From Trichosphaerium sp. ATCC 40318 (taxonomy: Eukaryota; Protista; Tubulinea), in NCBI GenBank assembly GCA_038496445.1, contig JALMLS010000210.1, positions 62,001 through 126,000 on the forward strand: DNA of 64,000 nt. The letters are read 5' to 3'. A model generated the notes under the pieces. It did no database searches. It was not told where the DNA came from and was given only the letters and a program-made list of their open reading frames with translations. This document shows, piece after piece, positions 1-64,000 of the stretch. The position numbers and the translations under genes are program-made. Numbering within the stretch: position 1 is the first letter of the stretch; each line of letters opens with the position of its first letter.

Positions 1-2
1 CA

Positions 3-794
3 ACACAATTAGTATGTCAAGAGTATTGGTTAAGTGGTAAGCTCAATGGAGAACGTACCAACTGGAACGGTAGAATAATGCTTAACCAAGGTCATTACGT
101 CAATAATGCACAGGAGGGGGAGTACAAGGAGTGGTATTCACACAATGGAAAATTAAAGAAAAAGTGTTTTTATACCAACGGTCATCTTGAAGGAGAGTTC
201 AAAACGTGGTATGACAATGGCCAATTAAGCGAGCAGCATACTAGTGTAAATGGTAAACTAGAAGGAGAATACAAACAATGGCATCATTCAGGACAACTGA
301 GCACACTATGTTATTTTGTTAATAATTTGTGCGAAGGAGAGCACACAATGTGGTATTATAGTGGTCAAGAACAGGCACTGGGCAAATTTCTAAAAGGCAA
401 ACGTGTAGGAGAACATAACCATTGGCATTCTAATGGTCAATTGAAAACTAAAGAAACGTTTGTTAATGGAGTTCATGAAGGATCATACACAAGCTGGCTT
501 GATAATGGAAATATGGAAAGACAGTGCAAATACGTAAAGGGTCATGTTGAAGGAGAAGAGAAGACATGGTATATGAACGGTAACTTAAGGAGTGTTAATC
601 ACTTCGTACATGGTAGAAAAGTAGGAGAGAGCCAAGAATGGTATGAGAACGGTGTATTAGAGAAACAATATCACAGCGTCAACGGTAAATTGGACGGAGA
701 GTTCAAGACGTGGTACAGAGATGGCATTTTGGCGACTCATACTGTTTATGCAAATGGTACAGACATTGGACATAAGCAAGGCATATTAAACTAA
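3..794 (+). CDS. MORN-variant (MORN_2/YwqK-like) repeat protein, 5'-truncated by the window edge
   Basis: Frame is open from base 3. About 24-aa repeats of the type GxxEGExKxWYxNGQL; no introns in the visible part. Confidence 0.85.
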   Translation, partial: TQLVCQEYWLSGKLNGERTNWNGRIMLNQGHYVNNAQEGEYKEWYSHNGKLKKKCFYTNGHLEGEFKTWYDNGQLSEQHTSVNGKLEGEYKQWHHSGQLSTLCYFVNNLCEGEHTMWYYSGQEQALGKFLKGKRVGEHNHWHSNGQLKTKETFVNGVHEGSYTSWLDNGNMERQCKYVKGHVEGEEKTWYMNGNLRSVNHFVHGRKVGESQEWYENGVLEKQYHSVNGKLDGEFKTWYRDGILATHTVYANGTDIGHKQGILN

Positions 795-1179
795 CTCACG
801 CTAGCTCATCTTTCTAAACTGTTAAAGCTCTAAATTAGTATGTACATTTAGAAGCAAAGACAGATTTGGTAAATCATTGTAACTCACATGCTACAATAGA
901 ATTGTTAGTTTGATATTTCTTACTGTTGTCACAGAGAAAATAAGTTTGTGCGTGGATATTTTCTTATGTTCACATTAGTGGCTTTGTAAGGCAATATAGG
1001 GTCATCTGGATTGCCTTAGTCAATAAAGTGTTCAACTACCATTTGAACTTATCAAGAGAATAGCTAACACTCAACTAATTGTTGTCTTATAGTAGTCAAA
1101 TTGGGAAGTGTGTAATAACAATAGGCAGTTTTATGTACAGCTGGTAAGTTATTTTACTTTGGTTTTGTAAGCAACTTAA

Positions 1180-2474
1180 TTACACTTTATCAGAATAGTT
1201 ATCGTACGTTGTATTTATCTCCTTCTTTAGCTCTTTATTCGGTCTTCCAAGTATAAATAGAATAATACCTGTAGGTAATATCTCCAGAAAGTAAAAATAT
1301 ATAAATGCACCAACTGAGTTTGATAAAGGGTTTGTAGTAAAGTATCTATCAATAACAACATTAAGTGATCGTCCAACAAACAACACTGTGAATATAATTG
1401 CCAATGTTGTCATCTAGAGTATGTCAAAATATCAATTAAAACAAAATAAGCAAGAAAAGAGAAAAGCTGTTAGAGAGGTTTGAACTAGAACCATCTGACA
1501 CAATGAGCAACAGCTGAAAAAGTAGCTTTTTTTGAATATTTAAGCTATTGTTGTTGCAAAGATCTCGGTTTAGCTGCGTACCTTTCTTGAAATAGCAGTT
1601 GTTGATACAGTCCTTACTTTCTTGTGTAGTTTGATATACAGTAATGTTCCAACTACTCCAAATACAATAGCAGTAAACAGATTTAATAATGACGTAAAGC
1701 CTTCCTAAAATTTTACTAATAAGTGTAATTGAGATCACGTGATTCTTCTTTCGTACCTCTATATTCTTTAACAACAATAACGTCTTTATACTTGTTACTT
1801 TAAGAAGAATAACAGCAACCAATGCTCCCCATATAGTGTACATGATGTAGTTAACGAGAATGTAATAAAACCTCAGATCAGATATAAACTGTTTCCCATT
1901 CCTCAGTGGACAAGCGTAAACCATTATCCAACAAAACTGTTAGCAACTTTTTTTTTTTTTGAACTTACCAAAAGAGCACCAATAAAACCTAGAAAATATG
2001 TCAGTATTGTAATCCTACACTGCCAAACGTACATAAGACGAGAAGTATACCATATCAGGTATACCACTAACGAAAAAAGCTGCGCTATCACCGCTTTGGT
2101 CTTTGTCGTAAACAGAAATATCCACATCGTGGTCAAATGCTATTAAAAACACTGTACGCGCTAAAAAAATCACGTGATTAATTTTCTTTTGTTTCTAACG
2201 CGTAATATTTGATAACGTACCAATGAGGGCCAAAGGCATCAAAACTACAACAGAAGTAAGACGAAAAAGAGCAAAAGAAAAGTTTCAACAAAAAAGACAA
2301 CGTACGCAAAATAACTTTGGGTATAGCAAAGCCTGGTTTACAGCGTCTCCATACTATAACGAGTACCACCAGAGAAATTAGCGTTAAAAGTATGTAAACT
2401 GCTGCTGTTATGTAAATAAATATTATCAAAACGCTGTCATCTACTCCTGGTAAATCAACAGGGGCGTCTGTCAT
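1180..2474 (-). CDS. Multi-exon polytopic membrane protein, THH1/TOM1/TOM3 (GPR137-like 7TM) family
   Basis: Several hydrophobic helices spread over ORFs 2178-2537, 1924-2136, 1436-1924 and 1180-1413. C-terminal YFYFLEILPTGIILFIL motif; ATG at 2474. Confidence 0.6.
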
Positions 2475-2766
2475 TATTGTGGTAACAACCCGAAAGTGAT
2501 CTTTCAAAAAAAAAAAAGTCAAAAACTGTATCGGCAACTCAAAGCTTGTGGCTGGATGACATTAGTAAGATAAACTATGTTGGTGTATGATTGTCGGTCA
2601 CGGTGGAGTTGCACACTGTAAGTGGAATTTTGTAGACAGCAAACAATCAGGTGAATATGAACATGTTGTACATATTTTATAGTATACATTCATACTACTA
2701 ATGTGCTACAAAGGGAGCTTGTGGGTATGTTTAAATGGAGAATATGTGATGTTGTCTTGTAGTATT

Positions 2767-3570
2767 TTACAGAATCTTCGTGCTAGACATTGTATTAAAC
2801 ATGTCCATTAGGCCGTCTTTCATACACAGTAAACAAGTTCCATCTCGAGTTAAAAATGCTTGTTGAAAAGTCTTGGACTGAAAAGCGTTAATCGGAGCAT
2901 CATAGTCTTTAGGCCACTGTTGGTCCGTGGCCACTAGCTCCACTTTACTGTTTGTCACTTTTCTGATACTGATCCATCTCCTCAACCCTTCTGTAATGAA
3001 AATAGCTCCATTTACTTTCAATCCCTGTATCTCAAACTCTAAGAGGCACTTCTTGAGCTGTTCAATCACCACATCCGGTACACCTTGACGTCCAGATTGA
3101 AAAATGCAACCTTCTTCGAAAGTCCAAAAACATGGTGCCTCAGGATCAACTGGAGTTTGAAGCTTCCCACTTGTTTGAAACTCCACTGTTGAGGCTAGTT
3201 TTATGGGGTCTCTACCACGTACAGCATACTCAAGCTTCCAGCTGTATGCGCCATCTTCTGGGCCATCACCGTCAATGTTATCATATATTTTGTAATGCAC
3301 ATAGTACTTGGACTGTTTACAAAAGTTTTTCCAAAATACCTCGTAGTGACTCACGTTGTACCATCTTTTACACACTGAAGAAATACGACAGAGGTTTAAA
3401 GGTCCCAGGAGAGTGAATATGGCAAGGAGTTCATCATCTGAGGGTTCGGAGTGGTTTTCCGCCTTAGTTGTTTCGAAAAAAAGTTGTTTTGGCTCCCAGG
3501 GATGTGTTTTTGTCAGGTGTGTTGCTGGAGTGACGACAAGGTTTCCAATGTAGTGAAAGTAGTTGCCCAT
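2767..3570 (-). CDS. Intronless F-box protein with MG N-terminus
   Basis: SDDELLAIFTLLGPLNLCRISSVCKRWYNVSHYEVFWK is an F-box signature. Confidence 0.8.
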   Translation of the reverse strand: MGNYFHYIGNLVVTPATHLTKTHPWEPKQLFFETTKAENHSEPSDDELLAIFTLLGPLNLCRISSVCKRWYNVSHYEVFWKNFCKQSKYYVHYKIYDNIDGDGPEDGAYSWKLEYAVRGRDPIKLASTVEFQTSGKLQTPVDPEAPCFWTFEEGCIFQSGRQGVPDVVIEQLKKCLLEFEIQGLKVNGAIFITEGLRRWISIRKVTNSKVELVATDQQWPKDYDAPINAFQSKTFQQAFLTRDGTCLLCMKDGLMDMFNTMSSTKIL

Positions 3571-4829
3571 GAGGAAGACGTGATGCGAGTGTTTGTAAAA
3601 ACAAATTTTCTGTTGTTTTGGTGTTACACAACTGTATTCTGTGAACTTAAGACGTTACAGCTTCTCTGAAAATGATGTATACAGAAGCAGGAACGTGTCA
3701 GTTAACTTTTGCTCACAGGGTATTTTTTTAACTTTCACGTTTTATTTGTACCCGTGTTGGCTAGTGTACCTTGTCATGAGGGCAACGAATCGCTATTTTT
3801 TTGAGAAACATAAAATAATTAATCTGCATCGAAGAAAACTTGATACCCCTTGTTGATACAGTTGGAGCAACAGAGATATTTCAACAACTGAAGCCAGCTG
3901 CCTTCATTGAATGTTGTTTAGTCTCAGTTTTTTCTTGTTTTAAAGAGTATGGTTGACCTCGAATGGCGGGTAGTGCAACACCATGTAGATCATTGCAACG
4001 AGGAGTTGTTAAACAGGCAAGCCTGCAACGGTTCCAAGAAGCCCAAAATAAAAAATTAGCATAAACGGTTTCGTGCTTCCCATAGGAATAACACCAACAG
4101 CGTTTAAACTGCTGAGAACAGATACTACACTTGATCTTAGCCAAAAGGCCGAGAAGAGGTTGATTAAATAGATGTGAAACAGAGTTGTACATTAGAGAAT
4201 GAACAACTTTTTTTGTGGGATGTTAAAAGATAAGACATCGAATTGCATAAAATGTTAATGCATGCAGAAATACTTCTATGTGTAAACGCAGCGTACACTG
4301 GCTTTTTTCCTTTGCATCATCACATGACTTTCTCCATGAAATCTCTTTGAAAACCGCTTAATCGATTAAGGTAACCTCTTTTTCACTTTATTCTCACAAT
4401 TTCTAATGTACAGCGGTTTTTTCGATATAAATCACGTGTATTCTCTCACCCATAAATTACCCACACCAAGTAATTTAAGGGATGCACATTGAGAAGTCAT
4501 CGCAGTAAACAAACATAAAGTGATACTGAAGCGCTATTTACAAGTTTTACAGTTACATTAGTGATGCATCGTTCCGAGAAAAGCTGAACTTGTTTAACAA
4601 TTTGGCGCTCCTAGTATTTAAAGTACACAACTTCATCAAACGTGTTCATACGAAAGGGCACGTTTGCTTGAATTGGTGCTATTTCTGCTTCTTTTGTAAT
4701 GACGTGCCATTCTGCTGTTGTTGGCGATCGTTCTAGAGGTGTTGAACCCTATTGCGTTAGCTTCTTTGTGTTTTGTTTTCGCCCATTTGAAGATTCATTG
4801 TCTTCGAATACTATTTAAGAACCTTTTAA

Positions 4830-5603
4830 TATTGTCTGTTTCATTCAAGTTTTGAGACAGACTGACTTTTAGCAAAAAAAATCCAGTTTCTGCTCGATCT
4901 GTCAGATCTGACGGATTTGACACTTCTGACAGATCTTGCAAATTGTCATTTTTTTAAATGTGATCTACCCTCACGCCTGTCCAGTGAATCCAACCGTTTC
5001 AAACCCACGTGATTTAACAAACCCCTGAGAGCAAACTTTTTTATTTACATATTTGACACCTAGCGGCGTTTACAAAGCCTATAGCAACGCTGGTGGTGTT
5101 TTGGGGCTGTTTTGACGTTGTTACACCTTCATTGCTGCTTGGATGCTACCATAGCGCTTCTGTTAGCGTGGGGTAGGCGCTAGCGTAGCGCTAGTAAGTT
5201 ATACACGTACGTTGATTTTTTGAAGCAAAACATACAGCAAACAGTGTTTGAGGCATTCATACTGTGTTTGGCGGTAATGCGATAGCTTTGTAGGACATCA
5301 TACCTTTTTAATTCGCTTTTAGCGCATTGAACACCTCTGTGGTTTGATCGTACCGTGTACAGTTGGCGTAGGTAAAATACTGCGATCACCTTCCATGGTC
5401 TGTTGAAACTTACATTGAAAATTTTGCTATCACTTACCGTAAGGTACCTAAGTCATACAATGAAGGACAACATTATAACACAAATAGTTCACATTGTGAT
5501 AGATCTACACCATTTGACAGAAGTGTCAGATCTTGCTAGATCTGCTAAAAGTGTTAAAAACTCACTTTCTAGAAAATATTAAACTTGAATGAGGCAGACA
5601 ATA
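4830..5603. mobile_element. Non-autonomous TIR element (MITE), ~770 bp
   Basis: Left TATTGTCTGTTTCATTCAAGTTT vs reverse complement of right end TATTGTCTGCCTCATTCAAGTTT (21/23). Subterminal inverted TGACACTTCTG and AGATCT repeats. TSD reads as TA or AAT; no credible ORF. Confidence 0.75.
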
Positions 5604-5619
5604 ATGTAATAAATAATTA

Positions 5620-6285
5620 CCAATACATTTCTGTCCTAATAACCAGCCACATCTAGAGCTCTGTACAACATTGCGTGTTGAAAACAGCAGAAAAGTTGAC
5701 ATTGAAGTCAAGAATTGAGTAGTAATGAAAATATGAGTTTGCTTTAGTCAATGTACTGGTATCATCATCTAAGTATGCTCCTTTTATCATATGAGAAGTG
5801 AATAACAGCCGTAGGTACTCAAAACTAGAGTCCGTTGTGGCTAGAAAGAAAGTGTTAGTTCCATTCAAAAAGGTATATGTACCTTGAGTCGTCTTCAAAC
5901 AGCAGAAGTTGTTGGAATCTCTGATTCATTACCTGTGAAGTTAGTGAATGTCGTCCCCTTGGCGTTTATGGAACTGGTGGAATTATGTACACGCTTTTTG
6001 GATCGGAGTGATATGAATGGATCGTTGTGAGAGATGATGTATTGATGAACACTAAAATAAACGGTTTAATTTGCTTATTCACAAGAAAACTGTAAAGGCG
6101 AAACACGCAATAAATCGTTTGTTGTAGCTTTGAGAGCAAATAAAGCGCGATAAGCTTCACATACTGTTGACATGCTTCCAATATCGATGTAGACGCAAAA
6201 TTAGGTCGTGTACTAACCTGCCAAGCCAATATATCTTCAAGAATCTGTTTTTTCTTCACAAACAGCTAGTCTCAAGTGCATCAAA
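5620..6285 (-). pseudogene. Deleted, transposon-interrupted copy 1 of the F-box/G-alpha-like gene
   Basis: Matches the 3' end (about 11630-11820) and 5' part (about 13040-13450) of copy 2, joined across a ~1.2-kb deletion near 5890. Upstream homology resumes at about 11030, after the transposon. Confidence 0.8.
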
Positions 6286-6430
6286 GGAATTGACTCAGAT
6301 TATCGATAAAGTTTTCTATCGATAATTTTTTTGTCAGGTGACAGAGACGTCAAGTTTCCGGCTGTTTTACCGGCTCTAGAATGAGTGCCGGCCTTGTACT
6401 ACTGTACCTAATTCCGGCCATTTTGCCGGC
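6286..6430 (+). repeat. Left TIR and subterminal CCGG array
   Basis: Two ATCGAT palindromes in the TIR; CCGG at 6358, 6370, 6388, 6414 and 6426. Confidence 0.9.
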
Positions 6431-6480
6431 AGTAAATAAACAGTAAACAATAGATTATAAGAAAAACAGTGGCGTTTATT

Positions 6481-7971
6481 TCATTGTTCCTCATCATATT
6501 GTGGATGGAATTCGCTGTCTGAAGTTCCGTCACTGTCAACATACTGGTCTATGTCTTCAAGTTCTGTTTTGTCCCTGTCGTTCGCTCTAAGAGTACCACC
6601 ACGAGCAGCATGGAAATCAGCACTCTCTGATTCATACTTAGAGTAGTACGTTGATGTAGCTGGCGCTGTTGGGTCTACTCTATCCCATCGCTGTGTAGTT
6701 GGTTTCTTCAATCTCAAAGGTGAGCCATCGTATACATCTGCTGCAAATGACTCCCTTCTGTTGCCTTCATTATATTTTGGTGGACGACGAATGCTATCTA
6801 TAATAGCCGCATTACCACTTTCGGTGACAATTCTAGCATGATGTCTTGTATTCTGCTTTTTTTTTTTTTTTTCAGCTTGCTCTTTTCTTCGGGCCTTCCT
6901 TTGTTTTCTCTCATCTTCAATTTCTTTTTCTCTTGTCTTTACCCTACCAGCGAGTTTACGGTTATGCTTTTGTACACTCTTCAAGGAATTATTAATGGCA
7001 CCAAGCTCATCCATGCGTTTTTGTAGCTCTAGTTCAGTGGGCGGTAGTCCTTCAGGGTTTGCAACAGGCCTCTTACAAAAATCAAGAGTATCAGCCTGAT
7101 ACTTAGCAAACATAGCAATTCGTTGTCGTTTAGCTACAAAAACTCTGAGAAAGAATACAAAAAAAATGTACTTACGCCTATCGCTGGGGTTACACCGAGT
7201 CTTGGACATTTTGGAGATACATATTGATAAAAATCGATTGTACTGTGAGTATTTGAATTCCACATCCATAAGTATATCAGTTACACGCTCTGCTAATTTA
7301 TCGGCTTCTTGGTCTAAAAATAGGAGATCAACAAAAATTTATAAATTTTTACTTCATACTATTATTTGGTACGTCTCTCGCTAGTTGATGATTCAAGTGT
7401 TGCACAACAGTTGTATCATTAAAGACATTGTACGGTTCTGAAAAATCTGTGTGAGTTGGTGGACGTGTTGTTGTTTTCTTTTTTGGGAGTGGTGGAATTG
7501 CAGTTTTTGGTTCAGTTTGTTTTGCCGGTATACTTTTGGTTGGCGTGCTGTTGTTTGAGCGTGGACATGGTAACTGTGTGGAATTAGTTGTTGTACTTCG
7601 TAAGTGTACTTGCGTTGTGTTTGAGTCGATATGCACGAAAACGGTACTTCATTTGGGCATGACCAATTGGTACACACTGAAAGTACGCGGAAAAGTATAA
7701 CGCTATCTTACCCCAGAAACCTAATTTGTGTGTTAGGTGAGCCGCAACTTCTGTTAATACCTTTATTAATATCTTTAAGAGGTCCAGTGAGAGCAGCATG
7801 TATCCATCGATAGTGATGTTGTTTCAGCTTTTTTATATCTTCAGCAAGAGCGTTGTAGTTTACTGCTGGTGAACCATTTGACTGAACATCGTATTTACGA
7901 AAGATAGATTGAACAAGGTTACACAGTTCATCATCTGTTTGCTCTTTTGGTTCATCCTCAGGTTTTTCCAT
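6481..7971 (-). CDS. Transposon gene A: multi-exon hypothetical protein with a Cys motif, coiled coil and basic stretch
   Basis: ATG at 7971. ORFs 7708-7971, 7393-7677/7349-7636 and 6481-7269 can be joined through short GT-AG introns (e.g. KG-FW-VCTNWSCPNE). K/R/E-rich coiled coil. Exon structure approximate. Confidence 0.7.
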
Positions 7972-8045
7972 CGGAAATTTATAAATTTGGTGAACTCAAA
8001 GACAAATTAGGTAATCTAGTGCCCACGCTTTGTTCCATTTTTGCT

Positions 8046-8958
8046 ATGAACAAACTGTGGACACTAGATTACGTGTCCAATTGGAAGTGTCACGCACAAA
8101 CAGGAGTTCCTAAATGGGCACTAAAGCATGTCTATTACAAATACTTGGTAAAGACAAAGTATACTCAACGTGAAATGTATCTGGTATATAGATACATTCA
8201 TGCGTACCCAACTTGGCGTAGATTGGATGAAATTGGAGTAAAGTCACAGCCATATTTTCTTGAAAACTTGGTTCCGTTGATGCACTTGATGGGAGAAGTC
8301 CTAGATGAGATTATTTGGGAAGAACGTTTGTAAGTTCACAACACTTTGCAACTTTATAAATTTATTTTCTAGAAATCCCTTCAATCATGGGGAACACTTC
8401 CCATACAGAGTAACATGTATTGTAGATACATTACCTGTGCGCATAAACAAACCAAGCTTGTCCGCTATTCGCTCCCGATTTTATTCGGGTAAATATAAAG
8501 ACTGTGTTGTGAAAGTACTCCTCGGAGTTTCTTTTTTAGGCACTATCTTAGTCTTCTCTTCTCCTCATTTGGGTACGCTGTGGGACGGGTATATATGGAA
8601 TAATGCCATAGCAACACATCCAACCTTTGATTGGGAGGTATTTCTAGGTGACGGCGCCTTCAATGTGATTCCGGGCAACGAGCACTTTGTTCTACCCTAT
8701 TCAACTGGTAGGACAAGAATACCACTCACAAGGGCGCAAAATCGCTTTAACGCATTGATGCAAAACTATCGTGGACGTGTTGAGCATGTGAATGGGTATT
8801 TCGATAGACACGGAATGTTTAAGCAACGTTTTCGCGGAACATTGTACGTGTTGGAGTCGTGCTTGTATATTACAGCACATACATCCAACATAGTTCTAAA
8901 GCGGCGACTTAGATACAATCCTATTGGTCCCTGGCCTCACCACGAATGTGCACAATAA
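8046..8958 (+). CDS. DDE transposase (DDE_Tnp_4, Harbinger/IS5-like), ~289 aa, one intron at 8330-8372
   Basis: Splicing gives WEERL-NPFNHGEH in frame. Motifs CIVDT, FYSGKYK, LWDG, LGDGAF and FN..MQNYRGRVEHVNGYF provide an intact D-D-E triad. Confidence 0.92.
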
Positions 8959-8995
8959 ACAATGTGTTCACAAAAAATTGATAAATTTATTTATT

Positions 8996-10220
8996 TTAGT
9001 TTGTCATATTTACATCTGATGAAGTATTTGAGTAGGTTGTATTAACTACATACCTCATACTTTGTTTTCGTGCTTCTTCTTGGTGTTCTTGTCTTGCTTC
9101 TTCTCGTTGTTTACGTTCTTTCTGCTGTTGATACATTTGCATATTCATACGCTCAAATTCATCTGGTGTTTGGGGAAGTTGTGGTGGTGGTTGACCTTGC
9201 TGTTGCACTCTTTCCATCTCCGCAGCTTGTTTTTGAATAGCTATTTCCATTTCTGCTGCAAGTTGTCGCTCTTCTTTTTGCTTTGTCTCAGCTAAAGTGT
9301 TAAGCAAAAAAAGTGATAAATTGATAAATTTATCACAGCGAACTTACTTCTATGGTTGCTGTATTTAATAGCAAGTTCTCGTGTTGGTCCTGGTGATGAG
9401 TGTGCTAAACTGTGAGTAAGTATAATATTATACTGCTACATACAGTACCTCGATTATGCATTGACGGAACCTGTTTTTTAGCACTTCTTTTTATTGCAGT
9501 GTTTCCGTGCCGTATAAGTTTCTGTATCATTTCGTCTGTTTGAAGACACAAGATAGTAAGTAGTTGTGCTTCATACTTTTCTGCGTTTTCTTGTCCCGTT
9601 GTAAGCACTTTCTTGCATACTTGAAGATCGGCTTCAAGAATAACAGGTACATTTGGAGCTTCGGTGCACCCATCTGGTAGTATTGGCTCTGTTGCAAATG
9701 CTGCCATGCATCCTTTACGCCCACCTGGCCATGTCCAGTTGTCAAAGCGTTTTCCAAGGTACAATACAACTCGCTGAAAAAAGTCAATTTGAAGAAATTG
9801 ATAAATTTATGACGTACTGCATCAGAAGGTAGTACACATTTATCAACGTGGTACCGTACCAATCCACCTCGTAGCGATTTGGGCTTAAAGTACGCAATTG
9901 TAGTTGAACTACCCATACGAAACGCATAGCCTATGAACACGTTGACTCTAACACCGTCAACACGTAAAAATGCAATAAGATCTCCAGTATGGCATGCTTT
10001 TGGGTTTATTATATCAAACCAACTCTCAAAAGGTACGCTTGAATCAGCTTCTATTGGTTCTGTGGTAGTTTCCGCGTGACTTGACAGTTCTGGGTCGCTA
10101 ATCTATTGTGATAGCGTTAGAAATCGAAACTGTGAATTGTGAACGCACGAGATTAGCAGCAGACATGAACGCTGCCATATCTAAGGGGTTTTTGGATTCC
10201 AAGTCCGTTTGTTGTTCCAT
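8996..10220 (-). CDS. Transposon gene B: multi-exon hypothetical protein with Q/E-rich C-terminus
   Basis: ATG at 10220 (MEQQTDLESK). GT-AG introns join ORFs 9527-9940, 9405-9764 and 8996-9307; 3' end approximate. Confidence 0.7.
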
Positions 10221-10280
10221 TTGTGCTTGGTTATTGACTTTGGAAAGTCTAAGTTGGTAAACTGAGGTAAACAAACGAAA

Positions 10281-10843
10281 ATGGACCCATTATTTACGTG
10301 CACAACTCATCAAGAAAAGCTGCTATCTAAATTTCTGGGTAGTACCATTGCTTCCACTAAAAACGCACCAACTATTGCATCGTTAGTATGTAGCGGTATT
10401 ATAGAACGCTACCGAAAGATATACAATAATGAGGAAACTCGCAAAGCAGGTACTGTATTCATGAAAACTTTATAAATTTACTAAGTATAGTACCTAAACA
10501 CCTACTGCCACTACTTGCAAGCGGCTATGATGACAAAGGACAATCTTTGGCAAGCACCATTAAGCGAGGCAAAGCACCTTCTGATGGACTCATGACAATA
10601 CTACATGAGGCAGGGATAATACAACAGCTTGCTTTGGTAGAGATATCTGTCATAGCTGAAGATATCGAAGTGCTACCTATAGAACCCATTGGTTCTGAAG
10701 TTGAGAGTCGTGTAGTGGAACTAGAAAACCGACTCAGAAAGCTGGAGCTATACGCATTTGGTGCCAAGGGCGTCACATGGCTCAAAGAAGGACAAGGTGG
10801 TAAATTTGTACCCTCATCAACGTGGAAAAATAATGTTGAATAA
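10281..10843 (+). CDS. Transposon gene C: ~173-aa hypothetical protein, intron at 10450-10490
   Basis: Splicing joins ORFs 10281-10475 and 10547-10843 in frame (RKA-VPKHLLP); short coiled coil VESRVVELENRLRKLE. Confidence 0.75.
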
Positions 10844-10879
10844 AGGCATTTATTTACGCGCGTTTCTTTCAATTCCAAG

Positions 10880-11024
10880 GTGCCGGCAAAATAGCCGGTT
10901 TCTTGAGGTTCTATGATCCGGCTATATTACCGGCATAAAAAGTACAGCCGGCTTTCATTGATTTCCGTCACGTGAAAAAAAAAATTATCGATAGAACAGT
11001 TTATCGATAATCTGAGTCAATTCC
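10880..11024 (-). repeat. Right TIR and subterminal CCGG array
   Basis: Mirror of the left end; CCGG at 10883, 10895, 10918, 10930 and 10948. Confidence 0.9.
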
Positions 11025-11567
11025 AAAAACAAGATTGTCGATTTACTTCAATTTTAGTTTTCTCTCTTTCGGGTATTTGCGTCCCTTTGTAAATGCTTTA
11101 TCACGTGATAGGCTTTAGTGTAGATTATATCGCACGTGTTCCTGTTAAAACATAAGTTATACATTGTTTGGGCACCAATTAGAAGTTTTGCCTAGCAAAT
11201 TAAATGTTTATCAGACCTAGGACTAGCACAGTGTAACACTACTTCTTCCCCCAAGCTCAAGACAAGGGTGAGACCTGGCTTGGCAATTTTCTTGAGAAAG
11301 TAAGCCATCGACAGTGACCCACAGAAGAACATAGTTGCACGTTAAGTACTCGACTGCTATTGTACTTGGTACGTACTAATGCTTACCTTTTCGTCGCAGG
11401 TATATTGCTAGCATGGCGTCAATAGTAAATATGGGCTCTGCTGTTACAAACTTTTATAAACTTCTAGAAGTGCTGATCAATTTAAACGCTCAAGATGTCA
11501 AAATATGAGTAAGCATAAGTCTTTATTAATATTGGTTTTAACTTCGTAACAATTAATTCCATTTATC

Positions 11568-13488
11568 CTAATAGCCTAAAGCTGAGGAAAGCAGCATTTG
11601 TCTGATAGCTTTATCACAGTTGTCTTTGAAGTCAAGAATTGAGTAGTAATGAAAATATGAGTTTACTGTAGTCAATATATGGGTATCATCATCTAAGTGT
11701 GCTCCTTTTATCATATGAGAAGTGAATAACAGCCGTAGGTACTCAAAAATAGACTCCGTTGTGGCTAGAAAGAAAGTGTTAGTTCCATTCCCAAAACGAG
11801 GAGTATATGATTACCTTGAGGGCAATCTGGGAACTTCTCACAGAACTCAGTAGGTATTAAATGGTCGTCTTTGTAGATAAATATAGCGATCCTAAAAATT
11901 TGAGTTTTATCAAGGATGTTACACCACAGCGAGAACTCATGTATTGATTTGTGTAGTTTTGTGCCAAAGATAGGATCAGGTATACGGTATTCACCAAGTA
12001 CAATGTTGTAGAATATTGAGCAACAATCTTGTACAACATGGGAAGCTTTTCGGAATAGTGTGCGAGATATTGAAGGGTACATTTTAAATCTATAAAAAGG
12101 TATAAAGCCCTATCAATATCAGCTTTTGTTCTTACCGATAGCTAGTAAAGGAGATAATACTAATATAATCAAGAGATTTGTCAGTATGTAGAAGTGTACA
12201 AGGCATGTTTTCAATATGTTCTGGTATCACTATGTATTCTTTATCCAGTATCATTGAAGCAGCTTCTTCGAAACTATCACATTGTTAGTGAGACAAACAC
12301 CATGGCATCCAAGAAAAACCAGAAAACCCGTACTATTTGGCTCGCTCATCATCCTCAACATCAATTGTATCAAGGCCTTCAGCAATCAGTTTTTGAGCAA
12401 CTGAAGATTTGATTGCCTTTGCACATTTACTCTAGATATCATGTGTAAGTTGTGGTGTAAGTTTAAAAAGGTGTTGTTCGATACCTGAGGATTGTGTTTT
12501 GATGCCTTCAAAGTAACAGAAAGTGTGTACTTTTGAATACATTTCTTGAATGGAGAAAAGTCTGGTGTCACTATCGACCTTGCAAATCCTCCAAGACACA
12601 TGTGCACGTTGCCAAGGAAAATGACATCTAGAGTGTGATCTATCTGCTTGTTTACTGATTTAAGTTGTTTGTGGATTGTTCGGTCAGTTAAGTTTTGTTG
12701 TTTCATTCTTTTCTTCATGTGGTTTGTGTACTTTAGTTTGGGAAGTGTCTTCTGAACCGCGTATGGATTCAAACCGGCTTTATAATACTTGTTTAAAAAT
12801 GTATATGTTCTAGATCTGCTCTTGATAAATCAACAGTAAGTCATAAACAGATAATAGTAGAGTATCAAAAAAATAGCCCAACTTACTCTACTGACTTCAA
12901 AGAGCCATGTGAATTGACTCTGGCAATACTTCGCGTACGGCTTTGCTGTTTGTGATATCGTGAGAATACATTTGTCATCTAGAAAGCTTATCACATGCCA
13001 TACAATCTCAGTTGGTAGCTCTACATATCAAAGTTATTTCAAACAGCAGAAGTTGTTGGAATCTCTGATTCATTACTACCTGTGAAGTTAGTGAATGTCA
13101 TCCCCTTGGCGTTTATGGAACTGATGGCATTGGTGGAATTGTGTATGCGCTTCTTGTATCGGAGTGATATGAATGGATCATTGTGAGAGACGATGTATTG
13201 ATGCACACTAAAAGTTAAACGTTTTTGTTAGGCTGTCGCAAGAACTGTAAATCGTATAAAACACGCATATTAATGTGTATGCGGTATATCTTTGAGATTG
13301 AATAACGAACAAGCGTTACGTACTGTTGACATGCTTCCAATATCGATGTAGACGCGAAACTAGGTTGTTTTTTGACCTGCCAAGCCAATATATCTTCAAG
13401 AATCTGTTTTTTCTAAACAAACAGCTTAGATCCTAGTCTAAAGTGCCAAATCAACCTTTCGCAATACCAAGATGTCGTATGCTTCCAT
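11568..13488 (-). CDS. F-box + degenerate heterotrimeric G-alpha-like fusion, copy 2
   Basis: F-box FTELPTEIVWHVISFLD, followed by colinear G-alpha-like segments: DRTIHKQLKSVNKQIDHTLDVIFLG, DDERAKYFEE..ILDKEYI, QDCCSIFYNIVLGEY, KLHKSIHEF, IAIFIYKDD, FCEKFPD and C-terminal AIRQMLLSSALGY. Confidence 0.75.
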
Positions 13489-14393
13489 TACTTGACTGTG
13501 GTTTGCGGTATTGACTTTATTTGTACACACAAGATTGTAGATTTACTTCAATTTTACTTCAATTTTAGTTTATTTGCGTTCTAGATCACGTATTCAAATA
13601 AAAACACTAAGTTGTGGCTTTCAGCGCAGCAAAAACGAAAGGCTTTAAAATATTTGTTGCTAATCAGCTTTTATTCGAGATTTTTGCTGTTGGTGTAATT
13701 TACAGAAAAGCCACAGCACTGGGGTACACGTGGGGTTGGTTGACACTTGTTGGAGCTAATTACGAACAAGGACAACTCGAAATCAAGAAAAGTTGGCTTA
13801 TTTCGGTCACCAGAGCACGTGAACTGTGCTTTTAGCAAAATTTCGCTTTTTTCTTGAAACTGAATTTGCTGAGCATTCTCTTTTTTGTTTATCTCTCTAG
13901 AGACAATTTAGCCGTAAGTGATGTCTGATATCTGAACACTCTTTAAGTCTGTTAATTTGAAGTGCATTAAAGCAAGCGATGAATCGTAAACTGCCAATAA
14001 CAAACGTTTCCAATTACTTTGGTAGTGCAGACGAAATGGTAACCCTCATCATAGAAGAAAAAAAAGAAAAAGCAAGCTACTAAAAAGTATGTGCAAAAAA
14101 GAGATACAATAACGTGGTTACTTACCGAGACCTATTTAGTTGTTTGAAAAAACAAAAATTTTTGCAACAAAAAAGAGTTGTAAAAAAGCACTGAATGCTA
14201 AATGGGTCTTTCGAAAGCCCTCATTGTCAAAAGATGTAGGCCCGAAAATTTGAGTCTATTAGGACAATTTCTGCATATCTCAGTGCCCCTTAATTATGAT
14301 CCACTAAAGGCGCCTACAGTCAAAATATGAGTACATATAATTCTTTTATTAATATTGGTTATATCTTAAGTTGTAACATTTCGTTATCCCTAT

Positions 14394-16326
14394 CTAAAAC
14401 CCAGACGCAGATAGAGCGTTGACCATCATAGCATTTTGGAGAGCACCAAAAAAGTTGCGTTCGAAGTCAAGAATTGAGTAGTAATAACAATACGAGTTTG
14501 GTGGCACTGTGCTGTTTTCATCATCTATATGAGCCCCTTTAAACACATAGTTCAAGAACAGTAGTTTCAGGTACTCAAAAATAGAGGACATAGTGGCTAG
14601 AAAGAAAGTGTTAGTTAAAGAGCTTGTCCATTGTCCGTTCAAAATAGCAGGTTTGAAAACAACAAAAAAGGTGTAAAGGATTACCTTCAGGGCAATCTGG
14701 AAACTTCTCACAGAACTCACTAGGTACTATATAGTCGTCTTTATAGATAAATATAGCCATACTACAACCTTGAGTTTTGTAAAGGATGTTACACCACAGC
14801 GAGAACTCATGTATTGATTTGTGTAGTTTTGTGCCAAAGATAGGATCAGGTATACGGTATTCACCAAGTACAATGTTGTAGAATATTAAGCAACAATCTT
14901 GTACAACATGGAAAGCATTTTGGAATAGTGTGCGAGACATTGAAGGGTACATAGTTAACCTACAAAATATAAACACCAAATTGCTTACATAATTTTTCTT
15001 ACCGAATCCTAGTTCTTTCCATATCGCTAATGTATTCAACGGGCTTATCAGTATGTAGGAGTGTACAAGGCATGTTTTCAATATGTTCTGGTATCACTAT
15101 GTATTCTTTATCCAGTATCGTTGAAGCAGCTTCTTCGAAACTATCACATTGTTAGTGAGACAAACCATGGCATCCAAGAAAAAACAGAAAAACCGTACTA
15201 TTTGGCTCGCTCATCATCCTCAACATCAATTGTATCAAGGCCTTCAGCAATCAGTTTTTGAGCAACTGAAGATTTGATTGCCTTTGCACATTTACTCTAG
15301 ATATCACGTGTAAGTTGTGGTGTAAGTTAAAAAAAGGTGTTGTTCGATACCTGAGGATTGTGTTTTGCCTTCAAAGCAACAGAGAGTGTGTACTTTTGAA
15401 TACATTTCTTGAATGGAGAAAAGTCTGGTGTCACTATCGACCTTGCAAATCCTCCAAGACACATGTGCACGTTGCCAAGGAAAACGATATTCTGTATATA
15501 CTGCTGTTTTTTAAGGTGAGCATAGATTGTTCGGTCAGTTAAGTTTTGTTGTTTCATTCTTTTCTTCATGCGGTTTGTGTATTTTAGTTTTGAGAGTGTC
15601 TTTTGAACCGTGTATGGATTCAAACCGGCTTTGTAATACTTTTTTAAGAATGCATATGTGCTAGCTCTGCTCTTGATAAATCAACAGTAAGTCATAAACA
15701 GATAATAGTACAGAGTATCAAAAAATAGCCCAACTTACTCTACTGACTTCTAAGAGCCATGTGAATTGACTCTGGCAATACTTCGCATACGGCTTTGCTG
15801 TTTGTGATATCGCGAGAATACATTTGGTATCTAGAAAGCTTATCACATGCCATACAATCTCAGTTGGTAGCTCTAAAGAACAAAGGAACAAGGTTATTTC
15901 AAACAATAGAAGTTGTTGGAATCTCTGATTCATTACTACCTGTGAAGTTAGTGAATGTCATCCCCTTGGCGTTTATGGAACTGATGGTATTGGTAGAATT
16001 GGATCCACGCTTCTTGTATCGGAGTGATATGAATGGATCATTGTGAGAGACGATGTATTGATGCACACTAAAAGTTAAACGTTTTTGTTAGGCTGTCGCA
16101 AGAACTGTAAATCGTTTGTTGTAGCTTTGAGAACAAATGAAGAGCGATAAGTTTCACGTACTGTTGACATGCTTCCAATATTGATGTAGACGCGAAACTA
16201 GGTTGTTTTCTGACCTGCCAAGCCAATATATCTTCAAGAATCTGTTTTTTCTAAACAAACGGCTTAGATCCAAGTCAAAAGTGCCAAATCAACCTTTCGC
16301 AATACCAAGACGTTGTATGCTTCCAT
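14394..16326 (-). CDS. F-box + degenerate heterotrimeric G-alpha-like fusion, copy 3
   Basis: High nucleotide identity to copy 2 (offset about 2.82 kb), same exon layout, C-terminus ALQNAMMVNALSASGF. A small deletion near 16110 may disturb an early exon. Confidence 0.72.
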
Positions 16327-16890
16327 TACTTGTCTGTGTTTATGGTATTGGCACTTATTCACGTGAAGGATTTACTGCAATTTTACTTCAATAGTTTTCG
16401 CTAGGTTTTCTCACGTTTTCGGGTATTTCAAATTTTTATACGCCATATCACGTGATATACCTTTTTAGTTGCTTACATTGCTTGTATTCACTATAAGTTG
16501 TAGAAATAGCAAAACGGTAAAGGCTCAAAATACTGTTTATTTATTGCTCAGCTTTTGGTGATGCCAAAACTAGCATTGGAATTGAAACACCGTTGTACCT
16601 CGCCCAGTATCTCGTTATTTTGAAAGTGCAATCGAAAGGAGAATCTCAAACCAACAAGATACAACTGTTATTATCTCACTATGTCAAACACAATAAGTGG
16701 GTGGTATTAACATTTTTGCGGCTTTTGGTACGATTTTGCAGAATGATTTGGTATCCTGTTTGTTTGATCACGTGATTTCCGTTTACATGTATTCGTAATT
16801 TCAACATTCACATTTTTCTGGAAGTAGCAATGGTTGACCATAATAAACTGAGCGTTTTCCCATCAATTCCGGAACCAACGACAACTAGCC

Positions 16891-17995
16891 ATGTCAGAGC
16901 CAAAATCTAAGCGTGTAAAAGTTGATAAAAGTCCAGCAGAGACCATTACTTACGGTTGTGGTGACTTTTCGTTTTGTCTAACACGTGAAGAGCTCAACCA
17001 CTATCTTTATTCGCTCGCAAACCTCACTTTGATGAGAATTCAGAACAGAGAATCCAATAGTAGCTTTAGAGGAATCGGAGTGCGCAACAACCAGCGTACA
17101 TCATGATATCTAGCTAGGTACAACGTAGATTCTCAAAAAGCCTTCCTGTTCTTGTGTCAATGATAAAAACTGGCACAACTGAGAAAGAGGTATCAGATCT
17201 ATTCAGCGTTGTGTTTGCTGCAGATTATTATGGCGTATTGTACGTTTGTTAGTGGGGTTTTTTTTTTGTCAATGTCTAACATTAGAAGTCAGGCAAACGG
17301 TGGTGTGTTTTCTACTTATTATAATTACAAAGACATTGACAATAGCATTGTAAATTCAGAAATGAGTAGAAGAATCTTTCAAAAGTACACAGAGTCTCGC
17401 GTGAAGATAGTGAGTTCATTTCCTTTAAAACAATAAGAACTAATTTGTTCGTTAAGCCTAGCTTCCCTAAATACAAAAATAGAACCTCTGTCGGAATATG
17501 TCTAAGCTGGGGTCATGGTGACATCAGTCAAACGTTCTTTGAGAATAACGTTGAAGAAGCAATGAACGGAAAGGTTCCGGATACACATCCTACGGTACAA
17601 TTTTTTTTTCGTTACAGCTGCAAGAGTACTTTCAATTGAACTAACATACTCTACACCTTGATGTATGTAAACTGTGCTAAATGAATGTAGCTGAAAAATT
17701 GTGGGCAGCAGCTGTTGGTGCATGTTGGCAGGACATTCGGAATACAATTGATAAAAAAATATGGAGCAGATGTATGGTAGCATCTAAAGAGGGTAAAGAC
17801 ATGCTCACTGTTAACATTCACCCACAAGAAATGGAGCAAACAATCTATTTCCAGCCCTTAAATCATGATAACAGAGGCGTCCATAGCAAAAAGTCAGAAC
17901 TAGACATTACCTTGTACGTTAGAGAATCGGATACTCGCTTTCCTAATACTTACATTTTTTTCTGTCCCATAAAGAATGAGTGTGACACAAGATAG
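16891..17995 (+). CDS. Probable BTB/POZ (KCTD-like) domain protein, multi-exon; may be degenerate
   Basis: N-terminal ITYGCGDFSFCLTREEL and later FLFLVSMIKTG...VFAADYYG resemble BTB start and end motifs. Exon joins not fully resolved. Confidence 0.45.
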
Positions 17996-18012
17996 ACTAT
18001 GTATTTTTCTGA

Positions 18013-19557
18013 TTACATACAACTACACTTGCGTTTTGGATGATGATTGCCTTCCTTACTAGTAAATCTTGAATACAAACCCATCATTGCTGCAGTGGTA
18101 AAAGCATCATTAATGTTGGTTGACAGTTTACCACTATGACAGTACTGAGTACTAGGTGTGTTCGTCATTTATTCCTACCTTGTCTCAAAGAATGAAGCAC
18201 CAACTTCCTTTGCCAAGGCAACTCCTTCTTCAATGGACACTTGTCTACGGTGTACCAAATCAATCTTGTTTCTACACCCAAAATTAGAGATTTCAATCAG
18301 CTAGAATAAGGTCGTATCATACCCAATTATCAATAAAGGGATTTTCGGTACATCGGCATCATTAAAGTACTATTGAGATGGTTATTTTTTGTTTAATTAC
18401 TTAATTACCTTTGAATGGCTGATATAGTCAATTAATTTCTGTACTTCTTTGAATGATGCACGTGATGTTATAGAATATACAATGATATTCATAGTCTACA
18501 AACGAAAATAAAATCCCGTAATACAGTCAACCTAGGAAAAAAAAAGCAACAAGAACCGTACCCATTCATCAAACTTATAATCATCGTTTCCATAAATAGT
18601 TTTAGCTGCTGCTTCTGGAAGGATAGGTAGTTTAGAAAGGAAAACTACTGATAAAGCTCTACCTGATGCATCCCAAATTTCTACTAAAACCTTGTTTCCA
18701 TTGACGTCTATCATCTTGCGATAATTGTCGAATTCAACTGACCCAATTCTACTACACTTCAATAAGTTTTTTGAAGGAAAAGACAAAGTGTACCAAGTTA
18801 CATATAAACCTTGAACAAACATAATTGTACAAGTAGTCTTTCCTGTATAAGTAATTAATATGGTAGTATGTTACATTCAATTGTTTACTAAAGAATGGCT
18901 TACCTGAACCCTCCTTACCCCATACCATCATACGGAAAGGCTCTGGCGAGTTACGTTGTTCTTTGATAGCAGAATGTAATATTTTCTTATCAAATTCTGG
19001 GAAATAGCTAACCACGTGATGAGTTGCCATTATAAAACATCTTTTAAAGATCCAATGTGTTCATATACCTGAACCCTGTTGTAGACATTTTGACGATTTT
19101 AAGTTGTGATTTCCAAAAGTGCTTTTTCATTCCTTCATCAGGGTTATCAATTAACGCCTTTTCAATACGCCCTGTACTACGTAAGTAAAACAACACCTGT
19201 CATAAATCTACATACTCAAGTCACCCAGCTCCTTGAATTGTTGCGAAAAAGCAGTCTTCCATAGACTATCATCACAACTATTTTGATTTACTTGGAAAAA
19301 CATACAAACTTTTAGTTCGAGGTACCTAAGCTTGTACAAATCTTTGTTTGTTTGCGCCAACACACAAAGGTCTTGATAAGATACAAACGTAAGAATAAAT
19401 ACAGTAAGCTCTTCAGGTATCGTGCTAAGAACGTTTTCCGCTAAAGGCAGCTCAGATGAATTTTTGGTACTGTTTGCTTCTACGCTGCTGTTTGAAAGCC
19501 TGTCTGCGTCTAAAAATAAAATTAGGCTTGTAAATGATTATAATTAGCATTACCCAT
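18013..19557 (-). CDS. F-box + Ras-family small GTPase fusion with CAAX box
   Basis: F-box LSTIPEELTVFILTFVSYQDLCVLAQTNK..DDSLWK; G1 GKEGSGKT; DNYRKMIDVNG; IWDAS; YSITSRASF; NKIDL; ETSGK; ends KRKCSCM*. Confidence 0.85.
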
Positions 19558-19917
19558 TATTTTACACTCCTAATATGTCCACAACTGTGTTGTTAATTTA
19601 ATGGTATCAAGTCGTGCTTAGTCAATAAACGCCCAACCTAAAATTATTTGCAGCTAACGTGCTATTATTTTGTAAGGTGGTAGGCAACAATTTAGTGGTT
19701 TTCCTTTGCCAATACTTACTACCTTGGCTTAGGCTTCGTTTACGGATTTGGCAGTCAACAACCCCAACTAGTGAAGTATTGTTCCTCCACCTCATAGTAG
19801 CACAGAAGTATTAGTGCCTTTGGATGCACCATCGTAAATATGTGTAACCCACAACTAGTTGACTTCACGATAGTTAAGTTAGTTTCTTTTAAAGTGATAC
19901 CATACCTCAACCGTTAA

Positions 19918-22900
19918 ATGTTGGCCAAGTATTGTTATATCTTAATTTTCTTCCTTGTAGCAGTGGTACATGCAGAAGTACAGGTAACGGAAATATCTGT
20001 TGAAATATCATCAGAAAATTTTGAACCAAAAAAAACTGAAAGAAACCTCATCTCCTTGTATCGTTAATAGCAATTTAGGCTTCTCTTTCTGTAACCTATG
20101 AAGTGGTACCACAATTAACGTATGGTGTAGATGTTTTAGAGAAAGCTACGTCATTGTATGGCGTGGAAGTTGTTAGAAACCCAACAAACGATTTTTCGCC
20201 GTTTTTGTCGATTCGTATCACGTGTACGCCAGAAAAAGATGGATTAAAGTGTAAAGAAAACCCTCAGCGTTTGAAAAATGAAGGTTTTAGAATCAATACC
20301 TCGGGTGATGTGGTTGTGCGTTTTTTTTTTGTCTTTTTCTTTGTCTTTTTCTTTTTTCAAAAACACAAAAAAAAAACGGTTGAAAAGTTTAAAGCTGTTG
20401 TGTTTAGACAGTCGAGTGTATGGACGTAGTAGGTTGTATGTACGGCCTTTTCGATATATCAGATCAAATCAGACATAAAGGAAACCTGATATCTGTACGT
20501 ACTTTTCCACAGACTTGGATCAACCGTTTTTCTTTTCTAACCCTGCAAGGTGTCTTCAAAAGTTGTCAACCCTTATTTGGAAAATAGAGGTCTCAAATTT
20601 AATGCGCCTCTTGGTACGTTACTAAATATCAATCAATACTTATATTTATTGAAAGACGCCCGGACACCTTCGTATGATGACACAGGATTATCTGCTCAGA
20701 GTAATATTTTGAACATGTGGGACATGTCTTTCTGGACTGAATACCTTGACACTATTGCTCTCTATCGTTTCAATACTTTGATGATATGGCAGCCACATCC
20801 TTTCCCTTCTTTGATAAAACTTGATGACTATCCCGATATTGCCTTAGAGGACATTGATCAGTGTAAGATTCCTCCAACATACAAACGAGGTACAACAAAA
20901 AAAAGACAAACTCAAATCAGCTTTTAACTTTATTTCTTCAGGTGTGTGGGGCGAACCCCAAGGTGTATCGGACTATGTATTAGACAACCTCAAAACTATA
21001 AAGAAGATTTCTATGTCTGAGAAAATTACTTTTTGGAAGAGCGTTATGAGCTACGCAAAACAACGTGGAGTACGTTCTGTCTTCTCTTGTTTGGATCTAT
21101 CACGTGACTAAAACAATATCTATTAGGTTAAAGTTTACTTTATTACGTGGAACGTAATCATGAACGCTGCTGAAGGACACTACGGAATAACTGCAAATCA
21201 AACGAATGAAAAAACAATCGCGTATCTTCGAGCAAGTGTTAAACAATTGTTGTTGACTTACCCTGATCTTTACGGCTTGGGTACACTTCAAAGACAACAC
21301 CACATTTTTGTACAACGACTAATCTACATCAGGTACAACACCTGGAGAACGCATGCATGCTAGGACAGATAAATATGCTAAAATGAAATGGATTTGGGAT
21401 ACGTATGGTGAAGGTATTTTAGATGCAAAGGTGTGCCTCTCTTCTCTAGTAGCACGTTTTTAAACTTCTTATTTAGAAAGTACAACCTGATAGAACAGTA
21501 TCTTGGATGAACCGTATTTGGCAAGGAGGAGTTGACAACATTATGACTGTACGACCAAAACAAAAACCCCAAAAAACACCCATCTGTGGACTCTTACTCT
21601 TGCTAGGACTTCGCCAGTAAATATCCTGATCCACTTGCAGTAAGTATGAAGTACTCAGATGCGCATGTATACTCGACTGTAGCACCTCCTTTTTACAGCG
21701 TACGAAGAACACAAGAAAAAGATCAGAATTGTTATTTTTTTTTTGATGTCATTTTTGCTTCTAATTTCGTTTCTTTAGGAAAAATTAAAGCCAGAGTTGG
21801 ATAAGTATCCAAAAATTAAAGCATGGATGACACTCCGTAATGACGGTATATTTGTATACAGATGGGGAGATCCTGACGTAAGTTCTGGTGATTTTTGTTG
21901 CTTGGTTTTTTTTTTTTTCTTATTTCACTGTCCACGTTTTTTGTAATAGCGTACGTTTCTCCGATAGATTTACGAACCTATCGTTGTGGTGTTTATTGTC
22001 TTTTAAAATACAGGGCAGTTTTTATTCTGAAACTCCGTCTAATTTGTTTTTCTTAAGTTTGTTAAACAATTTCTACTTCATCTACCAATTGAGAAAACCA
22101 CTGGCTTCGATATCGGTTCTGATGGATATATATGGGCACGTGAATGTGCTTCTTTACACCCACAGAGTCCAAGACAGCTAGAAGTCAAGAAACAATGGTA
22201 CTAACAAGTTCAACGAACAAAAATAAAAGCTAAACCTAAAACAAGGTTCCAATTCATGCTCTGGGGAAAAATGGGCTATGATATAAATACCACAACAACA
22301 TATTGGGCCGATGAAATGGATTCAAAATTTCCAGTAGTTAAACAGGCGGGATTGACACAAGTATTGTACAAGGTACGCCAATAAACAAAAGTCAACCTTT
22401 TTTGTTTTCCTCTTTCTTTTCTTCGGCAACCTTTCTTTTTTGTTTCTTAATACCTTCCGTGGTTTTTCTAATATCATTTCAATCTTTTAATTATTGTACA
22501 GGCATGGCAAGCTTCATCAAAGATTTTCCCTCTTGTTACAAAGTTCCACTGGCAAGATTGGGATTTTGAATGGGCTGTTGAGGTTTGTTATTAGCAATAG
22601 AGTTGTAATGCTTATCTTGAAATCTAATGTAAGTACAAAAGGGGTGCATGAACGTTCAAGAAGGATACCGAGATATTGGTACAAAACTAACGATGGCTTG
22701 AAAGCAAAACTCAGACCACTCTAACCATTTTCGATAGATGCTTTTATTTCAACGTCCACGATGGATTCTTCTGGCATTATTGATGTCCATGAATACGTAA
22801 TATCATATGTAATGTATGTATTGGGGTACTAAATATGTGTACTAGGTGTCAGATATTATAAAGCATACGAAACCTTCAGGAACTACGCCAGGTAAAAAGC

Positions 22901-23473
22901 AACCATAAGATGCAAACCAAGTAAACCCTTCAAATAGATGAAGTCTCAACGATGTTACATGGATTTGCTGACACTTGTGAAAGCGCTGTCACTACTCTCA
23001 CATCTAAATTAAGTCCAATCAATAACCAAGAACTAAAGTAAGTTCAAAAACCTTTGACCTTAGTACCCTTAATCTATGAACTAGTGAAACAGTTACTGAT
23101 ATTGCTGCAATGGGATTTGTTGGTAGATACTACGCGTATAAGATATCCGCAGCTGTTCAACTATATCTCTATGACGTACAACACTATCGTTTGCGTTTAC
23201 TGAAATACTTCTAACACAAGTAATTAGATGACTAAAAACAGCACTGCTAAATCTCAAGCTGTCAATCTTTTGGAAAGCGCAGCTAAGTAAGATTTTTCTC
23301 GATTGCACGTGCTCTTTTTTTGACTTTTTTTTCTGTCAAGGAGTTGGGAAGGATATGCCACGTCTTCAACATCTCAATATCGCCCACAGCTTCTAGCGCG
23401 TACTAGAACATTGGATTGGAATGGTCTATTAACGAATGTTAAGAATGATATTCAGATAGCTAAAAACAGATGA
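19918..23473 (+). CDS. Secreted glycoside-hydrolase-like protein of a bacterial-type uncharacterised family, intron-rich
   Basis: Signal peptide MLAKYCYILIFFLVAVVHA. RGLKFNAPLDARTPSYDD..MWDMSFWTEYLD..YRFN..HPFPSL motif recalled from bacterial carbohydrate-active-like proteins. Ends YRPQLLAR..DIQIAKNR*. Confidence 0.65.
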
Positions 23474-23942
23474 ACTGTTCAAATCAATAAATAATTTGAT
23501 CCCAAGTAGTTTCAACGCCTGTTTTATTATTTTTACCAACACGTGGGGTACAAAAAGGACTTTAAATTTAAAACCTACTACTGGTAGATAAAAGAAAGTT
23601 TAGCTCATTATCTGTGCATGTAGGCAGTTTAATGCGAATTTTAAGACTATAGCCTTTGCCTTTGTTTGTTCTCTTGACATCAACCACCTTTTAAAAAAAG
23701 AACTTGTTATTACGTTCACTTTAATTTAAAACAAAGACTTACAGTATTGCCAAGTACTTTTTTGATATAGTTTAGGAAGTGAGGTAAGAACTTGTTGGAG
23801 GTTTGAAAGTCTTCAAATATAGCAACACCGCTACTCTTTTTTTATTATGTGAATACTAAGTTTTGGCTGTGTACTTTACAAGGATAGTATAGTATAGAAG
23901 TAATTACACGTGTATTTATGGACTTCATTACAAGAGTTACAG

Positions 23943-25013
23943 TTAACAATACAAGGCACTATTCCAGCATCCATACTCTTCTGTATTTGTGTTCCATATT
24001 TTTTCACCTGACTCGTGCTTAAACTGCAATAGAATCCACGATTTTGGTTTTTTAGTGTCCACAGGTAATAAAATACCAGGTATGCCATCTCTAGTCGTAC
24101 TTTGAAAAGTCCCGTAAAACTTAAAACTTTTCGTTTTGTCTGCCTTGATTTTAGTGGACTCCTCCTTTGAGCCCGCTTTATCGTGTATGTTTATTACGTG
24201 ATGTGTACAATGAAAGGTCACGTGAGGCCCTTCCATTGTGCACGTGCCTTTGTGAACTACATCAGTGTAGCTTTCGGTACCATAGTAACTATAATCGTTC
24301 TTGTAGACATACTCAAAAGTGTACTTATTTTTCGTTATTTTGAAAGTGAGTCTGTAAGAAAATTTATCTTCTCCGTACTTTAAAGGTTTGACAATAACTT
24401 TAAAGTACGTACCAATACGGTCTACAGTAGGAGGTAGAAATTCACCAATGTAGCGTATAAGTTCAAAAGGAAGAGTTGCAAGTGTAGGGCTATTCTTCCA
24501 AGCAAGGATCAACCAAATTCTATATTTAGAGCAACAATCATTGTCTACTTTTGGACGATGCATAGCACGCGAAATGGATATCCAAGACTCATTTTTAGCC
24601 AATTTGCCAGGTATAGAATCATGTTGAAGTGAGTGAATAAGTGCATCATGTTGTAGAACGAGGGATTCGAGCACGCGGAGTTCAGGTGTTGTGATTTTGA
24701 GGTTTAAGCCTTCTATCAAGGTTGTTGGTGTAATTTTGTCGTCTATATAGTAGTGGCTGCCCGAATTAGGTCGTTTAACGAGTTTAACGCAATTTTTATC
24801 ATCTTTTGTTGTACGAACGAAAAGAAGGCCATAATTCGCGTTTCCGAATTGTGTTATGAACATAGCGAGCCGTGTGAAGGGATTTGAGGATGACAATGCA
24901 ATTTTCAACCTAACGTAGCTGAGAAGCACGCCATTACATCCTAACTTTCCTAGCCGTTGTGAAGTCGTCAAAAACTGTTGTACACTCTGTTTTGTGGTAT
25001 CACTCCTTGACAT
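23943..25013 (-). CDS. Intronless 356-aa hypothetical protein with an internal F-box-like motif
   Basis: Long ORF containing LATLPFELIRYIGEFL. Confidence 0.7.
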   Translation of the reverse strand: MSRSDTTKQSVQQFLTTSQRLGKLGCNGVLLSYVRLKIALSSSNPFTRLAMFITQFGNANYGLLFVRTTKDDKNCVKLVKRPNSGSHYYIDDKITPTTLIEGLNLKITTPELRVLESLVLQHDALIHSLQHDSIPGKLAKNESWISISRAMHRPKVDNDCCSKYRIWLILAWKNSPTLATLPFELIRYIGEFLPPTVDRIGTYFKVIVKPLKYGEDKFSYRLTFKITKNKYTFEYVYKNDYSYYGTESYTDVVHKGTCTMEGPHVTFHCTHHVINIHDKAGSKEESTKIKADKTKSFKFYGTFQSTTRDGIPGILLPVDTKKPKSWILLQFKHESGEKIWNTNTEEYGCWNSALYC

Positions 25014-25559
25014 TTGCTGCGGTCTTTGCTGCGGTTTGAGGTGATGGAAAATACAAAACTTAACATTTTAAGTTGTTTACTGAATTACACAGAACGCACA
25101 TCAGTTAGCAAAATGCGACTAGAACGCTAAAGTACTCCACCTTTCCTGTATGTACCATGCAACAGCATACGTTACTATTCTCTGATTACATTTTCTCATG
25201 GTTACTGATAGTCTGTTGGCATTAATATGTATTCTCTGAAAAATTGTGTACCAACCTTTTTCCTACAACTAAGGCCACGTCTCTTACACGTATTCTCATC
25301 TTTCGTGTGCCCTTTAACGTTTCACTGTACATTGTCACCGAAAATACGACAGCACGTGCGCCAAAGGGACGAAAAGAAAACAACTATGTTGGAAATACAC
25401 AGAGCTATTATGGCCAAGTTCAGTTTTTGGTCCGTGATACATCGTGTAGACTATGTAAGCCACTCACAGAGTCTCATGAAGTCATAAAGAAACCTTGTTT
25501 CAATGAAAGCAAGCGAAGCACTTCTTCTTGAGGTTTGAACATACTCCAACACTCTTACC

Positions 25560-26928
25560 ATGGCAGAGTCTAAGAGCATCCTGGGCTCTATTTCTTCTTT
25601 TGACAGGTCAAAACTCTCTCGTACGACAACGAAAGTAACTAGAGGCGCTCTTGGAGCTGGTAATAACGAATTCAAGCGTAAGAGTGTATAATGGTAGCTT
25701 ATAGACGATCAAGACTTTAAAGATGATAAAACAGAGTATTTCGACACTCCCTCTGAGTTCTATACAAAGGTAAGCCCAACACTATCGTAATTGTCCAACG
25801 CAGACTCAGATAAGACGACTGGCTCAACTGATACGCGATTCCAATTACACAGTGTATTTTACAGGTGCTGGGATTAGCACAGCAGCAGATTTGCCTGGTA
25901 CACGACACTCTTAGCTTTTTTAATTCCACTTTGCTTTGCTGGTTTTTTTCTTCTTGTGAAGTGTTGTGCTTGGTGTTGTATTAAAATTTGGTAGACTACC
26001 GAAGTCCTCAAGGTGTATGGACACTGAAAGAGAAAGATAAAATGATTAAGCCTCACATAGATATTAAAAATGCAATACCAACAGCACGTGATTGTTGATT
26101 TAATTTTTTTTGTTTCAAAAGCCTTAATGGGCTTTTTTAGACAGCGCATATGGCCTTGGTTGGTCTTGAAAAAGCGGGTAAATGTCAAGCAGTAGTAACT
26201 ACAAATCTTGATGCATTGCACGTGAAAAGTGGGTTAGCAAAGGCAAATGTTTTTGAACTACATGGAAGTCGCTTGAAAGGTTATTAGACGCACACTAATT
26301 GCTCTCACTTCTAAACAACAATATGTATAGTTGCTTCAGCTGTTGGTTTTGGCTGGGATCTACCAAAAGAAGAGTTTGATGGAGCTAAAAGTCACTCATC
26401 AAAGGCTGATTTGGCAATTGTCTTAGGTTTCTTAAGTTTTTCTTATATCAAACTGCTGCTCGTTTCACTGACCATGTTTAGGGTCAAGTATGCGCGTTAA
26501 ACCAGCTTGTGAATTACCTCAGCTATGTTATAAAAAGACAAGTGGAACTGGAAAGTTAGTAATCGTTAATCTCCAAAAAACACCTTTTGATTCAGATGCT
26601 CACTTAATAATTCGTGTAAGCCAAACACTCTATTTGTTTGTTTCTCATGCTTCGTTTTTACTTATAACATATAAAAAAGGGTGAACTAGATGACGTGATG
26701 GTGCACTTGATGAAGGAACTGCATATACAGATCCCTGAGATGACAGTTGATGGCATAAAAATACCTCGGAAAGAAGTACCAGATATTGCTTTAAAGTATT
26801 CAAACAGAACGACTCGTCAAAACGTTACAACGAAGAGAGCCATACATAATTTTATTCAAAAATTTGGTGACGCTGAGTCAGAATCAGATTCAGAGTCAGA
26901 TAGCAACCAAGATGACTTTGAAGATTAA
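25560..26928 (+). CDS. Class IV (SIRT6/7-like) sirtuin with WH2/beta-thymosin-like N-terminus and no Zn module
   Basis: Spliced motifs DKTEYFD, FTGAGISTA, DYRSPQGVWT, HMAL, TTNLDALH, ELHG, ADLAIVLGSSMRV and LVIVNLQKTPFD. Confidence 0.88.
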
Positions 26929-27167
26929 AAAAAACATCCAAAAAATTACTAAAAGGAGGCTAAACATCTCATATTATCTTCACACCATTCGTCAGGATAA
27001 GAATGAAATGCTCACAATAATTTGTACAAAGGCTTTACTAGTATTGGGAAGATCTTCCATTGGCGTTATTGTGAAAAAGGTTAACATAATAACGAACATT
27101 ACAATAAGCTAAATAAAATATTTATATCTAGTTTTTATTTACAAAGTTTACACATGAGAATCAAAGT

Positions 27168-28703
27168 ATTACTGGGGTAAACCTCTAGCATACTTTACTT
27201 CTAAGCTGTTATCTATGTTGTTTGCAGGAACTCTAAATCTAGCTCTAGCACCCCTCCTACAGTAGTAAAACTTAGCAACAATAAGGCAAGCTCAATGATG
27301 GTTTGAACTATACGTACTTTTTTGAAGCACCCAAGTCTTTGAGTAGTGAATCTACATTAAAATCACCTTCTTTAGGTGATTTTTGCCAAGCATATTGCTG
27401 TGCAGGACTATTCGCTATTTTCTTAGCTGCTTCTCTTTGTGCTTTAATTTTTTCAAGTTTCTTATATTTTTCTGCATTAGCTGCCATACGTTCTCTTTCT
27501 TGTTTATACTTTTCAACATGCTGGGCTCGAAGTTCATTTTTTCTTTTCTCAAGATGTCTAACTCTCCTTGCTTCTTGTTCTTGTATCTGTCTCCTGAATT
27601 GTTCTCTTTCAGCTTCAGAATACATGACTTCTTTTTTCTCTTCAACATTGTTCTGTTGACTTGAAACACTCTGTTGTTGTCGTCTTTGTTGCTGTTTTTG
27701 AGGAGGCCTGCTAAACCTATCAACTGTCTCTATAGCTACTATACGAGAAGGTTGCCTTGGATTTTGGTTTTGTTGTGCCTTAGATGGCATGGAGGCCCGA
27801 TTTAGTATTCTTTGTTTAAGTCTTTGTTCAGCTGCAGTTATATCTGCAATAATATTATTCTCCTCAATCTCTCTATCACGTTTCTGTTTCATTACTCTCT
27901 CTTCTCGAGCTAGTCTCTCTTGTTTTAGACGTTCTAGATGCTCTCTTTTCTGCCTTGCAAGCCTATCCTTCTCTATCTGTGCCTTTCTATCTATTTCTCG
28001 TTGTTTTTTCTTCTCTTGTTGTCTTTTGATGTCAGCTATACGGTACTGCTCTGCAAGAGCTTGTTGCCTTGCAAACTCATCTTGTTGATACTTTTCTTGT
28101 TCTTGACGTATAGCATCAAGCCTTTCTTTAGCAGCCTGTTGACTTAGCTGAAAGCCTGAGATTCTCTCAGCTTGTTTTTGAGATTTTGGAGTTGTTCTGG
28201 CTTCTGGCTCACGCACGCTCACGGTACGCGTTGCTCCTCGCTTTTGTTGCGAGTAATTAGCGCTAGGAACTCGCGAAGATGTGCTGCTACCTTGTAAAAC
28301 TCTATCTATGTAGCTATCGAATTCTTCTTTAGTTTCCATGCGCTGGGAGGGAGCTCTAGCTACTGGAGTGTCATAAAACGTGTTTGACTCGAGTAGTAGA
28401 TCTAGCTCCCCGTCTAGCTCGGAGAGTATTGCGTGCGAGGTAGACGGACCTTTTACACGCGTTAGAACGGCTTTTGGTGTAAAATGCGTAACTGGGCTCC
28501 GTGTTTGGCTTGTCGTTCTCAAGATCATCTACTAAGCCATCCAACTCGTTTCGAAACTGTGAAAACCGACCAGGCGCTTTTCTACTTTCGGTACTTTGCA
28601 GCTGATAGTCCTAAACGCCTATTTAGACTCGAAATTCGCGTTTTAAGCTGTTTATTTCAAACTAGCGCACATTTCCGACGCTAAGTGTACCAACATCATC
28701 CAT
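27168..28703 (-). CDS. Coiled-coil/low-complexity protein with LD-like motifs; ends approximate
   Basis: Main ORF 27308-28528 plus inferred 5' exons (NELDGLVDDLE) and a 3' exon; long E/R/K/Q helix. Confidence 0.7.
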
Positions 28704-29201
28704 CAAACCTTCTAGTAAAGCATTTACTTGTTGAGAGAACCTAGGCTCACTTGACATTGTATTTACGTCTTTTTGGAGCTACAAAGTTGAGTCAATTTTT
28801 TTAATCACTTTCCCTGAACGACTAAAGTAGTCGCAACGATTCAACCGTTAACAACAAAAACTGAAAAATTTGTCACGTGCACTAGGCCACAAACATTTAC
28901 TAAACAATGTCAAAACGGTGCCTTGTGGTATGCTTCTTTTATACGCTGTCAAATTGATATCAGAATTAGTTGTAGCAATAAATACAAGAATTAACAAAAA
29001 GTGTTCCTTCGTCAGTTTCTAAAGCCATAGCTAAACATGTACTGTTTGTTTTGCTTCATTAAGTACTGGCGAATATTTATATATAACCAACTTAAAAGTA
29101 GTGGTTCTTCACAGTCTATAGTGCAGTGAATCAGGATGGCGTTAGAATGTAACTTTTTTTTTATTGTAACACTAGCAAATACGGAGAATAATTTTGGGTT
29201 T

Positions 29202-32200
29202 CTAGTTCATTGTGCTGTGAAGTTCACGTGCAATGCTTCCAGCATTCATCTTCATTTCTTTCAAAGTAGAAGCAAGAGCACGACTTTCTGCTTGATATTT
29301 ATCAATCTTACTGCGTGTCTTGATGAGATCATCTTCTTCTTTGTTCAGATCCTTCAAGTAACGAGCAACCAAATCTTTTGCTTGTATGTTCTCCAAACTC
29401 TTAATATTCTCTCTTAGACGCTTTTGATTAACAAATATCGTCTTAATATGTTGTTCAAAGGAGGTGATTTGTCTTTGAATCTCACTTTTCTTCGCTTGCG
29501 TTGTGATGACCTTAAAAGGAAAAAAGTAAGAAAAAAACAGGTTCGATGATTGGAGTGCTCTCAGGAGGTGTACCTCTGCTACCATTTTCAATAGTGAATC
29601 ATCCAAGAGAGGACCGCTATCTTGATCAATAGCGGATCCAGCACGCCATCTATGCAAGTCACGTGTTGTGTAACTCTCGCGCGTGACAACGCTAAGTGCA
29701 GCTTTGGTTTCTCCTTTCTTAACAATGTTCTTGACAGTTTGAAATACTTCCTTACTCAAAACACCTACACAAACATACAGTTAAAGAAAGGTTCAAAGAA
29801 GGTACAAATGAAAACTGTTAATGACATACCTTGAGCAATAAGTGGTTTTGCTTGTTGTTTGATAAATGTAGTAAGAGAAGAAACACCATTAACTACTTTA
29901 TCGTATCTAAAAAAAAAAACGTGTCAAAAAACAAGTTCAGTTTCTAATGTTTTAGCTTGTGCTCAATGTCTTTCTTCGCGTACGTTGCTTCTTCAGATAC
30001 CACGAATGTTATCTCTTCTTGTGGCTTGATAGAGAAAGCATAACGAGAAAATCCCATAACGCTCTTTACACAGTTTTCTTCAGTTGTAATAACGAAGCCA
30101 CCAAACTTAACGTCTGCGGTGTGATCAACATAGAACTTGCTGATAGTACGTTCAGTGTTGTTATTCTTGACTACGTATTTAGTCTTTTTGGTACGTCTAT
30201 GTGTAAGTCGGCAACCTACCGCACATGGTCAGCAACTATCAGAAAAAAGCGAATGACGTTATCTGAAAAAAATCTTTGACAAAGCGCTCTTACCTGTTGG
30301 AATCTTATCGCCGGCCAAGTTTTCTGCACTTAAAATCACTACACTCTCACAAATATCGCTTTGCAATTTTGAAGGATTTGTCTAGAACAGTACTTAGCGA
30401 ATCAAAGCTAAAACACGAATGGCTAAGAAAAAAGTTATATTATGGCGTACCTTGGTTACACTAACGGTTGTATCCATACCGTACTGTACAAGTGCGTCAT
30501 CACCAGGTACCATAGGTGTAAACTCATTTTGGGCAACAAAGCGACCACCTTCAAGTACAGAAATGCTTCCAGGAGCAAGAACCATTCCAGTGTTGTTTAC
30601 GAGATGTACTGCACGAATAGCATTGATTTGGCTCTCTTTTGGGTCATACACAAGGACACAAGATCCATCAATATCCAATGAAGCGATAGGAACAAGTGCA
30701 CTAGACTTGCTTCGGATTCTATAACAACAATAATTAAAACTCGACCTTCAAAAGCGAAGAAACGACTTCGAGCCAAAAAACAACTTTTCAGAAATGATTT
30801 TTCTTCGAAAAAGAACATGCACGACAACAATAAGTCAACTTCGAAGAATGAAAAGGTAAGCACGTACGATACTGGTGTTTTGATTGAATAAACAACATGT
30901 TCAGCAATGCCACTTAGCTGTAAGCTATCCAAAGACTCAAAATCTTGATCATCATTTGCAGCTTTTCTGGAACCTCCATCACCACGAAGACGAAGGACGA
31001 GGTGAAGTGTTGATTCTTTTTGAATATTGTAGTCTGATAAAGTGCGTCCATCCTCAAGCTGTTTACCAGCGAAAATCAAACGTTGTTGATCTGGAGGAAT
31101 GCCTTCTTTGTCTTGAATCTTTTGTTTTACATTTGCCACTCTGTCGCTTGGACTGACGTCCAATGTTACAGTCTTACCAGTGAGCGTCTTTACAAAAAGT
31201 TGCATACCACCACCGCCACCGTATGAAGATGTCTTGGCTTGCATTTTCTTGGTTTGGGTGTTAGATTGATTAGACATGAGCTCAAGTTCATTTGCGACGA
31301 GTTTCAATGAAATGTCAAGCCAGTCTTCATGAGTTGGGTTCTGAACAATGTCAGTACGATTATATAAACGGAGATGCTCTGAAAAGCGCGTGTGATACGT
31401 ACATTAACTTGTCCAAAGATAGATAAAGGATGTTTGGATTGTTTAGTAGCTTCTTCAGCAGCAGGAACTTCAATACGGTACGAGCACTTCCACTCTTTTG
31501 CTTCTTCGATGTACGAAGCCCATACATTGTTATCTTGTTCCTTTTTCTTTTCTTTCGCGCCTTCATTACCAGAAACACGAACAAGAATTTGGGTCTTTCC
31601 AGTAGCATGCTAAACACGTGGGTGAGTTTTTTACGGATTTTATGGATTCTGTGGATTTTTATGGATTTTTATGTTAAAACGTACTTCAACTGGTCTTTTT
31701 GCTGTGAATTGCTTTGTGAGGAATAGTTCTAGCTCTTTTTGGAGCTTTTGATCAAGCATTGCAATAGTTACGACGTCTCTCAAACGAACGCTTCTTATGA
31801 CAGTAGATTCCTTCTCGGAGCATGCCATACGCAGAATATAACCGTCTTCAGTGGTTGCTACCCTTTAAAGAAGAGATTTAAGAAAAAACGACTCGACAGT
31901 TTTAAAAATAAAACGTACCCGTTGTTACATGGTACAGTGAACTTGTGAGACTCTACAAGCAATACTTTGCCGCTAAAATTATCAGTTGAAGTGCTTATCT
32001 TTACAGAGCATCCAACACAAGATCTGAGGAAAGCTATAAACGTATTGTTAGACACAACGAAGAAAGTTTAGTCAAAAACGCCGAAAAACGGTTTAATAGT
32101 TGATCAAGTGGTGGTTGTGTACCATTCAAGTTAGTGGCGTGGCTGAATCTATAATTGTGTGTTAATAAGACGGCTTTTGGAGTTTATAATTAGGAGCATA

Positions 32201-32492
32201 CCTGTAAGTCTCTGTGACCACTTTACGTGTATCTCTGGATGCAGCATCGGCTAAATCAGTATCGTAGCTAAAAGCGATTAGGCGATAAAAATAAAAGCAA
32301 TCAAATGTACCTAATGGTTACTTCACCAGGAGCGTGTACGCTCAGAGTGTCTACAATGAGCTGTTTTCTCGCTATTGGTACAGATAGACTATACTCATTC
32401 TTATCTTCACTAGACAACGCTGCTTCTCTCTCAAAATAAGCCAAGTCGTTCTTGTAGATAGTTACACGCTTTAAATCAAGATTTGATGTCAT
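29202..32492 (-). CDS. DUF4140/DUF4139 family protein with an internal ubiquitin domain
   Basis: N-terminus [16 protein letters not shown]; [20 protein letters not shown]; [19 protein letters not shown]; C-terminal coiled coil [12 protein letters not shown]. Ubiquitin at 31205-30978. Confidence 0.85.
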
Positions 32493-33262
32493 TTCCGGTT
32501 AAGATTTTTGTGTTATGTTTAAAGACTCTGACAACTATCAGTATTGCATTCTCTTAATAGAATACTTCTCACTTAATTGTACCAACTAGATCATCCACCA
32601 ATTGACTATATATGTGTAAGATTGTTTCGTTTTCCTGTTTGCAACTAATATGTGCACACGTGTCTTTTTTTTTTTTGTTCAACTTTTTTTTTCAACTTTT
32701 TTTTACATGCACGACTTTCCCTTCCTTGAACGCCTTTATACCACATGTACTTCTGTCCAGCTTACAATCACTTTGTTGTACATCTAATATGTAGACACTC
32801 TTATTCCAAAAGCTTGAGACGGACTGAGGAAGAAAAACTTCATAACACAATTTTGTATAGCAGGCTTTCATACACTATTACGCGATCCAGTACCTAACTC
32901 CATACCGCGTTCGCCAGATCAAAACAACTATTTATTAAGGGAAAGCTTTCGGTATATAGGGTAGCTCCTACACCGATGGCAATAGATTTATGGATACTTG
33001 CAAGCAGGTACAAAAACATACAATACATATGAATAAGAATGATTGAAGTTAGAGCTTATTTGCCTGCTTTTGATATCTATGGTGGCATAAATGCACATTG
33101 TTATATCACGCCACTCGAAACAAGTACCAAAGTCTGTTAGTACGTTTTTTAATAGCATTAACGAACAGTTCTGCTAGCTATCAAATTCGGCACTATACCT
33201 TTTCTTTGTGGAGTGGAGGGAGACTCACGTTGTCGGGTAGTGCTATGACAACAAAATCGATA

Positions 33263-33451
33263 TTGTGGTGGTACGTTGCAAGCAACAGTACTCCACTAAC
33301 TCATCCGGCAAGATGAGATTAATACCACAAATCCCATGTATAAAAATTTGTACGTTCTAACGCCATTTCGGCGTTGAAGAAGAACATGGTAATACTACAC
33401 TTGATGAACCGCAAAAAGGAAACCATTTGGTTGCACTACAAGAGAAGTGAT
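33263..33451 (-). ncRNA. Candidate structured RNA with U2 snRNA-like motifs
   Basis: Colinear ATCACTTCTC, CCTTTTTG, ATCAAGTGTAGTAT and TGTTCTT, then a hairpin, Sm-like AATTTTTA and two 3' hairpins; intergenic. Confidence 0.4.
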
Positions 33452-33855
33452 TGCACCTCGCGGGACAGGGTTGAATTTTAGTCAAAAAATCGAATTTTAG
33501 TTTTCTCCAACACGTTCCTAAAAGTTGTGGGAAAAACTTGATAGATACAATATTGACAAAGCGTTAAAAAGTGGTACAACACTGATCTCAGATTTGTAAC
33601 CAACATACAAGTGTATCATCATTTGACAATCTCGTTGACTTGTCAAACAATTCACTGAAAACCCGCACTCGTTGAGTGGTTACCTCTGAGCGATGGTACA
33701 CTTTTCAGAAAAAAGTAAAGCGCACTGTAGAGCAAAGGAAATAATAAACTCTGATTTGTGGAAAGAACTTAGTTCGATAGAATAATGTGACAATTTTTTT
33801 TTTACAACAATATTTGTTTTTTTCTTATTTTTCGTTTTCTTTTCTTCCATCAATC

Positions 33856-39869
<6,014 letters not shown>

Positions 39870-40616
39870 ACGAGGTGTTTAAAGTTAACAACAGATAAAA
39901 GCCGCCAAGTCAACAGTGACTTAATAGGTACGCGAAACTGCATTGAAACGCTTTGGTACGCCATGAACACTAGCCAAGATACTAATCAACCGGTTTTTAA
40001 CTGGATTTAAGAAATTAAGCCGGAACAAAAAGTTCACTTTGAGCAGTAATGTCACGGTACATCGTACATGAAAATAGGGAGAATGAAACAAATAGTCAAC
40101 AAAAATAAAACCAAAAAAGAATAATTGCACGTGATAAAAGTATCCAAGACAATGTGTATCGATCTAACCTTTGGGAAGCGAGCATAAATAGCCATAACTA
40201 ACATAGACAGTACAATAGACTCACAAATGTAACAAAAATAACGTGCAAGTAAAGAATGGAAAAACGATTTTTATTTATAAGGTGACGCTACAGAATAACC
40301 TGTTACGTGTCACAATATCTATCATATAGCTTTAAACATACATACATAACTACAAATCGTGCCTCGCATCTTGCACTCGCGATATCGCGTACACGCAATC
40401 GGGAAACGAAAACACCCAAAAAGCACAGAAAAGTACAAAAATCAAAAAAAAGTAGGTACCTGAGGTTCATCCCCAACGCAAAACCAAAGGGTCACCCATT
40501 AAAAACGCAAAATTGCAGAAATACATACTAAAAAAACCATTTGGTTCCATCCAAAACCAAACAGATCCACAAAGAAAAAACTCGCAAATAAATAAATTAA
40601 AAAAACTCCTCTCGTT

Positions 40617-41601
40617 TTAGGAGTGTCCTAACCCGTACATCTCTACGCCACCCTGAGTCGACGACAGACTAACGAATGGATGCTCCATTAGTTCTGAAGC
40701 GCTACTAGGTCCGTCTCCAGGGTGAAGGCAAGCCTTCACAAAGTCCAACATAAATTCTTCCTCTGGTGTAATAGGGTCGGAGAATCGTTCGAGAAACTTG
40801 TTCTCAACCCGTTTACAAATGCAATTGTTAGCTGCAAAAGTACTCGCACCAGATATCTCGCACGGCCTGAAAGCATCATCGCCGAGTGCAAGTCGCATGG
40901 TTGTCATACCAAGCGAGAATATGTCAGACTCCATCGTGTACCCTTCCTCCTGCACGGAAGGTGATACAAATCCAGGAGTGCCCTGAAATTCGGTTATCTT
41001 TTTAGTATCACGTAGATACCCAGAAAGCCCGAAATCAGCGAGCTGAATCTCCCATAGAGGGAACACCAAAATATTCGATGGTGTAACGTTGTTATGCAAG
41101 GCACCCTCACCGTGTAGCCCAGCTATTGCAGACAGAGCACCTGCAACTACCAATGCCACAGTTTCGGTGGAAGGATTACCCAACAGTTCCAATGCTGATC
41201 CATCTGCTCTCGGCATCGTTAGAACGGCCTTGTGGTTATGGCGCGTAAATGAAACGGGTTTTACGATGCCAGCACATTGAAGGTCGTTCGCAAAGTGGTA
41301 TTCGCGCTCCTAGAGAAACTGGGTAAGTATTCAACACGTTTGGATTAAAAAAAAAATAGAGTAAGCTTACCAATGCTTTGGCATCGTCTGCAAATGATGT
41401 GGCATTCGCGCCGTCTCTATATATGACCTTTAGAGCAAAATGCTCCTCTGTATCATTTCGTCGCTTTGTTACTACACGACACCTATCACCAATTCCCAGC
41501 ACATTATGAGAAGATATCGAGCTACGTTGTCTACTTCTTTGTGAAAACCTTCTACAGGTCTTACGAGCGAAGCGAGCAATGGAACGAAATAAATTGGACA
41601 T
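40617..41601 (-). CDS. Protein kinase-fold protein, probable pseudokinase
   Basis: FALKVI, LADFG, GTPGF and SDIFSLG are present; the catalytic loop reads HNNVTPSN. Confidence 0.8.
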
Positions 41602-42822
41602 AATCTTGTGGTAGTAAGACTCTAGGTAAAAAGAAACGTTAAGTGCAACTAACTTACGTACTTGGCGGCAATCGTACCCAACCGATACTTCATAATTTTA
41701 ATAAACACTTGCTTTTTTAACTGAATTTAGGAAAAGTACACGAATCGACGTTGCAAAAAAATAGAATTCTTCATGAGTTTTTCTCAAATTACGGACTCTA
41801 TTTGTAGGTGCTTGAAAAACTACGTGTAGTACGCCTTGCAAGTGCTAGGCAAACAACGTACTGTCGTTCACTTTTGACAAAATTCGTTTTAAATAGTATT
41901 GTTCCTCTAAGCCAAATAATCCGCTCATACAGCACCCACCACGCGGGATGTCGCGTTTGGCAGTCCTCGTGATATTAAAGAAGAGGTTTGGTTTCACAAA
42001 ATGTTGTTTAAGCACTAGCAGCCGTGCGTATGGCGACACGTAGCAAATAAGTACGAAAACCAACCGCGTAGCAGAATTGAACTTAAATTCTGATTTTGTC
42101 GCTTTTTGTGCTAGCAACGTTTAAAATATGTTTAACGTGATAAGATAACGGAAAGACGCAGCTTTCACGATCTTAGTGCTTAGATTACGCTCGAACGTAG
42201 ATTGTAGATTATCACCGAACCAGTATTGATGTGCTTAATGACGCGAGCGCCACTCTATGCTGTTTTACTTTATAGAATCGTTTGTTCAAATATTCCCGCT
42301 ACTTAAAACGCAGATGTAAACCTGCAATGAATGAACTCAACGCGATCCTTTGTGCTTTCGCCAGAAGAGATTTTTTTCAATGATATTTGATAGCTTAAAA
42401 CTGACTTCTCGCATTCCTGTGGGAAAGAGGTAGGATGTCCTTTTCCGAAAGAGTAATGATTGTATGTCTATTGTAGTGGAGGCTACATAGAAATTGGCAA
42501 TTAACTCACAGTTCCCCGTTTGTGGTGATGGTTACACCAGCGTCATTCTAGAGCGTAGTACCAACTGGAGGCTAGAAATGTACTACATGAAAAAAAGTCA
42601 CTGTTTCGACTGGTTGAACCTCCAGCGCCATCATAGAGTTGCCTGGTAGCATACTACTGTTTTTGGGGTTTGGTTTTTTTTTATTGGCATGTTTGCCCTA
42701 ACATCTACACAACAATGATCATTCGCTCCAGGGTTAGCGTCACTTGTCATCGTTAAGTAGTGCTAGCAGTAAGTAAATTAAAATCCAAATCACAAATAAG
42801 GTTTGTAGCATAGCATAGCAAC

Positions 42823-45404
42823 ATGGCAGAGCCTGGTCAGTTAACAAAGGAAGAAAGAAGAGAAATGGCTGCTAAGCAGCAGCAAGAAGCGCGGAGCTGG
42901 CTTATAGAAGTGGGAGGGGATGTAGCGAAGGCTCTAGAAACAGATGGGAAGCTTGTTAAACAATTAAAAGGAGGGGTCATTTTGTGTACGGCTTTGAACT
43001 CTTTAAAACCCGGTAGCGTTGATGTCGATGAAGACGGCGTACGTAGAGCATTTTCTTTCACGTGATCTAAACATCACCTTACCCAATTTACATTCGGGTA
43101 TTTCCTTTTTCCATTCGGTTTCTTGTTGTTTTAAGGACGATAGAACAGGCACTAATGTCATTTTTTTAGAGCTTGGATAATGTTAAACAGTTCCTAAGTG
43201 CTTGTAAGGACATCTATGATGTTCCAGAAGCATACTTGTTTGATGCTGAAGCCTTTGAAGCAGGAAGAGGCAGTGGAAGGGTTTGTCCGAATGTACTTTG
43301 TTCTTTGTTACTTACTTGTTTAATTTAAGGTCGTAGCAACAATATTAGCTGTAAGAGATAAGAGTAAGACAATGGCACGTGATTTTCCGTTTTTGAGAGT
43401 AAAAGACGCTAATTTTTGCTTTTTTAAAGCACAGTGACAATGTCACTTGTCTTTCCTTTTTTTCGACGTTCCACTTTGCGCTTTTTTTACTTTTAGGAAA
43501 TAGTTTTTTTTTTGCGTTTGGAAGCGTACTATTTCGTGTTTAGCCCTCCCACCCTAATACCACGCTATTCTGTTGTACTAAATACCGTTTTTTATAGGCT
43601 ATGCTTGAAGACAGTTCTAGTTCTGAGAGTTCTTCTGATGATAACTTGGTTCTTTATACTGGATTAAAGACCGAAGATAAATCTACAGAAGTAGACCGTA
43701 AAATGTCGCTTGAAGTTGAAATGATAGCTGATACTGGTGCTAAAGACAGTTCTTCATCTTCTTCGTCTTCTTCTTCTTCTTCTGACGTACGCAGATCTTA
43801 TTAAAGCCGTCCCAATGATAACACGTGTACAAAGGATTCAGACAGTAGCTCCGACGAGCCAAAGCAAAAGGAAGAGAGCTCCGAAGAAGAAAGCTCTGAG
43901 GATTCCTCAGAAAGCAAAGAATCTATGGAAGCACCAGCTTCGTCAGAGGAGTCTTCTCAACAAAAACAAGCTTCACCAAAGGCTACGGGGAAAAAAGCAA
44001 ATGGAAGCAGTAAGTTATTATTGTGATTATCACGTGATTTATAAATTAACGACACAATAGATCACGTGGTATTATCAAAGACTTCAACTTCTGGAGAGCT
44101 CCAGCTGTGGTTGTATCAAAATAACTTTCAAGATTACGCTGAGACGTTCTCTCAGTATACTGGCGCTGCTTTTATGAGATTAGTTGGTGATAGAGAGCGT
44201 TTGGAACGTATTGTTTCACCACAACACTCATTCTTAATGGAAATACTTCTTGAAGAAAACAACGCTAGTATGTACATCACTTCTTTTGATCTTTTTTTTT
44301 TTGTGGATGTTTAAACTTTTTTTTGGCGTTATTTAAAGTTTCTAGGTGACTTTATTGAGATGAAAAAGATTCAACAGAATAGCTTCCGTTTGAGTACACT
44401 TGGTGAGTATTAATTTTTTTATTTGGAAGTGAGTATTAACATTTTCTTGAAGGTGTTAAAAAGGATGTATCTTCTGGAAAAAAAAAGGCTAATGGAAAAG
44501 TGTTGGTACGAGACCTATCACCGTGATTCTGCGATTATTTGCTGATAAATTAATTATTTAGATATCCGTCGGTTCATCAAGCGAAGATTCAGATTCTGAT
44601 GATACTGAACAATTCGAAAAACCAGAGAAAAAAGTATCTACAAAAAAATTGCAAAAATCGGAGCCTAAGGCAATGAAGAAGACATCAGCAAAACAACTCA
44701 AAAAATCGTCGTCATCAAGCGATAAGAAATCAGACAAAACCAAAGAACCTAAAGTAGCTTTGGATGAGAAGGTTCGCCATACATACAGCGACCCAACAAC
44801 ATTTAACATGATATTTAGCCAAAGAAGAAAAAACGTCATCTAGCTTCTCATGAAAGAGACTACTTCACTGGTAAACCACTCACCCCAGATAGTACGTTAG
44901 TATTTAATAGGCCTATTATTTACTTGTTCTTTAGCACCGGGAGTTATAATCACTGGTCGTTATGCGTGCCTTAAACAAAACTTCAAGTGTCTTAATTGTA
45001 AGTCCAAGAGTTTTGATGATCCAAGTACGTACCTGTTATCTACTTTACCATTCTAACGATATATTTCAGAGATAGCGCATCACAGTATGCCAGATGGTGA
45101 CGGTTTGTATTGTGCTGAATGTATTGACAAGCTATGGCCAACCCGACCTCCAAAACCTGCTCCAGAATTTGAATATCAACGTATGTACTTTTTATTTTCC
45201 TTTACCTACTTTTGGATAAAAAATGACTTCTCTTAACCCTCTTTTCTAGAGGAAGGATCGTACAAGGCTATACGAAAACGGGAAAAGATTGAGTACAAGA
45301 TCGAGAAGTTACAAGCCAAGCACGAAGAGCTCATGAAACCAAAGGAGAAAAAGGCCAAAAAAGGAATACTAGGCATGAAGAAAAAGAGTAAGGATAAACA
45401 TTAA
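42823..45404 (+). CDS. Calponin-homology + SAM-like + LIM-like cytoskeletal protein
   Basis: EARSWL..LKGGVILCTALNSLKPG (CH); ELQLWL..NFQDYAETF..YTGAAFMRL (SAM); FKCLNCK..GLYCAEC (LIM-like); Ser/acidic linkers. Confidence 0.7.
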
Positions 45405-45761
45405 CAATAACAAATGTAGCTCTCCTAAACCCATAAATAAATTTTGCTAATTTACTATTTTAATAACATGCCATACTCCCTTGGGTTAGCTTCTATAATA
45501 GCCAGCCGTGAAACTTTGCTTCAATAGACATCTTCCAAAAAAACCAGTTGGTTTGTTTTTTGGTTTTTTTCATACTTTCAGAAATTCTAGACCATATTGC
45601 TGACACGTGCATGAACTCTCTGAAGAAGTAAAGCGTTTATACTTTAATAAATAAATTGCAGTATATGCAGTAGTTTGTTTGTATGTACAATAGTTACAAG
45701 TAGGAGTTTTTTTTTTGGTTAAAAATAGCATCACGTTTTTTTTTGTTTTTGTTTTTTCTTG

Positions 45762-46349
45762 TTATATGGTGTGGAAGGGCACTTCTTCGTCATCAAGCTC
45801 GTCAAATAGATCCTCACATCCCAAATCCTTTTTTTTATGTAAAAATGCTCTCTTGCGCTTAAATTTGATCAATGTCAATGCGTAGTGCGAGCCATCAGTG
45901 CTTGAAATTGAAAGCCATCTTTTTTTCTTCCATCTAGAAAACCTCGTTTTTCTCACTGGGTTACCAATTGTTGTCCTGTAGATCTTTGTCTATAAATACT
46001 ATAAGCATGATGTAACATTCTATAGTACTCCGAGAAGCCTTCACTGAGTGGTGTTGAAGTAAAAAAACGGCAGCAAAAAAAAAGGGTCGTTTCGCACCTT
46101 TGTTTCTATTTGTAGCGTCCCAGGTATATGTCTAGGCCAATTAACTCTCGGTATTGATAGAAACTGTGTGTTTTTATCACATGACGCATCGTAACGTTTA
46201 CCTATTCCAATGTCACGTGTATATAAGGGATAACCTTTCGATTTTTCCGTACGTCCTACAAGAATGAAACATTTTATAGTTCTCTCCTTTGTAAATAGCT
46301 CATTGTGAAGTGAATACGTCATTATCTTTATATCAAACGTTGCCATCAA
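45762..46349 (-). CDS. Hypothetical protein, 3' exons; upstream part unresolved or degenerate
   Basis: Two ORFs separated by intron-like sequence; no recognisable motif. Confidence 0.3.
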
Positions 46350-47421
46350 AGGAATAAGCGTAAATACTGAAAAAGAACTGATGAAGTACTGGCTTACTAG
46401 GCGAAACTTCGGTAAAAAAAAAAAGTTCCTTAACGAAGAATTCTCGATTCTGTATTATTTGGTTTGTCCCATTATTTGCGGTACAATCAAGAGCCAGGAA
46501 AACAAGTCATTCCGTGAATATCTTCATATCACACCTGTAGTGGTAACAATTTTAGTGATGTTTTTGAATCGGTCTTAAGATGAGTCCAGGAACGAAAAAG
46601 TTATCCTGAACATGAAGTATAACAAAGGAAACGTTGTTGAAGATATGGATATCATTCAATATGCTGTGAATGCGTTTCAATGGAGACGTGAAGAAAACGA
46701 GTTAATGCATGAGTTTGTATCACAAAAATCATAGAGAAACAAACCAGATGTTTCAGTTGTCAATACCTTAATGAAATTGATAATAAGTTTGTAAAAAGTG
46801 CTTGGATTCACCGATATAGAACGTGTCAAAGTCCATAAAAAGAAATATAAGTACTTGCTACACCAACCATAAACGTCCAACAACTAATGACCTACAGAGT
46901 TCTGACAAGCGTCGCAACCCGAAATCCCTACCAGAGTGCCACCATCTACTCGACCACGTACAAACTCACCACGTGTACCACAACCTACAACTCAAGTGTC
47001 CTCTCTGACGCTGACAACAATTGCTCCAACTACAGAGGCGTTGTGATCGACTGAAACTTTGATAACCGGTCCTATGGAAAATGTCAAGTGCTCTTTTGGT
47101 AGTTTACCATTGGCCTAAACGATGTGTTCTCTCAACAACCACTCTGATTACTTCCTAGCTGCTAGAAGCTTAAAATTGCAAATGCAACTTTCGTATCTCA
47201 AGACAGTGAGTCTGTGAACAATTTGCCCAAATAATTACGGCGAAAATAGCCCAATTTTACAGTTCCCGTTTAGCAGTTCGGTAAATGAGCATACTGTCGT
47301 ATTTGCTGGTTTGGGTACTTTAGACAGTGAGTTCAGCTTTCAGTGATCACTTTACATTCGGTTGACTTTTTGGTGGTTTCACCTGAGAGATATTTTACTT
47401 ACAAACTAAAACCCGCACAAC

Positions 47422-48655
47422 ATGGCAGAACGTTCAATAACAGACGTGGCAATGCAAAATCCGCTAGGTATAGCCACTGGGCTTCTTGCTGCAGGCGCAA
47501 TGGGCTTAGTATGGTGGTTTGGAGGAAAGGAGTATAAAATAATGGAGAGATCTGCAGCAGATGGCGTAATCGATAGTGGAGAGATACAGATGTATAAAAA
47601 TGTAAAAGAAACTTATTATTACGTCGGTGGCGGCCTGGCGATAACAGGTGCATCAGGGTATGCGTTTTATAAGTTACTGGGTACGTATTACGCGGTTGTG
47701 ACATAAAAATAAACAACTACCGTAGAAATGACTTCAATGGATAATTTCCATGTTATAAGCTCGCTTGCGTTTGTAAGCAGCTTTGGGGGATTGATTGGAA
47801 GCTTCTGCATGCCAAAAACAAACACAGTGTACGAAAAGAACTACAGATACCCTCAGCCCTATCTAATTACCTCATTTGATTAGTGGACGTGCTGTAGCGT
47901 TTTCCTTATTTAACATTGGAATGGGCGCTGCTTTATCGCCTATTGGTACGCGAGGATGAAATGATAGCCAATTAGCGGTGTTTTCATTGTTTTCTAATTT
48001 TAGTGTTCGCGTTCGAGAACGTTTCATTAAAAGTCCTTTAGGTTTCATTGATCCAGTGCTAACCAGTCAAGCTGCACTAGCTACAGGAGCTGTAGTAGGT
48101 GGTATAACAGGAGGTACACTCAATCTTCATTTGCTAGCGTTTGGACCCTGTTTTATGCAGAATTTACTTTGAAGTAACAAAAATTAACTCTTTTCTTTTA
48201 GTTGCCCTCTCAGCTCCACTCACTAACAAATGGATGTGGTTGGGTGCGCCTTTGGTTGTTGGTTTGAATGTAATGACTGTTGGTACGTCAAAATCTTACA
48301 CTCAACACTTGCTTGCTATTGCTCTAACTTTTCTTTTTTTTTCAAAAGTCAACTTGTCCAAAGCTCTTACTGGATCCCATATCCTTGATTTCGAAATGTC
48401 TCTGTGGGGTACAGGTCTATTCTCTGCGTTCTTGCTATTCGATACTGTAAAGCTGTTTCACAAGGCAAGAGCAGAAGGTGATAATTATGATCCTATGCTC
48501 TCATCTTATGATATTGTGCGTGTTTTTTTGATGCATCTTTCATCTTTATCAAGCTTTTTCTGACTTTCTTTTTTTAGTACCTTGATATATTGCGTATCTT
48601 CATGGAAGTCCTTAAGGCAATGCTTGCTGCAAAGAAAGACAAAGATAACAAATAA
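47422..48655 (+). CDS. GHITM: Bax inhibitor-1 family protein, GHITM/TMBIM5-like
   Basis: VKETYYYVGGGLAIT, QAALATGAVVGG, WLGAPL, LFSAFLLFDT and YDPM...YLDILRIF. Confidence 0.8.
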
Positions 48656-49022
48656 ACTTGATCCACTCACGCCACGTTATCAAACAAATACGGTCGGGCT
48701 AAACCATAGTATGTGTTTGTGAAAAATGATGTTGTATTTATTTCTAATAAATAGTATACTGGTATTTATGTAAACTGAAGTGTTGGGTCACCTTTTGAAA
48801 AAAACTCTTACTTTAGATGCCAATCACGCATGGAAATCAGCAGTGAACAGCCACAAACTATGATCAAAGTGGTCCCTGAGGTTATAACGAAGGTTTAATA
48901 CTGCTACAGGCTTGTAAGATTAACGAGACCTGAATTCTGAGACACGAAATTGAGACATTCTTTGACTTGTTTGAAATGTGAGTTTTCGTTATTTTTCTTT
49001 TGATCGCCAATAACTCAACCCT

Positions 49023-49535
49023 ATGCGCATCTTTATCTTCGTCTCATTGTTTATCGCTTTCGCTACTCTAGCTGCAGTCATCCCACACGGTTCGTATTGT
49101 GGAGAATACGACGAGCTCGCTTCTATTCGCATTGATGTCCTTTCTGAGACACTAGTTAACCTCAACGCAACTGTTTTTGGAAGCCCTGTTGTTTGCGATA
49201 AAGAAGCAGTACGTACCCTCCTTTTTCACGTTTTAAACTACGGATTTATTACCTAATATCACGTGATGCTAAACAAACTTCGAAAGGTCCAATACGATCC
49301 GACATCTCAAGTGATTGTTTTACCAGACATTAAAAAGCCAGATGATTGTGTAGGAAAGATTCTCTTGAACTACGGTGTAGATCCAAGCGCAATAGCCGCT
49401 CATTTTGACCCTTCTAATAATACAGTCGCTCTTGTTGTTGAAGGATACATTGACATTAACATGGAGGAATGTAAAACAATGCCATACAGTACGAGAAAAA
49501 AAAACTTTCTTCCAAACCAAATTTGGCCTTTCTAA
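49023..49535 (+). CDS. Small secreted protein, two exons
   Basis: Signal peptide; PHGSYCGEY start; four Cys; intron at about 49209-49286. Confidence 0.7.
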
Positions 49536-49771
49536 CATTCTTTCCTCTTTAGAAGTTCTCAACGGTTTGTAATCTTTCTTTTGGGTTATTAATAAATACC
49601 GATTCTCCACTAATCTTTTTCTGTTACTTTTTCCAAATCACGTGGTAAACTTAATAATGTATTGACAAACGACCGCAATTTCTGTAGAAAAGAGCTCATT
49701 TTTTTACATAAAAAAATAAGAGCTTCAAACACTGCGCATTAAGCCAAGCGTTCCAGAACTGTATTGTAATC

Positions 49772-50923
49772 ATGTCGACGGCATTACGCGCTTGTTTAGT
49801 TGTATTCTCACTATGTAGTCTGTTATATAGCCAAGTACAAGAGAATAACGTTGATGTTAGCGTGTTCTCAAGCGATGTCGCTCTAAACTACTCTCTTGGT
49901 ATTGTTGTACCGATTGGTGGAAGCGGGCAAGTTAACGGCAATTTTTGCGCCATTAATTACAAGATTGACGGTAAGTGGCGTTAACCAGTGTGACCACGTG
50001 GTATTTGTATTCCTCACGTGATTTTGAATAAAATTAGATGACGCATACGTACAGCTTGGCTTGAGAATACAAAATAGAAGTGGTATTGGCAGTGTGCCAC
50101 TACAGGATAATTATTATTTGGCTGACAAAGGAAGATACACTCCAAATAACGGATCTCTATGGAATGTCGATGTACAAATTGATACCGGTACTTCTTACCT
50201 TGGAGAGCAGCTTGGGATGGCGTTAAATCCTGTAAACCTAAAAGATGAAGAGTACGTCGCTTGAGAATCTCAAAACTATTTTGGGTTTTTTTTTCGTTTT
50301 GGGTTTTTGCTGTGCACGTTTTAATTGGATCTTCCTCAGGTATGATGTACAGTTTAGATTTGATATAGACCCAACCGATAACGTCAATTTTATCGATGTA
50401 TTATTTGCAGAGGCTTTACAAAATGTGACAAGTTCTTTGATTTATTTAATTCAACTTTCTATACCACCTGCAGTTGGCCCTTACTTCCTGAATCCTGATG
50501 TACGTTAAAGAATATTTTCTGTGCTTTATAAAGATTTAAGAATAGTAACCTCGACTTACTAATACTCCAACATACGTTGAAAGCAGACTATTGATCACGC
50601 AACACTTTTCCTTTATTTTTTTTTCTTTTTTTTTGAAATCAAGCAGTTTTTTGGCTTACGAGCTTCTTCTTTAGATACCAGGTCAATACACCTTCGAATT
50701 GAACCTTATAGCAAATTCTACAAAAGAAGTTGTGGCACAAGTCAGAACATTATGTTTAGTTGATGTTCCTGTACCAACGCCAGTAGCACCAAGTCCTCCT
50801 TCGGGACTTACAGCAGGGGCAATTGTAGGAATTGTTCTTGGTCTTTTGTTTGGGATTGCAATGATTGCTGTACTTCTTTTCTTTGTCCTAAAGAGCAAGA
50901 ACTATCAACCCATTAAGAGCTAA
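49772..50923 (+). CDS. Type I membrane protein with a short tail carrying YQPI
   Basis: Signal peptide, Pro-rich stalk, TM helix GAIVGIVLGLLFGIAMIAVLLFFVL, tail KSKNYQPIKS. Confidence 0.75.
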
Positions 50924-51269
50924 AGAAAAACAAAAGAAGCTCCTCAGCAAATAAAGAAATTCAAACAAATTAAAAAGAACTTTTTATTTTAGAGTTGCGG
51001 TGTGCTGCATGCGTTGAGCTTCCTGTTACTAGTTGGTAGACATTATCTGTCAAGTGAGGACACAACTCATTCAGTGCCTAGAGAAACACCGGGAGACGAG
51101 AAAAACAACGTACACATTCTACCTCTAGAAACAAAAGTGTGTCCCTTAGATGATAATTATTTAGTGTGTTGTTCATTGTTGTTGCATATACTCCGGATTT
51201 CAACAGTGAGTTTGCGTCCCCTGATGAAAAAAACCCTGAAAAGAGATGCCTAACGAGGTCATGTACGTT

Positions 51270-51770
51270 ATTATAAGACCTCCAATGCGTGCTATACTCA
51301 ATCTTATATTGGGCGGTCCAGTGCCAGCTGGAACATCTGGTACAGCAGTAGAGACTGCTCTCGCTGCGTATGACCTTTTTTTGAGTTCTATGCTTTAATA
51401 ATTAACATCTTATTTCATTTCAAAGTGCACGTGTCCAAGGTTTGGAAGTTGTTGTTTCCGCTGGAAACATTAATACAGATGCTTCTTTGCCACCTGCAAG
51501 GTTTGCGGAGGGTATAACGTACGAACTTTATTGAATTGATAAGCAAGTTCAACAGCGGCAAACTGTACCTAATGCTTAACAAGTATACTGTTACTAAGCC
51601 TGTTTTAGACGGTCCAAGTTCTTTGTCTATTTTGTTACAGCATAGCCATATCCATACCCTAGACTAGCAAGAAGCCATGCTGTTGCTGAACTATTGACAA
51701 CTTCAGTAAACCACCATTTACTTGATTTGAAAGGATCCCAACCAAGAATGTTACGTTCTGTCACATGTTG
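51270..51770 (+). pseudogene. Subtilisin (S8) peptidase remnant
   Basis: AILNLILGG and GLEVVVSAGNINTDASLPPA resemble the NMSLGG and VVVAAGN..DA..SPA motifs; LDLKGSQPRML resembles the C-terminus. No catalytic His or Ser motifs found. Confidence 0.55.
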
Positions 51771-53039
51771 ACTTCCAAAATTGGCCAGCTTGCATGAATT
51801 AGAAAACATGCACAAAGGAAAATAAAATATTCACATCCTCAGCGCTGGCTGTATTTGCCTTTAATTTTTACAGCGCGTAGCTTCAATCAACACTCTTTTC
51901 ATATTGAGGGTGTGCTGGCTTGAACCAAGCAACGCTAAACAAATATGAGGTTCAAAGCAAGTTGGCCCTGGGAACTCTACTTGAAACAAGTGAGAGTGAC
52001 AAAAACACGTCAGTGTTGCTAATGTAAGAGAGCTTCTGCGCTTGCTTCACATACCAAAAGACACAGTTGATGCTCCACAATGACCTACCATTGTAACTTG
52101 GTGAACTAGCAAAGTAAATTCTGTGCTTAGCAGTTGCTGCTTTGTTTATACAAAGTTACTATTCGGAGACAAGTACCAATGTAATGTGGTTCAAGTCATG
52201 TATTAAGTAGGAAGAAGGCCGACTTTGAATGTTAAAAATCAAACGAAGATTGCTCACACATTATTTGAACTTGACAGAGAAGAAATCCACTACTATTTTT
52301 GAGTTAAAAATTGCGTACATTATTTCTAACCGTACTCCGTGCCCAATCAACTGAGATTAGTCTCATAGATGCCCTATTGTCAATGCATGTTCGGACTGTA
52401 TGTTAGAACACGTGAATACTGCGTATTTTAAATGTTCTAGTTGTTAATCTCGTGGGACTTCGTGTGTCCGAGATGCAGCGTGAAGATTCAACATTAGTGG
52501 CTACTGTCTGACCTACATGAGAAAAGCATTCTATAGTACAATAAGCAAAATTAGCGCTTCACTGTATGACACGTGAACTGCAGGAAATAAAGTTCGATGA
52601 AACTTTTCAACAACTTTCTGGGTCTAATATAGGTTAACAAACACGTTTTAGTCGAGATTGGGACTCGTTTTCCTATGTGCATCGTTTGTTACTAGTAGTT
52701 ATTAGGTCACGTGATTACCACACAATAATACGCAAATATTTTTCATAAAGTCAGAAAATCACGTGACTAAAACAGAAATCTCGAGATCCCACGGGATATA
52801 TCTAATTCGGCTATTTTTTGCGTCTATCATAAAGTCTTTATTGGAACTTCCTTGCTACAATAACTAAAACATAGTCATTTCTAGGCTTCTCAAGTACACG
52901 TTTTATCGAAAATTATTTAGACCTGTGAGTCTTTGACATGTGCAATATACTATATAGCGCTATTGATTGCCCATGTGTACTTTAATTCAAACTCAGCCGA
53001 GAAAAGTCAAATAAAAGCAAAAACAAGCAACAAAAAAGC

Positions 53040-53453
53040 ATGAGCAAACACACAAGAACTATGACAAATACTAGACATCCTATCTACCGTAAAGGTTTAT
53101 CGGTATCGGACTTGTTAGCACCATACGTAAAAAGAAGTGAATTAAAGCGAAGAGGGTTTCCGCCAACATACGAGCAATCAATGCTTAAACTAGGTACAAA
53201 AAAACTCAACTGTAAAACGTGCTTTATTGTTAACTTCTCTTGTTAAGTTGGTAGATTTCATTTACGACAACCTATACAAGGCAAACCAAAGGAAGAAAAA
53301 AAGTTGCAGTTGCTAAAAACAATGCAACAGAAAGGACCGTTTCAGTGTAAGAAAGCGTTCATTGTAAAAAGCACAACAAAGTTTTATTGGCAGTATTACA
53401 CGGAGGATATTTTGCTGATTGTGTTTCCACCCAAATCTTTTGAAGCTCTTTAG
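53040..53453 (+). CDS. Small basic hypothetical protein, multi-exon; end approximate
   Basis: ATG in good context; AG|GTAC donor near 53194 followed by a further exon. Confidence 0.3.
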
Positions 53454-54714
53454 ACAGATCACAGGCACTGTATTGGTATTGTAAATAAAAATAAACCTAT
53501 TTAAAGCGAAAAATTAATACACCAAGCAGTGATAATAGTAAACCTTTTGAACTTGTTCAGATACCCAAATATTGACAATGGCGGTTTCGGCTAGTTGTTC
53601 CTTTTCATGATTGTAGCGTACTGAGTCATAAGATGAGGTCACGATGAATGATACTGATAACTAAAAACAACACTTGAGAAAAAACTAAAAGGGCAGGTAA
53701 ATGATGACGTTTGAAGCCCGTGAATTAACGTGCTCGGAACTTCTAACAAAATTCACATAAACCTTTCACAATCAATAAAACATGGAGTTTGTCCATAAAC
53801 ACATGTTTTAAAAAAGATCTTATAAAGCAATTATACAACCTCATAAAGCAGTTTGGATTCTAGCGCTATAGCGTGAGAATAAAGCCGAAAACTGGCACTT
53901 TTTCAAAACAAAACAAAACAACACAGAAAATAAGAGATACACGGGAAATAAACAAAGTGGATTACTCAGTATTCGAAAAAGCTGTCGACATGACATATAA
54001 AATTACTTCAACTTTCTAAAACTATTTTAGGTTGATGTAACAATTCAGTTCGCTCTCTTACAAACATCTGTATGGTTCCTCGGGTACCAAGCGTAATTAC
54101 ATTTTGTAACGATGATGACATAGTACGAATGGTATTCTATGGAACGGCAACCAGCAACAGTCACCTATATTTAACCCATAAGCACAGGGTTGTTTTTTTA
54201 TTGTAGCGCGTCTTCCGTTTTATACACTCCTAATTGTGTACAATGATTTGAAAAATATGGTTCTGATTTTCACGTGCTCAATACCCTTTTACAAAATAAC
54301 TGTTTTTAACCACGAAATATAGATAGGTCTATTCTACGTCGCTAATTTAGCTAAATTTGGGGTGCTGGTTTTGGGCTTGGGTGACAACATTTTTTGGTAG
54401 AAAACAGCTCATTTTTTGCAAATCAATTTGCGAAAAGTAGCGCTAAGCCCTTTTCCAAAGTTCGAATATCACAAAAGTTATCCTTTTACTGTAGCCAGCA
54501 TTTGAAATAGACAACATTTTCTTTCAAAACTAGGTACGTTTAAAAAAATGCACAAGTGGATTCTTTGTCTTCCCAGTTTTTTGTTTTCAAAAGATATGGG
54601 TGTAGGGCAAATACAAGTGAATATAGAGCTCTGTTCGGTTTCGGTGAGGCTTGTAGCTTTGAAAACAGAGTATTAAAAGATCAGGTGATAAATGTATATT
54701 CAAGTACATTCTGT

Positions 54715-56573
54715 TTACTGTGGGGTTATGCGGAACATAGCAACGCCGTGAGGTTGAACATGAGCAGAAAATACTCCTGCAAACGTACCAACGTCCTTGT
54801 GCTCATACAAGTCTCTGAATTTGGCAGATCCTGAAATACCTATCTGAGGGAAAGAAGCGGTGATTGATACAGCAGAATCATTCGTGTTAAAGAGCACTAA
54901 CGCCTTATCTCCATTATGCAATGGACGGACCCATATTTGTTTTCCATTTAGATTACTAACACGTTGGCCTTGTTTACCCATTGGATCTTGGTCAACAGCA
55001 ATGATCTCCTTGTTAAGTAAGATCTCTAACAAAAAGTAAGACAAAGGTAGATAAAAGTACACTACAAAAGAAAATGACAAGCACTTACGTCTAAAGTTAT
55101 CTGTTATTGTTCGAAGGTCATTGGACATGAGTAATGGTGCTGCAAGGATAGACCATATTGCCATTTGAGATTTCGCTTCTTCTTCATTGAGACCGGTGTC
55201 GCCGATGATCAACATATCAGGGTCATTCCATTGTCCTGGTCCAGCGTTTGGAATCAACATTGCTTGATTGTCAGCACACCAATTGATAATACCTTGTTAA
55301 CACGATTAACTTCTGATTCTGTTGTATCTAATTTATACCTAGAACAGACTTCCAGTTATTTTGGATATCGTCATACATACGCCACATGTTGCCTATAACA
55401 TCAAACTTAGGAAACGAAGAAAAAAAAAGTAATTCTGGTACAATTCTTTGTAACGTCTGACCAAGTCACATTCATGTATGCCGGCCAACTGCACGAATAA
55501 ACTAAGATAATTAATTCAGGATTAACTGTGCTATACGATTGTGACAGTGGGTAAAGTGGAATACAAAAAAAGCAAAATTAATCGTCTTGTGAATTTTTTT
55601 CTCGAAGTATATTGTACCGAAAGGACGACCAGTTTTTAACAAAGCACGACTCATTTGTGGGTAACCAATATTTTTTGTAGCTTCATCTGAATAGCAGCCT
55701 GATAAAAAAGTATTGTTAGTGTAAAGAAGACAAATAAGCTTGCTTTTTGTTTATTAACTATTCTGAAGGCGTACCGTCTAATTTGAGCATATCGATACCC
55801 CAAGAAGCAAAAGTATCTGCATCTTGTGTTATTTTATCGAGTGTAGTTCCAGGGTAACCGCCACAAGTATGTGTACCCAAATCCTATCAAATTTCGTCAC
55901 GTGACTTAACACTAAAACTAAAACTCGAAAATGTAAGTAAAAAACGAACCTCATAGATACCAATCTTGAGTCCTTTGGCATGGATGTAATCCGCCAGCCA
56001 TTTAATACCGTGAGGGAATCTCGTAGGATCAGCTTCAAGACTACCATTAGCGTTCCTGCCTGCTTTATTCAACCAACTAAATAACATAAATTTGTTGCTA
56101 ACAAAGTTGAGCGTATGTTACCAATCATCAATGTTCACGTGATTGTAACCGGCGTCCTAAGGAAAAAGTTGGACGTTACTTCACACGTGTTTATACAACG
56201 TACAAGGTAACCATCAGCAGCCATTCTATCGGCCATATCTAAGTTGTAACAATGTTATCTCACGTGCGTTTTGGCAAATACGGAAACAACTGCCAACTGC
56301 CAAAAAAAGTGTTAAAATTTTAACTTTTTGGTACCCATAAACAGTTTTTCAGCGATACAAGTGTCTGGTGTTGCTTCGCAGTCGATATTACATCTAAACT
56401 TCTCCCAATCAAGCCATCCCACTATACATGTAAGTTAGAACGTATTTGTAACGTTTCGGTTAAATTTCGATTAAAAAAAGCTTACTGACAGGCGTTCGCG
56501 CTTGGCCGTTGTCGAGGCCACTCACAGATATTGCGAAAGCAAATATTATCAATAAAACAGCGTATCCCTTCAT
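54715..56573 (-). CDS. NAGA: GH27 alpha-N-acetylgalactosaminidase
   Basis: [36 protein letters not shown] and [15 protein letters not shown] matches the NAGA pocket rather than alpha-GAL (YSCEWPLY). Confidence 0.9.
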
Positions 56574-57072
56574 GTGTTGGAGTGCACTTGATTAAAAAAA
56601 AATGGCTAGATTAAGCGAGACTGAACAAAAAAAGAAGTTGGAGATTTTGGAAGTTTGTAGGAAATTCAGCTCAACCCAACTACCCTTAAGCCTTCAAGGT
56701 AAGACCTGCACCTAAGAATGCGTGGGTTAATGCCAACTGAAAAATACCACCTTCTAGTGAGTAGCTACAACGTAAAATTGAGTTAATCGGCCAGTTTTTT
56801 TTTTCTTTAAGCCAGCTTTGGTCAAGACTCACACCTGAAATCGAAGTAAAAGCGCTAGTCATGAACAAACCTTTCAATACAAGACATTTAGACGTCGTGT
56901 AGTTGTGTAAACTTATAATCCGCAAACTTATCAAGTTTAGCTTGATTTAAGTGAACAGTTTGTACACGCGTTCACAGTAATTTCACTTTACCCTTGAACG
57001 GTTTACCACAACTGCAGTCGGTTAAAATTTACGCGAAAAAACTCGTAGAATACGCATCAATTTGTTATTAAA

Positions 57073-58122
57073 ATGGCACGTGTTGTATGAAAAAAAATAC
57101 TAAGCAAATTCTAGGATAAGGAACCAGGTTTATTAAAATTACCAGTAGAGCTTCATCTTGATATTTCAGACTTAGACACTGAAGTTTACAAAAAGTTACC
57201 ACTCTTGTGTAAACAAACCTCTCTCGTACGTTATGATGCGAGTCTATTGAAACATGGTCTGTGGGTTGCGACATTACAGGAGGTAGTGATTAAAAGCCAA
57301 CACTGGGATCATGGTAAACGGGAAGATCAATACAAGAGGTGGAACGAGAATGGAGAATTGCGGAAACAGATCAATTACGTTAATGGCAAAAAGCAAGGAG
57401 AATGGAAGAAGTGGCATGAAAACAACCAATTGCGGGAACAGCGCAGTTATGTTGATGGCCGAAGGCAAGGAGAATGCAAGAGGTGGCATAAGAATGGGCA
57501 ATTGTTCGAACAGTTCAACTACATTGATGGTAAGCGACAGGGAGTATACAAGAAATGGCAAGACAATGGGCATTTGGAGAAGCAGTGCCACTACACCGAT
57601 GGTAAAAAGCATGGAGAATGTAAGACGTGGTATGATGGCAAATTGAGGAAACAATGTAGGTATGTTGATGGCAAAAAGCAAGGAGAATGGAAGAAGTGGT
57701 TTGAAGACAAATTATGGATACACGACAATTATGTCAATGGTAAAATGCATGGCGTATGCAAAAGATGGTTTAGTAATGGCCAATTGAAGCAACAATATAA
57801 TTACGTAAACGGTGAAAGACACGGTGAATACAAGGAATGGCTTGAGGATGGTAAATTGGAAGAAAAAGGCAATTATGTTAATGACAAATGGCATGGTAAA
57901 CGCACAAAATGGAATAAGTACGGCAAATTATTAGTACGTTGCAATTACCAAAAGGGCAAATTACATGGGCAATACCAGTTTTATAACAACGGTTCATTAG
58001 TAGAAAAGCACAATTATTTTGAAGGTAATATGCATGGGATATGCAAGAAATATACTTTGAACATGTGGGAATCGACGCAGTGCAAGTTCATTCATGGTAA
58101 ACAGCAAGGAGAATGGGAGTAG
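57073..58122 (+). CDS. F-box + MORN-variant repeat protein
   Basis: Frame extends upstream of the called ORF to the acceptor at 57114: DKEPGLLKLPVELHLDISDLDTEVYKKLPLLCK (F-box-like), then about 11 MORN_2 repeats. ATG at 57073. Confidence 0.8.
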
Positions 58123-58815
58123 CTGAAATAGCAGGATGAAATTAACAGCGAAACATGACGCACTTTTCGTCTATTTTCTGAGAATTGTTGCTCAATTTTT
58201 TATTGTTGTGTGCATTCCTTTAATAAACAACATGTAGTCATATAATTGTGCGCGAAAACTCAAAGAGACTACTAACTACAAATGTCTATTTCACGTGATC
58301 TTGATAATTTTGGACACCTGTTTGTAAAGCTATTTAAACAATGAATAGATGTGCAAGGCCTATGCTAACCTCAATGTTCTGATACCACTCTGTATTCTAC
58401 AGTTTACCATAACAAATACATCCATTTTCCACCATTGTAAACATTCGCCAGTGGTCTGTTTTTATGTTTTGTACACAAACATCCTCGTATGAAGCTGCAG
58501 CTAATAATATCACCAACTGCTTTTCACAATTCATTGATCACTATTGTTTATTCATTAACAAAAAACGATAATCTTGTGCCTACATTGCATGATAAACTTT
58601 GTTCGTACAATTGTACTTCTACTATATTTTCGTGGTGTTCCGTGTAGATTGCTTTTAAGTTTTTAAGTAGTTCCTGTCATACTTCCACTCACGTTTCTCC
58701 GGTAATTTCTCCTGTTTGGCTTCTCTCACGTAATGGAGAGTTGATGCGCCTCGATTGCAGTTTTGTCTGCCTTAGCAATTTCGGACATTTTAAGCGACGA
58801 AAACACTTGTAAGCA

Positions 58816-61800
58816 ATGCAAGAGCCAAATGCCTTGTTTGGCCTACTACAAAGATTAAATCCAATAGAACAAGCAGGTTCTGGAGATCAAGTGAGACAAA
58901 TAGTACAACAAATACAACGAGATGGACAAATACTTGATCTAAGCGCTAAAGACGCCGTAAGTATTATAAGAACACCACGTGACAAGTCACGTTTTTAGAA
59001 ACGATAAAAATCAAGAAACTTTGTTTAGTTTTTTTTTTTGATTAAATTTCGTTTATTAGGAAGGAAACACAGTTCTACACATCGCTACGTTGAAGGTACG
59101 CAGCTTTATCGCTTTTTGGTGACAAAAGGATAAAATACACCATCTTTTACGCTATTTGAGAAATTCTGAAGCGTGTAACTATCGATGGAAGTACCGTATT
59201 GTTCTCACGTGAAATTTTTTTTGGACACCCATTTAAAGCGATATATTTGTTTTTGGCTTTTCTAACCGACATGAAAGGGTCACCCTGATATAATACAAGC
59301 TTTACTTACAGCTGGGCTAAGAAAGATATTCGTAACTCTGCTGGATTATCCGTTACGAAACTTGCGCTACAAGAATGTGAAGTTAACCAACGGCCCGAAA
59401 TGTGGTTTGTAGGTAAACACAAAAAAAGAACCTAAACAGAAAACTGCTGTGTCAAGCACGCTAGAGATTGTGTATACTTTTTCTTTTGTTGTACTCAACT
59501 AGCGCTAGTTGAAATGCTCATGGATGAGGAAAAGTACGGAGGTGCTAAGGAAGCAGCAGAAAGCGCATTCCAAGAGAGAATAGATAAAAGAAAATCAACA
59601 CTCGATAACTTTGTAATTGGATTTCTTGATTACATGGATCACTTGAATGCAGCGAATGAGATAAAGATAGCACTAGAACTAACGTAACAAATAATATATT
59701 TAAATTATACGGTACTCACTCTATATTTAGAACAAAAACAAAGCTTGTTACTTCTATCAAAGGATCGGTTGTGCAAATTTTATTTGGAGGATTTGATAAT
59801 GTTCGTTTTTTTTTCGTTGTTGCCTTGCTCTGTTCATTTCTCGTTCTATTGAAAACCATGCAGGTCATGTTATTAACAATACATAGGTTCTAACAAGTAC
59901 AAGAGCTATAGCAGATGCAATAAAAAATAGTGTTGAACACCAGACAATTAACGAAGATCTGGGGGTAAGAGCTTATTCTTTTTTTAATCAAAAAGTTTTT
60001 ATTTTTAAACTCACCTTTCTAGCATATATTTCTAAATAACGCAGACGCTTTTCGGGTTTATACATCATACGTAGTACATGGAAGAGATAGGCATAATCTT
60101 ATTAAAAAACATGAACGTGGAGACACCTCACTTTACAGATTTCTCCAAGCATGTCAACTTCTTCCACAATACAAAACATATAAACCAGCGTACGTACCTA
60201 TAGTCACTCACTCCATTTCATGGTTTTAATACTATAATACTCACATACATATTAGTCTGAGCGATTTTTTCAACAGACCTGGACGTAAGATACAACAGTT
60301 GCCGTTTGAACTTGTTCGTCTTTAAAACTAGTGATTTTTTTATCATCTAACGAATTGATCTCAGGACAATGTTCTTAACGACAGCGGTAGTATGTCTCAA
60401 AATAGTAAACAAGTATTACAAGACGCAATCACGCATCTCAAAGCGGTATGTTCAGCAGTTAACGGAAAGGTGGAAGAATACCAAAAACAAAAATTGGCGC
60501 AAGAACATCAACCAAGATTCTTCAAACACGTGCGTAATAACAGTTAGCTTGGTTAAACTATCAGAAATTGAGCATCTAACGTTCTATGCAGAAAGAGGAT
60601 AGACGTATTGGGCGTACAGTGGTAAAGTATGGTGCGAGCGAAGGCTTGTTTGGATAAAAACTAACGAGTTGAGGAATAGGGCGTCTGTTTTTACACAACA
60701 GAGATGATAGCAATCTTGTTATTACAGATGGCAACAGCACCATTGGTCGTCGCTTACGTGGCACAGCTGGCCGCTTCCAAGGTGCGTACAAGAATCAATT
60801 GAATGTGTATATCTTAATGAATGTAGAATGGGCACGTTCGACGTCCGTGATGAAGAAGAGAAGCCCAAAACGGGAGCTTAATCTCGTTGAGATGTGTTTG
60901 TACGACACTTAAATTGGTTTTTTAATTCTTTCCTGGTTGGTTACTAACACGTGTAATTTTGTTTCAGATTTAATGACGTTCTTGCACATAAATCCATTGC
61001 ACGTACTGGAACAGTGAATAAAAGATCAGTATACCGAGTTCGCCTTCTTGATATTAACAGTGTGAACATGACATCAATCAATATTCAAGGAAAGAATTGT
61101 ACGTCTCCCATGTTGCATATCTTTTACGTACTGTTCAACAAACTTATATATAACGGACATAAACTAAATATATCAGACACCTGAAGCACTATATATCTTT
61201 GTGCTTGCTAAAAGAGCTTCCCCTTTTGTTTGTGCTTCTTGCATTTTTCTGATTTTTTGTGTTTAGATTCAGCTTTTGAAGTACAAACAGATATCAGCAG
61301 TCCGTTTATATTCTATATCCCAGCTGCCAAAGAACGCGATGAATGGTTTGATGCTATTAGCTCGGCACAAACAAAGCTATTGGAAGTAAAAATAGCGAGA
61401 ATTTCACGAGCACCTAACGAAGTACATAAAAAAACATTAAAAAAAAAACCAAGATTAATCAAACAGCACTTTCTTCTTTAACCACCCTCACCTAAACTTA
61501 TTCGTTTCTTGTTATTAGACTCCAAATTTACGCAAGAGCAATTACACAGTAAACTCGCTACCTAAAGCATTATACTAACAGTTATACTAGAACAACACAC
61601 CAACACCCAGAAGAACACCATCCTCGACTTCTCTACAAGTTACTGGAGGAGGAGCTTGGCAACAAGAAGAAGATTATAGTCAAGGATCAACATCAGTTGT
61701 ACCTCAGGCTAAGAGACCTACACTTCGACCTGATATGTTCACTCCACAACCTACATCACGTCCTGGAACGCCTATACTAGATCGGAAATTCTCGATTTCA

Positions 61801-62159
61801 TTTGCAAAATCTCCTATTCCGCATTCTCCATCGCCAGCCTCAGGTGGTCCTCCTTCGTTCTCTGCGCCTAGAAAACCTCCTCCATTTACAGCTAGTAACC
61901 CTCCTAAACGTCCACCATCAAGCGCACCTCCAGGATCCCCAAGACCGCCACCTAGGTCGGCGCTTCCAAGGACAAAATCAGTGTATCCGTATGAAATGTT
62001 GTATGATTTCTTGTTTTAACTTTATCCCTTAGATCATCGAAGTCACCTCCGTTACCTCCACTACAACGTACAACATCTGCAGATCGTCAAGCAGATTTGG
62101 CTATTGCTATGGCTTCGAGAAATATAACATCATTTGTGTCTCAGTTGCCAAAACACTGA
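58816..62159 (+). CDS. Ankyrin + DH (RhoGEF)-like + PH + proline-rich protein
   Basis: EGNTVLHIA (ankyrin); helical DH-like region; LFNDVL..AFEV..FIF..ERDEWFDAI (PH); Pro-rich tail. Confidence 0.7.
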
Positions 62160-62571
62160 CAGTTTTTTTTACATTGAGAATATTCAGTTTTCTTTTTTTC
62201 TCTTGGTGTTATTTAATATTCACGTGTACGAATAAACATACTTATAATTTCTATATATGAATTTAATCACTGAAGATATGTTAAGGTTAGAAGAGCGTAA
62301 AGGTACTAGCAGTTGAAAAATTTGAATTCAAATTGAATTTTTGTACTAAAAAACCGTTTTCAAATTTTTGACATTTGAAGTTGTCTCAAGCAATGCTGGC
62401 TTTACGAAAATTAATACTATTCTTTTCATCGCATGTACTTATAGTCAGTAGTTTGTGTATATATTATTTTGTACTTTCTAATATTACGTAAACAAAGCCT
62501 CTTTGCATCCGAAAATAGGCGAGTTTTCTCCAAAACACCGATAAATATTCCCATTTCGGAACATTTTGACT

Positions 62572-64000
62572 ATGCGTACCACTTGTATTGCACTACTTTT
62601 AATTGCATTTTTTTGTGTCTGTAACGCACAATTATGTGGAAACCTACGCATAACTCAATACTACGAAGGCCCAAGCAATGATAAATATATAGAACTATAC
62701 AACGATAGCCCAACTTCTGCAATTCTTACAGGGCTTTCGATACGACTGTACGCCACCCTTGTTTATTTTAATTACTCTTAATTTCTTCTCTTTAATGCCA
62801 ATTAACTTATTATTGCATGTAGATACTCTAATGCGAACAGACAGGCGCGTCTTGCTCAAATTCTTTTGCAACTTGAACAAAAAAAAAAAAAAAAAAAAGA
62901 CTTTCAAAGTAGCGTCATGTATTGTTAACACGGTTTGTTTAGATCTGGAAGACTGCACCAATACCTAGTCCATCAGTACAGACGAATTTGGGCGGTTCAG
63001 TAGGAGGACAACGTACACATTTAAAAAAGATTGTTTTATTAATATCTAACGCGTAATAGTGGCTTATCTTATAGCTCATCCCTTAGCTGCTAACCCAGCA
63101 TATGTTGTAGCTGATCAATTGCGGAATATAGCTTTTAATGGTGAGTTTGGGTTTTTTTCATGAATACCTTTATTATTTTCTTACTTTGTACTACTATTTA
63201 AGGTGACGACTCTGTTATTCTCTATGATGAAGTAAACGACGTCATTTGTGATGCTATTTCAATTACTTTTTCTCCGGGTTACAGAGATACATCGTTTAGT
63301 CTTGATTCACTTGATGTCACGAATGGTGTTAATATTGATGACTTTGGAACTGGTTGGACAGAGGCAAGTGTAACAGAAGTCGCCAATGCGGATGTATTTG
63401 ATAACATACGCCTCGGTACGATATGATATTCGCTGTAGTTAGTTTTCTAATACCATGTTAGGTGTTTACAATCCACCTCCACCACCAACAACAGCTGCAC
63501 CAACTACTGAAGCGCCAACTACTGAAGCGCCAACGACAGAGGCTCCAACTACCGAAGCCCCTACTACTGAAGCTCCAACTACAGATGCTCCAACAACTGA
63601 GGCACCTACAACTGGTACTTGATAGATATTTTTACCTTTTTCCTCCTAACTGTGATAGATGCACCAACTACAGAAGCACCTACTACAGATGCGCCTACGA
63701 CGGAGGCTCCAACCACAGATGCGCCTACAACCGAAGCTCCAACGACAGAAGCACCGACTACAGAGGCTCCTACCACTGAAGCTCCGACAACTACAGCTCC
63801 AACTACAGAGGCTCCTACAACTGATGCGCCAACAACAGAAGCCCCAACGACTGATGCTCCAACAACAGAAGCACCAACTACTGAGGCACCAACAACTGAA
63901 GCTCCAACTACAGAGGCACCAACTACTGCTGCACCAACAACTGGTACTTGATCGATATAATTTTTACCTTTCTCCTCCTAACAGTGATAGATGCACCAAC
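62572..64000 (+). CDS. Secreted or surface protein: lamin-tail-domain (LTD) + mucin-like T(E/D)APT repeats; 3'-truncated by the window edge
   Basis: Signal peptide; ITQYYEGPSNDKYIELYN and FNGDDSVIL are LTD-like motifs; pentapeptide repeats. Confidence 0.75.
63490..64000 (+). repeat. 15-bp coding tandem repeat (T-E/D-A-P-T) with a duplicated intron
   Basis: ACN GAR GCN CCN ACN units; near-identical introns start at about 63614 and 63944. Confidence 0.9.

Follow-up and report, generated by a model that had tools for sequence, protein, structure and literature searches.

PHIS transposons have been described as one- or two-gene elements, and the few exceptions carry a recognizable chromatin enzyme. 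More than two genes are known from PHISTA, with three proteins, and from HarbingerS, with a SET gene; in TET+ PHISTA the third protein is without Myb/SANT (PMC12730594). In PIF/Harbinger elements the partner gene can lie head-to-head with the transposase gene (PMC13668399), subterminal motifs are repeated (PMC9710019, PMC4482050), and the Myb-like partner of Harbinger3_DR binds such a motif (PMC9710019). Pangu and Harbinger2 combine a transposase free of extra domains, a second ORF devoid of known motifs and terminal inverted repeats (TIRs) starting with GG or AG (PMC4482050). In another superfamily, the multi-gene VANDAL elements harbor short motifs, specific to the family, in introns and elsewhere in their non-coding DNA (PMC5735166). 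The head-to-head partner, the repeated subterminal motifs and the traits cited for Pangu and Harbinger2 recur in the element described here, and its intronic and intergenic motifs are analogous to those of VANDAL. This 4.7-kb element (6286-11024) of the cut-and-paste type looks intact. It lies in a window of 64,000 nucleotides, the whole stretch of DNA that was analyzed, from an amoeba-like protist.

Ends, gene layout and transposase

The TIRs (left, 6286-6332, forward; right, 10978-11024, reverse) are 47 nt long, 96% complementary and start with GG, and the left one contains two ATCGAT palindromes. The 21-nt TIR end occurs twice in the 64 kb, where chance would give 0. Imperfect similarity between the two ends extends to about 150 bp and includes five CCGG units per end, at 6358, 6370, 6388, 6414 and 6426 in the left subterminal region (6333-6435, forward), mirrored at 10883, 10895, 10918, 10930 and 10948 in the right one (10875-10977, reverse). 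The element is flanked by AAA on both sides (6283-6285 and 11025-11027), a candidate 3-bp target site duplication (TSD) whose assignment is uncertain, since it sits in an A-run and comes from one insertion only. The tandem paralogous units, compared at the insertion site, show a difference of about 75 bp and gave no clean empty site.

Four open predicted spliced frames are arranged in two back-to-back pairs, with 74 and 60 bp from ATG to ATG and 37 bp between the convergent stops. Stretches from start to stop codon make up 88% of the element. The predicted introns are canonical (GT-AG, 35-56 nt) and join long stop-free exons. When all six frames were scored with a host-trained codon model, the proposed frame was the best in 12 of the 12 exon pieces, a result partly biased because the model favors stop-free frames. 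The sequence-only reading had described intact TIRs, an intact DDE transposase and three further genes (predicted here at about 400-460 aa for A, 345 for B and 173 for C) in two divergent pairs, separated by these same gaps and making up most of the element, and all of this holds at the DNA level. It is likely that A, B and C are all real genes that are fixed in the family.

The transposase gene (8046-8958, forward; exons 8046-8329 and 8373-8958, intron 8330-8372) encodes a stop-free protein of 289 aa that matches DDE_Tnp_4 (PF13359; E 2.4e-13) and has a C-terminal GPWxH motif. Its catalytic residues D113, D188 and E232 are invariant or nearly so in alignments, and exon 1 can also be aligned to relatives. 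Word-based homologue searches returned nothing for the transposase or for B; the transposase family was found by running HMMER on cluster representatives. Its clade consists of PHIS-type enzymes from environmental contigs that are only about 280 aa long (best identity, 46%). None of the clusters looked up contained a named member, and the tree comprises unnamed environmental sequences only. C-terminal tails of Tudor-like, chromo, PHD-like or Ulp1 type occur in sister-clade transposases. PHIS elements have IS5-related DDE transposases, TIRs that mostly start with G or A, and TSDs of 0-3 bp in AT-rich targets. With an intact DDE_Tnp_4 triad and TIRs that start with GG, the element is almost certainly a PHIS transposon. 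With AAA flanks and an uncertain TSD, it appears to fit no published PHIS subgroup.

The start of the transposase gene has a further peculiarity. An inverted repeat with 25-nt arms (8011-8072, forward) places the ATG at the edge between loop and stem of a predicted stable hairpin (z -3.75) that is unique in the 64 kb and absent in relatives. An Rfam search gave no match. The CpG observed/expected ratio is 0.86 in the element and 0.87 in the host; hence, there is no CpG depletion relative to the host and no sign of methylation pressure. Searches of viral contigs, plasmids and GTDB genomes found no relatives, so nothing points to a virus or bacterium as the source.

A helper gene and an additional pair

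Gene A (7971-6481, reverse) is open under several splice paths, with ambiguous 5' exons (about 7760 to 7550). Its predicted product comprises a helical N-terminal domain, a P/K/T-rich linker, a coiled coil with a basic NLS-like run, and an acidic tail. At least nine related loci, on contigs of 0.9-5.3 kb, have a partner gene head-to-head with the transposase gene; no locus on these short contigs shows all four genes. As this arrangement is clade-wide, A occupies the usual helper position and is probably just the normal second gene, which would leave B and C as the additions. These two look like a cassette added to the element.

Gene B (10220-8996, reverse) has five exons, separated by four canonical GT-AG introns (10148-10103, 9817-9774, 9448-9405 and 9347-9292), and a product of 345 aa with a predicted small beta-rich domain (exon 2), a helical part and a Q/E-rich coiled coil. 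Gene C (10281-10843, forward; exons 10281-10449 and 10491-10843, intron 10450-10490) encodes 173 aa, with a short coiled coil near the C terminus. Homology searches with the spliced models were run exon by exon, and the pieces of A, B and C gave no homologue, detectable domain or confident fold; for A, this covered Pfam, PDB, Atlas and fold searches. The Pfam search of exon pieces also had no match to a Myb/SANT or YqaJ partner, in agreement with the sequence-only reading, and ten pieces scanned had no Pfam match to a TET/JBP dioxygenase or a SET methyltransferase.

Several candidate identities lack support. For A as a Myb/SANT protein, none came from Pfam, Atlas, PDB, the fold search or a profile of the relatives' partners; this profile ranks A 503 of about 1,030 and is insensitive, since true partners withheld from it are missed as well. 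For B, a Tudor domain is not supported, as a 12-sequence profile of the sister-clade Tudor-like tails misses it. A B3 domain is a lead only: it comes from a single PDB match (RAV1, E 0.07), which neither another B3 structure nor the B3 family of Pfam backs up. The similarity of B exon 3 to designed ARM repeats is an artefact of summing weak repeats, and the single-sequence models, of low confidence (pLDDT 49 and 62), gave meaningless fold matches.

A private palindrome and its possible explanations

An AT palindrome of 14 bp occurs at seven non-coding sites in the element, five in introns and two in spacers, and nowhere in the 59 kb of flanking DNA; 300 Markov simulations gave at most 1. The sites, spaced by 340-670 bp, span 3,145 bp (7335-10479). 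They lie in the A intron 7359-7314 (7335-7348), the spacer between A and the transposase gene (7975-7988), the transposase intron (8350-8363), the gap between the convergent stops (8975-8988), B introns 4 (9318-9331) and 2 (9795-9808), and the C intron (10466-10479). The intronic copies are 9-26 nt ahead of the acceptor. As the palindrome occurs in genes of either orientation and also between genes, in two spacers, it is more readily read as a DNA site than as a splice signal. Such a private palindrome suggests that the element may encode its own regulator, and the odds lean slightly toward binding by an element-coded protein; that the system serves anti-silencing specifically is doubtful. The sequence-only reading, made without the palindrome, had proposed that the extra proteins act in DNA binding, targeting or anti-silencing. 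The element-specific palindrome is the one observation that speaks for such roles, which would at present be tied to no particular protein.

What could such an element do? The explanation we favor overall, and regard as reasonably probable, is a PHIS element with A as helper, B and C as an acquired cassette, an element protein docking on the palindrome, and a hairpin at the start codon. The transposase would cut the TIR ends and insert into AT-rich DNA, as expected from established PHIS biology. Partner A could attach to the mirrored CCGG units of the subterminal regions and act as an escort of the transposase, like the Myb-like protein of Harbinger3_DR. More tentatively, B and C would form an acquired, family-fixed cassette under a second bidirectional promoter. 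One dimeric element protein, A or B, may dock on the palindrome, so that all four genes stay expressed or are shielded from silencing. The hairpin at the transposase AUG would damp translation of transcripts starting upstream of 8011. A bolder version, in which an undescribed protist PHIS lineage independently evolved VANC-like self-protection, with the B/C pair, as new protein families, reading the palindrome and countering silencing within a 4.7-kb package of four genes and two bidirectional promoters, seems unlikely to us.

The element could instead have two working genes, A and the transposase gene, with B and C as passenger cargo, captured in Pack-MULE style or left by another element, and without a role in transposition. 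The palindrome would then serve the transposase/partner complex for end binding or as an enhancer and be derived from the TIR core, which matches it by eye at about 10-11 of 14 positions. Relatives on longer contigs do consist of a transposase gene and one divergent partner, with no B or C homologue. However, B and C are compact genes without damage that diverge from a common 60-bp promoter, and the palindrome private to the element sits in their introns, which implies that they have co-evolved with it. The element also has one CACGTG where the host rate predicts 5.2, which makes B and C unlike freshly captured host DNA, and two related loci (L002 and L016) have a convergent ORF 100-125 bp past the transposase stop. 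We thus consider passengers a minority possibility, under which the element would still be a new family, of modest interest.

It is improbable that B and C are some other module for self-maintenance or targeting, such as a chromatin reader or a poison-antidote pair, with the palindrome bound by a host factor or acting in RNA as a branch point or 3' end signal. In its favor, the tails of the sister-clade transposases point to repeated use of chromatin readers in this lineage, a beta-rich pattern is predicted for B exon 2, and the intronic motif lies close to the acceptor, but the Tudor-like profile misses B, and the motif occurs in intergenic spacers yet never in the intron-rich host DNA (59 kb). 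The gene count itself might be wrong, with part of A, B or C being a chance ORF or A being two genes: the 5' half of A allows several splice paths, one of which stops after 95 codons, and a competing open frame runs through B at 9527-9940. The canonical short introns, the frame preference in every exon piece and the genic density make this very improbable.

With four genes, three orphan proteins and a palindrome of its own, the element adds to the PHIS elements an unnamed branch from protists whose transposase, at 289 aa, is very small. It is also a candidate case, small enough to be tested, of a transposon outside plants that encodes its own sequence-specific regulation: its three proteins, the 14-bp site and the subterminal repeat can be assayed directly against one another.

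Comparison with known systems

The sequence-only reading had seen a new multi-component PHIS lineage. The PHIS type, the unrecognized gene set and the lack of a named member among the clade's clusters looked up bear this out in part, but A occupies the clade-wide helper position, and a gene number above two was already known from PHIS elements. PIF/Harbinger elements sensu stricto (Harbinger3_DR, Pong, Turmoil) share DDE_Tnp_4, TIRs of less than 60 bp starting with GG and a length of about 4-5 kb. Their transposases, however, have 400-500 aa and their TSD is TWA, whereas our element has 289 aa, AAA flanks, two more genes and no Myb/SANT/MADF match in A. Pangu and Harbinger2, compared by description, have two genes and an ANT TSD, against four genes and AAA here. 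GG termini and, apparently, an AT-rich target are common to ISL2EU, Spy and our element, and Spy inserts beside AAA. Yet ISL2EU has a YqaJ partner, THAP/HTH_Tnp_4 in the transposase, an AT TSD and the target A|AT|T, none of which is seen here, and Spy has a single ORF and the target AAA|TTT without TSD, whereas here there are four ORFs and the right flank is AAA. NuwaI and NuwaII differ by their CWG or C|TNA|G targets and their Myb partner. The extra gene of PHISTA and HarbingerS is a recognizable chromatin enzyme (TET/JBP or SET), of a kind not found in A, B or C, and PHISTA has TA TSDs and resides in rust fungi. VANDAL elements with VANC belong to the Mutator superfamily and offer a functional analogy only: no match to the VANC domain (DUF1985/DUF287) was found here, and VANC motifs have no palindromic symmetry and are amplified in tandem, in contrast to the single palindromes of our element. 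Three-gene PHISTA and the anti-silencing of VANDAL are precedents for an element of this kind.

Boundaries and transposase of the element

The element is a real, intact-looking transposon and belongs to the PHIS superfamily by the criteria of PMC4482050. It is bounded at 6286-11024 by 47-nt inverted repeats, which the sequence-only reading had rightly called intact: they are 96% complementary, and their terminal 21-mer is confined to the two element ends within the 64 kb, where the chance expectation is zero. Imperfect end-to-end similarity runs on to about 150 bp, and each end carries five CCGG units at mirror positions. AAA flanks both ends; as these flanks lie in an A-run, the site would look the same with a target duplication of 3 bp, a shorter one, or none. 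The insertion is located in a spacer between host genes of a tandem family; the duplicated units around the element (5636-6267, 11497-13560, and 14319-16392) are 82-93% identical. About 75 bp at the junction are present in both paralogous spacers and missing from the unit with the insertion, so those spacers are not clean empty sites. Elsewhere in the window, two intronless genes (78-794 and 57205-58122) were recognised by eye as made of MORN-variant-like repeats, a kind known from amoebae and giant viruses. The brevity of the introns and the genes present would suit a protist host.

The transposase (exons 8046-8329 and 8373-8958, plus strand) is also intact, as first described. Its 289 aa are free of stops and match DDE_Tnp_4 in Pfam (E 2.4e-13), with the catalytic-triad positions D113, D188, and E232 invariant or nearly invariant across relatives. 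Exon 1 can be aligned to these relatives, in support of both start codon and intron. An inverted repeat with 25-nt arms (8011-8035/8048-8072) folds across the start codon (z about -4); it is the sole repeat of its kind within the window and is absent from the relatives' transposase starts. This hairpin could act as a translation brake on read-through transcripts. Two near-identical 16-nt stretches, 8030-8045 and 10212-10227, each hold a minus-strand ATG in strong context. In the latter copy this ATG is at the start of gene B; in the former, the ATG at 8038 lies just upstream of the transposase ATG and begins a frame of 19 codons, or would be an alternative start of A given splicing of a weak intron.

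Relatives of the transposase and the position of gene A

HMMER returned 372 representatives of the transposase with E <=0.001 and a top identity of 46%. Those looked up were unnamed proteins on short JGI, ENA, and Logan contigs, the full-length ones having about 250-310 aa. Searches of viral contigs, GTDB genomes, and plasmids revealed no relatives, and the NCBIfam IS5 models scored far under the cut-off. In a quick tree of 100 sequences, unnamed environmental ones rather than labelled Harbinger, Pangu, or ISL2EU references, the query groups with short transposases mostly ending in GxWxH (51/78), its own position lacking strong support. The 21 sequences without GxWxH fall apart from this group, and many of them bear Tudor-like, chromo, or Ulp1 tails. 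In sister-clade DDE_Tnp_4 transposases we observed, at the C terminus, a conserved Tudor-like barrel rich in aromatic residues, for which Pfam has no name (proteins P0070, P0071, P0094, P0097, P0114, P0119, P0121, P0127, P0128, P0129, P0133, and P0136); other tails in this clade are chromo (P0087), PHD-like (P0109), and Ulp1 (P0083).

At least nine related loci on environmental contigs (L002, L005, L008, L009, L010, L011, L014, L017, and L019) have a short spacer separating the transposase from an ORF in head-to-head orientation. Gene A is placed likewise, which makes the left pair the standard arrangement of the clade. Head-to-head DDE/MADF pairs are canonical in nematode Harbingers too (PMC13668399). 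In two partner ORFs, L014:199-1101 and L010:137-934 (both minus strand), a short helical N-terminal domain precedes a SAM domain, with a Pfam match at E 3e-4 in the first and a weak one at E 0.025 in the second. A profile of the relatives' partner proteins places A at rank 503 of about 1030; held-out true partners rank 2-89, below significance. In L002 and L016, a convergent ORF follows soon past the transposase stop, in the position of B; no resemblance to B in sequence was seen. The related contigs are too short to span a complete four-gene relative.

Accessory genes and a private palindrome

The proposal of three more spliced genes holds in that A, B, and C are open frames with predicted introns, but exons 2-4 of A are ambiguous. 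Gene A (7971-6481, minus strand) is open via several predicted splice paths that differ in these exons, giving about 400-460 aa. B (10220-8996, minus strand) has a predicted 345 aa and four short canonical introns, and C (10281-10843, plus strand) a predicted 173 aa and one intron. The initial measurements of the gaps (74 and 60 bp between divergent starts, 37 bp between convergent stops) were accurate, and genes make up 88% of the element. The three proteins had not been recognised at first sight, and searches run per exon, rather than with joined proteins, gave no significant match in Pfam, PDB sequences, the ESM Atlas, or fold searches. Four helices predicted at the N terminus of A are compatible with a Myb/trihelix-like domain without being evidence for one. 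A basic run read from the sequence of A could be a nuclear localisation signal, and coiled-coil stretches are predicted in A and B. Exon 2 of B is predicted, with low confidence, to be beta-rich. Two candidate identities of B found no support: a Tudor domain, since a profile of the sister-clade transposase tails fails to detect it, and a B3 domain, which gave a single match (E 0.07) without any corroborating one. The 60-bp spacer between B and C has a short palindrome, GACTTT-GG-AAAGTC, in its middle (10237-10250), a possible bidirectional promoter element.

Seven sites of the element, all non-coding, hold a 14-bp AT palindrome that the sequence-only reading had missed (AAATTTATAAATTT, or variants of it by one base): in introns of A (7335), the transposase (8350), B (9318 and 9795), and C (10466), in the A/transposase spacer (7975), and in the gap between the convergent stops (8975). 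It has no copy in the other 59 kb and appeared at most once in 300 simulations. Since it is found in genes of both strands and in spacers, and in no host intron, it is best read as a putative DNA docking site of a dimeric protein. Related loci have their own repeated motifs beside genes, unrelated to that of the element (L010:2186-2248 and 2908-2970; L009:226-272; L011:2775-2993). This suggests that each family may evolve a binding site private to it.

Possible mechanisms and comparison with known systems

Most likely, the DDE enzyme would move the element by cut and paste, A serving as an end-binding escort partner. In Harbinger3_DR this role has been shown for a Myb-like protein, which binds a subterminal motif of 9 bp (PMC9710019). 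Since the introns of B and C hold the private palindrome, we read these genes as a cassette that probably co-evolved with the element. In function, the palindrome is best compared with the VANC system of VANDAL: a protein encoded by the element itself binds short non-coding motifs there and relieves silencing (PMC5735166). That a protein of our element does likewise is a tentative suggestion; CpG is undepleted in both element and host, giving no direct sign of methylation pressure there. B and C could also be passenger cargo, the palindrome being a motif bound by the transposase, which we regard as conceivable and doubtful. In this respect, CACGTG is over-represented in the host flanks (65 copies, about 1 per 900 bp), and the element has a single copy where 5.2 would be expected. 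This scarcity argues modestly against a recent capture of the extra genes from host DNA. It seems unlikely that B and C are a reader or other module and that the host binds a palindrome confined to the element. A wrong gene count would be very improbable: a model of codon use, trained with host ORFs and biased towards stop-free frames, preferred the proposed frame in 12/12 exon pieces. The escort role of A and the co-evolved cassette stay our preferred reading.

The sequence-only reading saw here a new multi-component lineage, which stands in part. We found no report of a four-gene, two-divergent-pair PHIS element, or of similar amoebozoan ones, in a literature search without Repbase Reports and most subscription papers, but the A/transposase pair is ordinary for its clade and PHIS elements with extra genes are already known. 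Among these are the TET+ PHISTA families, with three encoded proteins, and HarbingerS, with a SET gene (PMC12730594); Ectocarpus Harbingers have two genes (PMC12477816). Judged from one insertion site, the element differs from PIF/Harbinger, ISL2EU, Spy, Pangu, and Nuwa in the target site or partner that defines each. What is new is a PHIS form with three orphan genes, whose roles are putative, and a private non-coding palindrome.

Follow-up and report, generated by a model that had tools for sequence, protein, structure and literature searches.

Tandem F-box genes with a probable decayed Gα-like domain in Trichosphaerium sp. ATCC 40318

F-box proteins select their substrates via the domain attached to the F-box. 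Two neighboring tandem genes of Trichosphaerium sp. ATCC 40318 raise the question of whether that domain can be a Gα that has lost its nucleotide-binding motifs. They occur on the minus strand, at 11568–13101 (copy 1) and 14394–15961 (copy 2) of the window (the whole stretch of 64,000 nucleotides that was analyzed, from contig JALMLS010000210.1). An earlier note described them as F-box proteins fused to an apparently dead, full-length Gα, and all of the peptides quoted in it are found on the minus strand at the place given. Each copy has seven coding exons, with six GT-AG introns of 43–88 nt, and once spliced the ORFs are intact over 1.2 kb; counted from the first supported ATG, copy 1 encodes 399 aa and copy 2 encodes 396 aa. 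The duplicated units, separated by a spacer, are 83.8% identical over 2140 columns. The features are as follows.

11497..16392, minus strand: tandem duplication, unit 11497–13563 versus unit 14319–16392
11568..13101, minus strand: copy 1 coding region, first supported ATG to stop (gene model, GT-AG check, spliced contigs)
13101–13080, 13020–12887 (F-box), 12820–12485, 12431–12334, minus strand: copy 1 exons 1–4
12273–12136, 12089–11815, 11764–11568, minus strand: copy 1 exons 5–7
11570–11568, minus strand: copy 1 stop codon TAG
14394..15961, minus strand: copy 2 coding region from first supported ATG (gene model, spliced contigs)
15961–15940, 15872–15739 (F-box), 15671–15351, 15296–15199, minus strand: copy 2 exons 1–4
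15140–15003, 14959–14685, 14596–14394, minus strand: copy 2 exons 5–7
15739..15872, minus strand: F-box exon of copy 2 (Pfam F-box-like, E = 9.3e-5)
12887–13020, minus strand: F-box exon of copy 1 (Pfam, E = 1.9e-4)
15351..15671, minus strand: exon 3 of copy 2, with linker, αN-like helix, β1 (IVFLG) and dead P-loop GNVHMCLGG; copy 1 equivalent at 12485–12820
14685..14959, minus strand: exon 6 of copy 2, β3 to FPDC motif; copy 1 equivalent at 11815–12089
14394..14596, minus strand: exon 7 of copy 2, α4-β6-α5 equivalent, YSILD for TCATD, ending SASGF; copy 1 equivalent at 11568–11764, its tail ending SALGY

In two public runs, all of the predicted junctions, from the 5′ exon through exon 7, occur in spliced contigs. 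The junction between the F-box exon and exon 3 is among them, so that the F-box and the Gα-like exons are present in one transcript. The two parts are thus expressed as a single gene, as the earlier note had held; the RNA-seq check that it proposed speaks against separate genes. Because the paralogs are so alike, some joints link copy 1 to copy 2 coordinates. In copy 1, the joints are 11764 to 11815 and paralog-mixed ones at 12334, 12485 and 13020. In copy 2, they are 14596 to 14685, 14957 to 15001 (cut +2), 15140 to 15199 and 15671 to 15739, with paralog-mixed joints for introns 1 and 3.

The end coordinate of the earlier note, 16326, is an upstream ATG, the use of which takes two additional introns and the following exons.

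16162..16326, minus strand: upstream exons of copy 2 (paralog-mixed joint, open frame)
16326–16294, minus strand: possible first coding exon of copy 2 (MEAYNVLVLRK)
16250–16162, minus strand: upstream exon of copy 2, donor ACA/GTACGT verified (joint in contigs)
16067–15940, minus strand: exon of copy 2 following 16250–16162
13488–13456, 13412–13324, 13207–13080, minus strand: copy 1 equivalents

The main reading frame is open across these exons. The 94-nt upstream intron is present in the spliced contigs, where the joint 13207 to 16162 has CT..AC ends; the 43-nt intron (16293–16251) is not seen in the spliced contigs of the two runs. Should that intron be unused, 15961 would be the translation start, and a 12-codon upstream ORF would begin with the ATG at 16170. 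A Pfam scan of both upstream exon pieces gives no match.

The F-box is present in exon 2 of both copies. Three F-box models (PF12937 and PF00646 are among the families tested) match the same 38 residues, over the LPxEI...L helices, and in copy 2 the F-box model also matches, with E = 9e-4. The best scores (22.6 bits in copy 2, 21.6 bits in copy 1) are statistically significant, though both are just under the Pfam gathering score of 24.3; the query piece does not reach back to the exon 1/2 junction, where the first positions of the profile fall. The profile checks suggested in the earlier note bear out the F-box but not the Gα, since neither Pfam with the exon pieces, nor our own HMM, nor hhalign gives a match to Gα (PF00503). 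The copies show no similarity to the neighboring F-box genes.

Downstream from the F-box, the colinear order of Gα elements can be followed: αN, β1, SAKYF..DYIP, β3 to LSEY, a NRMHES-type helix, then β5 with xKxD, FPDY and an α5 tail ending in Gly-aromatic. Exon 3 contains the best local matches to αN and β1 of Gα, with the Lys and Ser/Thr of the P-loop missing, and exon 6 of copy 2 contains YPSMS (for DVGGQ), LGEY, KLHKSIHEF and YKDD (for NKxD). Compared with the canonical motifs (G1 GxGESGKS, G2 RxxT, G3 DVGGQ, G4 NKxD, G5 TCAT), all five G-boxes are degenerate: G1 reads GNVHMCLG, G2 has no clear RxxT, G3 is YPSIS or YPSMS, G4 is YKDD and G5 is YSIL. The alteration of every nucleotide motif reported previously is therefore confirmed, including that of TCAT, although the SILD given for it is one residue off (TCAT aligns to YSIL). 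With G1–G5 degenerate, the protein should neither bind nor hydrolyze GTP in the canonical way. A full-length Gα, as claimed in the note, is not found, however: about 75 residues separate β1 from the SAKYF-type motif, versus about 115 in real Gα proteins, and the insert after G1, the putative helical domain, is thus about 40 residues shorter. Further, with an F-box preceding the Gα-like domain, an MGC lipidation site at the N terminus is lacking.

Does this colinearity exceed chance? It does in three kinds of test only, those of pairwise alignment, of the diagonal and of intron positions. The top-5 Smith–Waterman score against 45 real Gα proteins is higher than in 298/300 and 300/300 shuffles for the two copies. 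BLAST HSPs concentrate on the expected diagonal anchored at the C terminus (151 and 171 bits, versus a shuffle mean of 10–13; p = 0.008 and 0.002); these diagonal scores are above those of all 88 unrelated real ORFs used as decoys, and reversed sequences score 0. Identity to the best Gα is about 22% over 240 aligned pairs. The intron positions point the same way.

15199..15200, minus strand: donor side of intron 4 in copy 2 (joint in contigs); copy 1 equivalent at 12334–12335

Intron 4 cuts the Tyr codon of RAKY/F after "TA" (phase 2). In position and phase it matches exactly the "155 phase 2" intron of 13 real Gα genes from metagenomes, which ranks second in frequency among the intron sites of the Gα gene catalog compiled here. 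Intron 5 (phase 2) and intron 6 (phase 1) are 0–2 codons from the Gα introns 198 phase 2 and 293 phase 1. One position thus coincides exactly and two almost exactly; the phases agree and the exons are of similar size. With random intron placement, P is about 0.001–0.003. Because of this gene structure and of the weak colinear similarity, descent of the remaining ~310 residues from Gα is likely but not proven.

Other tests do not recover the resemblance. In the Pfam scan of the exon pieces only the F-box is matched, and phmmer against the PDB with exons 3, 5, 6 and 7 yields no Gα even at E = 10. The HMM built from the 45 Gα sequences scores 0.8 and −0.3 bits with the spliced proteins (shuffle p = 0.07 and 0.13); with the G-box columns masked, copy 2 reaches p = 0.02 with a wrong placement and copy 1 p = 0.16. 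Local and global hhalign with column shuffles remain at chance level (z = 0.6), the family profile resting on two near-identical sequences with almost no depth. Semi-global pairwise alignment to Gα proteins and a segment-placement test are not significant, nor is hydrophobicity cross-correlation anchored on the introns, except for exon 6 of copy 1 (p = 0.03). A profile of exon 6 retrieves only three spurious repeat proteins from 1.84 billion representative proteins, which indicates that the family is absent from that library. For exon 6 alone, AlphaFold with a two-row alignment gives no usable fold (pLDDT 42.8) and the ESM Atlas feature search no usable match. No F-box occurs upstream of the 45 metagenomic Gα proteins.

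The divergence between the copies is mosaic. As previously noted, the tails are divergent whereas the central exons are nearly identical (exon 7, 65.5%; exon 4, 100%). Exon 7 has in-frame indels only and no stop, with dS 0.82, dN 0.38 and ω 0.46; the 3′ flank, which is non-coding, has diverged to the same extent (69.5% identity). The proposal that the α5 tails diversify in partner specificity is not supported by these values, and positive selection on the tails is rejected (ω 0.46); the tail divergence reflects old divergence. With exon 7 at such values and the 3′ flank as diverged, the mosaic looks like an old duplication, the 5′ and central parts of which were later homogenized by gene conversion. 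The coding sequence as a whole is under purifying selection (ω 0.56, below 1 at p = 0.003). The constraint is relaxed, as shown by exon 6 with ω near 1 (~1.0) and by a relic copy.

5694..6267, minus strand: relic third copy, exons 2–6 deleted (blastn, tblastn)

In the relic, an exon 7-like stretch (5694–5888, 91% identical to 11618–11820) abuts a 5′ region (5894–6267, 82% identical to 13038–13426). Copies 1 and 2 are transcribed, intact members of a lineage-specific, tandemly duplicating family, with the relic as third. The relic adjoins a DDE_Tnp_4 transposase ORF (PIF/Harbinger-type).

Three other readings have to be weighed. The C-terminal 310 residues could be an orphan, fast-evolving domain unrelated to Gα, the motif likeness being made by the reader and the intron coincidence by chance. 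The profile and profile–profile tests, all at chance, would be explained, as would the exon 6 profile without a relative among the representative proteins and the non-significant hydrophobicity and placement tests. We consider this unlikely, however, given three partly independent tests each at p ~0.001–0.01, a diagonal score that real decoy proteins never attain, and an exact match of codon and phase at so frequent a Gα intron site. Far less probable still is an origin from a small Ras/Arf-type GTPase: an F-box gene with a Ras-like GTPase does lie on the same strand at ~17.9–19.5 kb, but the copies have no similarity to it, their ~120 residues between β1 and β3 are too long for a small GTPase, and the shared introns and the SAKYF, LSEY and NRMHES-type blocks are Gα-specific.

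The copies might also be expressed but functionless decaying duplicates, that is, transcribed pseudogenes in a transposon-rich and F-box-rich region. The deleted relic beside a transposase, the values of ω in exon 6 and overall, and the loss of every catalytic motif agree with such a decay. Against it stand two ORFs intact over their whole length, a tail exon free of stops and frameshifting indels despite its high dS, an ω below 1 and accurate splicing, and we regard it as improbable. An F-box with, most likely, a decayed Gα, in an expressed and duplicated family, is probably the best explanation as a whole.

Related systems help to place such a protein. Plant XLGs and other pseudoGTPases are scaffolds derived from Gα or from GTPases in which nucleotide binding is weakened or lost. 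On the decayed Gα reading, the copies would resemble them in these respects; XLGs are still recognizable by PF00503 and have no F-box. Engineered mini-G proteins are man-made, nucleotide-independent receptor binders with the whole helical domain removed. The copies would share with them a reduced helical domain, but their putative helical region is only shortened, and that they bind receptors is no more than a conjecture. In the full-text literature searched, no F-box fused to a Gα-type domain is described, the closest precedent being TbFRP, a FYVE/F-box/Ras-like GTPase protein of Euglenozoa, the F-box of which its authors tie to ubiquitylation and rapid turnover (PMC3593210). TbFRP too is a protist protein in which a domain of the GTPase superfamily follows an F-box (PMC3593210); its GTPase, however, is of the small Ras-like kind and it also has a FYVE domain, whereas the copies here are Gα-like, have lost the nucleotide motifs and have no FYVE.

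Following the decayed Gα reading, the protein would attach to Skp1 of an SCF ubiquitin ligase through its N-terminal F-box. The Gα part would keep the αN helix, the Ras-like core, a shortened helical domain and an α5-type tail. With all five nucleotide-binding motifs lost, it would not be a switch but would recognize the substrate of the F-box protein, as a binding module independent of nucleotides. The partners recruited to the SCF could be receptors, Gβγ, RGS proteins or effectors. A bolder and doubtful version, to which we give little weight, is that the pseudo-Gα, as a permanent "empty-pocket" mimic, docks onto seven-transmembrane receptors once these are activated, or onto 7TM-RGS proteins, and passes them to the SCF for ubiquitylation (or, as a variant, a decoy trapping bacterial effectors aimed at host Gα). 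The patches differing most between the paralogs (the αN end, the segment before β3, the α3-β5 loop and the α4-to-α5 exon) roughly match what we take, from textbook structures of receptor–G-protein complexes, to be the receptor-facing side of Gα; each paralog might for this reason be suited to a receptor of its own, gene conversion being tolerated elsewhere. If true, this would be an arrestin-like desensitization route made from a G protein.

With respect to method, intron positions and phases can reveal the ancestry of a dead enzyme domain that has eroded past profile detection. For the family itself, a Gα serving as the substrate-picking domain of an F-box protein would, if true, link heterotrimeric G-protein signaling directly to the ubiquitin system, and would be a natural case of a Gα reused as a nucleotide-free scaffold.

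The two F-box/G-alpha-like genes are minus-strand tandem duplicates (unit 11497-13563 vs. 14319-16392, 84% identity). Spliced models were built by hand and then checked by script; all introns are GT-AG (12 of 12), with lengths of 43-88 nt, and every peptide quoted in the earlier note is found in the minus-strand translation. In a relic third copy, exons 2-6 are missing. The relic abuts a PIF/Harbinger-type element, with a transposase ORF at 8305-8958 (DDE_Tnp_4 domain).

Copies of the family, with coding exons numbered 1-7 from the first supported ATG
13101-13080, 13020-12887, 12820-12485, 12431-12334, 12273-12136, 12089-11815, 11764-11568, minus strand: copy 1, 399 aa
15961-15940, 15872-15739, 15671-15351, 15296-15199, 15140-15003, 14959-14685, 14596-14394, minus strand: copy 2, 396 aa
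5694-6267: relic third copy, an exon 7-like end fused straight to the 5' region

Evidence for splicing comes from contigs of two public runs (library kind not on record) that match the window minus introns. Read on the plus strand, the joints have CT..AC ends, equivalent to GT..AG in the direction of the genes, and they coincide exactly with the predicted exon boundaries.

Joints in the spliced contigs
11764 to 11815 and 14596 to 14685: intron 6
14957 to 15001 (cut +2): intron 5
15140 to 15199 and 15140 to 12334: intron 4
15296 to 12485: intron 3
15671 to 15739: intron 2, F-box exon to exon 3
13020 to 15940: intron 1
13207 to 16162: a further 5' intron

Several joints mix coordinates of copies 1 and 2, because the paralogs are near-identical there and the contigs are short. 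A single 347-nt contig spans exons 3, 4, and 5. With joints at every intron of the seven-exon models, the F-box and the G-alpha-like exons are therefore not separate genes, and the single-gene architecture proposed in the earlier note is supported. In run X2, the joints 12090 to 12160 and 15491 to 12659 carry replaced letters (20 and 27 foreign letters), which fall exactly in two patches where copies 1 and 2 vary. They point to the expression of at least one further paralog, differing at the same patches.

At the 5' end, the verified donor (...ATGTCAACA/GTACGT, the slash marking the cut) is spliced to the exon with ATG 15961, and the main frame is open through the exon upstream. Splicing out a 43-nt intron, 16293-16251, would allow translation to start at the ATG chosen in the earlier note (16326 in copy 2, 13488 in copy 1). 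That joint is absent from the spliced contigs of both runs, so the first 76 residues of the long model are putative. An ATG stands directly at the verified donor (16162-16170 in copy 2, 13324-13332 in copy 1, minus strand); ATG 16170 opens a 12-codon upstream ORF after splicing, unless translation begins at 16326/13488.

The F-box is recognized with exon 2 alone, where three Pfam models match the same 38 residues (best E 9.3e-5 for copy 2, 1.9e-4 for copy 1). The scores (22.6 and 21.6 bits) are slightly under the gathering cut-off of 24.3, for a piece searched without the first F-box profile positions, encoded across the exon 1/2 junction.

The nucleotide-binding motifs of G-alpha are all degenerate, as had been claimed: G1 reads GNVHMCLG, without Lys or Ser/Thr, G3 is YPSIS or YPSMS, G4 is YKDD, and G5 is YSIL. 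We did not find an evident RxxT in the family proteins. The description as "full-length" does not stand, since the helical domain is shortened (about 75 residues between beta1 and the SAKYF-type motif, vs. about 115 in G-alpha). With motifs lost and helical domain shortened, the family would not be G-alpha in a functional sense. The tails end in Gly-aromatic (SASGF, SALGY), as in many protist G-alphas of our set (..GSGF..).

Descent from G-alpha is a separate matter. No exon piece matches the G-alpha family PF00503 in Pfam, or PDB G-alpha chains even at E 10. Searching 1.84 billion representative proteins with an exon 6 profile recovers no relative, and on that search the family appears absent from public protein sets. 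For reference, real G-alpha genes were fetched from metagenomes by a DNA pattern for the G1 motif, and 45 full-length ORFs were extracted. Their HMM gives the two spliced proteins 0.8 and -0.3 bits (shuffle p 0.07 and 0.13), with no improvement when the G-box columns are masked, and hhalign of the family with the G-alpha profile gives z 0.6 against column shuffles. Neither segment placement nor hydrophobicity correlation between family and G-alphas is significant; AlphaFold on exon 6 alone reaches pLDDT 43, and an Atlas feature search with exon 6 returned nothing. Of the claimed fusion, profiles recover the F-box, below cut-off, and no G-alpha by Pfam pieces, HMM, or hhalign. Such failures are weak evidence against descent, because profile methods heavily penalize lost invariant catalytic columns and because just two near-identical rows make up the family profile.

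BLAST HSPs pile up (7-8 of 18) on the diagonal where the C-terminal ends of the two proteins would coincide. The diagonal scores of the two copies are 151 and 171 bits, vs. a shuffle mean of 10-13 bits (p 0.008 and 0.002, 1000 shuffles), and reversed sequences score 0. Among 90 real ORFs used as decoys, the two near the family's score both proved to be G-alpha fragments, and none of the other 88 exceeds 77 bits. Gene structure is evidence independent of similarity scores. From intron-containing genes among the fetched metagenomic loci, we reconstructed G-alpha introns at 40 phase 1, 54 phase 2, 101 phase 0, 155 phase 2 (13 loci), 198 phase 2, 241 phase 0, and 293 phase 1, the classic sites. 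Family intron 4 cuts the Tyr codon of RAKY/F after TA, matching base for base the place of the 155 phase 2 intron within ..SAKY/F.. of real G-alphas. In intron-blind alignments, intron 5 (phase 2) falls at 196-198 in seven of 10 covering alignments and intron 6 (phase 1) at 291-295 in all five, mostly 294. Exon sizes between matched sites are similar too: 138 vs. 129, 275 vs. 284, and ~197 vs. ~190 nt (family vs. G-alpha). Four introns placed at random reach such concordance with P ~0.001-0.003. Together with the Smith-Waterman comparison against shuffles, three tests agree at p ~0.001-0.01, one of them on separate information (introns). Descent from G-alpha is therefore favored, and the family probably arose in this way.

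The identity between copies 1 and 2 is a mosaic along the gene.

Copy 1 vs. copy 2, identity by segment
exon 4: 100%
introns 3-4: 96%
exon 6: 92%
exon 5: 84%, with divergence in its last part
intron 5: 60%
exon 7: 65.5%
3' flank: 69.5%

Over the whole CDS, omega is 0.56 (Nei-Gojobori, <1 at p 0.003). Exon 7 has a dS of 0.82 (omega 0.46), against ~0.05-0.08 in the central part. Most simply, the central part would have been homogenized by gene conversion. The divergent tails, proposed earlier to be diversifying, thus reflect old divergence under moderate constraint; dN/dS gives no evidence for positive diversifying selection there. Three indels have left the frame of exon 7 intact, an argument that its product is translated and under constraint. 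The variable patches sit, presumably, roughly at the receptor-facing side of G-alpha.

The window abounds in F-box genes and in lineage-expanded genes of adaptor type. Directly beside the array lies a further F-box-GTPase fusion, a multi-exon gene encoding an F-box and a Ras/Rab-like small GTPase, with no sequence relation to the pseudo-G-alphas.

Other features of the window
17900-19540, minus strand: F-box (..IPEELTVFILTFVSYQDL..) and GTPase gene, with recognizable G1 GKEGSGKP, G3 WDASG, and G4 NKID; CaaX-like terminus CSCM
2767-3570, minus strand: single-exon F-box ORF, 267 aa (F-box-like, E 3e-9)
78-794 and 57205-58122, plus strand: two MORN-repeat ORFs
32325-32468, plus strand: best-scoring place in the whole window for tblastn with real G-alphas (E 0.003, alpha3-beta5-NKxD region), with an in-frame stop and TRQR replacing NKxD
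30597-31307, minus strand: ubiquitin-family ORF with N-terminal extension
33856-39034, minus strand: CHD1-type chromatin remodeler exons (SNF2, chromo, CHDCT2 domains)

The 32325-32468 match, with weaker non-colinear G-alpha-like matches around it (31778-33652), could be the remnant of a decayed G-alpha, or could arise by chance. The ubiquitin-family and CHD1-type genes, ordinary and conserved, confirm a eukaryotic nuclear context.

Full-text literature searches returned no F-box fused to a G-alpha-type domain and no F-box pseudoGTPase, and the top titles on F-box, heterotrimeric G proteins, and Naegleria contained no such fusion. The nearest precedent found is a FYVE/F-box/Ras-like GTPase protein of Euglenozoa, TbFRP, for which the authors connect the F-box with ubiquitylation and rapid turnover (PMC3593210). 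For the present family, the most likely mechanism, predicted from sequence, is that the protein would act as an SCF substrate receptor, with a nucleotide-free G-alpha relic as its recognition module.

What the first reader, a model, noticed from the sequence alone, without database searches (positions are those of the whole stretch)
25560..26928. Sirtuin lacking the whole zinc-binding module and carrying a WH2/beta-thymosin-like N-terminus
Seen: the spliced product reads ELHGSRLK|VASAVGFGWDLP. The 51-nt intron (26280-26330) has an in-frame stop and no CxxC, so the Cys4 module between ELHG and FG..LP is absent. The usual TQN(V/I)D motif reads TTNLD. The N-terminus SILGSISSFDRSKLSRTTTKV resembles beta-thymosin EIEKFDKSKLKKTET. 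Known: canonical deacylase sirtuins need the Zn module, and some Zn-less SIR2 domains are NADases. Inference: an actin-associated sirtuin with altered chemistry.
Basis: partly seen in the sequence, partly recalled or inferred. Interest (0 to 1): 0.7.

Follow-up and report, generated by a model that had tools for sequence, protein, structure and literature searches.

The report
Zinc-less sirtuin with thymosin-like actin motif
An amoeba-type protist transcribes and splices a SIRT6/7-class sirtuin that has cleanly lost its four-cysteine zinc module yet keeps its NAD active site, and that starts with a beta-thymosin/WH2-type motif shared by a wide, barely described protist family often fused to the actin-binding CAP-C domain, so it probably works on the actin monomer pool (untested).

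Summary
All four observations hold. The gene (25560-26928, +) has eight exons and encodes 319 aa. cDNA contigs of a public run confirm every splice joint, including 26279|26331, so the mRNA reads ELHGSRLK|VASAVGFGWDLP. About 44 residues, holding all four zinc cysteines, are missing compared with human SIRT6.

The loss is genomic and old. A 48%-identical paralogue in the same genome lacks the module inside a single exon, and so does an Arcella intermedia relative. They were the only cases among 242 database relatives with complete cores.

TTN in place of TQN is general in this clade and is not linked to zinc loss.

The N-terminal motif is real at family level:
- A profile of 25 motifs hits only beta-thymosins and ciboulot in the PDB (E 4.5e-10).
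- One relative passes Pfam's Thymosin threshold.
- A profile built without this genome finds only exon 1 in the six-frame window (E 4.4e-8).
- Many relatives carry CAP_C on either side.

"Actin-associated" is therefore well supported by inference. "Altered chemistry" is untested, and the active site is intact.

CAP-C-sirtuin fusions are already published as SIR8. I found no paper on the thymosin motif or the zinc loss. The scan had already noted the paralogue on other DNA.

One caveat: the other strain's cDNA has a frameshift in exon 1.

The parts
25537..25559 (+). 5' UTR; mRNA 5' end at 25537
   Evidence: The X2 contig ends here and runs on into a 22-nt template-switch (SMART-type) oligo (table 7).
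25560..25659 (+). Exon 1 (start codon; aa 1-33 plus 1 base)
   Evidence: ORF and model; joined to exon 2 in the X2 contig.
25575..25649 (+). Beta-thymosin/WH2-like motif (aa 6-30, SILGSISSFDRSKLSRTTTKV...)
   Evidence: Family HMM built without this genome: E 4.4e-8 in the six-frame window, aa 6-30. The family profile hits only thymosins in the PDB.
25705..25769 (+). Exon 2 (linker; EYFDTPSEF)
   Evidence: cDNA joints.
25810..25897 (+). Exon 3 (GAGIS NAD-binding motif); corresponds to SIRT7 90-118 and SIRT6 36-62
   Evidence: The cDNA joint uses the distal AG; PDB phmmer.
25995..26083 (+). Exon 4 (DYRSPQGVWT ...)
   Evidence: cDNA joints.
26084..26140 (+). Intron 4, GC..AG type
   Evidence: X2 joint 26083>26141, ends GC..AG.
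26141..26279 (+). Exon 5: TTNLD (26198-26212) and catalytic ELHG (26255-26266)
   Evidence: Pfam SIR2 E 9.2e-7; SIRT6 residues 94-135.
26280..26330 (+). Intron 5 (51 nt), at the place where the Cys4 zinc module is missing
   Evidence: Stops in all frames and no CxxC; spliced out in the X2 cDNA.
26331..26426 (+). Exon 6 (VASAVGFGWDLP...; the FGxxLP strand)
   Evidence: cDNA; alignment to the family.
26482..26615 (+). Exon 7 (GSSMRVKPA, VNLQKTPFD); corresponds to SIRT6 216-253
   Evidence: PDB phmmer; cDNA.
26680..26928 (+). Exon 8 (end of the core, then a 65-aa acidic tail with no CAP_C; stop at 26926-26928)
   Evidence: cDNA of X2 and X1; Pfam finds nothing.

Best explanation
The gene encodes a 319-aa class IV (SIRT6/7-type) sirtuin of a protist subfamily that carries a beta-thymosin/WH2-type motif about 75 residues before the GAGIS NAD-binding loop. 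It belongs to a small branch (this gene, a paralogue in the same genome and an Arcella gene) that has deleted the whole Cys4 zinc ribbon between the catalytic ELHG strand and the FGxxLP strand. A 9-10-residue link replaces the ribbon.

Shown: the gene is transcribed and correctly spliced; it is under purifying selection; the Rossmann core with all NAD and catalytic residues is kept; and a zinc-less relative is predicted to fold like SIRT6.

Inferred: the N-terminal motif docks on monomeric actin, as thymosin beta-4 and ciboulot do. A disordered linker of about 30 residues then lets the NAD-dependent active site act on actin or on proteins bound to it. The most likely reaction is removal of an acyl group from lysine; mono-ADP-ribosylation is the alternative. 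SIRT6's zinc domain is its nucleosome acidic-patch anchor, so loss of the module fits an enzyme that no longer works on chromatin. Most motif-bearing relatives keep the zinc module, however, so its loss is a later reduction and not a requirement of the actin role.
For: Splicing and 5' end.

Class IV identity: exon-wise Pfam and PDB matches. For the paralogue exon, SIRT6 87-136 and 188-272 are separated by 7 residues instead of 51.

Selection: 6 synonymous against 3 non-synonymous differences from the X2 strain in exons 2-8, pN/pS 0.14, P 0.005.

Conserved columns kept.

Zinc-less relatives: the L002 paralogue, where the gap lies inside one exon, and Arcella P0151. They were the only such cases among 242 database cores. 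Monophyly of the three is not rejected, and the constrained tree is better by 33.6 lnL, p-AU 0.87. All three sit in one clade with SH-aLRT 95.

Fold: AF2 of Arcella residues 1-262 gives pLDDT 89, pTM 0.82, with residues 22-34 disordered. The best Foldseek matches are human SIRT6, E 1e-23, TM 0.78.

Motif: the profile hits only thymosin beta-4, beta-9 and ciboulot in the PDB, E 4.5e-10 to 0.013. 13 of 25 members hit Pfam Thymosin. P0168 scores 25.6 bits against a cut-off of 24.8. Exon 1 is found by a profile built without this genome. The spacing to GAGIS is fixed.

CAP_C fusions occur on either side of the sirtuin.

Literature: the SIRT6 zinc domain binds the nucleosome acidic patch (PMC10104460). 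CAP holds lysine-acetylated G-actin, and the deacetylase for it is unidentified (PMC11589041).
Against: No biochemical evidence exists for actin binding or for any catalytic activity.

The window's exon 1 alone reaches no Pfam Thymosin or WH2 hit, and its LKKT position reads LSRT.

In the X2 strain, exon 1 carries two 1-base deletions and three substitutions. These would stop the ORF after about 27 codons and break the motif.

The zinc module is considered necessary for deacetylation by canonical sirtuins (PMC12700824), so the enzyme could be inactive or could do something else.

The window gene has a long branch (0.93-1.4 against a median of 0.44-0.7) and has replaced three conserved glycines.

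AF2 gives the first 20 residues of the Arcella protein pLDDT 77-81, so an intramolecular role for the motif is not excluded.
Confidence: 0.55

Rival explanations
1. The gene is a decaying paralogue. It is a duplicate of a thymosin-motif sirtuin that lost its zinc module, is drifting towards a pseudogene, and is transcribed only as a leftover.
For: It has a long terminal branch. Gly-to-Ser, Gly-to-Asp and Gly-to-Ala changes fall at conserved positions. The X2 allele has a frameshift in exon 1. The genome holds many other sirtuin genes.
Against: The 319-codon ORF is intact across eight exons, and all joints are spliced in frame. pN/pS is 0.14. All catalytic and NAD residues are kept. The zinc-less state is shared with a slowly evolving paralogue (branch 0.38-0.4) and with an Arcella gene, so it has been maintained for a long time.
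Confidence: 0.15
2. The protein is a zinc-less NAD-consuming enzyme or a pseudoenzyme. It still binds actin through the motif, but without the zinc module it cannot deacylate. It acts instead as an NADase or mono-ADP-ribosyltransferase, or only as an NAD-sensing actin-binding protein.
For: Canonical sirtuins need the zinc module for deacetylation, while the zinc-less SIR2 proteins ThsA and FAM118 process NAD (PMC12700824). SIRT6-class enzymes are annotated in databases as mono-ADP-ribosyltransferases (source names). Q of TQN is replaced by T.
Against: The protein is not related to the SIR2_2/ThsA type: its Pfam match is SIR2 PF02146 and its nearest fold is SIRT6. The strands that hold the substrate peptide (FGxxLP, VxPA) and the catalytic His are kept. 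T for Q is also found in zinc-bearing relatives.
Confidence: 0.2
3. The N-terminal motif is not an actin binder. It is an element of the sirtuin itself (packing on the core, or binding another partner), and its likeness to thymosin is convergent.
For: The motif is short, with only F and L invariant. AF2 gives it moderate confidence in a single-chain model. An earlier scan note on a sister gene judged the motif unsupported (s1-372517). The paralogue's second copy lacks the basic LKK position.
Against: The profile finds nothing but thymosin/ciboulot chains among 177,635 PDB sequences, and no SIRT6 chain, although full-length SIRT6 is in the bank. Repeated independent fusion of the same sirtuins to CAP_C, a G-actin-binding domain, occurs on either side. 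The motif occurs in tandem in the paralogue, as in multi-repeat thymosins.
Confidence: 0.1

Closest known systems
Human SIRT6 (and SIRT7), class IV sirtuins
   Same: The best sequence and fold matches are to these enzymes. GAGIS, the N and D of the xxNxD motif, catalytic ELHG, FGxxLP, GxSxxVxP and NLQxT are all kept. There is no large helical subdomain.
   Different: The whole Cys4 zinc ribbon (SIRT6 about 137-187, including the acidic-patch anchor loop 167-176) is replaced by about 10 residues. The motif reads TTN, not SQN. There is an extra N-terminal thymosin-like motif, and the SIRT6 C-terminal domain is absent.
SIR8 of sponges and cnidarians (Gold & Sinclair 2022, PMC9486876)
   Same: SIR8 is a class IV sirtuin fused to the actin-related CAP-C domain. 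The Amphimedon protein (P0267) has a partial copy of the motif (KDKLKHAETVEK) 69 aa before GAGIS. Relatives of the window gene have the same CAP_C-motif-Sir2 order.
   Different: The window gene has no CAP_C and no zinc module. The amoeboid clade reads xTN, not SQN. In my tree the Amphimedon protein falls outside that clade. The paper mentions neither thymosin, nor zinc loss, nor amoebae.
Beta-thymosin / WH2 motifs (thymosin beta-4, beta-9, ciboulot)
   Same: The spacing is the same: hydrophobic L/I..I..F, then D/N-K/R-x-x-L-(K)-x-T-x-T. These are the only PDB hits of the family profile, and all of them except thymosin beta-9 come from entries made to study actin binding.
   Different: The motif is part of an enzyme, not a free peptide. 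There is no equivalent of the C-terminal helix of thymosin beta-4. The window copy has S-R where thymosin has K-K, and it is below Pfam's threshold on its own.
Zinc-less SIR2 NADases (ThsA, FAM118A/B; Pfam SIR2_2)
   Same: They have a sirtuin fold without a zinc-binding module (PMC12700824).
   Different: They are a different branch with a seven-stranded sheet, a helical small domain and filament formation. The window protein is a secondarily reduced SIRT6-type enzyme.

Membership tests
Class IV sirtuin (SIRT6/7 type) | Match to Pfam SIR2 (PF02146), with best solved relatives SIRT6/SIRT7 | tested here: met
   Exon 5 scores 29.4 bits against a cut-off of 24. SIRT6 or SIRT7 is top for exons 3 and 5; exon 7's best PDB match is bacterial Sir2Tm, with SIRT6 only weak (E 0.19-0.26). 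The fold of the zinc-less relative matches SIRT6.
Class IV sirtuin (SIRT6/7 type) | Catalytic His and NAD-binding motifs (GAGIS, N and D of xxNxD, GxS, NLQxT) | tested here: met
   All are present in the window protein when it is added to the 74-sequence alignment.
Class IV sirtuin (SIRT6/7 type) | Cys4 zinc ribbon between the ELHG and FGE strands | tested here: not met
   The four Cys columns are 99-100% conserved in relatives and are gaps here. The cDNA confirms the joint.
Class IV sirtuin (SIRT6/7 type) | Gln of the (T/S)QN(V/I)D motif | tested here: not met
   The window reads TTNLD. 128 of 205 collected relatives also have T at this position.
Beta-thymosin / WH2 actin-monomer-binding motif | Score over the Pfam gathering threshold (Thymosin PF01290 or WH2 PF02205) | tested here: not met
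   Window exon 1 gives no hit up to E 10. The relative P0168 passes (25.6 bits against 24.8) and 13 of 25 family motifs hit at E<=1.
Beta-thymosin / WH2 actin-monomer-binding motif | Profile-level similarity to solved thymosin/WH2 chains | tested here: met
   The family profile that includes the window copy scores E 4.5e-10 to 0.013 for six thymosin/ciboulot sequences; the only other row at E<=10 is an unrelated chain at E 0.76. Exon 1 fits the family profile at E 4.4e-8.
Beta-thymosin / WH2 actin-monomer-binding motif | Binding of G-actin | not testable with these tools
   This needs biochemistry.
SIR8 (Gold & Sinclair 2022) | CAP-C domain upstream of the Sir2 domain (present in about half of SIR8) | tested here: not met
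   No CAP_C is found in any exon. 23 bases separate the mRNA 5' end from the ATG.
SIR8 (Gold & Sinclair 2022) | Grouping with animal SIR8 in a class IV tree | tested here: inconclusive
   Amphimedon P0267 lies outside the 49-row clade that holds the window gene, but the deep branches are weak (SH-aLRT 88-90, quick tree).
SIR8 (Gold & Sinclair 2022) | The nine-residue SIR8-specific motif | not testable with these tools
   The motif is shown only in a supplementary figure whose image is not held.
Zinc-less NADase sirtuins (SIR2_2: ThsA, FAM118) | SIR2_2-type fold and sequence | tested here: not met
   The only Pfam family hit is SIR2 PF02146, and the 36 best fold matches are SIRT6.

The most novel reading that the evidence does not exclude
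A naturally minimal sirtuin, consisting of the Rossmann core only with no zinc ribbon, stays catalytically active. It is delivered to monomeric actin by a built-in thymosin/WH2 motif and acts as a dedicated actin lysine deacylase (or ADP-ribosyltransferase) of amoeboid cells. The wider motif-plus-CAP_C sirtuin family, including animal SIR8, would then be an ancient actin-modifying enzyme system.
Probability: 0.3. Interest if true: 0.8.

Novelty: new variant of a known kind. Interest (0 to 1): 0.6.

Why it matters
Textbook sirtuins are held to need their zinc module. Here a SIRT6-type enzyme has lost it cleanly and has been kept under selection in at least two paralogues and one other amoeba. 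That offers a natural test of what the module is for.

The thymosin-type motif, together with CAP_C fusions in relatives from Amoebozoa, Naegleria, Thecamonas and a sponge, points to a sirtuin family aimed at the actin monomer pool. CAP is known to hold lysine-acetylated G-actin, and the deacetylase for it has not been identified.

The distribution also suggests that the published 'SIR8' architecture may be far older than animals. In my tree, however, the amoeboid clade did not group with the sponge SIR8.

Tried and rejected
- **Single-exon Pfam scans.** Apart from exon 5, they gave nothing.
- **PDB phmmer on short pieces.** Exon 6 and the L016 N-terminus alone gave nothing. Only the profile worked.
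- **Thymosin in the own genome.** Pfam Thymosin over the whole genome found only three sub-threshold sites unrelated to these genes.
- **CAP_C next to a sirtuin in this genome.** I looked at seven CAP_C loci with flanks of about 1.5 kb and found none. An earlier scan note says such a gene exists elsewhere in the genome.
- **Zinc loss by skipping of the 96-nt exon.** In the zinc-bearing paralogue L016 this exon encodes the second Cys pair. Its introns are phase 2 and the window intron is phase 1 (my count), so the idea is not supported.
- **Membership in SIR8.** The result was inconclusive.
- **First tree.** It split the three zinc-less genes, but the constrained search found a better tree.
- **The second AU test** (window gene plus paralogue only) did not finish in time.
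- I used coordinates instead.
- **The joined 319-aa model.** It was never sent to a search, fold or look-up tool. Those tools got exons by reference or database proteins. The joined model was built only inside local scripts from the stored window, for alignment, trees and HMM scoring.
- **Sequences for trees.** L015 and L017 entered the first tree as concatenated tblastn pieces, not exact models. L009 and L010 dropped out of the core extraction and were not in any tree.

Full report
**1. The gene and its splicing**

The window is eukaryotic DNA with short introns. Earlier notes of the scan call the organism amoeba-like. The genome is 70 Mb in 642 contigs. From the sequence I built a splice model and then corrected it with public reads.

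Run X2 holds an 825-nt contig that lies on exons 2-8 and skips seven... more exactly six introns after exon 2, plus a 175-nt contig that joins exon 1 to exon 2 and runs on, at 25537, into a 22-nt template-switch oligo. That marks a cDNA 5' end. Run X1 confirms the last joint.

The final exons are 25560-25659, 25705-25769, 25810-25897, 25995-26083, 26141-26279, 26331-26426, 26482-26615 and 26680-26928, giving 319 codons. Intron 4 is GC..AG, and intron 2 uses the second of two AGs six bases apart.

The joint that matters, 26279|26331, is in the cDNA. The 51-nt intron has stops in every frame and no CxxC. The gene is single-copy in the assembly.

**2. The missing zinc module**

The joined protein was not sent to any search, fold or look-up tool. 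It was built only in local scripts from the stored window.

- Exon 5 matches Pfam SIR2 and human SIRT6 residues 94-135, ending at ELHGN.
- Exon 3 matches SIRT7 90-118 and SIRT6 36-62.
- Exon 7 matches SIRT6 216-253.
- Exon 6, 32 residues long, therefore stands where SIRT6 has 77. The four zinc cysteines and the loop between them are gone.

When the model is added to a 74-sequence class IV alignment, every column conserved in at least 85% of sequences is kept, with few exceptions. The exceptions are three Gly, one Asn, the four Cys and one Leu of the deleted piece.

**3. The loss is genomic, shared and maintained**

A tblastn of the model against the other SIR2 loci of the genome found a paralogue, L002 on contig C232. 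It is 48% identical and encodes 280 aa. Its ELHGS-LKKGYTIA-FGQELP lies inside one 150-codon exon. Against SIRT6, 7 residues replace 51. No splicing error can explain that.

The large representative search with that exon was needed because the word search cannot take a short exon. Among the 150 best hits it returned one full-length protein with a single unbroken match, plus three short fragments that begin after the catalytic His. That protein is from Arcella intermedia (UniRef100_A0A6B2L456; the full transcript P0151 has 482 aa) and reads ELHGTAHDQASVVNFGQEIP.

Of 242 database relatives with complete cores, only this Arcella gene is zinc-less.

In trees of the catalytic core, the window gene, L002 and the Arcella gene fall in one 12-row clade (SH-aLRT 95). 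The clade also holds zinc-bearing proteins of Balamuthia, Pyxidicula, Acytostelium and metagenomes. Holding the three zinc-less genes together gives a tree 33.6 log-likelihood units better than the quick free search, with p-AU 0.87. A single loss is therefore allowed and even favoured, but not proven.

Against the X2 strain, exons 2-8 differ by 6 synonymous and 3 non-synonymous changes, giving pN/pS 0.14 and binomial P 0.005.

AlphaFold2 of the Arcella protein residues 1-262, with a family alignment, gives pLDDT 89.2 and pTM 0.82. Its 36 best Foldseek matches are all human SIRT6, at E about 1e-23 and TM 0.78. The core is thus predicted to fold without the module.

**4. TTN for TQN**

This substitution is not special to the zinc-less genes. 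128 of 205 collected relatives have T in place of Q, as STN or TTN, and nearly all of them have the four cysteines.

**5. The N-terminal motif**

On its own, window exon 1 hits nothing in Pfam. The picture changes with relatives.

*Copies in this genome and in relatives:*
- The paralogue L002 begins with two tandem copies, MLDSIKSFNKGELKETGK and LLGSIRGFNRKELAEQDK.
- A third paralogue, L016 on C21, keeps its zinc module and sits in another subclade. It begins MSILAGITNFDKSNLSKTTT, almost the window's sequence.
- Arcella begins MLKALEGFDRSKLKPTVTEV.

*Single-sequence Pfam results:*
- The only Pfam hit of the L016 and Arcella N-termini is Thymosin, at E 0.04-0.05.
- The only hit of the L002 N-terminus is WH2, at E 0.026.
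- The relative P0168 passes Pfam's Thymosin threshold with 25.6 bits against 24.8.

*Profile results:*
- I aligned 25 copies (A1). F and L are invariant and I nearly so.
- The profile of that alignment, searched against all 177,635 distinct PDB sequences, returns seven rows. Six are thymosin beta-4 constructs, thymosin beta-9 and ciboulot (E 4.5e-10 to 0.013). The seventh is noise at E 0.76. No SIRT6 chain appears.
- 13 of the 25 copies hit Pfam Thymosin singly.
- A profile of the 21 copies from other organisms, run without filters on the six-frame translation of the whole window, finds exon 1 at E 4.4e-8. Nothing else scores below 1.7.
- Across 253 collected proteins, 46 carry the motif. It lies at a median of 75 residues before GAGIS, whether it is N-terminal or internal.

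**6. Fusion to CAP_C**

The Arcella zinc-less protein ends in a CAP_C domain (PF08603, 24.6 bits against 23.8).

Among the listed relatives, 15 of 120 in one search and more in another have CAP_C. Two orders occur:
- CAP_C, then the motif, then Sir2 (P0168, P0158, P0011, P0181).
- The motif, then Sir2, then CAP_C (P0027 of Flabellula, P0025, P0190, Arcella).

Named sources include Arcella, Pyxidicula, Flabellula, Amoeba proteus, Rhizamoeba, Balamuthia, Pelomyxa, Mastigella, Naegleria, Thecamonas and the sponge Amphimedon.

CAP_C is the G-actin-binding domain of cyclase-associated protein. CAP holds lysine-acetylated G-actin, and the deacetylase for it is not identified (PMC11589041).

The window gene itself has no CAP_C.

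**7. What is known already**

Gold and Sinclair (2022, PMC9486876) named a class IV family SIR8 in sponges and cnidarians. About half of its members have CAP-C upstream of Sir2, and the authors noted CAP-C's role in actin binding. They mention neither thymosin, nor zinc, nor amoebae, and they date the family to the origin of animals.

The Amphimedon protein (P0267) has a partial motif at the same distance from GAGIS, but it reads SQN and falls outside the xTN clade in my tree. Membership of the window gene in SIR8 therefore stays open.

Four full-text searches found no paper on a sirtuin with a thymosin or WH2 motif, or on a zinc-less class IV sirtuin.

Two further papers bear on the zinc module. 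The SIRT6 zinc domain docks on the nucleosome acidic patch through R175 (PMC10104460). The module is held to be required for canonical deacetylation, while the zinc-less ThsA and FAM118 process NAD (PMC12700824).

The scan had already noted the paralogue (s1-404301), a motif-Sir2-CAP_C gene (s1-372517) and other zinc-less sirtuins in this genome. They contradict the second note's verdict that the motif is unsupported.

**8. Reading**

*Shown:* this is an expressed, spliced, selectively constrained SIRT6-type gene without the zinc ribbon, with an intact NAD site and an N-terminal element that belongs to a thymosin-like family motif.

*Inferred:* the motif tethers the enzyme to G-actin. The reaction is most likely lysine deacylation of actin or of an actin-bound protein.

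Zinc loss is a later reduction within a family that mostly keeps the module, so it is not explained by the actin role alone.

**9. Open problem**

The X2 contig for exon 1 differs from the window by three substitutions and two single-base deletions, at 25618 and 25621. Read from the ATG, that allele stops after about 27 codons. This may be a contig error, a fresh lesion in that strain, or another start site.

Noticed in passing
window 26084-26140: A GC..AG intron, confirmed by cDNA. All the other six introns of the gene are GT..AG and 40-97 nt long.
   Followed up: yes
window 25796-25809: Two acceptor AGs lie six bases apart (ending at 25803 and 25809). The cDNA contig uses the distal one, which removes two codons from my first model.
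   Followed up: yes
window 25578-25621: The cDNA of the other strain (run X2) has three substitutions and two 1-base deletions within exon 1. These would end the ORF early and break the thymosin-like motif. Exons 2-8 of the same run look constrained.
   Followed up: partly
L016:1525-2900 (G000:C21): A third paralogue of about 316 aa has nearly the same N-terminal motif as the window gene but a complete zinc module (CETC ... CDKKDC) and no CAP_C.
   Followed up: partly
L002:1136-2082 (G000:C232): A zinc-less paralogue of 280 aa has two tandem thymosin-like motifs and only two introns. The scan had already noted it (s1-404301).
   Followed up: yes
database relatives: Class IV sirtuins of amoeboid protists are fused to many other domains: zf-UBP (PF02148) very often, YEATS (PF03366; P0195, P0036) and Kelch repeats (P0251, P0276).
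   Followed up: no
P0267 (Amphimedon, published SIR8 type), aa 242-258: The sponge CAP_C-sirtuin has a partial thymosin-like piece (KDKLKHAETVEK) 69 aa before GAGIS. The SIR8 paper does not mention it.
   Followed up: partly
window 23943-25013 (-) and 27308-28528 (-): Both neighbours are long intron-less ORFs (356 aa and 406 aa; the second is rich in E, K, R and Q) with no Pfam match.
   Followed up: partly
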